From Elusimicrobiota bacterium (lineage in GTDB: Bacteria; Elusimicrobiota; Elusimicrobia; UBA1565), in contig JBDREN010000013.1 in NCBI GenBank assembly GCA_043819795.1, positions 1 through 49,322 on the forward strand: a DNA stretch of 49,322 nt. The letters run 5' to 3'. Below, one piece after another: positions 1 through 49,322 of this stretch; position 1 is the first letter of the stretch, and the number at the start of each line of letters is the position of its first letter. The position numbers and the translations under genes are program-made. The notes beneath the pieces are model-generated. The model was not told where the DNA came from. It did not search any database and saw nothing but the letters and a program-made list of their open reading frames with translations.

Positions 1-663
1 GCAGTCCGCGGCGAGCCGCTCCGTCGGGTTGTCGCCGATCGTATTGCTTTCCGGGTGATACGCGCTGATCGTCACATAGGGGTTGTAGAACACGTTGTCC
101 GCGATCTCGTTGTTGACGGCATAGGCCAGCGCCACGCCCACATACGGGAAATAGATGTGGTTTGAGACGATGGAATTGTGCATGCTCGCCTCGCTGTACG
201 CGCTCACCTGGATCCCGTACGTCGCATACACTGTGTTCCGCGCGAACGCGCCGTAGTGGATGTTATCGTTCAGATAGATGCCGCGGTCCGAGGCATGGAT
301 GGTGTTGTCCACGATCTCCAGGTTGCGGATGCCGCCGGCGTAGCCGCTGCCCCAGATGCCGTTCTCGAATCCGCTGATGGCGCAGTTCTTCACCTGCATC
401 CCGCTCGCGAATTTCAGCAAAGTCACGCCGTTGCTCGTCCCGCTCCCGGCGATCGCGTGCCCCGCGCAGTCGAGGGATACGTCGTTCGTTCCGAGGGTGA
501 ATCCGCCCGCGCAGAACTGATAGTCCCTGGTCAAGGTCGTGGACGCCGTCAAGGTGATGGGCTGCTCGCAGGCGGCCGCGTCCGTCGCGGCTCCGGCCAG
601 CAAGAAGGCCGCGCAGGCGGCGGCGGTCGTGCAATTTAAATTGAAAGGTTTCGGGTTTCTCAT
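1..663 (-). CDS. Secreted right-handed parallel beta-helix (pectin-lyase/NosD-like) protein, runs off the left edge
   Basis: Not in the ORF track. Manual translation from ATG 663 gives MRNPKPFNLNCTTAAACAAFLLAGAATDAAACEQPITLT...VSLDCAGHAIAG...VKNCAISGFENGIW...IVDNTIHASDRGIYL..., open to base 1. Signal-peptide-like N-terminus, N-x-I/G-I-x-L beta-helix periodicity, GGAG RBS upstream. Confidence 0.8.
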   Translation of the reverse strand, partial: MRNPKPFNLNCTTAAACAAFLLAGAATDAAACEQPITLTASTTLTRDYQFCAGGFTLGTNDVSLDCAGHAIAGSGTSNGVTLLKFASGMQVKNCAISGFENGIWGSGYAGGIRNLEIVDNTIHASDRGIYLNDNIHYGAFARNTVYATYGIQVSAYSEASMHNSIVSNHIYFPYVGVALAYAVNNEIADNVFYNPYVTISAYHPESNTIGDNPTERLAADC

Positions 664-1107
664 GGGACCCCTCCGGACTGCTCGATCTGGGACGTCTTTA
701 CTAAGTGTAGACCCCGCCCGCCCCCCTGTCAAGCGATAGCCCGATGCCGGCTCCGTCAACGGCGATGTGACTTTAGTCACACCCGGGATCCGGCCTCGGC
801 CCGACGGACCCGGGAAGCATGCCGCCCCCCCCCAGCCATGATTGGGGGTGATGGGAACCGGGTCGGCGGCCCAGGTCCGGACCGGCGGGGTTTGTCGGAG
901 GCCCGCCCTGGCTTGCAGCGGGCCGAGACCAAAGCGGCTCCCTCCGGGCGACCGCGTCCCCGCCGTCCGGTGCCTGGGGCAGGACCCGCCGACCTCTCAA
1001 AAACGCTTACCGTAGGTTTTGGCGCGTCCCCGATGGATAGGCGCTGGCCCTGCGACGGCATTCCCCCTCTGGCGCGCCGGGCGCCGAGCGGCTATCATTA
1101 ATGGACG

Positions 1108-2862
1108 ATGACTGCGAATACCCGGCCGAAGGTCCTCCTGAGCTCCGCCTACGGGCCCTACGCGCTCGGGGCGGGCGAGAGCATGCACGACATGTTCGCC
1201 TCCCGGCTCTCCCGGGGGCAGGGCGTCTTCTCGATGAGCTCGCACTGCCATTACTTCGGGCTGCACCTGATCGCCGAGAACATCGACTGCCCGGCCACCG
1301 TGCTCGAGGACCCGCACCTCGACGAGTTCGAGGCCGAGCTCGCCGAGGGCTACGACTATGTCGCTTTCCAGCTCAAGAGCATCCACACCGAGCGCGTCGC
1401 GCGGATGATCCGGCTGACCCGCGTCAGGTCCCCCCGCTCGAAGATCGTCGTGGGCGGCTACGGCGTGGGAACGCTCGAAGACGGGGTCCCCGGGGACGCG
1501 GGCGGCAGCGCCGGATATATCCTCGAAAACGCGCACCACTTCTGCCGGGAGGACGGGGTGCGGTTCATACGCCGGCTCCTGGGCGACGGAGCGCAGGACA
1601 GGCCCATCACCCAGGACCACCTGCCTTTCGCCGGGTTCTCGCTGCGCGGCTTCTCGAGGCGCTATTTCCGCGTGCCCACGATCCTGGTGTCTTTGGGGTG
1701 CCCGTACGGATGCGACTTCTGCAATACGAGCGCGTCCTTCCGGCGCAAGAAGACGCGGATCGCCGAGCCCGGCGAGGTCCACGCGCTTATGAAGCGCCAC
1801 GCCCGGCGACTGCGCACCGGGACGTTCATGACGCTGCTCTTCGACGAGGACCTCTTCCAGGACCCGGAGTACGTCCGCGAGCTCGGCCGCCTCATCCGCG
1901 CGGACCGCTCCGGCTGGGGCTTCAAATGGTTCTCGTTCGGGAGCGTCCGGTCGCTCTCCCGCTTCGATCCCGAGGAGCTGCGCGACTGCGGCTGTTTCGC
2001 CGTCTGGATCGGCGTGGAGTCCGCCCTGTGCGCCGACCGCGAGCGCGCCGGGGACCAGTTCCTGGGCAAGCGGGTCGGGGACATCGAGCGGATCTTCCGG
2101 GGACTGCACGCCAACGGCATCGCGACCGTGGCGTCCATGGCGGTGGGCTTCGACTTCCACGACCGCGAGACCGTCGAACGGGACCTGGACTTCCTGCTCC
2201 GGCTCGAGCCGACCTTCTACCAGGTCGCCCCCCTGGTCCCGTGTCCCGGGACGGAGCTCTATCGCCGGCTCAAAGGAGAGGGCCGCCTTCACGACGGCTA
2301 CCGCTGGGAGGACTTCCACCTCTGGGGCAAGGCCATGTTCCGCCCCAAAAGCCTCGCGCGCGAGGAAGTGTCCGAATTCGTGGCCCTCGCCCATGAGCGG
2401 CTGACCCAAGAACTCGGCCCCCCCTTCCTGCGCCTGATGGAAAACTACCTCAGCGCCTACGAACGGCTCGCCGGGAGCGAGGACGACTTCCACCGGCGGC
2501 TGCGCGGCTTCTTCAAGGCGATCGCCAAGTACGACCGCTGCACCCTGCGGCCCATCATGAAGCTCGGGGCTTCAAAGGCGGTACGGGAGCGGGCGGCCGA
2601 GCTCGAGCGCCGCTGCCTCGAGATCCTGGGCGAGGGATCGCTTTGGGATCGATTCCTCGCCGCGACGGCCGACTGGTGCCTGAGCCGCGCCGCGCGGAAG
2701 GCCGGGCCGAACGGGAAGCCCGCGTCGCCCGCCTGCGATCCCCCGGCGAGATGGACGTATTACCACAGCCGGCCCGGCTCGGACGCGGTCTACGTGCGCA
2801 AAGGGCACGGCCCGGGCAGGGCCAAGAAGCGCCCGAGCAAGTTTCTCGGCCCCCTCGGTTAG
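1108..2862 (+). CDS. Radical SAM protein with N-terminal cobalamin-binding-like domain
   Basis: CxxxCxxC motif GCPYGCDFC; KIVVGG, IGVES and P-x-PGT motifs typical of B12-radical SAM proteins. Confidence 0.85.
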   Translation: MTANTRPKVLLSSAYGPYALGAGESMHDMFASRLSRGQGVFSMSSHCHYFGLHLIAENIDCPATVLEDPHLDEFEAELAEGYDYVAFQLKSIHTERVARMIRLTRVRSPRSKIVVGGYGVGTLEDGVPGDAGGSAGYILENAHHFCREDGVRFIRRLLGDGAQDRPITQDHLPFAGFSLRGFSRRYFRVPTILVSLGCPYGCDFCNTSASFRRKKTRIAEPGEVHALMKRHARRLRTGTFMTLLFDEDLFQDPEYVRELGRLIRADRSGWGFKWFSFGSVRSLSRFDPEELRDCGCFAVWIGVESALCADRERAGDQFLGKRVGDIERIFRGLHANGIATVASMAVGFDFHDRETVERDLDFLLRLEPTFYQVAPLVPCPGTELYRRLKGEGRLHDGYRWEDFHLWGKAMFRPKSLAREEVSEFVALAHERLTQELGPPFLRLMENYLSAYERLAGSEDDFHRRLRGFFKAIAKYDRCTLRPIMKLGASKAVRERAAELERRCLEILGEGSLWDRFLAATADWCLSRAARKAGPNGKPASPACDPPARWTYYHSRPGSDAVYVRKGHGPGRAKKRPSKFLGPLG

Positions 2863-2866
2863 CTCC

Positions 2867-3059
2867 GAGAACCGGTACCCGGTACCCGTTTTGAGAACCG
2901 GTACCCGGTACCCGTTTTGCGTCCGCCGGACAGTTACTCAAAGAACGACTGGCCGGTACCTGGTACCGGTTTCCCAGGACGGTCGTTTTATTGAGTAACC
3001 CGACAAGTTACTCAAAGAAACCGGCAATCGGTGCCTGGTACCTTGGGGGAGTTACTCAA
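2867..3059. repeat. REP-like palindromic repeat cluster
   Basis: Exact 26-bp tandem duplication GAGAACCGGTACCCGGTACCCGTTTT (2867-2892, 2893-2918). Four GGTRCCYGGTACC motifs. GTTACTCAA four times (2933, 3007, 3051, inverted at 2991-2999). Confidence 0.8.
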
Positions 3060-3081
3060 TATTGGGGCGGGCTGGGGCCTC

Positions 3082-3110
3082 TTGACAACCTATCCGAGGC
3101 CGCTTACTAT
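3082..3110 (+). promoter_or_regulatory. sigma70-type promoter
   Basis: TTGACA (3082-3087), 17 nt, TACTAT (3105-3110). Confidence 0.75.
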
Positions 3111-3154
3111 TGATGCAGGACGCGCGCCGGACGGCGACAAGGAGGTGACGATCC

Positions 3155-3304
3155 GTGCCCAAGAAGAAGGCGAAAGGCGACAAGAGCGGCATCCCCGCGA
3201 ACATCTTCCAGCCCCGGGACGGCTTCGAGCAAACCATGCGGCAGAGGCTGGCGACCGAGCCGCCGAAAAAGGCCCAGAAGCGCAAGAAGGTCAAGAAGAG
3301 GTAG
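3155..3304 (+). CDS. Small Lys/Arg-rich protein, 49 aa (MPKKKAKGDKSGIPANIFQPRDGFEQTMRQRLATEPPKKAQKRKKVKKR)
   Basis: GTG start behind a strong SD (AAGGAGGTGA) and the consensus promoter; GC-rich third codon positions; below the ORF-track size cutoff. Confidence 0.75.
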   Translation: MPKKKAKGDKSGIPANIFQPRDGFEQTMRQRLATEPPKKAQKRKKVKKR

Positions 3305-3316
3305 GCCGGCCAGGGC

Positions 3317-3799
3317 TCATGAAATGGTCTTCTTGAGGGAATAAGCCTTCTCCTCCGGAGTACGCCCCTCCTCTTCCTTGAATCGGACGTAACCCATCGA
3401 TTCATACAGCTTGATCGCCCTCAGATTCGCCCTATCGACCCCTAAAGTCAGCGTTTTGATCCCCTTCTCTTTCGCGAGGGTCTCGATGGATCCGACCATC
3501 TCCCGTCCGATGCCTCTGCGTTGCATCTCTTTTCTCACTTCGAGGTCGTGGATGTGGGCTATGTCCCCGCCGTTCGCGAGCTCCGGGTCACCGTCAGCGT
3601 TCTTGTAGACCAGCTGAATCATCGCGAGGGGCTCATCCTTCTCGAACTTTACATAGAAGTCCCGATTGCCACCCGATTCATCCAGCTCTCGAAGAAGGCG
3701 CCTCCTCGATCTCAATCGTTCATCCCTTGTATCCAAGCGCGTATACGCGATGTCCGTCAAGACGTTGATGTCGTTCTTGCTCGCCAGCCTCTTCATCAT
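3317..3799 (-). CDS. GNAT family N-acetyltransferase
   Basis: Motif A (LEVRKEMQRRGIG) and N-x-x-A-x-x-LY-x-x-x-G-Y. Confidence 0.85.
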   Translation of the reverse strand: MMKRLASKNDINVLTDIAYTRLDTRDERLRSRRRLLRELDESGGNRDFYVKFEKDEPLAMIQLVYKNADGDPELANGGDIAHIHDLEVRKEMQRRGIGREMVGSIETLAKEKGIKTLTLGVDRANLRAIKLYESMGYVRFKEEEGRTPEEKAYSLKKTIS

Positions 3800-3885
3800 C
3801 AGCGGCGGGGGATATTCCAGGGTACGGCGGGCTCCGCGAAGCGGCGTCCCATGCCGCCTCTTCGCCGGGTCAATGGGATAGGCTC

Positions 3886-4986
3886 TCAGTGGGCGGTCAG
3901 GCTCTCGCCCGTCGCGGGGTCGAAATAATGGAACCGGCTCGGATTGAAGCGGAGCGTCACGACGCCTCCCGGCTTGGGCTCGTCGTCCGGACCGGCGCTC
4001 GCCACGATCTTCAAGTCCCCCTTCTCGCAGTGAAGGAACGACTCGGAGCCGCGCGGCTCCACGGTGTCGAGCTCCACGCGCCCGAAGCCTTCCTCCCCGT
4101 GCGTCTCACCCGCGTGGTACCGGACGTCGTGGGGACGGCAGCCGAGAGTGATCTTCTTCGGCCCTGACGCCAGCTTCTTGCGCGCCTTCTCCGGGACCGC
4201 GGCCGAGAAAAGCTCCGTCCGGACGTGGAGCTCGTCCCCCTTCGATCGGAGGGCGGCCTCGAAGAAGTTCATCTGCGGGGACCCGATGAAGCCCGCCACG
4301 AAGATGTTCTTGGGCTCCCGGTAGAGCTTGATCGGCGGGCCCAGCTGCTGGATCTTGCTCTCGTGCAGCACGGCGATCTTCTGGCCCAGGGTCAGAGCCT
4401 CGACCTGGTCGTGGGTGACGTAGAAGATCGTCTTCTTGACCAGCCGGTGCAGCTTGGAGATCTCGACGCGCAGCTGCGCCCGGAGCTTGGCGTCGAGGTT
4501 GCTCAGGGGCTCGTCGAAGAGGTAGACCTCGGGGCTCTTCACGATGGCCCGCCCGGTCGCCACGCGCTGCCTTTGCCCGCCCGAAAGCTGCCCCGGCTTC
4601 TTCCGCATCAGGGGCTCGAGCTCGAGGATCTTCGCCGCGAAGGACACCCTCTTGGCGATCTCCTCGCGGTCGAGCCTCTTGATCCTCAGCCCCAGCGAGA
4701 TGTTCTCCTCGACGGTCATGTGGGGATAGAGGGCGTAGTCCTGGAACACCATGGCCACGTTCCGGTCCTTGGGGTGGAGGCGGGTCACGTTCCGGTCGCC
4801 GATGAAGATGTTCCCGTCGGTCACGGACTCGAGCCCGGCCAGCATCCTGAGGCTGGTGGTCTTGCCGCACCCGGAAGGCCCGACGAGGACGACGAACTCC
4901 CCCTCTTTGGCCTCGAGGTCCATCCGGTCCACGACGGTGAGGTCGCCGAACCGCTTGGTCACGTTCTCAAATCGGACTTCCGCCAT
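3886..4986 (-). CDS. Sugar ABC transporter ATP-binding subunit (MalK/MsmX type)
   Basis: GPSGCGKT, LSGGQRQR, DEPLSNLDAKLR, YVTHDQ, GFIGSP. Confidence 0.95.
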   Translation of the reverse strand: MAEVRFENVTKRFGDLTVVDRMDLEAKEGEFVVLVGPSGCGKTTSLRMLAGLESVTDGNIFIGDRNVTRLHPKDRNVAMVFQDYALYPHMTVEENISLGLRIKRLDREEIAKRVSFAAKILELEPLMRKKPGQLSGGQRQRVATGRAIVKSPEVYLFDEPLSNLDAKLRAQLRVEISKLHRLVKKTIFYVTHDQVEALTLGQKIAVLHESKIQQLGPPIKLYREPKNIFVAGFIGSPQMNFFEAALRSKGDELHVRTELFSAAVPEKARKKLASGPKKITLGCRPHDVRYHAGETHGEEGFGRVELDTVEPRGSESFLHCEKGDLKIVASAGPDDEPKPGGVVTLRFNPSRFHYFDPATGESLTAH

Positions 4987-4995
4987 AAAAACCCC

Positions 4996-5829
4996 CTACT
5001 TGAGCCCCGTCGTCGCGATACCCTGGATGAAGTACCTCTGGAAGATGATGAAAACGACGATCACGGGAGCCGTGATGAACATGGTCCCGGCCATGACGAC
5101 GTTCCAGAACGTGTAGTACTGCCCCTGGAAGGAGTTCAGGCCCACCGGGAGCGTGAACATCTCGGGGGTCGAAAGGAGCATGGCCGGCCACATGAAGCTG
5201 TTCCAGTTGCCCAGGAACATGAAGATCGCCTGCGCCGCCATGGCGGGCTTGGCGATGGGCAGGATGATCCGGAAGAAGGTCTGGAAGGGACCCATGCCGT
5301 CGAGGGTGGCCGCCTCCTCGAGCGATTTGGGGACGCTCAGGAAGAACTGCCTCATCAGGAACACGCCGAAGGTGCTCGTCAAGAACGGGATCGTGAGAGC
5401 GTAGTAGGTGTCCACCCAGCCCAGCTTCGACATCATGATGAACACGGGGACGATGATGACCTGCCCGGGGATCATCATCGTGCCGATGATGACCCAGAAG
5501 AGGCTCTTGCTGCCGGGGAACTTCAGGCGCGCCAGGGCGTAGCCCGCCATGGAGTTGAGATAGACGTTGGCCAGGGTGACCACCCCGGCGATGACCAGGC
5601 TGTTGATGAGCCAGCGCACGAACGGCAGCTTCTGCAGGATGTAGCGGTAGTTGTCGAGCGTGAAGGGGTTCGGGATCAGGGTGGGCGGCCAGAGGTCCAC
5701 CGTGTCCGCGGTCTTGAAGGAGGCGGACAGCGACCACAGGAAGGGGCCGAGGGTCAGGCACGCGTAGCCGATCAGGACGGCGTAGAGCAGGAACCGGCCC
5801 CGCCCGCTCGCCGAGGAGGGAGCAGCCAT
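4996..5829 (-). CDS. Carbohydrate ABC permease (MalG-like)
   Basis: EAA loop (LEEAATLDG), WNSFMWP, QRYFIQG. The start is ATG 5829, overlapping the upstream TGA. Confidence 0.92.
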   Translation of the reverse strand: MAAPSSASGRGRFLLYAVLIGYACLTLGPFLWSLSASFKTADTVDLWPPTLIPNPFTLDNYRYILQKLPFVRWLINSLVIAGVVTLANVYLNSMAGYALARLKFPGSKSLFWVIIGTMMIPGQVIIVPVFIMMSKLGWVDTYYALTIPFLTSTFGVFLMRQFFLSVPKSLEEAATLDGMGPFQTFFRIILPIAKPAMAAQAIFMFLGNWNSFMWPAMLLSTPEMFTLPVGLNSFQGQYYTFWNVVMAGTMFITAPVIVVFIIFQRYFIQGIATTGLK

Positions 5830-6713
5830 CAGCCCTTCTCCTCCCGGAAGAACAGCTTCTGGACCACGGACATGAGGAAGATGACCGCGAAGAGCATGAA
5901 CGCCATGGCCGAGGCGTAGCCCATCTCGAAATGCTTGAACGCGGACTTGAACAGGTAGAGCACGACCGTCATCGTGGAGTCCAGGGGGCCGCCCTCGCCC
6001 TTCGTGATCACGTAGAACGTGTCGAAGGCCTGGAAGGTCCCGATCGTGGACATGATCATGACGAAATAGGTCGTGTTCTTGAGAAGCGGCCAGGTGATGT
6101 AGCGGAACCTCTGGACCGTGTTGAGCCCGTCGAGGTCCGCGGCCTCGAACACGGACTCGGGGATGTCCTGCAGGCCGGCGAGGTAGACGATCATGAAGTT
6201 GCCGACGGTCGTCCAGACCGCGATCGCCATGATGGCCGGCAGCGCGAAGGTCATGCTGTTGAGCCAGTCCGCCCCGGGTATGCCCACCAGCGAGAGGAAG
6301 TAGTTGAGCAGGCCCGTCTTGGAGTAGATCCACATGAACATGAAGGACACGGCGACCGAGGAGGTCACCGTGGGCAGGAAGAAGGCCACGCGGAAGAACG
6401 TCTTGCCCGCGATCTTCGAGTTCACGCAGATGGCCAGCAGGCAGGCGATGATCATCTGGGTCGGCACGACCCCCAGGGAGTAGACGGCGGTGTTCTTCAT
6501 CGCCCTCAGGAACGTCTCGTCCCGGAAGAGGTCCAGGTAGTTGCCGAACCAGACGAACCGGGAGTGATCCGGGGCCATGAAGGAGAACTGGTGGAAGCTG
6601 ATGTACAGCGCGTAGAGCAGCGGCCCCAGCAGGAAGATTCCCAAAGACAGCAGCACGGGCAGCAGGAAGATGTAGGCGGCCCAGATCTCGAGGCGCGTCC
6701 TATCCTGCGTCAC
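5829..6713 (-). CDS. Carbohydrate ABC permease (MalF-like)
   Basis: YLAGLQDIP..FEAADLDG..RFRYITWP, GYASAMA. Confidence 0.92.
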   Translation of the reverse strand: MTQDRTRLEIWAAYIFLLPVLLSLGIFLLGPLLYALYISFHQFSFMAPDHSRFVWFGNYLDLFRDETFLRAMKNTAVYSLGVVPTQMIIACLLAICVNSKIAGKTFFRVAFFLPTVTSSVAVSFMFMWIYSKTGLLNYFLSLVGIPGADWLNSMTFALPAIMAIAVWTTVGNFMIVYLAGLQDIPESVFEAADLDGLNTVQRFRYITWPLLKNTTYFVMIMSTIGTFQAFDTFYVITKGEGGPLDSTMTVVLYLFKSAFKHFEMGYASAMAFMLFAVIFLMSVVQKLFFREEKG

Positions 6714-7957
6714 GGGCGCGCCTCCGTCTCGTAGAAGCGCTCCAGCTTCTCCGAGGCCCTCTCGAGGGCCTCGTCGAACGGGAGCTGCCGCATGCGCCGG
6801 GCCTCCACGGCCTTGACGATCTCCTCCATGAGGCGGTTGCCCTCGATCCCGTACCGGAAGGGCACGGCGTGGTCGACGGCGTCGATGAACGGCTTGCGCT
6901 CGGGGAACCGGGCCAGGAAATCCTTCCGGACGACCGACTTGCGCGAGGGGATCTCCAGGCCCAGCTTGGAGACGTGCATCAGCCCCTTAGGCCCGGTCAG
7001 GTAGTGCACCAGCGAGAAGGCCTCCTTCTTGTGCTTGGAGCGCGAGCTGAGCACGTAGGCGACGGTGAATATGATGTTGTAGTCCCGCTCCTTGCGGGGG
7101 ATGGGCGCCACCCCGTAGCGAAGCGCGGAGGACCGCATCTGGAGGTACGGCGTGACCCACATCCCCTCCATGATCATGGCCGTCTGGCTCTTGGCGAAGA
7201 CGTCCCCGGTCCAGGCCCCGCCGAAATGCTGGGGGAGCTTGGCGAAGCCGCTCTCCTCGTCGAACAGGCCCAGGAGCGCGGCGAGGCCCTCGCGGCTCGG
7301 CGGGTCCAGGAAGGCGATCCTCTTCTGGCGCTCCAGCAGCTCCCCTCCCCAGAGGCCCGCGAAGAGATGGATCGTCTTCAGGTCGGTCGTCATGGACAGC
7401 GGGGAGACGCCGAGGGCGTCGAGCTTCCGGGAGGCGTCCAGGAGCTCCCGCCAGTCCCGCGGGGGCCGGCCGATCCCGGCCTTCTCGAACAGGTCCTTGT
7501 TGTAGTAGAGGGCCAAAGTGGAAAAGCCCTTGGGCAGCCCGTAAAGCCTGCCGTCCTCCCCTCGGAAGGTCTCGATGAGGTCCTCGTAATAGTCCGTCAG
7601 GTCGTCGCCGGCCTCCTCCAGGTATCCGTCCAACGGCGCCAGGACCCCGTAGTGGACCATCCTCGCGACGTCCTTGGAGTCTAAGTAGAAGATGTCGGGC
7701 TCGGTCCGGGAGGCGTAGAGCACCTGGATCTTCTGCATGTAGTCGCCCACGATGGGCTCGTACTTGATCTTGATGTCCGGGCGCAGGGACTCGAACTCGG
7801 CGAGCTGCGCCTCCAGGAGCCTCGTCTCCTCCGGGGAGGAGGACCAGCCGGAGATCCTGATGACCGTGCGGTCATCCCGGTCCCCGCCGCAGGCCGCGAA
7901 GAGAAGCGCGAAGGCGGCGGGCAGGCAGCGGCGGAGCCGGAGACGGGAGACGTTCAT
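6710..7957 (-). CDS. Sugar ABC substrate-binding lipoprotein
   Basis: ATG 7957 (ATGA overlap with the GH130 stop), lipobox LFAAC, LYYNKDLFEKAG, AMIMEGMW. Confidence 0.9.
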   Translation of the reverse strand: MNVSRLRLRRCLPAAFALLFAACGGDRDDRTVIRISGWSSSPEETRLLEAQLAEFESLRPDIKIKYEPIVGDYMQKIQVLYASRTEPDIFYLDSKDVARMVHYGVLAPLDGYLEEAGDDLTDYYEDLIETFRGEDGRLYGLPKGFSTLALYYNKDLFEKAGIGRPPRDWRELLDASRKLDALGVSPLSMTTDLKTIHLFAGLWGGELLERQKRIAFLDPPSREGLAALLGLFDEESGFAKLPQHFGGAWTGDVFAKSQTAMIMEGMWVTPYLQMRSSALRYGVAPIPRKERDYNIIFTVAYVLSSRSKHKKEAFSLVHYLTGPKGLMHVSKLGLEIPSRKSVVRKDFLARFPERKPFIDAVDHAVPFRYGIEGNRLMEEIVKAVEARRMRQLPFDEALERASEKLERFYETEARP

Positions 7958-8955
7958 TCCGGCCCGCCCTCGCCGGCGGGGCAGCCCTTGATATAAGCGA
8001 GCACTTCCTTCATGGATGCCGTGGCCATCGCCACGCGGGTGTCGGCCGCGCCGTAGTAGACGCGCAGCTCCCCGCGGGAGGCGTCGTGGAGCCAGCCGCA
8101 GGGGAAGACCACGTATTCCACATCCCCCTCCCGCTCGTAGGGGGCCTCCGGACCCATGACCCAGCCCGCGCTCCGGCGCAGGACCCGCCAAGGCTCATCG
8201 AGGTCCAGAAGCGCGAGGCCGACCCTGTAGAGCGAACCCGAGGCGGTCCGCTTCACGCCGTGGTAGAGGATCAGCCAGCCCTCCGGGGTCTCGAGCGGCT
8301 GGGCGCAAAGCCCGATCTTGCCCGCGTCCCACCAGGTGCCCTCCCGCGCCTCCATCACGATGCGCGAGCCCCCCCAGTGCCTGAGGTCCGGGGAGAACGA
8401 GATCCAGATGTGGGCCGGCCCGCCGGGATCGATCGTCGGCCGGTGGAGCATGGCCCAGCTCCCGCCGAAACGCCTGGGAAAAAGCGCCGCGTCCTTGTCG
8501 GAGGGGCGCAGGACGGGGCCCAGGCGCCGGAAGCGCTTGAAATCCTCGGTCACGGCCAAAGACACCAGCGGGCCCTGGCGGGAGACGGCGGTGTAGGCGA
8601 CGGCCCACTGCCCGCGTTCCTCAAGCCACGTGGCCCGCGGATCCTCGATGCCGAAGAGCTCCTCCGGGTGCCTCTCGGGGTCGGGCGCCAGGGTCGGGGA
8701 GGAGTCTATCTTCCAGCCGGTCGCGCCGTCACGGCTGCGGGCGGCCGTCAGGTGGGAGACCCCGGTATGGTCCTCCACGCGCGCCAGCAGGACGGTGGTC
8801 CCATTGACCCGCGCGGCGGCCGGATTGAATACCGAGTTGACCGGATACGGCCACATCCCGGCCGTGAGGACCGGGTTCTTGGGGTGCCTGCGGAAGAGGT
8901 CGGTCCCAGCCCGCCGGGTCCCGGCCTTCTTCCGGGCCGTCTTGGTCGCCGCCAT
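7954..8955 (-). CDS. GH130 family glycoside phosphorylase/hydrolase (beta-mannoside type)
   Basis: VFNPAA, GIEDPR, DKDAALFP, MLHRP, WLILYHGV, VVFPCG, YYGAADT. Confidence 0.9.
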   Translation of the reverse strand: MAATKTARKKAGTRRAGTDLFRRHPKNPVLTAGMWPYPVNSVFNPAAARVNGTTVLLARVEDHTGVSHLTAARSRDGATGWKIDSSPTLAPDPERHPEELFGIEDPRATWLEERGQWAVAYTAVSRQGPLVSLAVTEDFKRFRRLGPVLRPSDKDAALFPRRFGGSWAMLHRPTIDPGGPAHIWISFSPDLRHWGGSRIVMEAREGTWWDAGKIGLCAQPLETPEGWLILYHGVKRTASGSLYRVGLALLDLDEPWRVLRRSAGWVMGPEAPYEREGDVEYVVFPCGWLHDASRGELRVYYGAADTRVAMATASMKEVLAYIKGCPAGEGGPE

Positions 8956-9082
8956 GCCGATAGTCCGCTCCCACCACCCGCCAACGACCGGCTGTTGGCC
9001 CGACGGTCCGTGGATTATACTATGTTTCCCGGAAAGGGACAGGAAGGCCGGAGCGCCGCCCGGAGGGCGGAAAAAGGATGGC

Positions 9083-9877
9083 TTAGCGGCCTGAGAGCCG
9101 CCTTTCGAGATCCCGGGCCTTTGACGCGACGACGGGGACAGGCGATCCTTTCGCGGCGCGGACGAGGCGCGAAGCTTCCCGGGCCGCCATGCCGCCGGCC
9201 GGGCCGCGGGGATCCTCGGCCGTCCGCGCCGCCTGTCTCAGCGCGACCAGCGAGGGGTACGCCAGCGTGACCTCCGCGCCGATCCCCCGATGCCCGTCCG
9301 AGGGGCCGCCCTTGGTCGAGCAATCGCCCAGGCTCAGGCAGGGGGGCTCGCTTATCACCTCATGGAGGAACGCCCAGTCCTCTTCCGTCTTCAAGTTCCG
9401 GCCCAGTAGAAAGACGATGGTGCCGCGCTTGTTCCTGCCTTCCCGCGGGATGCTCCGGTATTTCTCCCTGAAGAGCCGCTTGGCCTCGGGCGATAGGTCG
9501 TTAAAATCGCTGTCCAGCCGGGGATCATTGTCGTCCTTGAGGGCCAGGATGTCCTCAAGGGTCCTGAGCTTGTCGGCGGGCGTGGGGAGCGCCGGGGCCT
9601 TGGGGGCCTCCGGAGCGGCCGGCGTCGCCGGGGACGGCTCCGCGGCGTCGTCGCGCGGAGCCGGGGACTCCGGGGCGTCGTCTTCCGGCCGGGCGCGGCG
9701 GGCGGCCCTGAGCGGCCTGCCCGCGGGCTTGCCGGGCTTCGCCGTTCTCGACGGCATGGATAGGGACTCCGATCTCGACTGCTCGGAGGGCTCTTCGGGG
9801 GACCGCAGGCGGCTCACTCCCCAGAACAGCAGAGCGAGCAGGACCGCGACTCCCGCGATCCAAGCCGCGGCTCTCAT
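9083..9877 (-). CDS. Hypothetical membrane-anchored protein
   Basis: N-terminal TM, Pro/Ala linker, helical C-terminal domain; ATG abuts the TAG of the upstream gene. Confidence 0.7.
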   Translation of the reverse strand: MRAAAWIAGVAVLLALLFWGVSRLRSPEEPSEQSRSESLSMPSRTAKPGKPAGRPLRAARRARPEDDAPESPAPRDDAAEPSPATPAAPEAPKAPALPTPADKLRTLEDILALKDDNDPRLDSDFNDLSPEAKRLFREKYRSIPREGRNKRGTIVFLLGRNLKTEEDWAFLHEVISEPPCLSLGDCSTKGGPSDGHRGIGAEVTLAYPSLVALRQAARTAEDPRGPAGGMAAREASRLVRAAKGSPVPVVASKARDLERRLSGR

Positions 9878-10687
9878 CTAATAGAGGTCGTCCAGAATGG
9901 CCTGCTTGGCTTCCGGATCGGTGATCCGCTTGAGCTGGTCGTCGGCGTACAAGCCGGCGTCCATCATGACCTTGTCGGTGCAGTTGGAGCAGAACTCGGA
10001 GATGTTCTTGACCATGATCATGGAAGATCCGTAGGACCCGAACGGGGTGATGTCGCAGGCAGGCCGGCCGGCCAGAGACGCCCCCGTGAAGATGCTCCGG
10101 ATATCCTGGCCGTCCTCGTCTTGGAACGGCCGGGGACAGCTCGCGTGCGGCCAGTTGCCTTTGTCTCGTTCGGTATGGCGCGCTTCATGGAACGCGACCA
10201 CCATCCGCAGGATCTGCGGGTGGTCGAACTTGGTGTAGTTGGGCGTCAGCCACATCTTGTTGGGGTAGAAGCGCCTGACGCACGCGACGGCGTAGGGCGA
10301 GCCGCAGCTATGCAAGCTGACCTCTTTGACCCGGGAGCCGAAGAAGTCGGTGTAGGCCGCGCCCTCCACCCGCCCGAATATCCCCTTATGCAGCTCCGAG
10401 GCGCCGCTCCCTTCGATCCCGTGGATGAATCCCAGGTCCGCGCTGAACTGCCGCCGGAGCTCCTCCGGGACTTTCTTGGAGAACCTAAGCTCCACTCCCG
10501 GTCCGCTCAAGATCCAAGCCACGCGGGCCGCTGTGGCCTGCTCGATGCCCTTCTTGAGCTCCTGGGAGCCGGACTTCACGTCCGTGCTGAGCGTTGAAAA
10601 ATCCTCGACCAGGTCTTCGGCGGGGGTCCGGCCCCCGAAGGACACCAGCATCGCGGCCGCCAGAAGAACGATGGTAACCAGTTTCAT
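9878..10687 (-). CDS. Secreted Cys-rich protein with HExxH motif (paralog 1)
   Basis: Signal peptide, FHEARH, six Cys including CSNC. Confidence 0.8.
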   Translation of the reverse strand: MKLVTIVLLAAAMLVSFGGRTPAEDLVEDFSTLSTDVKSGSQELKKGIEQATAARVAWILSGPGVELRFSKKVPEELRRQFSADLGFIHGIEGSGASELHKGIFGRVEGAAYTDFFGSRVKEVSLHSCGSPYAVACVRRFYPNKMWLTPNYTKFDHPQILRMVVAFHEARHTERDKGNWPHASCPRPFQDEDGQDIRSIFTGASLAGRPACDITPFGSYGSSMIMVKNISEFCSNCTDKVMMDAGLYADDQLKRITDPEAKQAILDDLY

Positions 10688-10846
10688 ATCCGCCGCCGGC
10701 CCATATTCTATCCGGAAATACCCGATTATACAAGGGACCGCGCGGGGGGAGCCAGGAGTCCCCCCGGGGGGACTGCCGATGCGGGGGGGCCAGCCCTCCG
10801 CCCCCTCCTATTCCCGCGTCCCTCCCCGCGGGGGAGGGACGCGTAC

Positions 10847-11659
10847 TCATCTATAGAGGTCGTCCAGGATGGATCGCTTGGCTTCCGGATCGATGATCCG
10901 CTTGAGCTGGTCGTCGGCGTAGAGCCCGGCGTCCATCATGACCTTGTCGGTGCAGTTCGAGCAGAAGCGGGAGATGTTCTTGACCATGATCATGGATGAG
11001 CCGTAAGCGCCCAACGGCGTGACGTCGCAGGCCGGCTTGCCGGCCAGCGAGATCCCCGTGACCCTGCCCCGGACCTCCTTTCCGTCCCCGTCCAGGAAAG
11101 GCACCGGGCAACGTGCGTGAGGCCAGTTCCGGTGCTCGGCTTCGGTATGCCGGGCCTCGTGGAACGCGACCATCATCCGCAGGATCTGCGGGCGGTCGAA
11201 TTTCCTATAGTTGGACGTCAGCCACATCTTGTTGGGAAACCGGGAAATGACGCAGGCGGTCGCGGAGGGCGAGCCGCAGCTGTGCAAGCCGACCGCCTTG
11301 ATCCGGGAGCCGAAGAAGTCGGCGTAGCTCAGGCCGTGCACCCGCCCGAAGATCTTCCCGTGCAGGTCCGAGGCGCCGCTCCCTTTGATCCTGGCGATGA
11401 AGCCCAGGTCGGCGCTGAACTGCAGCCGGATCTTTTCCGGGACGCCCGGATCGAACCTAAGATTCACCCCCGGTCCGCTCATGCGCCAAGCCACGCGGGC
11501 GGCGGCCCCCTCCTCGATGCCCCGCTTGAGCGCCCGGGATCCGGACCTCACTTCCGTGCTGAGCGTCGAGAGTCCCTCGGCCAGATCCCTGGCGGGGCTC
11601 TGGCCCCGGAAATACAGCAGCGCGGCGGCCGCCAGAAGGATGATCGCGCGGAGTCTCAT
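10847..11659 (-). CDS. Secreted Cys-rich protein with HExxH motif (paralog 2)
   Basis: Colinear with paralog 1 with a near-identical C-terminus; GAGG RBS before ATG 11659. Confidence 0.8.
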   Translation of the reverse strand: MRLRAIILLAAAALLYFRGQSPARDLAEGLSTLSTEVRSGSRALKRGIEEGAAARVAWRMSGPGVNLRFDPGVPEKIRLQFSADLGFIARIKGSGASDLHGKIFGRVHGLSYADFFGSRIKAVGLHSCGSPSATACVISRFPNKMWLTSNYRKFDRPQILRMMVAFHEARHTEAEHRNWPHARCPVPFLDGDGKEVRGRVTGISLAGKPACDVTPLGAYGSSMIMVKNISRFCSNCTDKVMMDAGLYADDQLKRIIDPEAKRSILDDLYR

Positions 11660-11939
11660 GTTCGCCTCGGGTCCCATAGCTTAGCCGAAAATTCCCGCTT
11701 GGGCAAGCGGCGGTCGGCGCCCCCCTGGGGCGGACTGCTGATGTAAGGGGGCAGCCCCCCCTACTTGGGCGGCCCCCCGTGGGGGGGCCGCCGACTGCTG
11801 ACTCGGAGGACGAAGCCTGTCAGCCGCCGATGCTTCCGGACGTTCTTATTGCCGCCGAGATATGCTATTTTTTGTCATACGCAGGCTGTCGCGGCCGCCA
11901 TCGGCGCGCACGGCGAACAACTCACGAAAGGAGCGCCCT

Positions 11940-12596
11940 ATGCTGAAAGCCGGCATCTTCGATCTCGACGGCATCATCGTGAACACGGTGCCTCTTCACT
12001 TCGAGGCATGGAAGAAGATGTTCCATGAGTACGGGTACACCACTTTCGATTTCGAGGACTACAAGAAGAAGGTGGACGGCATCCCCCGGACCGACGGGGC
12101 CAAGGCCATCATGGTCAACAACACCGACGAGGAGATCGCCGAGGGCTGCGCGCGCAAGCAGGAATACTTCCTGGAATTCCTGCATTCCAAGGAGATCCCC
12201 GTATTCCAGACCACCGTCGACTTGATCGAACAGATGATATCCGAGGGCGTCAAGGTCGCGGTCATCTCCTCAAGCAAGAACTGCATCCCCATCCTCAAGA
12301 AGATCGGCCTCTACGACCGGCTCGACACCGTGGTCGACGGGCGCCAGATCACCAAGGGCAAGCCCGACCCGCAGGTCTTCCTGCTGGCCGCCGAGAGGGT
12401 CAACGCGCGGCCGGAGGAATGCGTCGTATTCGAAGACGCGGAGCTCGGCGTGGAAGCGGCCAAGAGAGGCCACATGGCTTGCGTGGGAGTGGACCGCTAC
12501 GGCAGCTTGTCGAGCCTCAAGAGGGCCGACATCTACGTCGACGACGTGGGCGAGGTGACTCTCGACAAGATCCGCGAGATCGTCGGCGCGAGATGA
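11940..12596 (+). CDS. pgmB: Beta-phosphoglucomutase (HAD family)
   Basis: FDLDG, HFEAWK, SSSKN, GKPDPQVF, FEDAELGVEAA; AAAGGAG RBS; coupled to the GH65 gene. Confidence 0.85.
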   Translation: MLKAGIFDLDGIIVNTVPLHFEAWKKMFHEYGYTTFDFEDYKKKVDGIPRTDGAKAIMVNNTDEEIAEGCARKQEYFLEFLHSKEIPVFQTTVDLIEQMISEGVKVAVISSSKNCIPILKKIGLYDRLDTVVDGRQITKGKPDPQVFLLAAERVNARPEECVVFEDAELGVEAAKRGHMACVGVDRYGSLSSLKRADIYVDDVGEVTLDKIREIVGAR

Positions 12597-14905
12597 AAGA
12601 CCGCTTCGCCAAGCATCTATCGGGCAAGGCCTGGCTGATCCAGGAAAGCGACGCCGGCAAGGGCGAGCGGAACGTCCGCGAGACGCGGCTGGCGCAGGGC
12701 AACGGGTATATCGGCCTCCGGGCGATCCTGGAAGAGACGCCGCCGGACGCCTGTCCGGGCACATATATCGCCGGGCTCTACGACCAGACCTCCGCGCAAG
12801 TGAGCGAGCTGGTCAATCTCCCGAACCCCGTCCACTTCAAGATCACGACAAACGGCGAGAAGATCGGGACCGCGGCGATGGACGTCGTCAGCCACCGCCG
12901 GACGCTGGACATGCGGCGGGGGCTTCTGGCCCGCCGCTCCGTCTACTTGGACAGCCGGAAGAGGCGGTTTGATTATCAGTCCCTCCGGTTCGTCAGCGCG
13001 GACAACCCGAACCTGATCGCGTTCCAAGTCTATCTGACCCCCCTGGACCGCGCCGCCGAGATCACGGTCAAGACCGACATCGACGAGTCCGTGAGCAACC
13101 AGGGCACGCTGACCGAGGGCAGGAAGCGGCATTTCCAGATCGCGCACGTCTTCCAGTCCCGGGAGCGCGACTTCCTTTGCGTCCGGACCCTGCAGACCCA
13201 GGTCTTCGTCGCGTACGCCAACGCCCTGATCTGTCAGACCGGCAAGAACAGGAGGGTGACGGGAGAGCACTTCTTCAGCCTGAAGCTCCGGAAAGGGGAA
13301 ACGGCCTGCTTCACGAAGATCATCTGCATGGGGACTTCCCGGGAGCGCCACGCCGGGCCGCTCGAGCGGCACGTGTCGGGCATGCTGGACGCCTCCGTCG
13401 AGGAAGGGTTCGACGCGCTCCTGAAGCGCCATGTCAAGGCGATGGAGAAGCTCTGGCGCTCGGCGGACATCGCGCTCAAGGGGCCCGCCGAAGTCCAGAA
13501 GTCCCTGCGGTTCAATATCTACCACCTGCTCATCTGCGGGCCGCGGATCGGGGGAGAGGCCAGCATCGGGGCCAAGACCCTGAGCGGCGAGGGCTACCGC
13601 GGCCACATCTTCTGGGACGCGGACGTGTTCATCCTGCCCTTCTTCCTGTACACGCAGCCGCTGGTCGCCAAGAACATGTTGCTCTACCGCTACGACCGCC
13701 TGCCCGCGGCGCGCCGGAACGCGAAATCCCAGGGATACCGGGGGGCCCAGTTCCCCTGGGAGTCGGCGGATACGGGCGAGGAGATGACCCCCAGCTGGGC
13801 CAAGAACTTCGACGGGAGGATCATCCGCGTGCGCACCGGCGAGCTGGAGCACCACATCGTCGCCGACATAGCGTTCGCGGTCTATTCCTTCTACCAGGCC
13901 ACGGGCGACGAGGATTTCATGCTGCGCTACGGCTACGAGATCCTCTTCGAGACGGCCCGTTTCTGGACCAGCCGCGTCACCTACGAGAAGAAAAGGGACC
14001 TATACCACATCCGGCACGTCATCGGGCCGGACGAGTTCCACGAGGAGGTGCACGACAACGCCTACACCAACTGGCTGGCGAAGTGGAACCTGCTGGAGGC
14101 GTACAAGACGTATCTGAGACTCAAGAACGACCGCCGGTTCCCGGTCGCCGACCTGACCCGGAGGATCAACCTGAGGGAGGGTGAGGTCAAGGGCTGGGCC
14201 CGGATCGCCCGCCGCATCGCCTTCAACATCCAGCGCGACGGCCTCATCGAGCAGTTCGCGGGGTACTTCCGGAAGAAGCGCGTCCGGCTCCCCGCGCTCA
14301 ACGAGCACAAGCTCCCCGACTTGCCCGTGGGCCTGGATCTCGCCGACATCGGCAAGACCCAGTTCATCAAGCAGGCCGACGTGGTCATGCTGCTGCACCT
14401 GCTCTCCGGCTCGTTCAGCGAGAAGGTGAAGAAGAGGAACTATCACCACTACCTGGGCCGCACCCTGCACAAGTCGTCCTTGAGCCCGAGCGTCTACGCG
14501 ACGATGGGCAACGAGGTGGGCGACTGCGAAAGGGCGTACGAGCTCTTCCTCGCGGCGCTCAACGCCGACCTGCGCAACGTGTACGGGAACATCGCCGACG
14601 GGATCCACGCCGCCTCGCTGGGCGGCATCTGGCAGGCGGTGGTGCACGGCTTCGCCGGCGTGCGGCCGGCCAACGGAGGGCTCTCCGTCGATCCTCGATT
14701 GCCCAAGGATTGGCGGGGTATCGCGCTCACCGTTAAATGGCGGGGGGCCGAGGTGCGTCTGAACGTCAATCACACGCAGGTCGGCGTCCGGGTGGAAGCC
14801 CGGCAGCGCGGCGTCCGGATCCCCGTCTCGGTCTACGGCGTCCGGCGCGAGCTGGCGCCGAACCGCCGCTTCATATTCAAGCGGCCTGCCAAGACGTCGC
14901 GTTAG
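12593..14905 (+). CDS. GH65 alpha-glucoside phosphorylase (kojibiose/maltose/trehalose phosphorylase family)
   Basis: GNGYIG, GYRGHIFWD, GAQFPWES, VIGPDEFHE, KQADV, SSLS; ATGA overlap with pgmB. Confidence 0.92.
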   Translation: MKDRFAKHLSGKAWLIQESDAGKGERNVRETRLAQGNGYIGLRAILEETPPDACPGTYIAGLYDQTSAQVSELVNLPNPVHFKITTNGEKIGTAAMDVVSHRRTLDMRRGLLARRSVYLDSRKRRFDYQSLRFVSADNPNLIAFQVYLTPLDRAAEITVKTDIDESVSNQGTLTEGRKRHFQIAHVFQSRERDFLCVRTLQTQVFVAYANALICQTGKNRRVTGEHFFSLKLRKGETACFTKIICMGTSRERHAGPLERHVSGMLDASVEEGFDALLKRHVKAMEKLWRSADIALKGPAEVQKSLRFNIYHLLICGPRIGGEASIGAKTLSGEGYRGHIFWDADVFILPFFLYTQPLVAKNMLLYRYDRLPAARRNAKSQGYRGAQFPWESADTGEEMTPSWAKNFDGRIIRVRTGELEHHIVADIAFAVYSFYQATGDEDFMLRYGYEILFETARFWTSRVTYEKKRDLYHIRHVIGPDEFHEEVHDNAYTNWLAKWNLLEAYKTYLRLKNDRRFPVADLTRRINLREGEVKGWARIARRIAFNIQRDGLIEQFAGYFRKKRVRLPALNEHKLPDLPVGLDLADIGKTQFIKQADVVMLLHLLSGSFSEKVKKRNYHHYLGRTLHKSSLSPSVYATMGNEVGDCERAYELFLAALNADLRNVYGNIADGIHAASLGGIWQAVVHGFAGVRPANGGLSVDPRLPKDWRGIALTVKWRGAEVRLNVNHTQVGVRVEARQRGVRIPVSVYGVRRELAPNRRFIFKRPAKTSR

Positions 14906-15140
14906 CGAAGCCCTCCAGGGGAAACGCCCGCATAGCGTATTCCGTATTCTGGCTCGGTCCGTCAAGCCCGCGAGCCGCCGCGCCTTCGGCACGATCCCCG
15001 TTTCGGGGCCGGTATCCGATTGCCCTCTCCGGCATGAAGAAATACAATATATAGGACAGGCGAAGGGCCCGCCGACATCATCGGAGTTCCAGCGCGACAC
15101 ACCAGAGCCCAGAGCCCTCTTTCTCGAGGAGGCTAGATTC

Positions 15141-16457
15141 ATGTCACAAATCCTGAAAGGCAACGGTCTGATACTTGTTTTTGCGATCATGGGGCTGGCT
15201 GCGGCGCCCCTTTGCGCGGTGGAGTATTTCGTCGATCCCCACAACGGCGACGACGGCAATACCTGCGCCTCCTGGCAGGCGGCCTGCCGGGCCTACCCCG
15301 GAGCCGCGGCAAAGGCCCAAATGGGAGACACGATCAACCTCAACGAAGGCGTTTACGGCGAGCCCGAGATGACCCGCCTGGACAACGATGGGTATATCGT
15401 TAAAGGCCACGGCCGGGTGATCGTCACAGTCAACGGCAAGCTCAACAAGAGATACTCGGTGTTCGAAGGATTGACGTTCTTGAACACTTCTGCGTCAGCC
15501 ATGGACTGGGATACGACCGTCCGGAACTGCACCTTCACTGATGAACGTGCGGGCCCCCCAAGCGGAATCGCCGTCTACGCGAGCTTTCACAACATGACCG
15601 TGGAAGGCTGTCTTTTCAAGAACATCTATTTGGCTATCCGTAACGAAGGCTCCCAAGAGTTGGTGGCGCGGAACAACACCTTCGTCGATGTCTATACGGG
15701 CTTCAGCATAGGCGCGACCAAGGCCTTCGCGAAGATCCATGACTCGATTTTCTACAACGTACAGAAGGCGATCGCGTCGCAAGGCCCCTACACGTTCGTG
15801 GATTACAACGACTTCTACCTGACCCCGGAAAAGATCATCGGGACCGCCCACTACGGCTTGCACAACCTTGAGGTGGACCCTCAGTTCGTGGACCCGGACA
15901 ACGGCGTCTACCTGCTCAAGCCCACCTCTCCTCTATTGACCGCGGGCTCGGTGGACGCCGATCCGACCGAGAGCCGGATCAACCGCATCGGGGCCTACGG
16001 CGCGGGCATGTACTTCTCGCTCTCCGGGGACTCCACCGGGGCGGACCCGTATACGGGCTGGGTGGACCAGAACGGCACTGCGCTTGTCAGCAACGGCCAA
16101 GCGGTGAGCCCGCTTATCGAGGTCAACGCCCAGGGCTTCCTCGTATTGAAGGAGGGCTCCGAGTACGTCCGGATGCTGAGCCCTGTCTTGGACCTGGGCT
16201 CGGCATCGAACCAAGTCCGCGCCATCCGCTACGAGGCCCTGCAGGACCTCACCTTGCCGGCCGGCGAGCGCCACGCCGCGGACTTCGACGCGGCCACGGT
16301 CGTGCGGGAAAGCCGCTGGCGCAGCAGCGCCGCGCAGTTCGGCCCCTCGGACCCCAACCCGCCCTGGAACACGACAACCCGCGGCGGAGTGATCGATCTG
16401 CCCGACCGGGTCCGCTACGCCCAGCTCGAGATCACGCTGCGGAGCGACGCAAGGTAG
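15141..16457 (+). CDS. Secreted pectin-lyase-like beta-helix protein
   Basis: Signal peptide, YFVDPHNGDDGN, GDTINLNEGVY, DPQFVD...YLLKPTSPL, IGAYG; GAGGAGG RBS. Confidence 0.8.
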   Translation: MSQILKGNGLILVFAIMGLAAAPLCAVEYFVDPHNGDDGNTCASWQAACRAYPGAAAKAQMGDTINLNEGVYGEPEMTRLDNDGYIVKGHGRVIVTVNGKLNKRYSVFEGLTFLNTSASAMDWDTTVRNCTFTDERAGPPSGIAVYASFHNMTVEGCLFKNIYLAIRNEGSQELVARNNTFVDVYTGFSIGATKAFAKIHDSIFYNVQKAIASQGPYTFVDYNDFYLTPEKIIGTAHYGLHNLEVDPQFVDPDNGVYLLKPTSPLLTAGSVDADPTESRINRIGAYGAGMYFSLSGDSTGADPYTGWVDQNGTALVSNGQAVSPLIEVNAQGFLVLKEGSEYVRMLSPVLDLGSASNQVRAIRYEALQDLTLPAGERHAADFDAATVVRESRWRSSAAQFGPSDPNPPWNTTTRGGVIDLPDRVRYAQLEITLRSDAR

Positions 16458-16470
16458 GGCGGAGGTCCGC

Positions 16471-18207
16471 ATGCGAACGCCCGCTCGACGCGTACGTCCT
16501 TTCCCAGGCGCCATGCTCGGGATCGCCGCGCTGTGCCTCTGGATGGTCCCGAGCCCGAGAGCCCAGACCCCCGTGCTCGAATCCGCGAATCTTGAGACGG
16601 ATAAGACGACCTCCCCGGCTCTGATCCAGGCGGAGCTGGAGACCGAGACTCGAAGGGGCCAAACACCCGCCCTGATGCTAACGGGGCTGGAATACCGGAC
16701 GGGATTGCCGGCCGGAATGCTCCGGCTCGTATTGGAGTACGACATCATCGACGAGCCGCGCCTGACGGTGGCGTCTCCCGCGAGCGGCTCGATCGAGCTC
16801 GCCTCTCCCGTCGGCATCGTCGTGAGCTACGAGCCCGGCTCGAGATCGCCTCTGGAGCTGAGCACTTTGGCCATTCTGGTGGACGGACACGACCGGACCG
16901 AGGACGCCACTGTGGGCCCTGAGAGCGCGACCCTCGATGTCGCGCTGGACGCCGGTCCGCACACGGTGGAAGTCTCCATCGAGGATCAGGCGGGGCGGAC
17001 GGCGAGCGGCCGTTCGGATTTCACGGTGGACCTTGTCCCTCCCGCGGTGACGATCGCGTCCCCGTCGGGCGGCGATATCGTGGAGGCCGCGGGGACCTTG
17101 CTCGTGGAGTTCTCGGTCGCCGACGACGCGGACCCGGAGCCCGACGTCTCGGCCGATCTGGTCCAGACCGAGGACCTGGGCACACCGCGGGGCGAGCTTC
17201 CCGCCGAGATCGCGGTCCTCTCCGGACAGGAGCTCTTGGGCGCGGACCTGGACGACGGCTTATGGGAGCTGCGGGTATCGGCCGCGGACAAAGCGGGGCG
17301 AAGCACGGAAGATTCGACCGCCTTCGAGGTGCGCCACAACCTTCCCCCGGTCGCGGCGTTCAGCGTCCCGGATATGATCATCCAGGGCGCTCCCGCCGAG
17401 TTCGACGCGAGCACGTCCGCCGACGCGGACGGGACGATCGAGTCCCACGAGTGGGACTTCGGGAACGAAGCCTCGGGCTCGGGCGTGACGGTGTCCCACG
17501 TGTACGATACCGCCGGGGCCTTCACTGTGACGCTGACCGTGACCGACGACGACGACGCGACGGACACGGCCGCGTCCCCGGTGACGGTCAAAACCCCCGC
17601 CGAGGGCGCAACGGATATCATCGAAGAGATAACGGAGCTCGGCCTCCCCGCCGGCACGGAAGAGTCCCTCGTCTCCAAGCTCGAGAACGCCGCCAAGAGC
17701 CTCGAATCGGGCAACGCGAACGCCGGGACGAACCAACTCGAGGCGTTCATCAACTCGGTCGAGGCCCAGAAGGGCAAGAAGCTCACGGACGAGCAGGCCG
17801 AGGCCTTCATCGCGGCCGCCGAGCTCCTCATCGCGGGGGCCGGCAGCGTGGACGCGGACAAAGGCCAAAAGGCCGGATCACGCAACGCCGCGGTCGCGGC
17901 GGACAGCGCCTTCCGGCTGGGCGAGGTCTACGTGTTCCCCAACCCCGTGGTCGGCGGCGCCGCGCCGGTCATACACGCCGAGGTGGGCGTCGCCGACGAG
18001 GTGACCTTCCGGATCTACAACGTGGCCGGACAGCGCGCCGCGGTGGCGACCTTGGAGGGGATGCCGTCAGTGGTCAACGGCGCCTACGCCTACGAGTTCA
18101 GGTGGGAAGGCCGCATCCCGAGCGGCGTCTACATGTACACGGTCGTGGCCGAGAAGTCGGGCCACGCGTCGCTGCGCCGGACCGGCAAGTTCGCGGTGGT
18201 CCGCTAG
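16471..18207 (+). CDS. Secreted Ig-like/PKD protein with FIMAH-like helical domain and T9SS-CTD/FlgD-like C-terminal domain
   Basis: PKD (FDASTSADADG..WDFG..HVY..G.FTVTLTVTD), NQLEAFINSVEAQKGK, C-terminal VYVFPNP...IYNVAG...SGVYMY...GKFAVVR. Confidence 0.8.
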   Translation: MRTPARRVRPFPGAMLGIAALCLWMVPSPRAQTPVLESANLETDKTTSPALIQAELETETRRGQTPALMLTGLEYRTGLPAGMLRLVLEYDIIDEPRLTVASPASGSIELASPVGIVVSYEPGSRSPLELSTLAILVDGHDRTEDATVGPESATLDVALDAGPHTVEVSIEDQAGRTASGRSDFTVDLVPPAVTIASPSGGDIVEAAGTLLVEFSVADDADPEPDVSADLVQTEDLGTPRGELPAEIAVLSGQELLGADLDDGLWELRVSAADKAGRSTEDSTAFEVRHNLPPVAAFSVPDMIIQGAPAEFDASTSADADGTIESHEWDFGNEASGSGVTVSHVYDTAGAFTVTLTVTDDDDATDTAASPVTVKTPAEGATDIIEEITELGLPAGTEESLVSKLENAAKSLESGNANAGTNQLEAFINSVEAQKGKKLTDEQAEAFIAAAELLIAGAGSVDADKGQKAGSRNAAVAADSAFRLGEVYVFPNPVVGGAAPVIHAEVGVADEVTFRIYNVAGQRAAVATLEGMPSVVNGAYAYEFRWEGRIPSGVYMYTVVAEKSGHASLRRTGKFAVVR

Positions 18208-18926
18208 TCCTTCGACTTCCCCCCGTAGAAGAACTTGGAGATAAGGTGGGCGCAGAGCCCGCCGACCGCGGCTCCGATCAGCCCCCCGACCGGCCCGCCG
18301 ACCGCGAGGCCGACGATCCCGCCGGTGGCGGCGCCCACGGCGGCCGCGGTATGCCCTTCATTCGCGAGCCATAGCGCGCCCAAGCCCACAGCGCCTCCGG
18401 CCGCCGCGCTGCCCAGCATGGCCCCGCCGGCCGCGGCCGCGGCCAAAGCGCCCACGCCCGCGCCGAGCCCGCCGGCGATGGCCCAAGGCAGGAGCGTCTT
18501 CGGGTCCTTCGCCGCCGCCTTCACGCTCTTGGATAAGGCGCGGAAGCCGGATTTGATGCCTCCGGTAGCGGAACGCGCGACCTTCTTCGTGCCTGTCCCG
18601 AGCTTCGCGATAAAATTCTTCTTGTCTTTCTTCCCGTCCGGTGGGGGAGGCTCCGTCCGACCCTCGGGGTCCTCTTGCGGTGTGACCACGAGATTCGGCG
18701 TCGTCTTGCCGTCGCCGCCGCGCACGGCTCCGGCCTGGCCGCCGACCCCGCTCCCGTCGTAGACCTGCCCCGCCTGACTGTGGGCCTCATCGAGGCTAGC
18801 CGCGCCGGCCGCGCTATTGGCCTGCGCGGCGATCTCCTCCGACTGGTCCACGGCGGTGGCCCAAATCTGCCGTGGCCAGGACGCCGCGAATAAGACCGCA
18901 AAGATCATGACCGCTCGAATAATCAT
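18204..18926 (-). CDS. Secreted/membrane protein with glycine-zipper C-terminus
   Basis: Signal peptide and repeated GxxxG hydrophobic segments; GGAGG RBS. Confidence 0.7.
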   Translation of the reverse strand: MIIRAVMIFAVLFAASWPRQIWATAVDQSEEIAAQANSAAGAASLDEAHSQAGQVYDGSGVGGQAGAVRGGDGKTTPNLVVTPQEDPEGRTEPPPPDGKKDKKNFIAKLGTGTKKVARSATGGIKSGFRALSKSVKAAAKDPKTLLPWAIAGGLGAGVGALAAAAAGGAMLGSAAAGGAVGLGALWLANEGHTAAAVGAATGGIVGLAVGGPVGGLIGAAVGGLCAHLISKFFYGGKSKD

Positions 18927-19067
18927 AAACGCCTCCGTGAGGCTTACCTATATATTGTATATGGAAAGACGGTCGAGAGGGAGGGTCGGAAGGCTGGGCG
19001 GAGGCCGGGCCTATGGACCCAGACCGAGTTCTCGCCGGGACCGCGCCGACGATGAGGAGTACCTCCG

Positions 19068-20258
19068 CTACGCCTCCGCTATCTTGAGCCGCCGCAGGAC
19101 CGGCCGGAAGCCGAGGCCCTGGACCAGCGCGCCGAGGAACACCGCCCCGAAGCAGGCGGCCATGAGAAGGGGGCGCTCGGGCGCGTCGGCGGGCAGCCCG
19201 AGCGCGAGCGCCAAAGACACCGCGCCCTGCCACCCGCCCCACCACAGCGCGTGCCTCCACGCGGGCGCGACCTCTTCCAGGCCGAAGCGGCCGCCGAAAC
19301 GAAGCGCCGGATAGACGCCCAAGGCCCGCGCCAGCGGCGCCAGGGCGATCACGCCGGCCAGCTTCAGCCAGAGCCCGCCGGACCAGCCGGCCCGGAGCCC
19401 GAGGCCGGCCGCGACGAACACCAGCGCGCTGACCAGAAGGACGGCCGATTCCCAGGATCGCTCGAGCGCCTCGTAGGTGCGCGGCGTCATAGCGAAGAAG
19501 CGCCCCCTGTTGGCCGCGACCAGCCCGGCGGCCACGGCCGCGACCGGGCCCGAGCAGCTCGCGGCGTCGGCGACCAAGGGCGCGCCGAACGCCAAGACAA
19601 CGGTGAGCGCCGTCTGGAGCAGGGGCTGGTCCAGACGCCGCAACGTGCGGTTGACCGCCGCCCCCATGGCCAGGCCCACCAAAGCGCCCCCGCCGGCGGA
19701 CACCCCGAACCGGACGAGCGTCGCGTAGGGACCGGCGGCGTCGGGCTCCGACATCCCCCCGACGAGGAACGCGAAGAGGGCCGCGCCCGCCATCGCCCGC
19801 AGGAGGCTCTCGCCTTCAAGCAGGGTCCGCAGGCGCTCGGGAGCCCGGGCGACGCCGAGGACCCTGAGGGCGGATACCGAGTCGGTCAAAGAGAGCATCG
19901 CGCCCAAGAGCAGGCCCCAGACCAGCGTCACGCCCAACAGGGCGTGCGCGCACCAGCCGACCACCAGCACGGACACCAGAAGGCCGGGGACGGCCAGCAA
20001 GGCCAGGGCTTTCCACTCGCTTTGGAGCTCCGATATGTCCGCGCGCAGCGCGCCGTAGAAGAGCAGCGCCGGCAAGAGCAGCTCGGAAGCGGCCTCGGCG
20101 CGGGGGGCGGCCCCCGGCGCCGCCCCGGACAGCCCGGCCAGGAGCCCGACGAGGGCGAGCGCCGCGGCGTAGGGCAGCCGGAGGTACTCGGCGCCCATCG
20201 CCGCCAGGCAGGCCGTCAGCCAGAACCCGACGCAAAGGCTCGACCAAGCATGATCCAT
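19068..20258 (-). CDS. CPA1 family Na+/H+ antiporter (NhaP-like)
   Basis: About 12 TM segments; LLPALLF, LSLTDSVS, LLEGESLL, GAVSLALAL. Confidence 0.85.
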   Translation of the reverse strand: MDHAWSSLCVGFWLTACLAAMGAEYLRLPYAAALALVGLLAGLSGAAPGAAPRAEAASELLLPALLFYGALRADISELQSEWKALALLAVPGLLVSVLVVGWCAHALLGVTLVWGLLLGAMLSLTDSVSALRVLGVARAPERLRTLLEGESLLRAMAGAALFAFLVGGMSEPDAAGPYATLVRFGVSAGGGALVGLAMGAAVNRTLRRLDQPLLQTALTVVLAFGAPLVADAASCSGPVAAVAAGLVAANRGRFFAMTPRTYEALERSWESAVLLVSALVFVAAGLGLRAGWSGGLWLKLAGVIALAPLARALGVYPALRFGGRFGLEEVAPAWRHALWWGGWQGAVSLALALGLPADAPERPLLMAACFGAVFLGALVQGLGFRPVLRRLKIAEA

Positions 20259-20297
20259 CGGAATTCCATCTTACCATAAACTTGTATAATCCACCCC

Positions 20298-21020
20298 GTG
20301 GCCAGACCTCTGCGCATCGTCCTCACCGGCGCCGGCGGCCGCATGGGCCGGCAGGTGGCGGAGCTCGCCTACCGCGACTTCCGTTTCGCCGTCGTCGGCG
20401 GCGTAGACCGTCCGGGAGTCCCTTCCCCCGGGGACTTCCCCTACGGGACGCCGCGCCGGCTGCCCGAGCTGCTGCGCTCGGCGGACATGCTCGTCGATTT
20501 CAGCCTTCCCAAGGCCTCGCTTTCGTTCGCGCGGGAGGCGGCCAAAGCGCGCGTCGCGTGTGTTACCGGGACGACCGGCTTCACGCCCGCGCAGGCGCGG
20601 AGCTTGAGGGTCCTCGCCCGCCGCATCGCGCTGTTCGTCTCTCCGAACATGAGCCCCGGGATGAACCTTCTCTTCTCCCTGGCCGCCCGCGCGGCCGCCG
20701 CCCTGCCGGGCTACGACGCCGCCATCTCGGAGACGCACCACACTCTCAAGAAGGACGCTCCCTCGGGCAGCGCCCTGCGCCTGGCCGAAGCGGTGCGCGG
20801 GGCTCGCCCGAACCCGGGCCCCGTCCCGACCGTCAGCCTTCGCGCCGGGGACGTGATCGGCGACCATACCCTGCTTCTGGCGGGCCCGGACGAGCGCGTC
20901 GAGCTCACCCACCGCGCCCAGTCCCGCGCGGTCTTCGCGCGCGGCGCCCTCCAGGCCGCGCTCTGGCTGGCGCGCCGCCGTCCGGGACTCTACACCATGC
21001 GCGACATGCTCGGCCTATGA
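20298..21020 (+). CDS. dapB: 4-hydroxy-tetrahydrodipicolinate reductase
   Basis: GAGGRMG, VTGTTGF, SPNMSPG, ETHHTLKKDAPSGSA, LTHRAQSRAVFARGA. Confidence 0.95.
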   Translation: MARPLRIVLTGAGGRMGRQVAELAYRDFRFAVVGGVDRPGVPSPGDFPYGTPRRLPELLRSADMLVDFSLPKASLSFAREAAKARVACVTGTTGFTPAQARSLRVLARRIALFVSPNMSPGMNLLFSLAARAAAALPGYDAAISETHHTLKKDAPSGSALRLAEAVRGARPNPGPVPTVSLRAGDVIGDHTLLLAGPDERVELTHRAQSRAVFARGALQAALWLARRRPGLYTMRDMLGL

Positions 21021-21391
21021 CCGGGCGCCTCTGGAAACGGTTCCTGGACCTCTTCAGCGACGAGGAGGATCCGGCCGAGCCGGTCTACGATCCGGCGCAA
21101 TTGGGCGGGGCGGTCATCGTGAGCCTGGTCGGCATCGGGTGCGCGTACTGGCTGCTCTGGACCCTCCTCGTCTACGAGGGCGGCCTCTTCATGAAGCTCG
21201 GCGCCGCGGCTCAGGTCGTCTTCACGTCGAAGACGCTCAAGGACGTCGGCTACGAGGGCAGCCCGTACGCGATGGGCCCCTTCGAAGGCTGGTTCGGCAA
21301 CCTCGCCGCGCTGCTATTGTGCGTCGCCGTCGTCTTCGCGCTCCACCGCCTCCACCAAGCGGCGGCCCGCCGACCCCGCGCCGGCAAGTGA
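21017..21391 (+). CDS. Small hypothetical membrane protein (124 aa)
   Basis: ATGA overlap with dapB and GTGA overlap with folK; two to three hydrophobic segments. Confidence 0.75.
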   Translation: MTGRLWKRFLDLFSDEEDPAEPVYDPAQLGGAVIVSLVGIGCAYWLLWTLLVYEGGLFMKLGAAAQVVFTSKTLKDVGYEGSPYAMGPFEGWFGNLAALLLCVAVVFALHRLHQAAARRPRAGK

Positions 21392-21942
21392 TCCGCGCTA
21401 AAGCCGAGAACGCGCTCATCGCTCTGGGCTCCGACCTGGGAGACCGGTCCCGCCATCTGCGCTTCGCCGTCGAACGCATCGCGAGCCTCCCGCGGACGCG
21501 CCTCGTGCGCGGCTCCTCCTTCTACAAGAACCCCCCCGTGGGCGTCCCGGCCTCCGGCGCGGGGCGCGGCCGCCGGGGCGCGGGCCTGTTCCTCAACGCC
21601 GTGGTGGAGGTCAGGACCGGGCTGAGCCCGGAGGGCCTTCTCGTCGAGCTCAAGAGGCTCGAGGCCCTCCGGGGCCGCCGCCCCGCGCCGCGGTGGTCCC
21701 CCCGTCCGCTCGACTGCGACCTGCTCTTCCACGGGCGGCGCCGGATCCGGACGCGCCTGCTCCGGGTACCGCATCCCCTCGCGCTACGGCGAGCCTTCGT
21801 GCTCGTCCCGCTGGCCGAGATACTCCCCATGTGGAGCCCCCCCGTCACGCCGCGGCGGACGGTGCGCTGCTGGATGAGACGTTCAAAGCTCGACCTGGAA
21901 AATGTAAAATGGGCCGAGGATCCGCCGAAGGTCCGCCCCTGA
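21388..21942 (+). CDS. folK: 2-amino-4-hydroxy-6-hydroxymethyldihydropteridine diphosphokinase
   Basis: IALGSDLGDR, FLNAV, PRPLDCDLL, LRVPHP, RAFVLVPLAEI. Confidence 0.9.
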   Translation: MIRAKAENALIALGSDLGDRSRHLRFAVERIASLPRTRLVRGSSFYKNPPVGVPASGAGRGRRGAGLFLNAVVEVRTGLSPEGLLVELKRLEALRGRRPAPRWSPRPLDCDLLFHGRRRIRTRLLRVPHPLALRRAFVLVPLAEILPMWSPPVTPRRTVRCWMRRSKLDLENVKWAEDPPKVRP

Positions 21943-21945
21943 TCC

Positions 21946-22147
21946 ATGCCCGAGCATAAGCTCACCACCACGCGCCTCGCCGACATGAAGAGAAAGGGCG
22001 AACGCATCGTCGCCGTGACCGCCTACGACGCGCCCACGGCCCGGCCCCTGAACGACGCGGGCGATTCGGGAGGAGGTCCGCGCGAAGACCTTCCCCGGGC
22101 CGGGTCACACCTACGGCTCCCGGCCCCAAAGCCGCGCCTCCGGCTGA
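21946..22147 (+). pseudogene. panB: panB remnant with a large internal deletion
   Basis: N-terminal MKRKGERIVAVTAYDAPTAR..DAG joined out of frame to a PanB-like C-terminal REEVRAKTFPGPGHTY (22067-22147); usual folK-panB order. Confidence 0.85.
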
Positions 22148-22151
22148 CGCA

Positions 22152-23033
22152 GTGACCGCGATCGTCTGGCTCTGGATCCTGCTGCCCCTGCTCGCGATCG
22201 GTCTCGTCGCGGGCGCCTGGTACGGCTCCAACACGGTGTTCCATCCCCCGAGGATGCTGCAGCACACCGTCTTCCCGGAGCAGTTCGGGCTCCACTATGA
22301 GAAGATCTCGTTCCCCGGGTCCGACGGCCTGATCCTCCGCGGGTGGCTGATCCCCGCCGCCTCCCCCACCGACCGGACGATCCTCTGCACCCACGGCTGG
22401 GGCGACAACAAGGGCGACCTCCTGCAGCGCCTCCACTTCCTCGCCGAGCATTACAATCTCGTCCTCTTCGACAGCCGCGCCCACGGAGAGAGCGAGGGCG
22501 CGTACTCGACGATCGGCTACCTCGAGTCCTTCGACTTCGAGGCCGCGGTCCGCCACCTGAAAGAGGTCCGTCCGGCCTGGACCCGCCGTCTCGGGGTCTT
22601 CGGCCTCTCCATGGGCGCGGCCATGGCGATCCACGGCATGGCCCACCATCCGGAGTTCCGCTGCGCGGCGCTCGAGTCGCCTTTCCGGTCCTTCAACAGG
22701 GTGGTCACTCAGTTCACTTGGAGCGGCTACTGGCTGCCTTATTTCCCCTTCGCGTGGATAACGCTGCTCTGCATCCGGCTGCGGCTCGGGGCCGACTCGG
22801 AGCCGTACAGCCCCGTCCACCACATACGCGGCCTTCCCCCCCTGCCCCTGCTGTTCATCGCGGGAGAGAAGGACGCCTTGATGCCGCTCTCGGAGGTCCG
22901 GGCGCTCCACGACATGGCGGGCGAACCCAAGGAGATCTGGGTGGTCCCGGAGGCCACCCACGGGCGCTGCCAGGAGTTCGCCCCGGAGGAATACGCCCGC
23001 CGCGTCCTCGATTTCTTCCGCAAGAACCTATAA
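22152..23033 (+). CDS. Membrane-anchored alpha/beta hydrolase
   Basis: HGWG, DSRAHGES, GLSMG nucleophile elbow, GEKD, ATHG. Confidence 0.9.
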   Translation: MTAIVWLWILLPLLAIGLVAGAWYGSNTVFHPPRMLQHTVFPEQFGLHYEKISFPGSDGLILRGWLIPAASPTDRTILCTHGWGDNKGDLLQRLHFLAEHYNLVLFDSRAHGESEGAYSTIGYLESFDFEAAVRHLKEVRPAWTRRLGVFGLSMGAAMAIHGMAHHPEFRCAALESPFRSFNRVVTQFTWSGYWLPYFPFAWITLLCIRLRLGADSEPYSPVHHIRGLPPLPLLFIAGEKDALMPLSEVRALHDMAGEPKEIWVVPEATHGRCQEFAPEEYARRVLDFFRKNL

Positions 23034-23137
23034 GACTCCCAATATCTTTTGGAAACACGAAGCTTATTGACATTATCCCGCTCATGGTGTACATATTGGA
23101 AAGACGTGGGCGATTTATTCAACCAGGCAGGACAACA

Positions 23138-25354
23138 TTGACGCGATTGCTTCGCGCCGCCGTTTGCGGAGTCCTCTGCAACCTGGCCCTCGCGGGGATG
23201 TGGGCGGCCCAGGCGGACGCCCGTTTCGGCGCCTCCAAGACGGCCCCCCTCAAGGAGCCGAAGCCCGGGCCGGCGGCCGCCGTGCTGGAGACGGCCTTGG
23301 GCTCCAAAGCCCTGGCCATCCTGCACGAGTACGGCTACGTCCTCCTCGGGGGGACTCCCAAGGATGGGCGCCGCGTCATTCACGTCCAGTGGGAGCCCCT
23401 GCGGAGCCTGAACGAGCACGCCGGCGCCTGGCTGGGCTTTCTCGAGCTCTACAAGCAGAACCGGCGCGGCGTCTCGATCGAGGGAGACCTCAAGCGGCTG
23501 CGGGCGCTGCAGACGACCCCCACGGCCGGGCTGATATCCGGCCCCGTGCGCGCCGCCCTTGACGCGCTGGCCCTGCATATGGAGGCGGGCTCCGAGCTCG
23601 GCAAGCGTCTTCCCGCCGCCTCGCGCCAGAAGCTCCTATTCGACACGCGCTGGGGAGAAGACTTCCTCGAGCGCACCCACGTGGACCTGCTCCCCTCCGC
23701 CGCCGAGGCCGCCGACGAGTTCTTCATGCGCCACTTGACGGGCCCGGGCGAGTCCTTGGAGCCGGCGGATCATTTCCTAGGGCACGTCCGGAACGTCTAC
23801 GGCGAAGAGCTCGCCGAGCAGCTCGGGCGGGACCGCACCGCCGGCGAGGCATCCAAGGAGCTCCGGAAGTGGATCGGTAAATACCTCGCCGACCAGACCC
23901 TGCTTTGGAACTTCACCCGCACCCGCGGCCGGCTGCGCTCGATCGAAAGGCCGTCGGGCCTCAAGCGGACCCTGAAGGATCTGCGCGCGGTCGTCGAGCC
24001 CCTGTCGCGCGAGACCGGGCTGCTCGAGCGTCTGCGCGAGGAGATGAAGGCGGAAGGCCCGGCGCCGAGACTCCGCTTCACGGGTCCCGAGCTGCACGTC
24101 CAAAACGCCGCCGGGAGCGCGGACGTGGACGTCGGCGACACGATCGTCGTCAGCATGGCCTACTGGATCGAGGGCCTCGAGGAGAGGGAGACCGCGCGGA
24201 TCACCGAGGTCGCGTACGCCGACCGGGGCGCGGGCGGCGTCGCCGACCGCGTCCAAAACTACGTGGAGCGCAGAAAGGGCGGGCCCCACAGCTTCACGGC
24301 GCGGGTGCCGGTGCGGTCGTCCGAGACCATAACCTACCGCCTCCATCTCGACGCTCCCGGCTCCGATAGGTTCCAGCGCGAGATCGAGATCAAGGTCTCG
24401 CCGCGCTACCACGATCTGCTGCTCGAGGCGGGAAAGGCCGAGGCCAAGGCCGAGGCCTGCCAGCTTCAGGAAGCGGTCGCCTTGCTCGAGTCGCTCCAGG
24501 ACAAGATCGCCCCGCTGGCCGCGAAGACGCGGTTCGCCCGGCTGCTCGCGACCCTCGGCGACCGGGCCCGGACCGTGTCGAAACAGATCGACCGGCGCGA
24601 GAGTCTCAACGCGGCGCTCGACGGCGCCCGCCTCTACGCCTCCGCCGATCAATGCGACTTCCGCGCGGACCGGGCGCGGCGGGCCCTCTCTCTGCTCGCG
24701 GATCTCCCGCCCGGCTGCGACGCGGCCCAGTCCGGAGACACGATCCTGTCGGCCGAGCTCCAGAGCCTGGTGGAGGCGACCGACCGCCGCCGACTCCACC
24801 AGGAAGCCTTCCTCAAAGGAGCGTCCAAGGCCCGGGAGCTCGCCCGCGCCTGCCGCGCCCAGGACGCGGCCGAGCAGTACGCCGCGGCTCTGGCGCTGCT
24901 CGACGCCGAGCCCGAAGCCCGCTGCGGGCAGTGGGAAAAGGAGTATACCCTCATCCGGATCAGCGAGCTTCCGAGAGCCGCGGCGGCCGACGCCCTCGCG
25001 ACCGCGATCGACGAGTCCGTCGGCCGGGCCTCGCGCCGGTTCGCCGACGGCGACTATCCCGGGACGACCGGGATCCTCCTGCCGCTCATGGCGGCCATCG
25101 ACGCGATGCCCGAAAGCCGCTGCTACGCGTCGCTGCGGACCAAAGCGGAGCAGCTCGCCGAGGCCGCGGGAGTGGCCTTGGCTCCGCCGGACCCCGAGGA
25201 TGTCCGGGCCTCGCTCCCGAAGGACTCCGTCGAGAAGGCTCTCAAGGACGTGCTCGCGGAGAGGGAGCGGCATCAGCGCGGCCAGCGCTCCGAGGCTGAG
25301 CGCGAGCGCATCCGGCAGGCCCCGCACCCGCCGGAGGAGGACGCGGCCCGATGA
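23138..25354 (+). CDS. Large hypothetical secreted protein with helical Cys-containing C-terminal region
   Basis: Long open frame with GC3 bias; TTG start after AGGA followed by a signal peptide; start uncertain. Confidence 0.7.
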   Translation: MTRLLRAAVCGVLCNLALAGMWAAQADARFGASKTAPLKEPKPGPAAAVLETALGSKALAILHEYGYVLLGGTPKDGRRVIHVQWEPLRSLNEHAGAWLGFLELYKQNRRGVSIEGDLKRLRALQTTPTAGLISGPVRAALDALALHMEAGSELGKRLPAASRQKLLFDTRWGEDFLERTHVDLLPSAAEAADEFFMRHLTGPGESLEPADHFLGHVRNVYGEELAEQLGRDRTAGEASKELRKWIGKYLADQTLLWNFTRTRGRLRSIERPSGLKRTLKDLRAVVEPLSRETGLLERLREEMKAEGPAPRLRFTGPELHVQNAAGSADVDVGDTIVVSMAYWIEGLEERETARITEVAYADRGAGGVADRVQNYVERRKGGPHSFTARVPVRSSETITYRLHLDAPGSDRFQREIEIKVSPRYHDLLLEAGKAEAKAEACQLQEAVALLESLQDKIAPLAAKTRFARLLATLGDRARTVSKQIDRRESLNAALDGARLYASADQCDFRADRARRALSLLADLPPGCDAAQSGDTILSAELQSLVEATDRRRLHQEAFLKGASKARELARACRAQDAAEQYAAALALLDAEPEARCGQWEKEYTLIRISELPRAAAADALATAIDESVGRASRRFADGDYPGTTGILLPLMAAIDAMPESRCYASLRTKAEQLAEAAGVALAPPDPEDVRASLPKDSVEKALKDVLAERERHQRGQRSEAERERIRQAPHPPEEDAAR

Positions 25355-27168
25355 CCCTGGGTCTCGGAAGCTCGCGGAGGCGGATCGCGGCGGTCGCGCT
25401 CGCGGCCCTGATGCTCGCCGTCGCGGATTCGGCGGCTCTCGCCGAGGCCGCGAAAGAGGCGGCCCCGCAGCCCTCTTCGGGCGACGGCGCCCGGGACGGG
25501 CGTAAGCACCCCGCCGTTTCCCCCGAGAAGGGGCCGGGCAAGTCCCGCCGGAGCGGCAAGCGCCGCCTGCGCAAGAAGACCATGCCCCGGCCGGGCAAGA
25601 AGCGTCCCCAGGAGCCGGCCGAAGCGAAGGCTCCGGGCAAGAAGCGTCCCCAGGAACCGGCCGAAGCGAAGGCTCCGGGAGAGAAGCGGGCGCAAGAGCC
25701 GGAGGCGCCGGCCAAGGCCGATTCGCCGGACCGCGATCTGCACACCGTCGCGGGCCTCTGCCTCGCGCCGTCCGAGAGCGGCTTGCGGGTCCTGAACGTG
25801 CTTCCCCGGACCGAATCGTACCGGCTGGGGTTGGCCGCCGCCGACACCTTGCTCCGGCTCAACGGACGGCGCACCGGATCTGTGGCGGATGTCTCGCGAG
25901 CCTTGAGGTCGTGGAAGCCGCGCACGCGGCTCTCGGCCGTGGTGAGCCGGCGGACGCCGCCCGAGCCGTCCTTCTTCGGACCCGACATCGGCGGGGATAT
26001 CGTCACTCTCGAGACCTCGCTGCGGAAACCGTCCAGGCCCTCGCCCCGTCTGCCCTCCTCGTTGACTTTCGCGGAGCGGCGGCTCAAGGAGAAGCATCTG
26101 GCCGAGGCCCGGAAGGCGGCCGCCAGCCCGTTGGCGTCTCTGCCCGCCCCGGGCTTCCAGGTGGCCAAGGGGCAGGAGTTCTGGATCCGCTTCCCCGAAG
26201 GGGTCCCGCGGACGGTCCAGCCCGGAGACGTCCTGGAGGGCGAGACGAGCACGTCCATGGCCTCCGACGCCTCGCTCGACCTCATCGCGATCCCGCAGGG
26301 CAGCCGCGTGTGGGTCCGGGTCCTCTCGGTCAAGGACGACGGGCCCGCCCTTCTCGTCCGGCTCCACCCATACAAGATCCGCCTCGAGGGGGGCCATACC
26401 TACCCCTGCTCCGCGGTCGCGACCGATCTTTCGGGCTCCCGGTCCCTCGTCCAGGTGAGCCCGGGCGGGACGATCGTCGCCGCGCCTCTCGACGAAGACC
26501 CCTTCCTGATCGGGCCGGACCGGAACCTGCAGGCCCGGTTCATCGAGCCTCTCACGATCCACGAGCCCGATACGTTCTACCTCGCGGGGCCCGGCCTCTG
26601 GTTCCATACCGTGGGCTCGGGCAAGACCCGCGCGTTCGAGGTGACGCACGTCATCCGGGACCGCGACGCCCACCATGCCGGCATCAAGAAAGGAGACCGG
26701 ATCTACTATCTCGGCGACGCGCCCGCCCACCGGCTCGAATTCTCGAAGGCGATCCGGCGCCTCTACGGCCCTCCCGGGACGACGATCGAGGTCCGCGTCA
26801 TGCGCGCGGGCCAGAGCAAGGCGAAACGCATCACCCTGACCCGAGGGGTGGTCTACGGGAAGGGGCTCGGGCTGCGGGTCGAGCACGCCAAGAGCGGCAC
26901 GGAGATCTCGCACGTGGACCCCGCGTCGCCGGCCGACCGAGCCGGGCTGAAGGCCGGCTACGAGCTGCTGCGCATCGGCGACAAGGAGCTCGCGGGCATG
27001 AGCGGCAAGGCTCTCCGGGCCCTGCTCGAGGATAAGGACGGTGAGAAGGCCCTCACCTACCGCGCTCCGGGCAAGCCCGCGCGCACGCTCACGCTGAGCC
27101 CGGACCGTTTCCCCGTCCCGATCCGCGTCCGGTCGCGCCTCAAGGACTACGGGCTCTCCGAACGCTGA
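25351..27168 (+). CDS. Secreted multi-PDZ-domain protein
   Basis: Three PDZ-like segments (GLRVLNV..GLAAADTL; AHHAGIKKGDRI; GLGLRV..SPADRAGLKAG); ATGA coupling to the upstream gene. Confidence 0.75.
   Translation: MTLGLGSSRRRIAAVALAALMLAVADSAALAEAAKEAAPQPSSGDGARDGRKHPAVSPEKGPGKSRRSGKRRLRKKTMPRPGKKRPQEPAEAKAPGKKRPQEPAEAKAPGEKRAQEPEAPAKADSPDRDLHTVAGLCLAPSESGLRVLNVLPRTESYRLGLAAADTLLRLNGRRTGSVADVSRALRSWKPRTRLSAVVSRRTPPEPSFFGPDIGGDIVTLETSLRKPSRPSPRLPSSLTFAERRLKEKHLAEARKAAASPLASLPAPGFQVAKGQEFWIRFPEGVPRTVQPGDVLEGETSTSMASDASLDLIAIPQGSRVWVRVLSVKDDGPALLVRLHPYKIRLEGGHTYPCSAVATDLSGSRSLVQVSPGGTIVAAPLDEDPFLIGPDRNLQARFIEPLTIHEPDTFYLAGPGLWFHTVGSGKTRAFEVTHVIRDRDAHHAGIKKGDRIYYLGDAPAHRLEFSKAIRRLYGPPGTTIEVRVMRAGQSKAKRITLTRGVVYGKGLGLRVEHAKSGTEISHVDPASPADRAGLKAGYELLRIGDKELAGMSGKALRALLEDKDGEKALTYRAPGKPARTLTLSPDRFPVPIRVRSRLKDYGLSER
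25591..25719 (+). repeat. 42-bp in-frame tandem repeat (PGKKRPQEPAEAKA x2 plus a degenerate third copy)
   Basis: 25591-25632 and 25633-25674 differ at one base. Confidence 0.9.
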
Positions 27169-27935
27169 CCCTCGTCGCCGGGACCGGCGCCGAGCTCGCG
27201 CAGCATGCGGCGCGCTTCCGCCACGTTCCCGGCGGACTCCGCCGGGTCCTCCGGCTCCCGCACTTCGAAGATCCTGAGAAGGACCTCCCGAGCCCTCCGG
27301 TCGTCGCCGGCCTCCCGGCAGGCCTCGGCAAGCGCCGGGTGGAGCGCGGTATCGTTGGGCCTCAGGCGCAGGGCCGTCTCAAGCTCCAGCACCGCGCGCT
27401 CGTTCGAGCCGCCCGCGACTCGGGGAAGCCGCCGGTACATCTGTCCAAGCACGAGGTGCGCCCGTCCGTGGCCGGGATCGAGTTCCAGGGCCCGGCGCAT
27501 GCGGCGCTTGATGGGGCCGACCATGAACAAGGAGCGCAGCATGCCCCGCGCCTCGCCGTGGCGGCCGAGGGCGACGCCGTGCCAGTAGTGCGCCTGGGCG
27601 CTGTCGGGATCGATCGCGACCGCCCGTCCGATGGTCTCTTCGGCCCGGGTGAACAGCTCGATGCGCCCGCGCTTGGTGTCCTCCCTCTCGCCGAGGCGCA
27701 CGAGACCGCGCCCGAGCCGCCACAGGACGCCGGCGTCCTCGGGCTCTTGCCGCAGACGCTCCTCGAGGAGGGCGATCGAGCGCTCCAGCCCGCCCTCCCG
27801 GTCCCGACGGAAGTAGAGGCGGTCCGCTTCCTCGAGCCCCGCGGCTCCCGCGCCGGAGGCCCGTCGCGGGGACGTCTCCACGACCGTGCCCGCGGCCTCG
27901 GGCGACTCCGCGCAGCAGGCCGGCCGCCAGATCAT
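27147..27935 (-). CDS. TPR-repeat protein (start uncertain, possibly further upstream)
   Basis: TPR helices (PDSAQAHYWHGVALG, ALELDPGHGRAHLVLGQMY, LPRVAGG). Confidence 0.75.
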   Translation of the reverse strand: MIWRPACCAESPEAAGTVVETSPRRASGAGAAGLEEADRLYFRRDREGGLERSIALLEERLRQEPEDAGVLWRLGRGLVRLGEREDTKRGRIELFTRAEETIGRAVAIDPDSAQAHYWHGVALGRHGEARGMLRSLFMVGPIKRRMRRALELDPGHGRAHLVLGQMYRRLPRVAGGSNERAVLELETALRLRPNDTALHPALAEACREAGDDRRAREVLLRIFEVREPEDPAESAGNVAEARRMLRELGAGPGDEGQRSESP

Positions 27936-28073
27936 CCCGGCGCACAAGGCGAGAAGCGCGGCACGGCCCGCGCGCGGGATCTTCCCGCTCGCGTCCGGCG
28001 GCCCACCGAGCTCCCGTCTTACGTTGACGGATCCCGGCGCCTCTATCGGCGTCGTCGTCGTTTTCCCCGAAGC

Positions 28074-28116
28074 GGATCTTTCAAGAAGATCCCGCGGGGA
28101 TCTTCTTGAAAGATCC
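28074..28116. repeat. Perfect 20-bp-arm hairpin with 3-nt loop
   Basis: GGATCTTTCAAGAAGATCCC-GCG-GGGATCTTCTTGAAAGATCC. Confidence 0.9.
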
Positions 28117-28129
28117 AAGACCCCGCCGG

Positions 28130-28534
28130 TCAACGGCGGAAGCGGCTCAGATGCTGGCGCATGATGCAGTCGTTCATGACGACCTTGAGCCCGTTCTTGC
28201 GAGCCAGAACGGCCGCCTCGGGCGAGTCGATCCCGTCCTGCATCCACACCCCCTTCGCGCCGATCCCGATCGCCTGCCGCACGATATCGGCCGCGAACTC
28301 CGCGCGACGGAACACGCACACCACCTCCACCGGATCGGGGATGGAACGCAGGTCCCGGTAGCACTTCTCCCCCAGGATCTCGTCGTGCCCCGGGTTGACC
28401 GGGATGACCCGGTAGCCGGCGTCCGCGAGGTACGCGGCCACCCGATTGGAGGGCCGCTTCGGTTTCGGGGAGCACCCGACCACCGCGACGACCCGCATAT
28501 TGAGCAGCGCTTCTAGGTCCTGAACCGTGTCCAT
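28130..28534 (-). CDS. CoA-binding protein (YccU-like)
   Basis: VAVVGCSPKPKRPS, GYRVIPVNP, VFRR, VWMQDG, VVMNDCI. Confidence 0.92.
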   Translation of the reverse strand: MDTVQDLEALLNMRVVAVVGCSPKPKRPSNRVAAYLADAGYRVIPVNPGHDEILGEKCYRDLRSIPDPVEVVCVFRRAEFAADIVRQAIGIGAKGVWMQDGIDSPEAAVLARKNGLKVVMNDCIMRQHLSRFRR

Positions 28535-28581
28535 GGCTCGGTTTTCGACACCGAGAGGGTAGCAATTTCAGCGGCGCTTTG

Positions 28582-28800
28582 ACTGATGGCGACCGAAATA
28601 ATGTCCTGCTTCGGAGGCGCAGCCTTGCGGCGGATGCGAGGCGTGACGAGGGAGCATAGCCGCAGCTATGTGACCGAGGAGCAACGCCGCGGCCCCCCAA
28701 GGATGCGTCTCCCCGAAGGGGCCGGGCGCTTTTGGGCTGCGCCTGCGTCGCTCCAAAATCACCCCGGCCGAAGTTGGACATTATCTTGGTCGCCATCGGT
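28582..28800. mobile_element. MITE/REPIN-like element, 219 bp
   Basis: 33-bp terminal inverted repeats (28582-28614, 28768-28800; 28/33 match); internal core shared with 43871-44036. Confidence 0.75.
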
Positions 28801-28881
28801 GGGGGGGCCCTTCGGGAAATATTTGTTATACTTCGTTCGTATTAGAATCGGAGGTTTGTGCCCGCCCGGTTCTTCCACTCG

Positions 28882-29373
28882 ATGGCTGACATCTCGTCCC
28901 GGAGAAAATGGCTGTTCTGGAGCCTCATTTCAACGGTGTTCCTTTTCGCCGCGGTGCCGTCGCTGGTCCTGCTCGAGAAGGCCGAGGAATACTATCGCTT
29001 TATGACGGGTTGGGAGCCCCGCACGCTCAAGCAGATGAAGCTCAAGACCCTCCCGCACCGGCGCGAGGCCGAAGGCCACGACGAGGAGTTCCCCGCGATC
29101 GAGTTCGTGGAGTTCCGCCTGGACGCCCCCTCGGCGGAGCGGGTGGGGCTCGCCGGCGATTTCAACAGGTGGCGGCCCGAATCCCTTCCCCTCGCGCGCG
29201 AGGGAGACGGTCCCTGGACGGTCATCGTGCCTCTGCCGCCGGGGACCTACCATTACGGCTTCGATGTGGACGGCGTCTGGACGCTCGATCCCGACGCCGA
29301 GGAGACGGCGCGGCGGACGGAGCGGGAGGCCTCTGTGAAGCGCATCGCCCGGTCGCAAGAGGACGCTCCATGA
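28882..29373 (+). CDS. Membrane-anchored glycogen/starch-binding (CBM48-like early-set) protein
   Basis: VGLAGDFNRW, WTVIVPLPPGTYHYGFDVDGVWTLDP; N-terminal TM. Confidence 0.85.
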   Translation: MADISSRRKWLFWSLISTVFLFAAVPSLVLLEKAEEYYRFMTGWEPRTLKQMKLKTLPHRREAEGHDEEFPAIEFVEFRLDAPSAERVGLAGDFNRWRPESLPLAREGDGPWTVIVPLPPGTYHYGFDVDGVWTLDPDAEETARRTEREASVKRIARSQEDAP

Positions 29374-31214
29374 AGACGCATGCTCTCCTGCTGGCGGTCG
29401 TCCTGACGGTCTCCTGGGCGGGATTCCCCCCCGCGGCCGCCGGCTTCTGGGGGTGGCCCTCCGAAGAGGCTTCCGGAGTCCAAAAGGCGCCCGGACGGGA
29501 AGCCCTTCTCTGGGTGCCCGACGAGGGGGCGACCGACTTCGACGAGCTTCGAACGACGCTGGAGAAATATCCCAAGGCGCGCCTGACGATCGCGCTCGCC
29601 CCCAACGAGATCCCGGAGAGCGCGCGGCCGTGGCTGGTGGAGCACGTCGGCAGCGGCCGGCTGGAGGTGGCCCTGCGCATCCCCGGCGATCCCATCCTTC
29701 CGCTGGTCCACGCGGAGCGCCCCCAAGGCGTCACCGAGCGCCTCGCGATCGGCCGGTCCCTCTACCGGGAGATCTTCGGCCGCCTCCCCGAGGGGTTCGT
29801 CCCCGGGGGCGGCGCGCTCACGCCCGCCCACGCGGAGCCCCTCGCCGAGCAGGGCTTCAAATGGACGACGGCCGGGGACGCGGCCTTCGCTCGGCCGTGG
29901 TACGCCCACGACGATCTGCGGATCGTCCCCTTCCATGTGATCGAATCCACCGGACCGGACTCGCTGCCGCCGCCCGACGACACCCCGGCCGTCGCGCTTG
30001 ACGAGGCCTCCGCGGGCATCCCCGCCGGATCGGGGACGGCTCTGTTGTCGCGCATGTTCGAGTCCGCCGGCCAGGATCGTTGGACGACGGTCGCGAGCGC
30101 CCTCGAAAGCGCCCGACCCTACGCCGTGGGGCCCGACCCGTGGCCCACGTGGAGCGGAGACCTTTCGCGATGGGACGGCGATCCCCTCCAGAGGCAGGCC
30201 TGGAGCCTCTACCGGCGCACTGCCGAGGCTTTGAAGCGCTACCAGAACTCGGGTACCGCGCAGCTCCAGACCCTGAACCGGGCCGCCACTGAGCTGCGGG
30301 CGGCGCAGGACTCCCGCTACTACCTCGTCGAAAGCCTCGAGGACCCCGCGACCGAGGGGGAGTTCCGCGGCCGCCTGCGGAAGGTCTTTAGCACCATCCG
30401 CCAGCTGGTCCCGAAGGTCCTTCGCGTGCCGGTGGCGAAGAGCGCCCCCGGCCAGTCCCCTCCGGAAACCGAGCCCGGCGAGCAAGGCCCAGCCGAGCCG
30501 GAAGCCCCGGGAGAGGGCGAGGACTACGGCCGCGTGAGCAGCAGCGCGGAGGGCGCGACCCTCAGCTTCGAGAATCCCGAAGGCTCGGTCGCGTCCGTGC
30601 CCGAGCCCCTGCCCGATCTCGCCGACGGCACGACGGCTCAGGACCTGTGGACGCCCCGCAGGCTGCGCGTGGAGTGGAACGACGAAGCCGTCGTATTCGC
30701 CGTCGCCATGGCCCGTCTCGAGCCCTCCGACGAGGCGCCCAACGGCTTCTCGCGGCTCCTGCTCGACCTCTACATGGACCTCAACCGCCTCGCCGGACGC
30801 GGGTCCACGAAGCTTCTGCCGGGGCGCAAGGGGTACATCCGCTCCCGCGACGCGTGGGAGTTCGCCCTCGTGCTCAACGGCTGGAGCGCCGGCCTCTACC
30901 GCTCGGTCCCCGGACACCCCCCGGTCCTGGCGGAACGCCTGGAGCCGGAGGCGGACCTGGAGCTCGGCGAGATCCGGGTCTCGGTCCCCAGGACCCGGCT
31001 GCGAGGCAGCCCGTCCACCTGGGGCTACCTGCTGGCGGCGATGGCCACGGACCAGGACCTCGCGCGGGAAGTCCTCCCGCGTCCGCTCGACGCGGGGGAG
31101 GGAAACCCGGTCCTTGGCCTGCTTGGATCCCTGGAAGACCAGGCCCGGCTGACGCGTCGCGGCCCGCCCGCGTACCGCAGGTTCTCCGCCCTCCGCCTCA
31201 AGCCCCTTCAGTAA
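29370..31214 (+). CDS. Secreted degenerate GH57-like + glucodextranase DOMON-like (amylopullulanase-type) protein
   Basis: PILPL, YREIFGRLPEG, GFKW, DLSRWDGDP..QAW; C-terminal PNGFS..LDLYMD..GSTKLLPGR..WEFALVLNGW. Confidence 0.7.
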   Translation: MKTHALLLAVVLTVSWAGFPPAAAGFWGWPSEEASGVQKAPGREALLWVPDEGATDFDELRTTLEKYPKARLTIALAPNEIPESARPWLVEHVGSGRLEVALRIPGDPILPLVHAERPQGVTERLAIGRSLYREIFGRLPEGFVPGGGALTPAHAEPLAEQGFKWTTAGDAAFARPWYAHDDLRIVPFHVIESTGPDSLPPPDDTPAVALDEASAGIPAGSGTALLSRMFESAGQDRWTTVASALESARPYAVGPDPWPTWSGDLSRWDGDPLQRQAWSLYRRTAEALKRYQNSGTAQLQTLNRAATELRAAQDSRYYLVESLEDPATEGEFRGRLRKVFSTIRQLVPKVLRVPVAKSAPGQSPPETEPGEQGPAEPEAPGEGEDYGRVSSSAEGATLSFENPEGSVASVPEPLPDLADGTTAQDLWTPRRLRVEWNDEAVVFAVAMARLEPSDEAPNGFSRLLLDLYMDLNRLAGRGSTKLLPGRKGYIRSRDAWEFALVLNGWSAGLYRSVPGHPPVLAERLEPEADLELGEIRVSVPRTRLRGSPSTWGYLLAAMATDQDLAREVLPRPLDAGEGNPVLGLLGSLEDQARLTRRGPPAYRRFSALRLKPLQ

Positions 31215-31352
31215 GCGCCGGAAGTCCCGAAGAGACCTTCCGGTCGCTTGCGCCCTGGGTTATCAGGAATGACGCGCCCCCCGGAGGGGGGCGGAGCCCT
31301 CGATCAAACGGCGGCTTAAGCGCCGCGAGCGCTTCGCGCCCGCGACGCTGGC

Positions 31353-32717
31353 TCAGGGTTCGTACGTAATGCGCCGGATGATGGCCATGTTGTTCCCGCG
31401 CACGTCCGACGCTTCGATGCGGAAGTTATTCTCGCCGCGCTTGAGCAGCACCTCGCGGCTGAAGTTCCCGTCCTCGTCGAGAGGCACCCGGTCGAAGTTG
31501 AGGAGCACCGTCAGGCCCCGATCCGCCCGCCCCATGATGCGGAAGCGCGAGCTGCGCACCCGCGTCTGTTCCTCATCGGGGCGGAAGACCTCCAGGCTCC
31601 CCTGGAAGGAGATCGTCTCGAACTCCTCCTGGCCTTTCTTGTAGGGCTTCGCCGCCGAGTACTGGCCCCTCTCGCCGAGCAGGTCGATGGCGGCGACCCG
31701 TATCCAGTAGTCACCGTCGGCCAGGTTGGCCCGCCTAAGGTCCATGGGCTGGTAGGCGTCGAACTTGTCCTCGAAGACGACGCGTTGGAAGGCTCGGTCC
31801 CGGGCGATCTGCAGCTGGAAGGCCGCCACGGGGATGCCGACGGAGACCGACTCCAGCTGCCCGGCCAGCGAGCCCCCGGGAACCCGCGCCCCCCCCGATC
31901 CGAACTGCCGCACCTTCACGATCGAATCGCCCGCGCCCGGGGCGAAGTCCGCGATCTCGGCCTTGAGCGCCGCGTCTACCTTCGGGATCGTCACCGGGAC
32001 CGACGGCGCCTCGTCGAGCGGCACGTCGGTGTAGTAGCCGGCCGGAACCTCGACGGTCTTGGCGCCCTTGAGGTCCTGGACGTCGGCCGCTCCTTTGTAG
32101 ACCTGGACGCGTGTGCTGAGGTCATCGAGGACCCGCGCCGTGTACTTCGTGTCGCGGTCCTTCGGGATGACGCGGGCCGACGGCGTGACGACGCGGGACA
32201 CGGTCGCGTGGATGACGCCGCGCTTCAGGAACAGGTCGTGGTCGGCCATCCTGGGAGCCTTCAGGATCGCCATCGAGTTGGGGTCCAGGATCAGCACCGA
32301 CCCCCCGAAGAACTTGACCCGCGCCCAGGAGCGATCGCGCGTTCGCAGGCCGTCGCCGTCGAAGATGTCCATCCCCTGGTCCGCGGAGTCCCAGCTGGGA
32401 GTATTCTTCTTCCGGTGCAGGACCTTCCGCCTCACCTCGACGAGCGTCGCGGCGCGGAGCTGCTCCTTGATCAGGGATTTCGGGACCTTCAGCGTCATCC
32501 CCGGCAGCGCGATAGTCGGGTCCGAGGTCGGCAGCTTGTTGTAGCGGAGGATCATGTTCCACCGCTTAGGGTCCTTCAGGTACCTTTGCGAGATGCTCCA
32601 GAGGGTGTCGCCGGGGCGCACGGTCACGTCCTGCAACTCGTCCTGCGCGCGGAGGCCGCCCGGGGAGGAGACCGCCAGCAGCCCGGCCAGCGCGAGAACG
32701 GCCGCTTTACATGTCAT
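31353..32717 (-). CDS. LysM + FecR + Ig-like domain secreted protein
   Basis: VRPGDTLWSISQRYL..W; GDGLRT..SWARVKF; C-terminal DGNFSREVLLKRGENNF. Confidence 0.85.
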   Translation of the reverse strand: MTCKAAVLALAGLLAVSSPGGLRAQDELQDVTVRPGDTLWSISQRYLKDPKRWNMILRYNKLPTSDPTIALPGMTLKVPKSLIKEQLRAATLVEVRRKVLHRKKNTPSWDSADQGMDIFDGDGLRTRDRSWARVKFFGGSVLILDPNSMAILKAPRMADHDLFLKRGVIHATVSRVVTPSARVIPKDRDTKYTARVLDDLSTRVQVYKGAADVQDLKGAKTVEVPAGYYTDVPLDEAPSVPVTIPKVDAALKAEIADFAPGAGDSIVKVRQFGSGGARVPGGSLAGQLESVSVGIPVAAFQLQIARDRAFQRVVFEDKFDAYQPMDLRRANLADGDYWIRVAAIDLLGERGQYSAAKPYKKGQEEFETISFQGSLEVFRPDEEQTRVRSSRFRIMGRADRGLTVLLNFDRVPLDEDGNFSREVLLKRGENNFRIEASDVRGNNMAIIRRITYEP

Positions 32718-34878
32718 CGGGCACGGTGGAGCCGACGACAGCGTCCCCCTGCTCGTTTAGCACCAGGCCCTTGGGGAGCGTGAAGTAGAACTGGGCCCCC
32801 TTGCCTAGCTCGGACTCCACCCAGATGCGTCCGCAATGAGCCTCGACGAAACGCTTGGAGATCGTAAGGCCGAGGCCGGTCCCGCCGCGCATCTGGCCCG
32901 GGACCTGCTCGAACTTCCCGAAGATCTTGACGATGTGGGCCGGAGGGATGCCCGGGCCGTTGTCGCGGACGCAGACCTGCAGCGCGTGCCCCCTGTCTTC
33001 GATGCGGACGTCGATGCGGCTGTCATCGGGCGAGTACTTGATGGCGTTGGCGACCAGATTCGTGATCACCCGCTCGAGCTGGCTCGCGTCGCACGAGACC
33101 ATATGCTCCTCTTCGGTATCGAGCTCTATCGCGATGCCGCGCCGCTGCGCCAGCGAGGCGAGGACCTCGATGGAGTGGCTGGCCAGCCCGGCGAGGGAGG
33201 CCTCCTTGAGGGTCACCTCGAGCCGCTGCGTTTCCATCTTCGCGACGTCGAGGATGTTGTTGACCATCGTCATCAGGCGGTTGGCCGACTTGAGCATCGA
33301 CTCGACCATGCCCTTCTGCTGCGGGTTGAGCACGCCCACGGCGCCCTTGCGCAAAAACTCCAGGAAGCCCAGGATCGAGCCGAGCGGGTTGCGCAGGTCG
33401 TGGGTGATCGAGTGGAGGAACTCCTCCTTCATCTTGTCGAGCTCTTTCTCGAAAGTGACGTCGTGCAGGGCCGTGACCACGCCGAGCACGTTATTCTTCG
33501 CCGGGGAGACCAGCACCCGGGACGCGATCCTCAAGAACAGCCGCCGCTCGTCGGTCGAGAGGTTCACCTCCTTGATGACCTGCTCCTCCGGATGGGCGAC
33601 CACGTCCAGGATGGCGGTGCCCAGCTCGGTGTCCCGCGGTATGACCTCATCGAGCGACCGCCCCTCCAAAGGCTCGCCCTCCATGTGCAGGATCGCCTTC
33701 GTCTTGCGGTTCGCGAGCTGGATGACGCCGTCGTTGTCGGTCATCAGCACGCCGTCGCCGATCGAGAAGAGGATGGCCTCGGTCTTCTTCTGCTCGAGGA
33801 TCATCCGGTCCACCTGGAGCTCGGCGTAATTGCGCAGGCGCGAGACCATGCGGTTGAAGGTGTCGGCGAACTGCTGGAGCTCGTCGCCGGTGCGGATGCG
33901 GACCTCCTCGGGGAAGTCCCCGCGAGCCACGTCCTCGGCGCAGCGGGTGAGATCCAGGAGCGGGCGAGTGAGGTTGCGCGCCATCGTCAGCGCGATGGCG
34001 ATCGCCGCGAGACATACGAGCAAGATTATGACGATAGCCGTGCGCTTCATCTCCGACGCCGCGAGGTACGCCTCGTCCGCGGGCTGCTGGATGACGACGG
34101 CGGCTGAGATCTGGGGCACCGGCGCGTAGGCGCCCACCTGCCTCCTCCCCCGGGAGTCGGTGTACTCGCTGGAGCCGACCGACTGCGCGCCGAGGGCCGC
34201 GGTGACGATGGGCCATTCGAGCAGGTTGCTCCGGTCCTCGGCGGAGAGGCGCTCCGGGGGATAGAGGAACGGCAGGCCCCCCGAGCCCACCAGCATCGCG
34301 AAGCCGGTCCCGCCGACCCGCTCGGCCGCGATCGAGTCCCAGAGCGTCTGCAGGACGACCGCGACGCGGATGTCGGTGACGTCCGAGAGGGGGTAGTAGA
34401 TCTCGAGCCGCGGGACGGCGCCCTCGCGCGGCGTGATCCACAAGGTCCGCGTCCGGGTCTTCGCGAACTCGAGATACCCGGGGTGCCGGGCGTGCGAGGT
34501 GTACTCCTCGCGCTCGACGAGCCTCGGGTTGTAGACCTTCATAAGCTCGCCGCCGCTGCGCAAGATCGAGATCTCCTGCAGATCGGTATGGCTCTCGATG
34601 AGGCTGCGCAGAAGCTCCTGGCGTGTCGACCAGTCGAGGCCGGGGCGCTTGAGGGCGAGGACGGCGAAGCGGATCTTGTCGTCCATGTTCTCGAGATAGA
34701 TCGAGATCGACTGCGCCGTCTTCTCGGCGAGCTTGGTGTGCAGCTCGAGGACGGAGGCCTGGATCCCCGACCGGCTGATGCGCAGGAGCTGCACACCCAT
34801 GAATACGGAGGGGGCGAGAGCCAGCACCAGCATGGCGAGGATGAAACGCTGGAACAGGCCCGATGAGAACCACTTCAT
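32707..34878 (-). CDS. Sensor histidine kinase (Cache-HAMP-PAS-HisKA-HATPase)
   Basis: THDLRNPL, NLVANAIKY, DNGPGI, GTGLGL, HAMP GDELQQFADTFN. Confidence 0.92.
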   Translation of the reverse strand: MKWFSSGLFQRFILAMLVLALAPSVFMGVQLLRISRSGIQASVLELHTKLAEKTAQSISIYLENMDDKIRFAVLALKRPGLDWSTRQELLRSLIESHTDLQEISILRSGGELMKVYNPRLVEREEYTSHARHPGYLEFAKTRTRTLWITPREGAVPRLEIYYPLSDVTDIRVAVVLQTLWDSIAAERVGGTGFAMLVGSGGLPFLYPPERLSAEDRSNLLEWPIVTAALGAQSVGSSEYTDSRGRRQVGAYAPVPQISAAVVIQQPADEAYLAASEMKRTAIVIILLVCLAAIAIALTMARNLTRPLLDLTRCAEDVARGDFPEEVRIRTGDELQQFADTFNRMVSRLRNYAELQVDRMILEQKKTEAILFSIGDGVLMTDNDGVIQLANRKTKAILHMEGEPLEGRSLDEVIPRDTELGTAILDVVAHPEEQVIKEVNLSTDERRLFLRIASRVLVSPAKNNVLGVVTALHDVTFEKELDKMKEEFLHSITHDLRNPLGSILGFLEFLRKGAVGVLNPQQKGMVESMLKSANRLMTMVNNILDVAKMETQRLEVTLKEASLAGLASHSIEVLASLAQRRGIAIELDTEEEHMVSCDASQLERVITNLVANAIKYSPDDSRIDVRIEDRGHALQVCVRDNGPGIPPAHIVKIFGKFEQVPGQMRGGTGLGLTISKRFVEAHCGRIWVESELGKGAQFYFTLPKGLVLNEQGDAVVGSTVPDDM

Positions 34879-34915
34879 GGTGTATGTCCCCGTTCGACGA
34901 AAGGGGCTCCTCCTA

Positions 34916-34944
34916 AGGATAGGGCATGAACGCCAACTTGTCAA
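34916..34944 (-). promoter_or_regulatory. sigma70-type promoter for the kinase operon
   Basis: On the minus strand TTGACA (34944-34939), 17 nt, TATCCT (34921-34916). Confidence 0.6.
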
Positions 34945-35081
34945 GGAAAATGAGGATATTTCCGGGATGCGGCCCGCCCCCCCGCCTTTTGGCCCGCCCG
35001 GCTCCCCGGTGGACGACATAGGACCTTTGGCCCTGTTTCTTACCCGAAAGTCCCATTATCCTATCGGCAGAGGGTAGTGGA

Positions 35082-36686
35082 ATGCATCCGCTAAGAATCC
35101 GCAGATCCGCGCGCCGCAAACGGGGTGAGCGAAAGGGCTCCGGGACCTGGGCTCCGGGTACCGGCGTGAAGGCCGGCCGCCTGGTCTCGGGGACCGGCCC
35201 CGGCGGCGGTTCCGCCGGCGCGAGCATCGGTTCCGGCGTCGACTCCGTGCTCGGGTCGGCGTCCGGCGGCGCGCTGCACGCCCCCGGGCTCTGGGGCTCG
35301 GTCATAAGCTTCGTTTCCAGGGCCACGGGCATGAGCGTTGTCACGGCTTCCAAGGCGGGGATCGTCGCCCTGACCCTCGCCGCCACCACGGTCGCCGCGG
35401 GAATGACCCTATGGTGGGGCGGCTCCCAGCCGTCGGCCCCCATGACCGGCTCCGGCCTCGGCAGGACGGTATTCCCCAAGAACGACGCCGCCGGGAACGG
35501 AGCCGCGGCGCTCGGGAAGCAGACACTCGCCCCCGACGCGTCGTCCCTCGATTATCTCAAAGAGGCCAATCCCGGCGAGGCGCGGGACGCCGTCGAGGAC
35601 AAAGGGGACGCTCAGGAAGACAACAAGGAGTGGGCCGAGGTCCTGGAGAAAGTCGAGGCCAAGGCGGAGGCCAAGACCGCCCGGGCGCCGGCGGGCCCGC
35701 GGCCCAAGCTCGTTCCCGGCCAGCCTTTCTCCGCGCGCGGCGCGACGGGCGGCATGCAGGTGGCGCTCAAGCCCGTTCCCGGCCTGACCGACAAGGTCGG
35801 CAACGGGTTCCAGGAGATCTACCATCAGCCGAAGGCCGACGCGTTCGACAAGGCCCAATACCGGGCCCGCCAGGGAGCCAAGCGCCGCAGGCCGCTAGTG
35901 GCCGGCGGCAAGAGCGCGATGGAACAGGCCCGGTTCGCCAACCGGATGAGCCGCCAGGGCGCCCGCATGGGCCAGGCGGACTCCGCGGCGACCGCGGCCT
36001 CCACCCCCTTCGACGGGGGCAACGCCGGCTCCGAGTCGCTCGGCGCCACGAGCCCGGGCGGCGCCCACACGCAGGGCGCCGGGATCACGTCGGGGCCCAG
36101 CGGCGTGCTCGACCAAAAATCCATCGAAGAGCCCCCGCCGCCCGAGGAGGTCCAGGAGGCGGAGAACAAGACCCCCTACCAGAACCTGATATACGCGGGC
36201 ATGGGGGCCCTCGCCATCGGGGCGCTGCTGCTGATGATCGCCGGCCAGCTCGTATCGAAGGCGAGGAGCACCCCGGGCCCTCAGGCCGCCGCCCTGCTCT
36301 CCTAGGCCCAGCTCGCGGCCGCGGCCGCGATGGCGGCCGGCGCCGCCGCGGCGGCGATCGGAGCCATGCTCGCCGGCAAGTACGGCCAGATGACTCAGGG
36401 CATACCGTACATCCTGGGCGGCGGCGTCATCGGGGTCCAGGCCGCCATGGTCCTGATGAAGGCCGATCAGGCCGGCAAGGACGCCGAGGAGGGGATCGAG
36501 AACGCCGGACAGACGGCGCTCGACGATACCGCGGCCAACCTCGAGACCGACGGGGTCGGGGACAATATCGCGAAACCGTCCACCGACGGCGGCGGGTTCG
36601 AGCCGAAGCCGCCGACCAACTTCGGCAAAGGCAGCCCGAATCCGGCCGACAGAACCGGCAAAAGGAAGTTCAGTCCCCGCAAGTAG
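35082..36686 (+). pseudogene. Gly/Ala-rich membrane protein interrupted by one in-frame TAG (36303-36305)
   Basis: ORFs 35082..36305 and 36330..36686 share one frame; AAALLS*AQLAAAAAMAAG reads as one continuous helix; no SD before 36330. Confidence 0.7.
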
Positions 36687-36699
36687 CACGCGGTGCGTA

Positions 36700-36795
36700 C
36701 GGTGTCAGGCTATGACTTTCATGACTTCTTTGAGTAGGCGGGGGGCAGAGAAATCCTGTTAGTCAAGAAGTCATGAAAGTCATAGCCTGACACCG
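36700..36795. repeat. Perfect 31-bp inverted repeat with 34-bp spacer (REP/REPIN-like)
   Basis: CGGTGTCAGGCTATGACTTTCATGACTTCTT (36700-36730) and its exact reverse complement (36765-36795). Confidence 0.9.
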
Positions 36796-36814
36796 AATCA
36801 GCGGCCATCAGCAA

Positions 36815-36859
36815 ACGGCGCGGCGGGAGGTCCGATCCACGGATCTCCCGCCGCGCCGT
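36815..36859. terminator. GC-rich hairpin between convergent genes
   Basis: ACGGCGCGGCGGGAG...CTCCCGCCGCGCCGT with short A/T flanks. Confidence 0.65.
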
Positions 36860-36876
36860 ATTATATCCGGACTATA

Positions 36877-39549
36877 TCAGGACAACGGGTCCGAGCTCTT
36901 CCCGGCGGGCTCGACCGCTTCGCGGATAAGGCTCCTGATCTCTTCCAGGTGCGCCCTCGTCACGCGTCCGGAGGCGCGGCTCACAGCGTTGTCGATCTTC
37001 CAGGCGATGGTCTTGAGGCCATCCCGAGCCAAAGCGGCCGCGTCCGAAGGCGCCCTCGGATCCTTGCGCAGGCCGATCAGCGACTCCACATGCCGCCGCT
37101 GCAGGCTTCTCTGAAGCGGCGAGACGGACACCGAGGCTCCCTTCTGGTCCAAGTCCTTCCATACGGCCGCTTGGACCGTGTCGAGAAGCTCCTCGGCGCC
37201 CAAAATCCGCCCGGGGTCGTCAACGAGGCTCCGGCTCGCCTCGAGCTTCCATAGAGTCCGCGCGTTCAAGAGAGAATACATGGCTGACTCCTGCAGACTC
37301 TCGGCCCAGCGGCGCACGGGGACGGGAGAAGAATCCGGATACCGGTTATCGAAGGTCCCCAGCCTCTCCCGGCCCAGCTTCTTGAGAAGGTCCGGGGAGA
37401 AGCGCAGTGCCTCCGAATCGAAGACGTTCTTGGCCAGGAAGTCCAGCGCCTCGCGCTGGCGCTCCACCGGCACCGGCTCGAAGGGGACCCTTCCGCCGGG
37501 GCTCCCGGCCCGGTCCCGGGAAACGACGATTCCGCCGATAGAAGTGAAAGTCGTCCGCACGCCCATGCCGTAGGCCCTCAACCCCGCCTGAAAATCCCTC
37601 CGCAGAGAAGCGTAGCCTTTCCCGGGCTCAGGGGTATTCTCCTCCAGCCTCTTCCAGAGACCGCGCGCCTGAGCCACCCTCGTGTCGGCGAAAGCCACCG
37701 GGTCGGACCCCAGGTCCCACATGCTGGCCTCCGGGTCCTGCCCGCTCCACGCGTCCTCGTCCGTCCCGTAGACCAGCGCGGGGTCCGAGGCGCTCTTGGA
37801 CGCGATGTCCTCCAGCTCCGCACTTTGGCCCTGTTTCGTCTTCGCGGCCAGCGGCTTGTAGGCGTACTCTATGGCGTGGTAATCGTACGGGCCCACCTCG
37901 GTCTGGTGGTAGGGGCCCTCTTGCGCTGACCCCGGAGCCGGGATGCGGGAGGGGATGTAGTCCATGATCGATGCGGACAGAAGCCCTTCTTCTCCCGGAT
38001 TCAGGCTGCCTTTGAAATTGTGCCGCAGGCCCAGGTTGTGCCCGAGCTCGTGGACCATGATGGAGGTCACGAAGTCGTCCACGAACCGCTCCTCCTGCTC
38101 CGGCGACAGGCTCCCGCCGGCCCTGAGCGCCGCCTGAGAGAACGCCGCCTGCTCCGCCGCCTGCCGGAAGTAGTCGCTCTCGGAAGCTTCGGGGCCCGAA
38201 GCGCTCGGGGCCGGGTCCGGGGAGATGAGCGGCATCTCCTGCTGGGCGTAGCGGGCGATCCCGTCGCTCATCCGAACCATCGCGTTGTATATCTCGCCGG
38301 TCAGGGGGTTGATCCTCATGGGCCCCTGCGCGCCCCCCGCGTCCTTGCCCGCGAACCACGTCACGACGATATCGTAGCTGGCGTCCGCGGGATCGAAGCT
38401 CGCCCGCCGCTCCGGGGAGAGGTCCTTGTCGACCTCCTTGACCACCATCGCGTCCTTGAATCCGATCGCCTCGAATGCGGCGTTCCAGGCCTTGACCGCC
38501 TTCTTCCAGCTGCCCCGGAACCGCTCGGGGGTGGTCTCGTCCACCCACACCTCGATGGGGTCCTTGACCTCGGAGAGCGCCTGGTCGGGATGCAGCTTCT
38601 CCAGGTTCCAGCGCGCGATAGGATGCACGTAGGGCTCCGCCTGGTCGCGCAGGTCCGGCCGGGAAAGGTCCTGGTAGGCCACAGTGAAGTGCCCCACGCG
38701 CTCATCGGCCGGGCGGGACTCGAAGGAGGGGGCCTCCGGTAAAGCGGAGAGGCTGTAGCGGACCACGATGGAAATCTTGCGGGGGTCCGGGAGTACCTGC
38801 GACGCATCCAGCGCCTCGCGCCCTCTCATGAGGGAAAAGACGAGATGGGACTGGATCTCGACGTTCTTCGAGAAGGTCTTGATCTCCTCCATGTAGCTGG
38901 CCCGCGGGTCGAGGACGAAGTCGGCGCCGGGGTAGGCTCCCTCCAGACGGGACTCGACGTTCGCCAGGTCCTCCAGGAAGATCTTCTCGGCTTCGATCAC
39001 GTGGACTTCAGTCCCCTCCTGGGGGTCCTGCTGGGCGTCCTCCTGGGGGGCCTCCTCGCCGGCCGCCGGCTTGCCCGGTTTCACGACCTCCGCGGTGGCC
39101 AGGATGGAGTCGCTAAATGACCTCTCGATGGACTTGGCCTCCGGCGAGCCCTCCTCCGCCCGGTAGAGCATGTTCTTCTCGACGAACTGGATCTTCTCGC
39201 GGTCTCCGATCATGCGGAAGTTCCAGATGAAGCTCCCGGCCATCTCGGAGGCGTAGAGGCCCCGCTCGCCGGTCGCCTTGATGATCGTGACTGAGCACAG
39301 ATAGGGAGTGTCCAGCTGGTCCGCCCGGATCTCCATCCGGTGAGGCCTTCCCCCCTTGGAGATCTTGAAGAGCTTCTGCCCGGAATGCGCCTCCTTGAGT
39401 CGCGTGATACCCTTCGCCACCGACGAGACGTCCTTGCCGGACATCGAGCCGATCTGGCCCACGGCGGATATCTTCTGCGCCCGGGCGGGGACCGCCCCGA
39501 GCAAGAGGATGACGGCGCAGCACATCCAAGATCCGTTCAGTTTCTTCAT
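36877..39549 (-). CDS. Secreted zinc-dependent metalloprotease (metzincin, DUF5117/EcxA-like)
   Basis: HELGHNLGLRHNF, Met-turn SIMDY, GPYDYHAIEYAY, DERVGHF, NPLTGEI. Confidence 0.9.
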   Translation of the reverse strand: MKKLNGSWMCCAVILLLGAVPARAQKISAVGQIGSMSGKDVSSVAKGITRLKEAHSGQKLFKISKGGRPHRMEIRADQLDTPYLCSVTIIKATGERGLYASEMAGSFIWNFRMIGDREKIQFVEKNMLYRAEEGSPEAKSIERSFSDSILATAEVVKPGKPAAGEEAPQEDAQQDPQEGTEVHVIEAEKIFLEDLANVESRLEGAYPGADFVLDPRASYMEEIKTFSKNVEIQSHLVFSLMRGREALDASQVLPDPRKISIVVRYSLSALPEAPSFESRPADERVGHFTVAYQDLSRPDLRDQAEPYVHPIARWNLEKLHPDQALSEVKDPIEVWVDETTPERFRGSWKKAVKAWNAAFEAIGFKDAMVVKEVDKDLSPERRASFDPADASYDIVVTWFAGKDAGGAQGPMRINPLTGEIYNAMVRMSDGIARYAQQEMPLISPDPAPSASGPEASESDYFRQAAEQAAFSQAALRAGGSLSPEQEERFVDDFVTSIMVHELGHNLGLRHNFKGSLNPGEEGLLSASIMDYIPSRIPAPGSAQEGPYHQTEVGPYDYHAIEYAYKPLAAKTKQGQSAELEDIASKSASDPALVYGTDEDAWSGQDPEASMWDLGSDPVAFADTRVAQARGLWKRLEENTPEPGKGYASLRRDFQAGLRAYGMGVRTTFTSIGGIVVSRDRAGSPGGRVPFEPVPVERQREALDFLAKNVFDSEALRFSPDLLKKLGRERLGTFDNRYPDSSPVPVRRWAESLQESAMYSLLNARTLWKLEASRSLVDDPGRILGAEELLDTVQAAVWKDLDQKGASVSVSPLQRSLQRRHVESLIGLRKDPRAPSDAAALARDGLKTIAWKIDNAVSRASGRVTRAHLEEIRSLIREAVEPAGKSSDPLS

Positions 39550-39726
39550 ATCGATATCTCCCTACGTCTCTCCCTTAAATGTAGCCGGGGCTCCCCCCTC
39601 AAGCATGGACCCCCGGTCCCATGCGGCGGCCCTATTTGGGCCCCCCGGGATCTAGGCCCAAAGTCCCTGCATGGGAATCGCGTTATTGGGGAACGCTTCG
39701 GGATGCCGCGCCGGCCGGGGGCCGCC

Positions 39727-39797
39727 GGCTGACGCCGGCGCTCAGCCGCGCGGCCTGGGGGCCGCGGGGCCTCGCCGGTTGGAGCGGCCGGTCATCC
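39727..39797 (-). repeat. attC-like site, degenerate cores
   Basis: Plus strand GGCTGAC..GCTCAGCCG...CGGTTGGAGC..GTCATCC. Confidence 0.65.
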
Positions 39798-39803
39798 GCT
39801 CCA

Positions 39804-40355
39804 TCATTGTATGGTGATGAGTTCGGCCCCTTTCTCGAACAAGGGCTCTCTTATCTCGTGAACAAGCCCATATCGCAGAGCTTCTTCGGGATTCAGAGTC
39901 GTCCGTTCCTGCATATCGCTGAGAACGTCTTCCTCCTTCTTCCCCACAGTCGCCGCGATGATCCCCGCTATGTTCTCGGTGTCGATGCGAAGGCCCTTGA
40001 GGCGTTCTTCAAGCTGCTTCTCTTCCAGCGCGGCGCCTCGGGGGAAGTTGCTCTGGACCCCATGCAAAAGGAATGTGCCGTGAGGCACGCTGAACCTTCT
40101 TTTTCCGGCACAGTAGAGCACGGCGCCTACCGAGATCACACTGCCGAAGTTGTGGGTGTGGACGGTGGCGGGGATCCCTTTCAAGAAATTGTATCCGGAT
40201 ACGCCGGCGAAGACGCTGCCGCCGCGGCTTGAAATGAGAACGCCGAAGCTCGTGGCGCCTTCACTCAACTTCCGCTCCACGACGCTCATCAGTTTCTTGA
40301 TCGTGTTCTCATCGACGCCGGCGAAAAATTTGATGTAGACGGTCCTGTCTGGCAT
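39804..40355 (-). CDS. ClpP-like protease (cassette-borne)
   Basis: ISSRGGSV, GSVISVG (Ser), FLLHG (His), PEEALRYGLVHEI; AGGAGG RBS. Confidence 0.8.
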   Translation of the reverse strand: MPDRTVYIKFFAGVDENTIKKLMSVVERKLSEGATSFGVLISSRGGSVFAGVSGYNFLKGIPATVHTHNFGSVISVGAVLYCAGKRRFSVPHGTFLLHGVQSNFPRGAALEEKQLEERLKGLRIDTENIAGIIAATVGKKEEDVLSDMQERTTLNPEEALRYGLVHEIREPLFEKGAELITIQ

Positions 40356-40381
40356 AAATCCCCCCCTCCTTCGATTCCGGC

Positions 40382-40445
40382 GCATATCGCAGGCGCACAG
40401 CCGTCCCGCGGCGCAGGCCGGATCGTCTGGAGCGACTCATCAGGC
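40382..40445 (-). repeat. Highly degenerate attC-like site
   Basis: GCACAGCCG...CGTCTGGAGC..ATCAGGC. Confidence 0.45.
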
Positions 40446-40482
40446 CGCGTCTCTCCGGCACGAAGCCCGATCCGACACGGCC

Positions 40483-40929
40483 TCAGGACACGGCGGCGGA
40501 TCGCATCTTCTCCTTCTCACTCAACTCCGCGCGGGCCTGGACCAGTTTGCGGTAATATCGCAAAACCTTTTCCTTGTCGCCCTTTGACGCGGCTTTCCAC
40601 AGATCGCCCTCCGATTCCGCCACATCAAGCCGCAGGTAGTAGTCCAGCATCTCCTTGAGGTGCGCGAGAACGATCTTCCCCGTCAGGATCGGATGATTAT
40701 TGGTCACGTTCGCGTCCGGGAACGTCAAGCCATGCTCCAGCTCCACCTCTAAGCCTTGGCGGAATTCATCCGGGGAGACTTGGCCCGCTTCCCCGCCGAC
40801 CGCCGCCTGGATGATCCTGGCCTCATCCAACTCGACGACCCCCTCCGTCAGCATGGTCCAATCCCGGATACCCAATTCGTGACACACCCGCTGAACTTCC
40901 TTCTTGGATATATAGTCTGGCAGCTGCAT
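40483..40929 (-). CDS. DUF5661-like protein
   Basis: FRQGLEVELEHG, NVTN, TGKIVLAHLKE, DYYLRL; AGGAGG RBS. Confidence 0.8.
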   Translation of the reverse strand: MQLPDYISKKEVQRVCHELGIRDWTMLTEGVVELDEARIIQAAVGGEAGQVSPDEFRQGLEVELEHGLTFPDANVTNNHPILTGKIVLAHLKEMLDYYLRLDVAESEGDLWKAASKGDKEKVLRYYRKLVQARAELSEKEKMRSAAVS

Positions 40930-40991
40930 CGTACCCTCCTTTGCGTTCAGATCGCCCCTGGACAGGCGCTTGCCTTGTTCTTGCGGCGACC

Positions 40992-41065
40992 GACTAACGC
41001 CGGCTTCAGCCGCGTGCCCCATCATGACCCGCTCCGCGCGCGGCGACTGGAGCGCATGCTTAAGC
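40992..41065 (-). repeat. attC-like site
   Basis: GACTAAC..CTTCAGCCG...CGACTGGAGC..CTTAAGC; the TAA of the preceding cassette gene lies in the R'' box. Confidence 0.7.
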
Positions 41066-41722
41066 GAGGATCGTGACCGGCTTGTGCTTGGCGTAACCAC
41101 GATTTGCCCGCAGGACGCGGCCGATGACCTCCTTTGATGACGCGACGATCACGAACATCAAGGCATTCCAATAGATGGCGGTAGAATACCCGCTCTTAAG
41201 TCGCCGCCGGATCCGCGCGAAGTCATCCGCGAACCTCTTCCGCCGATGATGCTGGAAAACTGAGATAATACTGCCGGGCGAGATCATCCGCAGAAGGTCA
41301 TCGACTTCTCCGTAGCGGACATGCCGCTCGCAGCAGCTGGCTTCAGGCTCGAACCCGTTATCCGGGTCGAGGAGCAGCACCCGGTCAGGCTCTCGCCGGA
41401 CCTTCGGGAAGTATGAAACGCGGGAGTGGTCTGCGAAGAACTCATCGGACTTGAACAGGGCGACCTCGTATCCGGCACGAGTCCTCTTTGATAGCTCCGA
41501 CAATTCCTGTGGATCCCGATCTCTTCGCAGGCAATTGCATAGGCTGAGGATCTCCGGCCGGGCGGGGAAGCACTCCGGTGACGTTCCGCCATCCCGGCTG
41601 CCGTCATCGGGGGTCATCATCCATACCACCTGAAGCAGTCGATAGTCGAGAGCTCTGGTGAGATAGTCGTGATAATCCCACTTGAAGCTGTCCTTCGAGT
41701 CCCCCAGGTATTGGCGCTTCAT
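41060..41722 (-). CDS. Hypothetical protein (MKRQYLGD...LLLDPDNG), possibly methyltransferase-like fold
   Basis: Complete ORF between two attC-like sites. Confidence 0.75.
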   Translation of the reverse strand: MKRQYLGDSKDSFKWDYHDYLTRALDYRLLQVVWMMTPDDGSRDGGTSPECFPARPEILSLCNCLRRDRDPQELSELSKRTRAGYEVALFKSDEFFADHSRVSYFPKVRREPDRVLLLDPDNGFEPEASCCERHVRYGEVDDLLRMISPGSIISVFQHHRRKRFADDFARIRRRLKSGYSTAIYWNALMFVIVASSKEVIGRVLRANRGYAKHKPVTILA

Positions 41723-41732
41723 GTGCCCATTC

Positions 41733-41796
41733 GTCTAATATCGGCGCTCAGCCGCGAGGCCATGAGAGTCTCGCCGGCTGGGGTGATGGTTTAGCC
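41733..41796 (-). repeat. attC-like site
   Basis: GTCTAAT..GCTCAGCCG...CGGCTGGGGT..TTTAGCC. Confidence 0.65.
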
Positions 41797-41807
41797 GCAT
41801 TGGCGCG

Positions 41808-42887
41808 TCACCGCTTCTTCTTGTGCTTCATGACCGACTTCACCATCTTTCCGAACTCCCGGTCCTTTTTTCGTTTATCGGCGCAAGACATCTCATGGTA
41901 TTCGGATTCTCTTGCGAGCTTCAGATGACTCCGATAGCGCTCCTCACTCACTTCCCCGGCCTCGACCGCCATCAGGATAGCGCAGCCGCGCTCTTTGACG
42001 TGCGTGCAATCCCTGAAGCGGCAGCGTTTTGACAGCTCGTGGATATCGCAAAAGCTCTCGCCCAGGCCGGCGCTGGTTCCGATGAGGCCCAACTCCCTCA
42101 TCCCGGGATTGTCGATCAACATCGCCCCGTTATCAAGGACGATCAAATGACGACGCGTTGTCGCATGTCTTCCTTTCCCGTCTTTCTCACGGACTGTCTT
42201 TGTCTCGAACGCCTCCCGGCCCACGAGATGGTTCAGGAGCGTGGTTTTGCCGACCCCCGAGGATCCAAGCAGGCAATACGTCTTCGCCCGCTTCAACGCG
42301 TCTTGGACTTGGTCCAGCCCAAAGCCTGTTTTATTGCTGAGGGCAAGGACCCCGCTGTCGATCTTCGCTTGCCTGATCCTTGAAATCCTCTCCTCCAAAT
42401 CATGGGGCCCAATAAGGTCGCTTTTGCTCAGAATGAGCACTGGCTTGATATGACCTTCGCTCACCATTACCAGATATCGCTCAAGTCTCCGCAGATTGAA
42501 ATCAACATCACACGATTGGACGATGAAGGCGACGTCAATGTTGGCCGCGATGAGCTGATAATCAATCTTCCTGCCGGCCGCTTTCCTCCGCAAGACCGAT
42601 TTCCTTGGCAATACGCCATGAATGACCGCGAGCGTGCCGGAGTTGTGATACCGCACGAAGGCCCAGTCGCCTACGCACGGCAGATCCCCGCTTGATTCAG
42701 AAGAGAACCTGAGCCTGCCCGCAAGTTGAGCCGAGACTTCGCTCTTTTCGTCCCTGACGAGGTACCCGTCCCGGTCAACCGCGGTGACTCGGGCGACGCG
42801 GCGTTCAGCCCCGCCCAAGTCCACCTCCTGTTTTCCATACCAGCCGTCGAATCCGAGGTCCCTCAGTTCCATATGCTGATTACGCAT
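41808..42887 (-). CDS. rsgA: Ribosome small subunit-dependent GTPase A
   Basis: VGDW, AANID, SKSD, GSSGVGKTT, GRHATT, DNPG, CRFRDCTHVKERGC. Confidence 0.92.
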   Translation of the reverse strand: MRNQHMELRDLGFDGWYGKQEVDLGGAERRVARVTAVDRDGYLVRDEKSEVSAQLAGRLRFSSESSGDLPCVGDWAFVRYHNSGTLAVIHGVLPRKSVLRRKAAGRKIDYQLIAANIDVAFIVQSCDVDFNLRRLERYLVMVSEGHIKPVLILSKSDLIGPHDLEERISRIRQAKIDSGVLALSNKTGFGLDQVQDALKRAKTYCLLGSSGVGKTTLLNHLVGREAFETKTVREKDGKGRHATTRRHLIVLDNGAMLIDNPGMRELGLIGTSAGLGESFCDIHELSKRCRFRDCTHVKERGCAILMAVEAGEVSEERYRSHLKLARESEYHEMSCADKRKKDREFGKMVKSVMKHKKKR

Positions 42888-42903
42888 CCATTGGGCGCTT
42901 CTT

Positions 42904-43146
42904 TTATCCGATGATCAGCAGAGCCGCGTAGGGAACGGCATTGAAGACCAGAAAGGCGATTTTAAACATCCCGAGGAACGAGTAAATGACCACGTTGAAC
43001 GTTTCTCGGGGGATCGGAATCCATTTGCTTTGCGTACGGTACACCAAGTCCGGGGCCAATACGCACATCATGGACCAGAGGACCAACAGGGCTCCGTTCA
43101 TGATCGTGCACCACATGAAGAATGTCGTCAGGGTCTGAATATCCAT
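42904..43146 (-). CDS. Small membrane protein (DUF6868-like)
   Basis: FFMWCTIMN...FKIAFLVFNAVPY; G-rich RBS. Confidence 0.75.
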   Translation of the reverse strand: MDIQTLTTFFMWCTIMNGALLVLWSMMCVLAPDLVYRTQSKWIPIPRETFNVVIYSFLGMFKIAFLVFNAVPYAALLIIG

Positions 43147-43186
43147 GATGTCCCCCCCCCGATTATCCCGCGTCCACCGATCAGTC

Positions 43187-43525
43187 TCAGCGGCGCGGCT
43201 TGTCCGCGCGCGCTCCAGGCTCCGGCTCGGTGCTCTCCGGATATCCCCCACCCTGCGCCCGGGCCAGCGATGACTCGACGACTGCGCGGATCGCGAAGCT
43301 CAGCGCATAGATCCCCGCAAATACCGCGACGCCCCAGTACCACTTGAGGATCAGTCCAGCTCCGACCCCGGCGAGGGCTGCGGCTAATGACCGGATCGCG
43401 CCGGCGGTCATTTGGCCGCCCATGGTCGAGCCGTAATCCTTCACATGATCGCTTCGTTGGCACAGAAGAGCTCCGACTGCGCATAGCGCCGATATTGCGA
43501 TTAGAACGATGCCCGTGATCGTCAT
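43187..43525 (-). CDS. Hypothetical membrane protein
   Basis: Three hydrophobic segments; follows an attC remnant. Confidence 0.6.
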   Translation of the reverse strand: MTITGIVLIAISALCAVGALLCQRSDHVKDYGSTMGGQMTAGAIRSLAAALAGVGAGLILKWYWGVAVFAGIYALSFAIRAVVESSLARAQGGGYPESTEPEPGARADKPRR

Positions 43526-43534
43526 TCCCCGTAC

Positions 43535-43562
43535 CCCGAACGCGACGGCTCAGTCGTTAAGA
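43535..43562 (-). repeat. Truncated attC remnant
   Basis: CCCGAAC..GCTCAGTC directly joined to GTTAAGA; one arm missing. Confidence 0.45.
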
Positions 43563-43566
43563 CTCC

Positions 43567-43803
43567 TCAGTACGCGAACAGTTCCTCCATCGGATACTCT
43601 TTGCCCGCGGCCTTATTCAACGCGACGCGGATCTTGGATTTGACGTTAGGCGTCAACCTTCTGCCCTTGCACGCCCTAGCGACCATCTTGTGAGTGAGCT
43701 GCCGAGTCGAGGCGGCGACAAGGTCCCGTGCGTTGAGGCCATGGTCCGCCATGATCCGCGCGATGGGCTGCTCTCCGAGGTTGCGCTCGATCTCCATGTT
43801 CAT
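43567..43803 (-). CDS. Small basic protein, possible HTH DNA-binding
   Basis: 78-aa helical ORF (QPIARIM..DLVAAS..LTHKMVARACKGRRLT). Confidence 0.65.
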   Translation of the reverse strand: MNMEIERNLGEQPIARIMADHGLNARDLVAASTRQLTHKMVARACKGRRLTPNVKSKIRVALNKAAGKEYPMEELFAY

Positions 43804-43870
43804 GTCCGGGCGCTTTCTTCAAGGCGAACGATGGCGCCCGGCCATCGGTCCTCATCCATCCAGCGCGCCT

Positions 43871-44036
43871 AGCAGCCCGCGGCAAAAGTCTCCCTGGGCC
43901 TGCAATCGCCTGGAAGCGGCCCGCGCCTGCGTTGCTCCTCGGTCACATCCCGTCGAGGGATGCTCCCCTCGTCGCGCCTTGGCTCGGCTCGCTCCAGGCG
44001 ATTTCGCCCTCCGAAATACTTTTGCCACGGGCTGCT
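43871..44036. mobile_element. MITE-like element, 166 bp
   Basis: 19-bp terminal inverted repeats AGCAGCCCGYGGCAAAAGT (18/19); inner inverted pair AATCGCCTGGA/TCCAGGCGATT; core shared with 28582-28800. Confidence 0.75.
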
Positions 44037-44073
44037 CGCGCCGGGCGGATATATCTCGACATCTCTCATTAGA

Positions 44074-45048
44074 TCAGAGGGCAAGTCGAGTTCCTATCCC
44101 CCTTTGCCTCGCCTTCGTGTAGATCAGTATGGCCGTGGCCATGTCGTCCAAGGCAAGACCGAGATTGATGCAGATCGTACGTTCCTGGGCGTTCTCCCTC
44201 CCGGGCTTCTTGCCCGCGGCGATCTCGCCCAGGTCGGCGTAGGGCTGCGGCGTGTCCTTGAAGTAGCCGCCTTCGCGATAGTATCGCATCTGGCCGATAT
44301 CATCGGTCGCCAGCTTATCCGCCTGGGAAAGCGCGTCTCCCCGCCAATAGGAATCAAAATCCACGGGGCTCGCGAAGGACCCCTCGGCCAGCCAGCCGGC
44401 TTCGATCACGGGAGCCGGGTCCTTCAGTATGGGACCGCTCGTGACCACGAGGTCCATGCCGACGACCGCTTCCTTGGGGTCGGTCACGATCTCTATCTCC
44501 GCGCGCGCGACCTCCGCCATATCGCTTGCGAATCTTTCAGCCACTTCCGGGTGGATATCGAACGCCTTCACCTTCTTGATCCCGAACACGCATGACAGCG
44601 CCTCAAGATTGCTCCTGCCCTGGACCCCGCAGGCCAGGATACCCACGCTCGAGCTGTCCTTGCGCGCCAGGTACTTCGCCGCGACGGCGGTCGCGGCTCC
44701 GGTGCGCTGCGCGGTGATCCACGTCGCATCCATCACGGCGATGGGGAAGCCCGTGTCCGGATCGTTCAGGATGAGGAGACCGCTGATGTAGGGGAGGTTC
44801 TTCTTTTGATTCTCAGGATAACCCGAGACCCATTTCATCCCCGCGGACTGAAGGCTGGGTATGTACGCGGGCATGGCGTGGATGAACGCGTCTTTACGCG
44901 TATGTATCCCGGGCTTGGGCGGCATCTCGACCCGGCCTTCCCCCTTCTCTTTGAACATGCCGTCCAACGCGCCGATGATCTCGGGCATCGACAGGCCCAC
45001 GGCCTCGACGTCCTTCCGGCTGAGGTATAGGACTGTGCCCGTATTCAT
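44074..45048 (-). CDS. Ornithine cyclodeaminase / mu-crystallin family protein
   Basis: HAMPAY, GMKWV, ITAQRTGAA, ACGVQG, GLALDDMATA. Confidence 0.9.
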   Translation of the reverse strand: MNTGTVLYLSRKDVEAVGLSMPEIIGALDGMFKEKGEGRVEMPPKPGIHTRKDAFIHAMPAYIPSLQSAGMKWVSGYPENQKKNLPYISGLLILNDPDTGFPIAVMDATWITAQRTGAATAVAAKYLARKDSSSVGILACGVQGRSNLEALSCVFGIKKVKAFDIHPEVAERFASDMAEVARAEIEIVTDPKEAVVGMDLVVTSGPILKDPAPVIEAGWLAEGSFASPVDFDSYWRGDALSQADKLATDDIGQMRYYREGGYFKDTPQPYADLGEIAAGKKPGRENAQERTICINLGLALDDMATAILIYTKARQRGIGTRLAL

Positions 45049-45076
45049 TCTCCGATTCTTTCCCTATCCTTTCTTT

Positions 45077-45163
45077 GCGCGACGTCAGCGCTCAGCCGCG
45101 AGCGCTATTGACTCCCCCATATGATGCCCATTGCGCGCCCGGCGGCTCAAGCGACAGTCAGAC
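45077..45163 (-). repeat. attC-like site, cores AAC->GAC
   Basis: GCGCGAC..GCTCAGCCGC...GCGGCTCAAGC..GTCAGAC. Confidence 0.65.
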
Positions 45164-45302
45164 CGGGGCAAGGTCCTTCCGGCCGGACTCTGGCGACCGA
45201 ACGCTTGTGTCGTCCCCATTTCCATCCATCGATTCTTCAAATAGACGCCGTTGATTATCCAAGCGACCGGAATGAATCCGACATGACGGACAAAGGCCAG
45301 GC

Positions 45303-45578
45303 TCAACGCCAAACGAACCAGATCGCGGCCGCGATCGCGACGACCGTCACGACCGTCAGCATAATCCGCTTCACCCAGGAAATGCCCGCCTCGGCTTCGC
45401 CGAGGTCGATCGGCTCGCCGGTCTCCCTCGCCGACCGCGCGAGGCGGTTGGCTTCGAATATGGCCTTCTCGATCCTATCGAGGGAGACGCCTTTCTCGAT
45501 CAAGGCCGAGCGGATGGCGGGGTCCGAGTGCCTGTCCCTGTGCCCCACCACGTACCTGAGGATCTCCAGATCGTTCAT
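45303..45578 (-). CDS. Hypothetical membrane protein, possibly frameshift-truncated
   Basis: 91-aa ORF with C-terminal TM; hydrophobic continuation in another frame; TATAAT upstream. Confidence 0.55.
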   Translation of the reverse strand: MNDLEILRYVVGHRDRHSDPAIRSALIEKGVSLDRIEKAIFEANRLARSARETGEPIDLGEAEAGISWVKRIMLTVVTVVAIAAAIWFVWR

Positions 45579-45727
45579 CGCTTCGTCATCTTCCGAGGTT
45601 ATTATACCCGATGCGCTGCCCGAGATGGACCCAAGGCGACTTTCCCGGCTGGTCCATGGCCGGTCGCGGCTCCACGACGAGGCGAACCACGCTCTTGAGG
45701 GGCTTGTGACTTGCCATTCTCACGTTC

Positions 45728-45785
45728 ACCCAACCGCCGGCGCTCGGCCGAGCACATTGCGCGTCGGCTGGAGCGGTTGTCGGAC
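45728..45785 (-). repeat. attC site, 58 bp
   Basis: Minus strand GTCCGAC-AACC-GCTCCAGCCGA...TCGGCCGAGC..GTTGGGT (GTTRRRY intact). Confidence 0.75.
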
Positions 45786-45832
45786 TGGAACATCTTTGCC
45801 TGAGCCTACCGCGAATGCATTCGAGGCAGTCG

Positions 45833-48070
45833 CTAATATCTGAGAAATGTCTTCCCCTTGAAATCCCCCTGGATGGTCGGAAGCTGCTCCACGCCGTGCA
45901 TCCTTCTTGCGTAATATGGGACTCCTTCCGCTTCGTCTGAGATGTATCTGTAAATTTCATCGAAAGTCAGGCGATCGTCCTTGTCCGCGTCGGCATTCTT
46001 ATCATGGATGGCTTTGAGGAAAAAGTACGTGAACATCCCGTGGCGCTGGTCCTTGTTCCAGCTCGATACCTGGCTGCCTTTGGAGCTCGAGATGACGACT
46101 CCGTTGGTTAAGCCGCTCTTCGGGGCCGAGATCTGCATGACCAGCGGCGAGATGTTTTCAAAGATCGTGGCGCCCGAGAAGCAGGAATCAAGCACGACAG
46201 TCATGGATCGGGCGGAGATCATTCCGAGATTCTCGTAGAAGGTATCCAGGGGGTAGCCGCCGAGTTCGATATAATGAGGGTCGGCTTCGACGGGAACGAA
46301 GTAGCCCTTTTTGTCATTGAGCCCGGGGGCGCCGTGGCCGGAGTAGAATACGAAGACGTCCGATCTGCCCGGCTTTACCGCGTTGAAGAGCTTGCCCTTG
46401 TGGTTCCCCTCGATCCCGAAGTAGAGTTCAAAGTCGCCTTTGGCGGCGTTCTCGATGTGGAAGATGTTGCCTTCCCTAAAGCCCATCGCGCTTGTAAGGT
46501 ATCGTTTGACCGACCTTGAGTCGTTGAGGGCAAAATCGACGCTCTTGGCGTTCCGGTAGTCCCGATTCCCAATCACGACCGCGATCGCGTCGCGGTTGAT
46601 TGTCTTGGTCTGCGGGATATCTCTATCCACGCTCACTGACGATTGGGGGGCCGTGGTCTCGCTGCCGGCAGGCTCGCGGCTCTCCGGTTCGCCCGCGAGG
46701 ACATTTCGCACAAGCGTTAGGATGTCTTCGGGGCGGACATGCCGCCGTTTCTTGTTCCCCCGGAGAGCTTTCAAGGCCGTCGGCACGAGCGAGTCGTGTT
46801 CCTCCGTGCGCTTGAGGGGGATGTCCGGGATGAGACCGTCGTCTGGAAGCCTGCCGTTAAGCAATACCGCCCGATAGGTCGAGAGCTTCATCGCGGACCC
46901 ATCCGGCAGATCATATACGGTCTGGGTTGTGGCCTTCCCGAAGGTGCGCTCGCCGAGGAGCACCGCGCGTCCATGAGCGCGAAGTGACCCGGCTAGGATT
47001 TCCGCGCCGGCGGCGGTGCCCGTGTTGAGCAATATGATGATCGGGCAGCCCGTATGGGTGCCGAACTTCTTGGCGGTATAGGTGACGTCGTTCGCGCTGA
47101 CTCTCGTCTTCATGGACGCGATGAGGCCTTCCTCGATGAATTTATCCGCGATTTCGATCGTGCTGTTCAATAGCCCGCCAGGATTGTTCCGCAGGTCCAG
47201 CACTAGTCCCTTCAGCTCCGCTCTCCGGGAACCCAGCTTCATCAGCGCTCTCTCCACTTCGCGCGGGGTGGTCTCCTGGAATTGAGAGATGCGGATGTAG
47301 CCGATGCCCCCCTCATGGGACTCGTGTTTTACGCTCTCGATCTTGATCGTGTCCCGCGTCAGGGTGAAGTCCTTGGACGCTTCGAAACCGTCCCGCATGA
47401 TCGCCAGAGTGACCGATGTTCCCTTGAGTCCCCTGAGCCTCATAACGCACTCCTCGAGAGTCAGGCCTTTCGTCGGCTCGCCGTCGATTCTGAGGATGCG
47501 GTCACCCGCTGCCAGGCCGGCCTTGAATGCGGGCGTATCGTCGATGGGCGTCGTGACGGTAAGCACTTTGTTCTTTAGGGATATCTGGATTCCGAGGCCG
47601 CCGAATTCCCCGCGAGTCTCGACACGGAAGGCCTCGAGCATTTTTTTGCGCATCAACGACGAATGGGGGTCCAGCGCGCCGAGCATCCCTTCGATCGCGG
47701 CATATTCGATCTCGAGCGAGGGGAGACCGGAGCGCTTCTCGATCTTCTCAAAGGCCTTGGAGAATGAATCTAGAGCCGTTTCCATATTCGCGTTCTTTGG
47801 GATGTCCGGGCTTTGTGCCTCGTGAGGCGAATCCATAGACTCAAGGTACTCGTCTATCCCGAGCATGGCCGAGGAGAGCAGATAGTACGGCGTCGGCTCG
47901 TCAACGTAATTCTCCAGGACCAAGGAGAAGGACTTTTTGAACACCTCCAAAGATTCGGGCTTCTTCGCTTTCGATCCGGCCGCCGCGGTGGGAACGTCTC
48001 CGCTGAGCAGCGACATGAAGGTGAGAATCGAGGATAAGAGAAGAGGTTTCGTCCTTGGCATATGGGGCAT
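45833..48070 (-). CDS. PDZ/S41 (CtpA-like) domain fused to a C-terminal caspase-like (peptidase C14) domain
   Basis: LDPHSS, GEFGGLGI, LDLRNNPGG, TFGK; then VIGNRDY, YSGHG, LDSCFSG, HGMFTYF. Signal-peptide-like N-terminus; start 48070 or 48061. Confidence 0.9.
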   Translation of the reverse strand: MPHMPRTKPLLLSSILTFMSLLSGDVPTAAAGSKAKKPESLEVFKKSFSLVLENYVDEPTPYYLLSSAMLGIDEYLESMDSPHEAQSPDIPKNANMETALDSFSKAFEKIEKRSGLPSLEIEYAAIEGMLGALDPHSSLMRKKMLEAFRVETRGEFGGLGIQISLKNKVLTVTTPIDDTPAFKAGLAAGDRILRIDGEPTKGLTLEECVMRLRGLKGTSVTLAIMRDGFEASKDFTLTRDTIKIESVKHESHEGGIGYIRISQFQETTPREVERALMKLGSRRAELKGLVLDLRNNPGGLLNSTIEIADKFIEEGLIASMKTRVSANDVTYTAKKFGTHTGCPIIILLNTGTAAGAEILAGSLRAHGRAVLLGERTFGKATTQTVYDLPDGSAMKLSTYRAVLLNGRLPDDGLIPDIPLKRTEEHDSLVPTALKALRGNKKRRHVRPEDILTLVRNVLAGEPESREPAGSETTAPQSSVSVDRDIPQTKTINRDAIAVVIGNRDYRNAKSVDFALNDSRSVKRYLTSAMGFREGNIFHIENAAKGDFELYFGIEGNHKGKLFNAVKPGRSDVFVFYSGHGAPGLNDKKGYFVPVEADPHYIELGGYPLDTFYENLGMISARSMTVVLDSCFSGATIFENISPLVMQISAPKSGLTNGVVISSSKGSQVSSWNKDQRHGMFTYFFLKAIHDKNADADKDDRLTFDEIYRYISDEAEGVPYYARRMHGVEQLPTIQGDFKGKTFLRY

Positions 48071-48232
48071 AGTACTACAAAGAGGATATACGATATTTCC
48101 CCGTGCCGCAATGCGAGTAAATAAGCGCTTGCCACGCACGGTCGGTGGGGCTGAGTCAGCCCCGTGGACCGCGACCGCCGACTATTTGGGGTGATGCGCC
48201 TCCCGGGAAAAGCGTAGAAATCGCAGGCTAAC

Positions 48233-48337
48233 GAAGCGGCAGGGAAACCCCCAAGATTCTCAAATACCCCGCCACATTCGTTCTTCGCGCGAATATAACC
48301 ACGGATTTGCCATCCACAGAGGTCTTTCTACAGCTTC
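48233..48337. mobile_element. 105-bp MITE with IS1182-type ends inserted in an attC core, AAC duplicated
   Basis: AAC(48230-32) GAAGCGGCAGGGAAACC...GGTCTTTCTACAGCTTC AAC(48338-40); ends match the IS end at 49019-49035 at 13/17 and 16/17. Confidence 0.8.
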
Positions 48338-48421
48338 AACGGTTGCCGCTCAGCCGCCTCGCGCTACTGCCGGCCCGCCTTCCGGAACGGAAGCGCGCGT
48401 CGGCTCAAGCGCTTGTTAGGC
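48338..48421 (-). repeat. attC site of the TA cassette (best preserved)
   Basis: Minus strand GCCTAAC-AAGC-GCTTGAGCCG...CGGCTGAGC-GGCAACC-GTT; the cassette starts GTTAGGCGC (49018-49010), complementary to GCGCCTAAC. Confidence 0.9.
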
Positions 48422-48427
48422 GCTCCA

Positions 48428-48688
48428 CTATCTGTAGATCTCTCCACGATGGCCCAAGTCAATTACCACAACGACGAGTTCTTTCCGACGGACCTCATAA
48501 ATGATTCGATAGCTCCCTAGTCGGTACGAAAGCATGCCCCGGAGTTCGCCATGCAGGGGTTTGCCTTGATCCGGGTCCTTTGAGATGGCCGCGAAGGCAC
48601 TTAGAAAGCGCTGATAAAGTCTGCGATCCGCGCGGCATACCCGTTCAAGATCCCTCGCAGCCTGACGGCTAAGCCGGACGCTATACAC
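48428..48688 (-). CDS. RelE/ParE family toxin
   Basis: GKPLHGELRG..SYRLGSYRIIY..VIDLGHR.EIY. Confidence 0.92.
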   Translation of the reverse strand: MYSVRLSRQAARDLERVCRADRRLYQRFLSAFAAISKDPDQGKPLHGELRGMLSYRLGSYRIIYEVRRKELVVVVIDLGHRGEIYR

Positions 48689-48953
48689 TCTCTAGCCGAC
48701 GACGAAGCGCGTCAAGAGAGATGGTCTTCCCGGCGCGGGCCTCTCTGCGGGACTTCCGAATACGTCTAACGGATGCCTTGTCAGAGAGTATCTCGATCGT
48801 CTCAAGTAGACCCTCGTAGTCCTCAGGACTGATGAGCATCATTACGGGCTCGCCGCGGCGAGTGACGATGTACCGGTCTAGCCTGGATTCAATCGCGTTT
48901 GCCACCTTGGGTAGCCCGGGGCGAAGGGCTTTCAGCGTAATGGTTCGGGTCAT
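48681..48953 (-). CDS. Phd/YefM family antitoxin
   Basis: YIVTRRGEPVMMLISPEDYEGLLETIEIL; overlaps the toxin start. Confidence 0.92.
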   Translation of the reverse strand: MTRTITLKALRPGLPKVANAIESRLDRYIVTRRGEPVMMLISPEDYEGLLETIEILSDKASVRRIRKSRREARAGKTISLDALRRRLESV

Positions 48954-48968
48954 TGTTCCCTCCCACCT

Positions 48969-48999
48969 AAAGTATACACGACAGAGTATACTTTCGCAA
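48969..48999 (-). promoter_or_regulatory. TA promoter with overlapping operator palindrome
   Basis: Minus strand TTGCGA, 17 nt, TATACT; inverted repeat AAAGTATAC-N8-GTATACTTT (48969-48994). Confidence 0.8.
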
Positions 49000-49018
49000 G
49001 ACCACAGATGCGCCTAAC

Positions 49019-49322
49019 GAAGCTGTAGAAAAACCTGTTTAGTTGCCGGTCAGAGCCTGTGATGTATGGCGTCTAGGTGTCGATCGCGAGGCTCTTATTC
49101 AAGTCTAACTGGAACTGCTCTGCGCTGCAATGCATTTGGTCCGGGTGTTTTTCGTTATTGGCGTCGTTTAATCGGGTTTTCCTTATGGTCCGGCGTATCC
49201 ATAGCGATAGGCCTTGTGGATATTGTGGACAAGGGCGAAGAGATGCCATTGGATGTTGACCTTGGTCTTGCCTCGTAGCGTGAAGCGGTCAAGGTGGAGC
49301 ATGTGGCGTATGTTCGCGAACA
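49019..49322 (-). mobile_element. 3' end of an IS1182-family insertion sequence
   Basis: Terminal repeat GAAGCTGTAGAAAAACC begins right after GCCTAAC; transposase C-terminus further in. Confidence 0.85.
49183..49322 (-). CDS. IS1182-family DDE transposase, C-terminal fragment
   Basis: Manual translation FANIRHMLHLDRFTLRGKTKVNIQWHLFALVHNIHKAYRYGYAGP* matches the EPVF..RF.LRG..KV..W.L...HN pattern; not in the ORF track. Confidence 0.85.
   Translation of the reverse strand, partial: FANIRHMLHLDRFTLRGKTKVNIQWHLFALVHNIHKAYRYGYAGP

Follow-up and report, generated by a model that had tools for sequence, protein, structure and literature searches.

The IS and the MITE in the DNA studied here are read as members of one IS1182-family clade that occupies the R' GTT of attC sites with the triplet duplicated. 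The DDE transposase of this clade likely recognises the attC hairpin together with C-GTT-R, and its cut across the GTT is likely staggered by 3 bases. From comparison of the sequences, we put the probability of this reading at about 0.82. The feature itself is real and general: an IS1182-family element behaves like the attC-targeting elements of unrelated families. The window, the whole stretch of DNA that was analysed, is contig C13 in full (JBDREN010000013.1, 49,322 nt) from the Elusimicrobiota bacterium assembly GCA_043819795.1.

The minus strand is the cassette top strand in the window. Read in that direction, the transposase end is followed by 164 non-coding bases to the right inverted repeat (49019), then by GTTAGGC and the Phd-ParE cassette. 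After the Phd-ParE genes come the attC (48421 to 48338), the 105-bp MITE and GTTAGCC, and then an S41/C14 peptidase gene. The IS and the MITE are thus each in contact with the GTT of a cassette junction. The coordinates given in the first-pass annotation for the IS end, the MITE and the transposase C-terminus all agree with the sequence. The features are:

49183..49322, minus strand: IS1182-family transposase, C-terminal 45 codons and stop; the contig ends within the gene.
49102..49130, minus strand: predicted outward promoter within the IS right end, TTGCAG-17-TAGACT, its position kept in the subclade.
49019..49035, minus strand: right terminal inverted repeat of the IS1182 element, with GAAGCTGTAGAAAAACC at 49019.
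49012..49018, minus strand: GTTAGGC, the cassette start, its GTT immediately after the IS right end.
48971..48999, minus strand: the cassette's own promoter-like site, TTGCGA-17-TATACT (consensus match only).
48681..48953, minus strand: Phd/YefM antitoxin gene of the cassette (PF02604).
48428..48688, minus strand: ParE/RelE-type toxin gene of the cassette (PF05016), its stop codon 6 bases ahead of R''.
48338..48421, minus strand: attC of the toxin-antitoxin cassette, with R'' GCCTAAC at 48421-48415, L arms, and the R' GTT at 48340-48338 as the upstream copy of the duplication.
48233..48337, minus strand: 105-bp MITE with IS1182-clade ends, from a 99-106-bp family; the 5' end GAAGCTGTAGAAAGACC is intact and the 3' end degenerate.
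48226..48232, minus strand: GTTAGCC, the downstream copy of the duplicated GTT plus RRRY, which begins the next cassette-like unit (S41/C14 peptidase).

On the forward strand the two junctions read GCCTAAC (49012-49018) and GGCTAAC (48226-48232), and AAC stands on both sides of the MITE, at 48230-48232 and 48338-48340. The far end of the IS is unassembled, because the window is the entire contig. A sequence search of the assembly gave no matching IS left end or N-terminal part of the window copy, and four public runs gave small pieces only, none of which crosses the contig end. The left end of the IS is predicted to read attC-GTT-GAAGCTGTAG, possibly joining contig C133. A search of the window against Rfam gave no match.

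Positions 49183-49320 (minus) match PF13751 above the cut-off, and the 45-aa fragment matches NF033551 (IS1182) with an E value of 1.7e-8, which bears out the earlier assignment to the IS1182 family. A relative in the same genome, without its N-terminus, scores 267.8 bits against NF033551 (cut-off 270) and is 87% identical over the window fragment; full-length relatives carry the NCBI name IS1182 family transposase. The relatives are 1760-1871 bp long (n=64), with terminal inverted repeats around one long ORF, of which the window holds the right end only. Residues D142, D309 and E473 are invariant in 115 relative proteins, and in the window copy these positions fall past the contig end. We take them to be the catalytic DDE residues, a putative role assigned from IS4/IS5-type motifs. 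A structure model of the transposase (pLDDT 47.9, from 7 sequences) is too poor for use, and the search by sequence for a solved structural relative gave none, the best E value being 0.18. Some IS1182 members prefer palindromic targets.

The query used for finding relatives was a transposase relic on contig C17 of the same genome, 83% identical in DNA to the window over 126 bases. The relic (C17:9818-11394) has lost the first 45 codons and both ends of the element; the sequence after its stop codon resembles an IS21-type end.

The attC that the first-pass annotation had placed beneath the MITE is confirmed by a sister site: the body at 48338-48421 is identical in 76 of 84 bases to an empty attC on contig C133, in an array adjoining an integron integrase (TIGR02249, E 5e-134). 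By our own rule set, which is not the IntegronFinder model, the window site has RYYYAAC just past the stop codon, paired L arms and GTTRRRY, and an integrase is present in the genome. Its bottom strand folds at a z of -1.1, with an alternative fold at the R' end, as against -4.6 for the empty sister; the window attC is slightly decayed.

On C133 (positions 1-3240) the integrase gene, at 1852-3240 (minus), is co-directional with the cassettes; there are three attC sites, and an attI-like GTTAGGC lies shortly past the integrase stop. The start of the contig lies within an attC of the same family as the window's, and the contig may join the window via the IS; this start is compatible with such a join, short of demonstrating it. 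In the window, the last intact junction is directly followed by the gene for a 768-aa protein (45833-48139, minus) with PDZ, peptidase S41 and caspase-like C14 domains. Four intergenic palindromes on the minus strand, at 45750, 45098, 41754 and 39748, have an attC L-arm core (CGGCTGAGCG or CGGCCGAGCG) with eroded R boxes, and none of them carries an element. The stretch of genes between about 39.5 and 48.1 kb resembles a decayed cassette array.

The MITE in the window is non-coding, 105 bp long, shares its ends with the IS1182 element and is flanked by the duplicated GTT. The earlier claim that it has the same ends as the IS stands as far as the ends are related and AAC is duplicated; the match is imperfect, and the end at 48233 is degenerate compared with 11 family members from other genomes. 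The family was found through an end pattern and not by DNA similarity: when 301 genomes of the phylum were searched with the MITE's DNA sequence, only the two copies of this genome matched, and the end pattern gave 12 more MITEs in 10 other genomes. All 14 complete MITEs (99-158 bp, 11 genomes, the window and C219 copies included) lie between two GTT triplets, and 12 of the 14 have upstream a sequence that passes attC rule 1, described below; the exceptions are the C219 copy and L122. Thirteen aligned MITEs are all co-oriented, with a mean column identity of 71%. An inverted orientation of the MITE relative to the IS, on which the end profiles are ambiguous, was rejected on this 13/13 alignment. 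The cognate transposase would mobilise the MITEs in trans, as their shared ends and shared target suggest.

The second MITE copy of this genome (C219:36113-36212) is 77% identical to the first and has the same duplication with no attC upstream; it is an off-target insertion. Genes for HTH-XRE regulators adjoin it, and a 5-base deletion lies in its 3' end. In both MITEs of this genome the 3' end is damaged, and they may be immobile. Records 3 and 4 of run X2, compared with window positions 48228-48418, hold a related MITE and attC with 25 differences in 191 bases and other cassette flanks; a second MITE variant is also present in them.

The insertion point was compared across loci from genome contigs (8), related genomes, metagenomes (the best 80 of 502 hits), viral contigs (1) and plasmids (3). 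Duplicates and non-transposase loci were dropped (L001, L003, L011, L012, L014-L016, L018, L022, L023), as were loci without ends (L002, L019, L046) and distant IS1182 members (L021, L024), leaving 93. Element ends were located by a repeat motif that contains no flank letters. In these transposase-selected loci, which include the best 80 of 502 metagenome hits, GTT is present at the left flank in 83 of the 85 ends found and at the right flank in 74 of 78; where both ends were found (n=71), 69 elements have GTT on both sides, one has AAC and one TTT, so that a 3-bp direct repeat is present in 71/71. The insertions are mostly at the R' end of attC-like hairpins, in line with what the first-pass annotation expected of homologs. 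On the cassette top strand, the triplet that is struck is the R' GTT. The right end of L100 was called wrongly and left out of the count, and GTT is likewise present at its true end. Among the named hosts are Elusimicrobiota, Dehalococcoidia, Pseudoalteromonas and Catenovulum, and the habit extends across transposases down to about 40% protein identity. Because the loci are related and the metagenome loci are the best 80 of 502, these counts are not of independent events and overstate independence. More clade ends or MITEs are present at other GTT junctions in loci L030, L044, L049, L060, L071 and L079.

The few deviating flanks are informative. L090 is flanked by TTT on either side and lies at an attC whose own triplet is TTT. 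AAC flanks L027 (Catenovulum) on either side and follows the right end of L108, which is the same triplet with the element inverted. The triplet is therefore a duplication of the target and not part of the element, and the orientation of the element is usual, not absolute: most members are co-oriented with the cassettes and two distant members are inverted.

These copies bear on a model in which the transposase only excises a circle with a GTT end junction and the integron integrase inserts this circle at attC in the manner of a cassette. The insertion point is the integrase crossover, GTT and the bases that open the element together look like a core site, and right-end-GTT-left-end junctions exist in stacked arrays (L086, L147), all as the model would have it. 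However, in L090, a single case, the target's own triplet is copied with no G supplied by the element; L027 and L108 have AAC on the transposase strand; and the C219 copy has its duplication without attC. The TTT/TTT, inverted and off-target copies therefore argue against integrase-mediated entry, which we consider very improbable. The end-GTT-end stacking of elements at one site is also expected if recognition is of the upstream attC with its GTT.

A flank-blind search with a 17-letter end pattern matched 24 of 101 genomes of the order, and the reversed pattern gave 1 match. GTT or AAC stands just outside 39 of 40 distinct ends from outside this genome, some of which belong to the transposase-selected elements. 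In genome G052, the same right end is present at four different junctions, with 130 of 130 bases identical in three of them and 124 in the fourth. One right end at four unlike junctions shows separate, recent insertions. It also largely refutes the possibility that a small number of old insertions was multiplied by passive copying together with attC sites or cassette starts, in which case these would not be separate events. The related MITE and attC with other cassette flanks in run X2, and the damaged 3' ends of both MITEs in this genome, would fit such copying. Against it, the upstream attC sites vary widely in sequence and length, the range of transposases sharing the habit is broad, and the sister attC sites on C133 are empty. 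We give passive copying almost no credence.

Canonical IS1182 elements behave differently. Eleven from plasmids, about 25-29% identical to the clade, served as controls, and none (0/11) has GTT on both sides. The left flank of one, L112, ends in GTT at a script-cut boundary; its right flank does not begin with GTT. Repeats were readable by eye in 7/11: GACC (twice), CGGA, CAGC, GGTC, GGCC and ATCAGT. ISPa7, ISPa22 and ISPpu20 are 27-29% identical to the clade and, where readable, have 4-6-base repeats of other sequence. In a FastTree tree of 98 proteins, the 88 ingroup sequences, picked by similarity, group together on a branch that is long (0.86) and modestly supported (0.75); 11 short or broken loci were left out.

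Is the target an attC? Three rule-based tests of our own, not the IntegronFinder covariance model, were applied; the attC rules pass 9-16% of controls. With the best 80 of 502 metagenome hits included, rule 1 passes 40/70 upstream flanks, compared with 30/350 shuffles and 29/322 other GTT positions in the same loci, and rule 2 passes 43/71, compared with 35/213 and 31/239 controls. The strict form of rule 1 passes 13/70 flanks, 5/350 shuffles and 3/322 other GTT positions. One rule or the other is passed by 50 of the 71 flanks and 21 fail both; by eye, many of these 21 look like degenerate or long attC sites and several (among them L055, L075, L083 and L104) are without any. In the stem test, at least 9 of 10 pairs ending 4-11 bases before the GTT are present in 48/68 flanks, in 21/108 CGTT controls and in 9/68 shuffles; for 10 of 10 pairs the counts are 24/68, 2/108 and 0/68. 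The downstream flank is an exact GTTRRRY in 35/71 and has at most one mismatch in 60/71. Targeting of attC is strong, imperfect and not exclusive, and purging of insertions elsewhere could inflate the attC share. The earlier suggestion, that two insertions at one nucleotide mark a specialised element, holds in that homologs share the GTT; exclusivity does not hold, as the C219 MITE and some homolog sites lack an attC. In one locus (L004:367-545), the sequence just upstream of an attC remnant preceding the IS resembles a group II intron 3' end, suggesting two parasites in one site.

The flanks also carry a short consensus, with C at -4 in 76/82 and a purine at +4 in 67/71 around the GTT (the best 80 of 502 metagenome hits included). 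The transposase might prefer only C-GTT-R-G, the attC excess arising because harmless sites in arrays survive and other insertions are purged. The strength of this consensus, the C219 copy, which retains the motif and the duplication off target, and the flanks that fail both attC rules are in keeping with such a preference. However, this genome has 12,456 CGTTR sites and 2,975 CGTTRG sites against a handful of attC sites, and many of them would be harmless intergenic positions; the short motif alone therefore does not explain the attC enrichment. Moreover, the near-identical, recent copies in G052 are all at AAC/GTT junctions, and stems at a set distance from the GTT are far commoner than at control CGTT sites. 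We regard a short-motif preference alone as unlikely.

A guide RNA was also considered. The non-coding regions of the elements (n=64) match their own and other targets over 5.95 and 5.98 bases for the 3' region, and over 5.70 and 5.46 bases for the 5' region, in what is a crude test. Since these regions match their own targets no better, a seekRNA-type guide is argued against, and this candidate was rejected at that sensitivity. From the lack of a guide match, the odd copies that speak against integrase entry and the excessive frequency of CGTTR, we infer protein-based recognition of the attC stem with C-GTT-R.

In the mechanism we favour, the transposase itself would choose the site, with neither guide RNA nor integrase. 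It may read the L-arm stem that ends 4-11 bases before the GTT, as a cruciform or as a folded strand, comparable to the hairpin targeting of IS1272. Since a GTT stands at each side of the element, the attC upstream of it could still be used. Without interrupting any gene, the element would form the 5' part of the next cassette and could travel with it.

A predicted outward promoter would drive the downstream cassette in the window's subclade. Among the 13 right ends aligned from this subclade, 10 retain a TTG-type and a TAGACT-type box with a spacing of 17 bases, some 80 bases in from the end; conservation of the surrounding region is 53%. The predicted window promoter TTGCAG-17-TAGACT (49130-49102) is absent from the list of a generic scanner. 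A clade-wide outward promoter was rejected, as only 15/79 ends score at least 8, compared with 4.6% of shuffles, and these are mostly of the window's subclade; the prediction is kept for the subclade only. A downstream ORF was counted in 37/43, a count made without a control and given no weight.

Known systems resemble the clade in part. In the accounts available (PMC4923244, PMC5678879), IS1272/TnSha1 of staphylococci insert into hairpin stems such as terminators, without a sequence consensus, and IS1272 deletes part of the target with no duplication. The clade has the same transposase family (NF033551, PF13751, PF05598), terminal inverted repeats and the family lean to palindromes or hairpins. 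Unlike IS1272 as described there, it duplicates 3 bases (71/71) at a fixed GTT, makes no deletion and lands just outside the stem. The IS1111-attC group (ISKpn4, ISPst6, ISPa25) likewise consists of insertion sequences at a fixed attC position; according to PMC11187229, these use a DEDD transposase and are guided by a seekRNA pairing with the target, whereas the clade enzyme is IS1182/IS5-like, its target is duplicated and no match of a guide to its own target is seen.

Group IIC-attC introns, as presented in PMC3001079, are a monophyletic attC-specialised lineage with outward promoters for the following cassette; they are retroelements that lie in the bottom strand, in the orientation opposite to that of the cassettes, and split a gene from its attC. 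In contrast to these introns, the clade is DNA-based, mostly co-oriented and placed after the attC body. According to PMC3575428, integron-linked MITEs and IMU lie at the borders of class 1 integrons and mobilise them as a whole. The clade MITEs are similarly non-autonomous and integron-associated, but lie inside arrays at the crossover triplet.

The first-pass annotation knew of no IS1182 element described at attC, and our search of titles and abstracts likewise found none; its scope lay outside ISfinder, TnPedia and subscription papers, so a prior record is possible. For attC targeting, the available text of two recent integron surveys (PMC12444791, PMC11089894) cites only IS1111 papers, and that of a preprint (10.1101/2021.07.26.453812) has both terms with no link between them.

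We think it somewhat more probable than an even chance that a widespread, undescribed DDE clade reads the folded attC and inserts at the crossover triplet as a pseudo-cassette, which keeps the site working, rides with the next cassette, stacks and, in one subclade, carries an outward promoter. If true, attC parasitism would have a third independent route, and the clade would be a DDE targeting system that is protein-only, guided by structure and directed at a single position. DDE insertion sequences rarely strike one fixed position in a structured site. The clade would then offer a tractable model for target choice that is guided by structure and needs no RNA guide, and might serve as a tool for site-specific insertion. 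Callers of attC that require an intact R' RRRY may mis-call occupied sites, and the conserved ends could mark cassette arrays in uncultured bacteria. The finding bears on the invasion, assembly break-up and re-expression of cassette arrays, in which about 1.8 kb or 100 bp, and maybe a promoter, would be added at the crossover.
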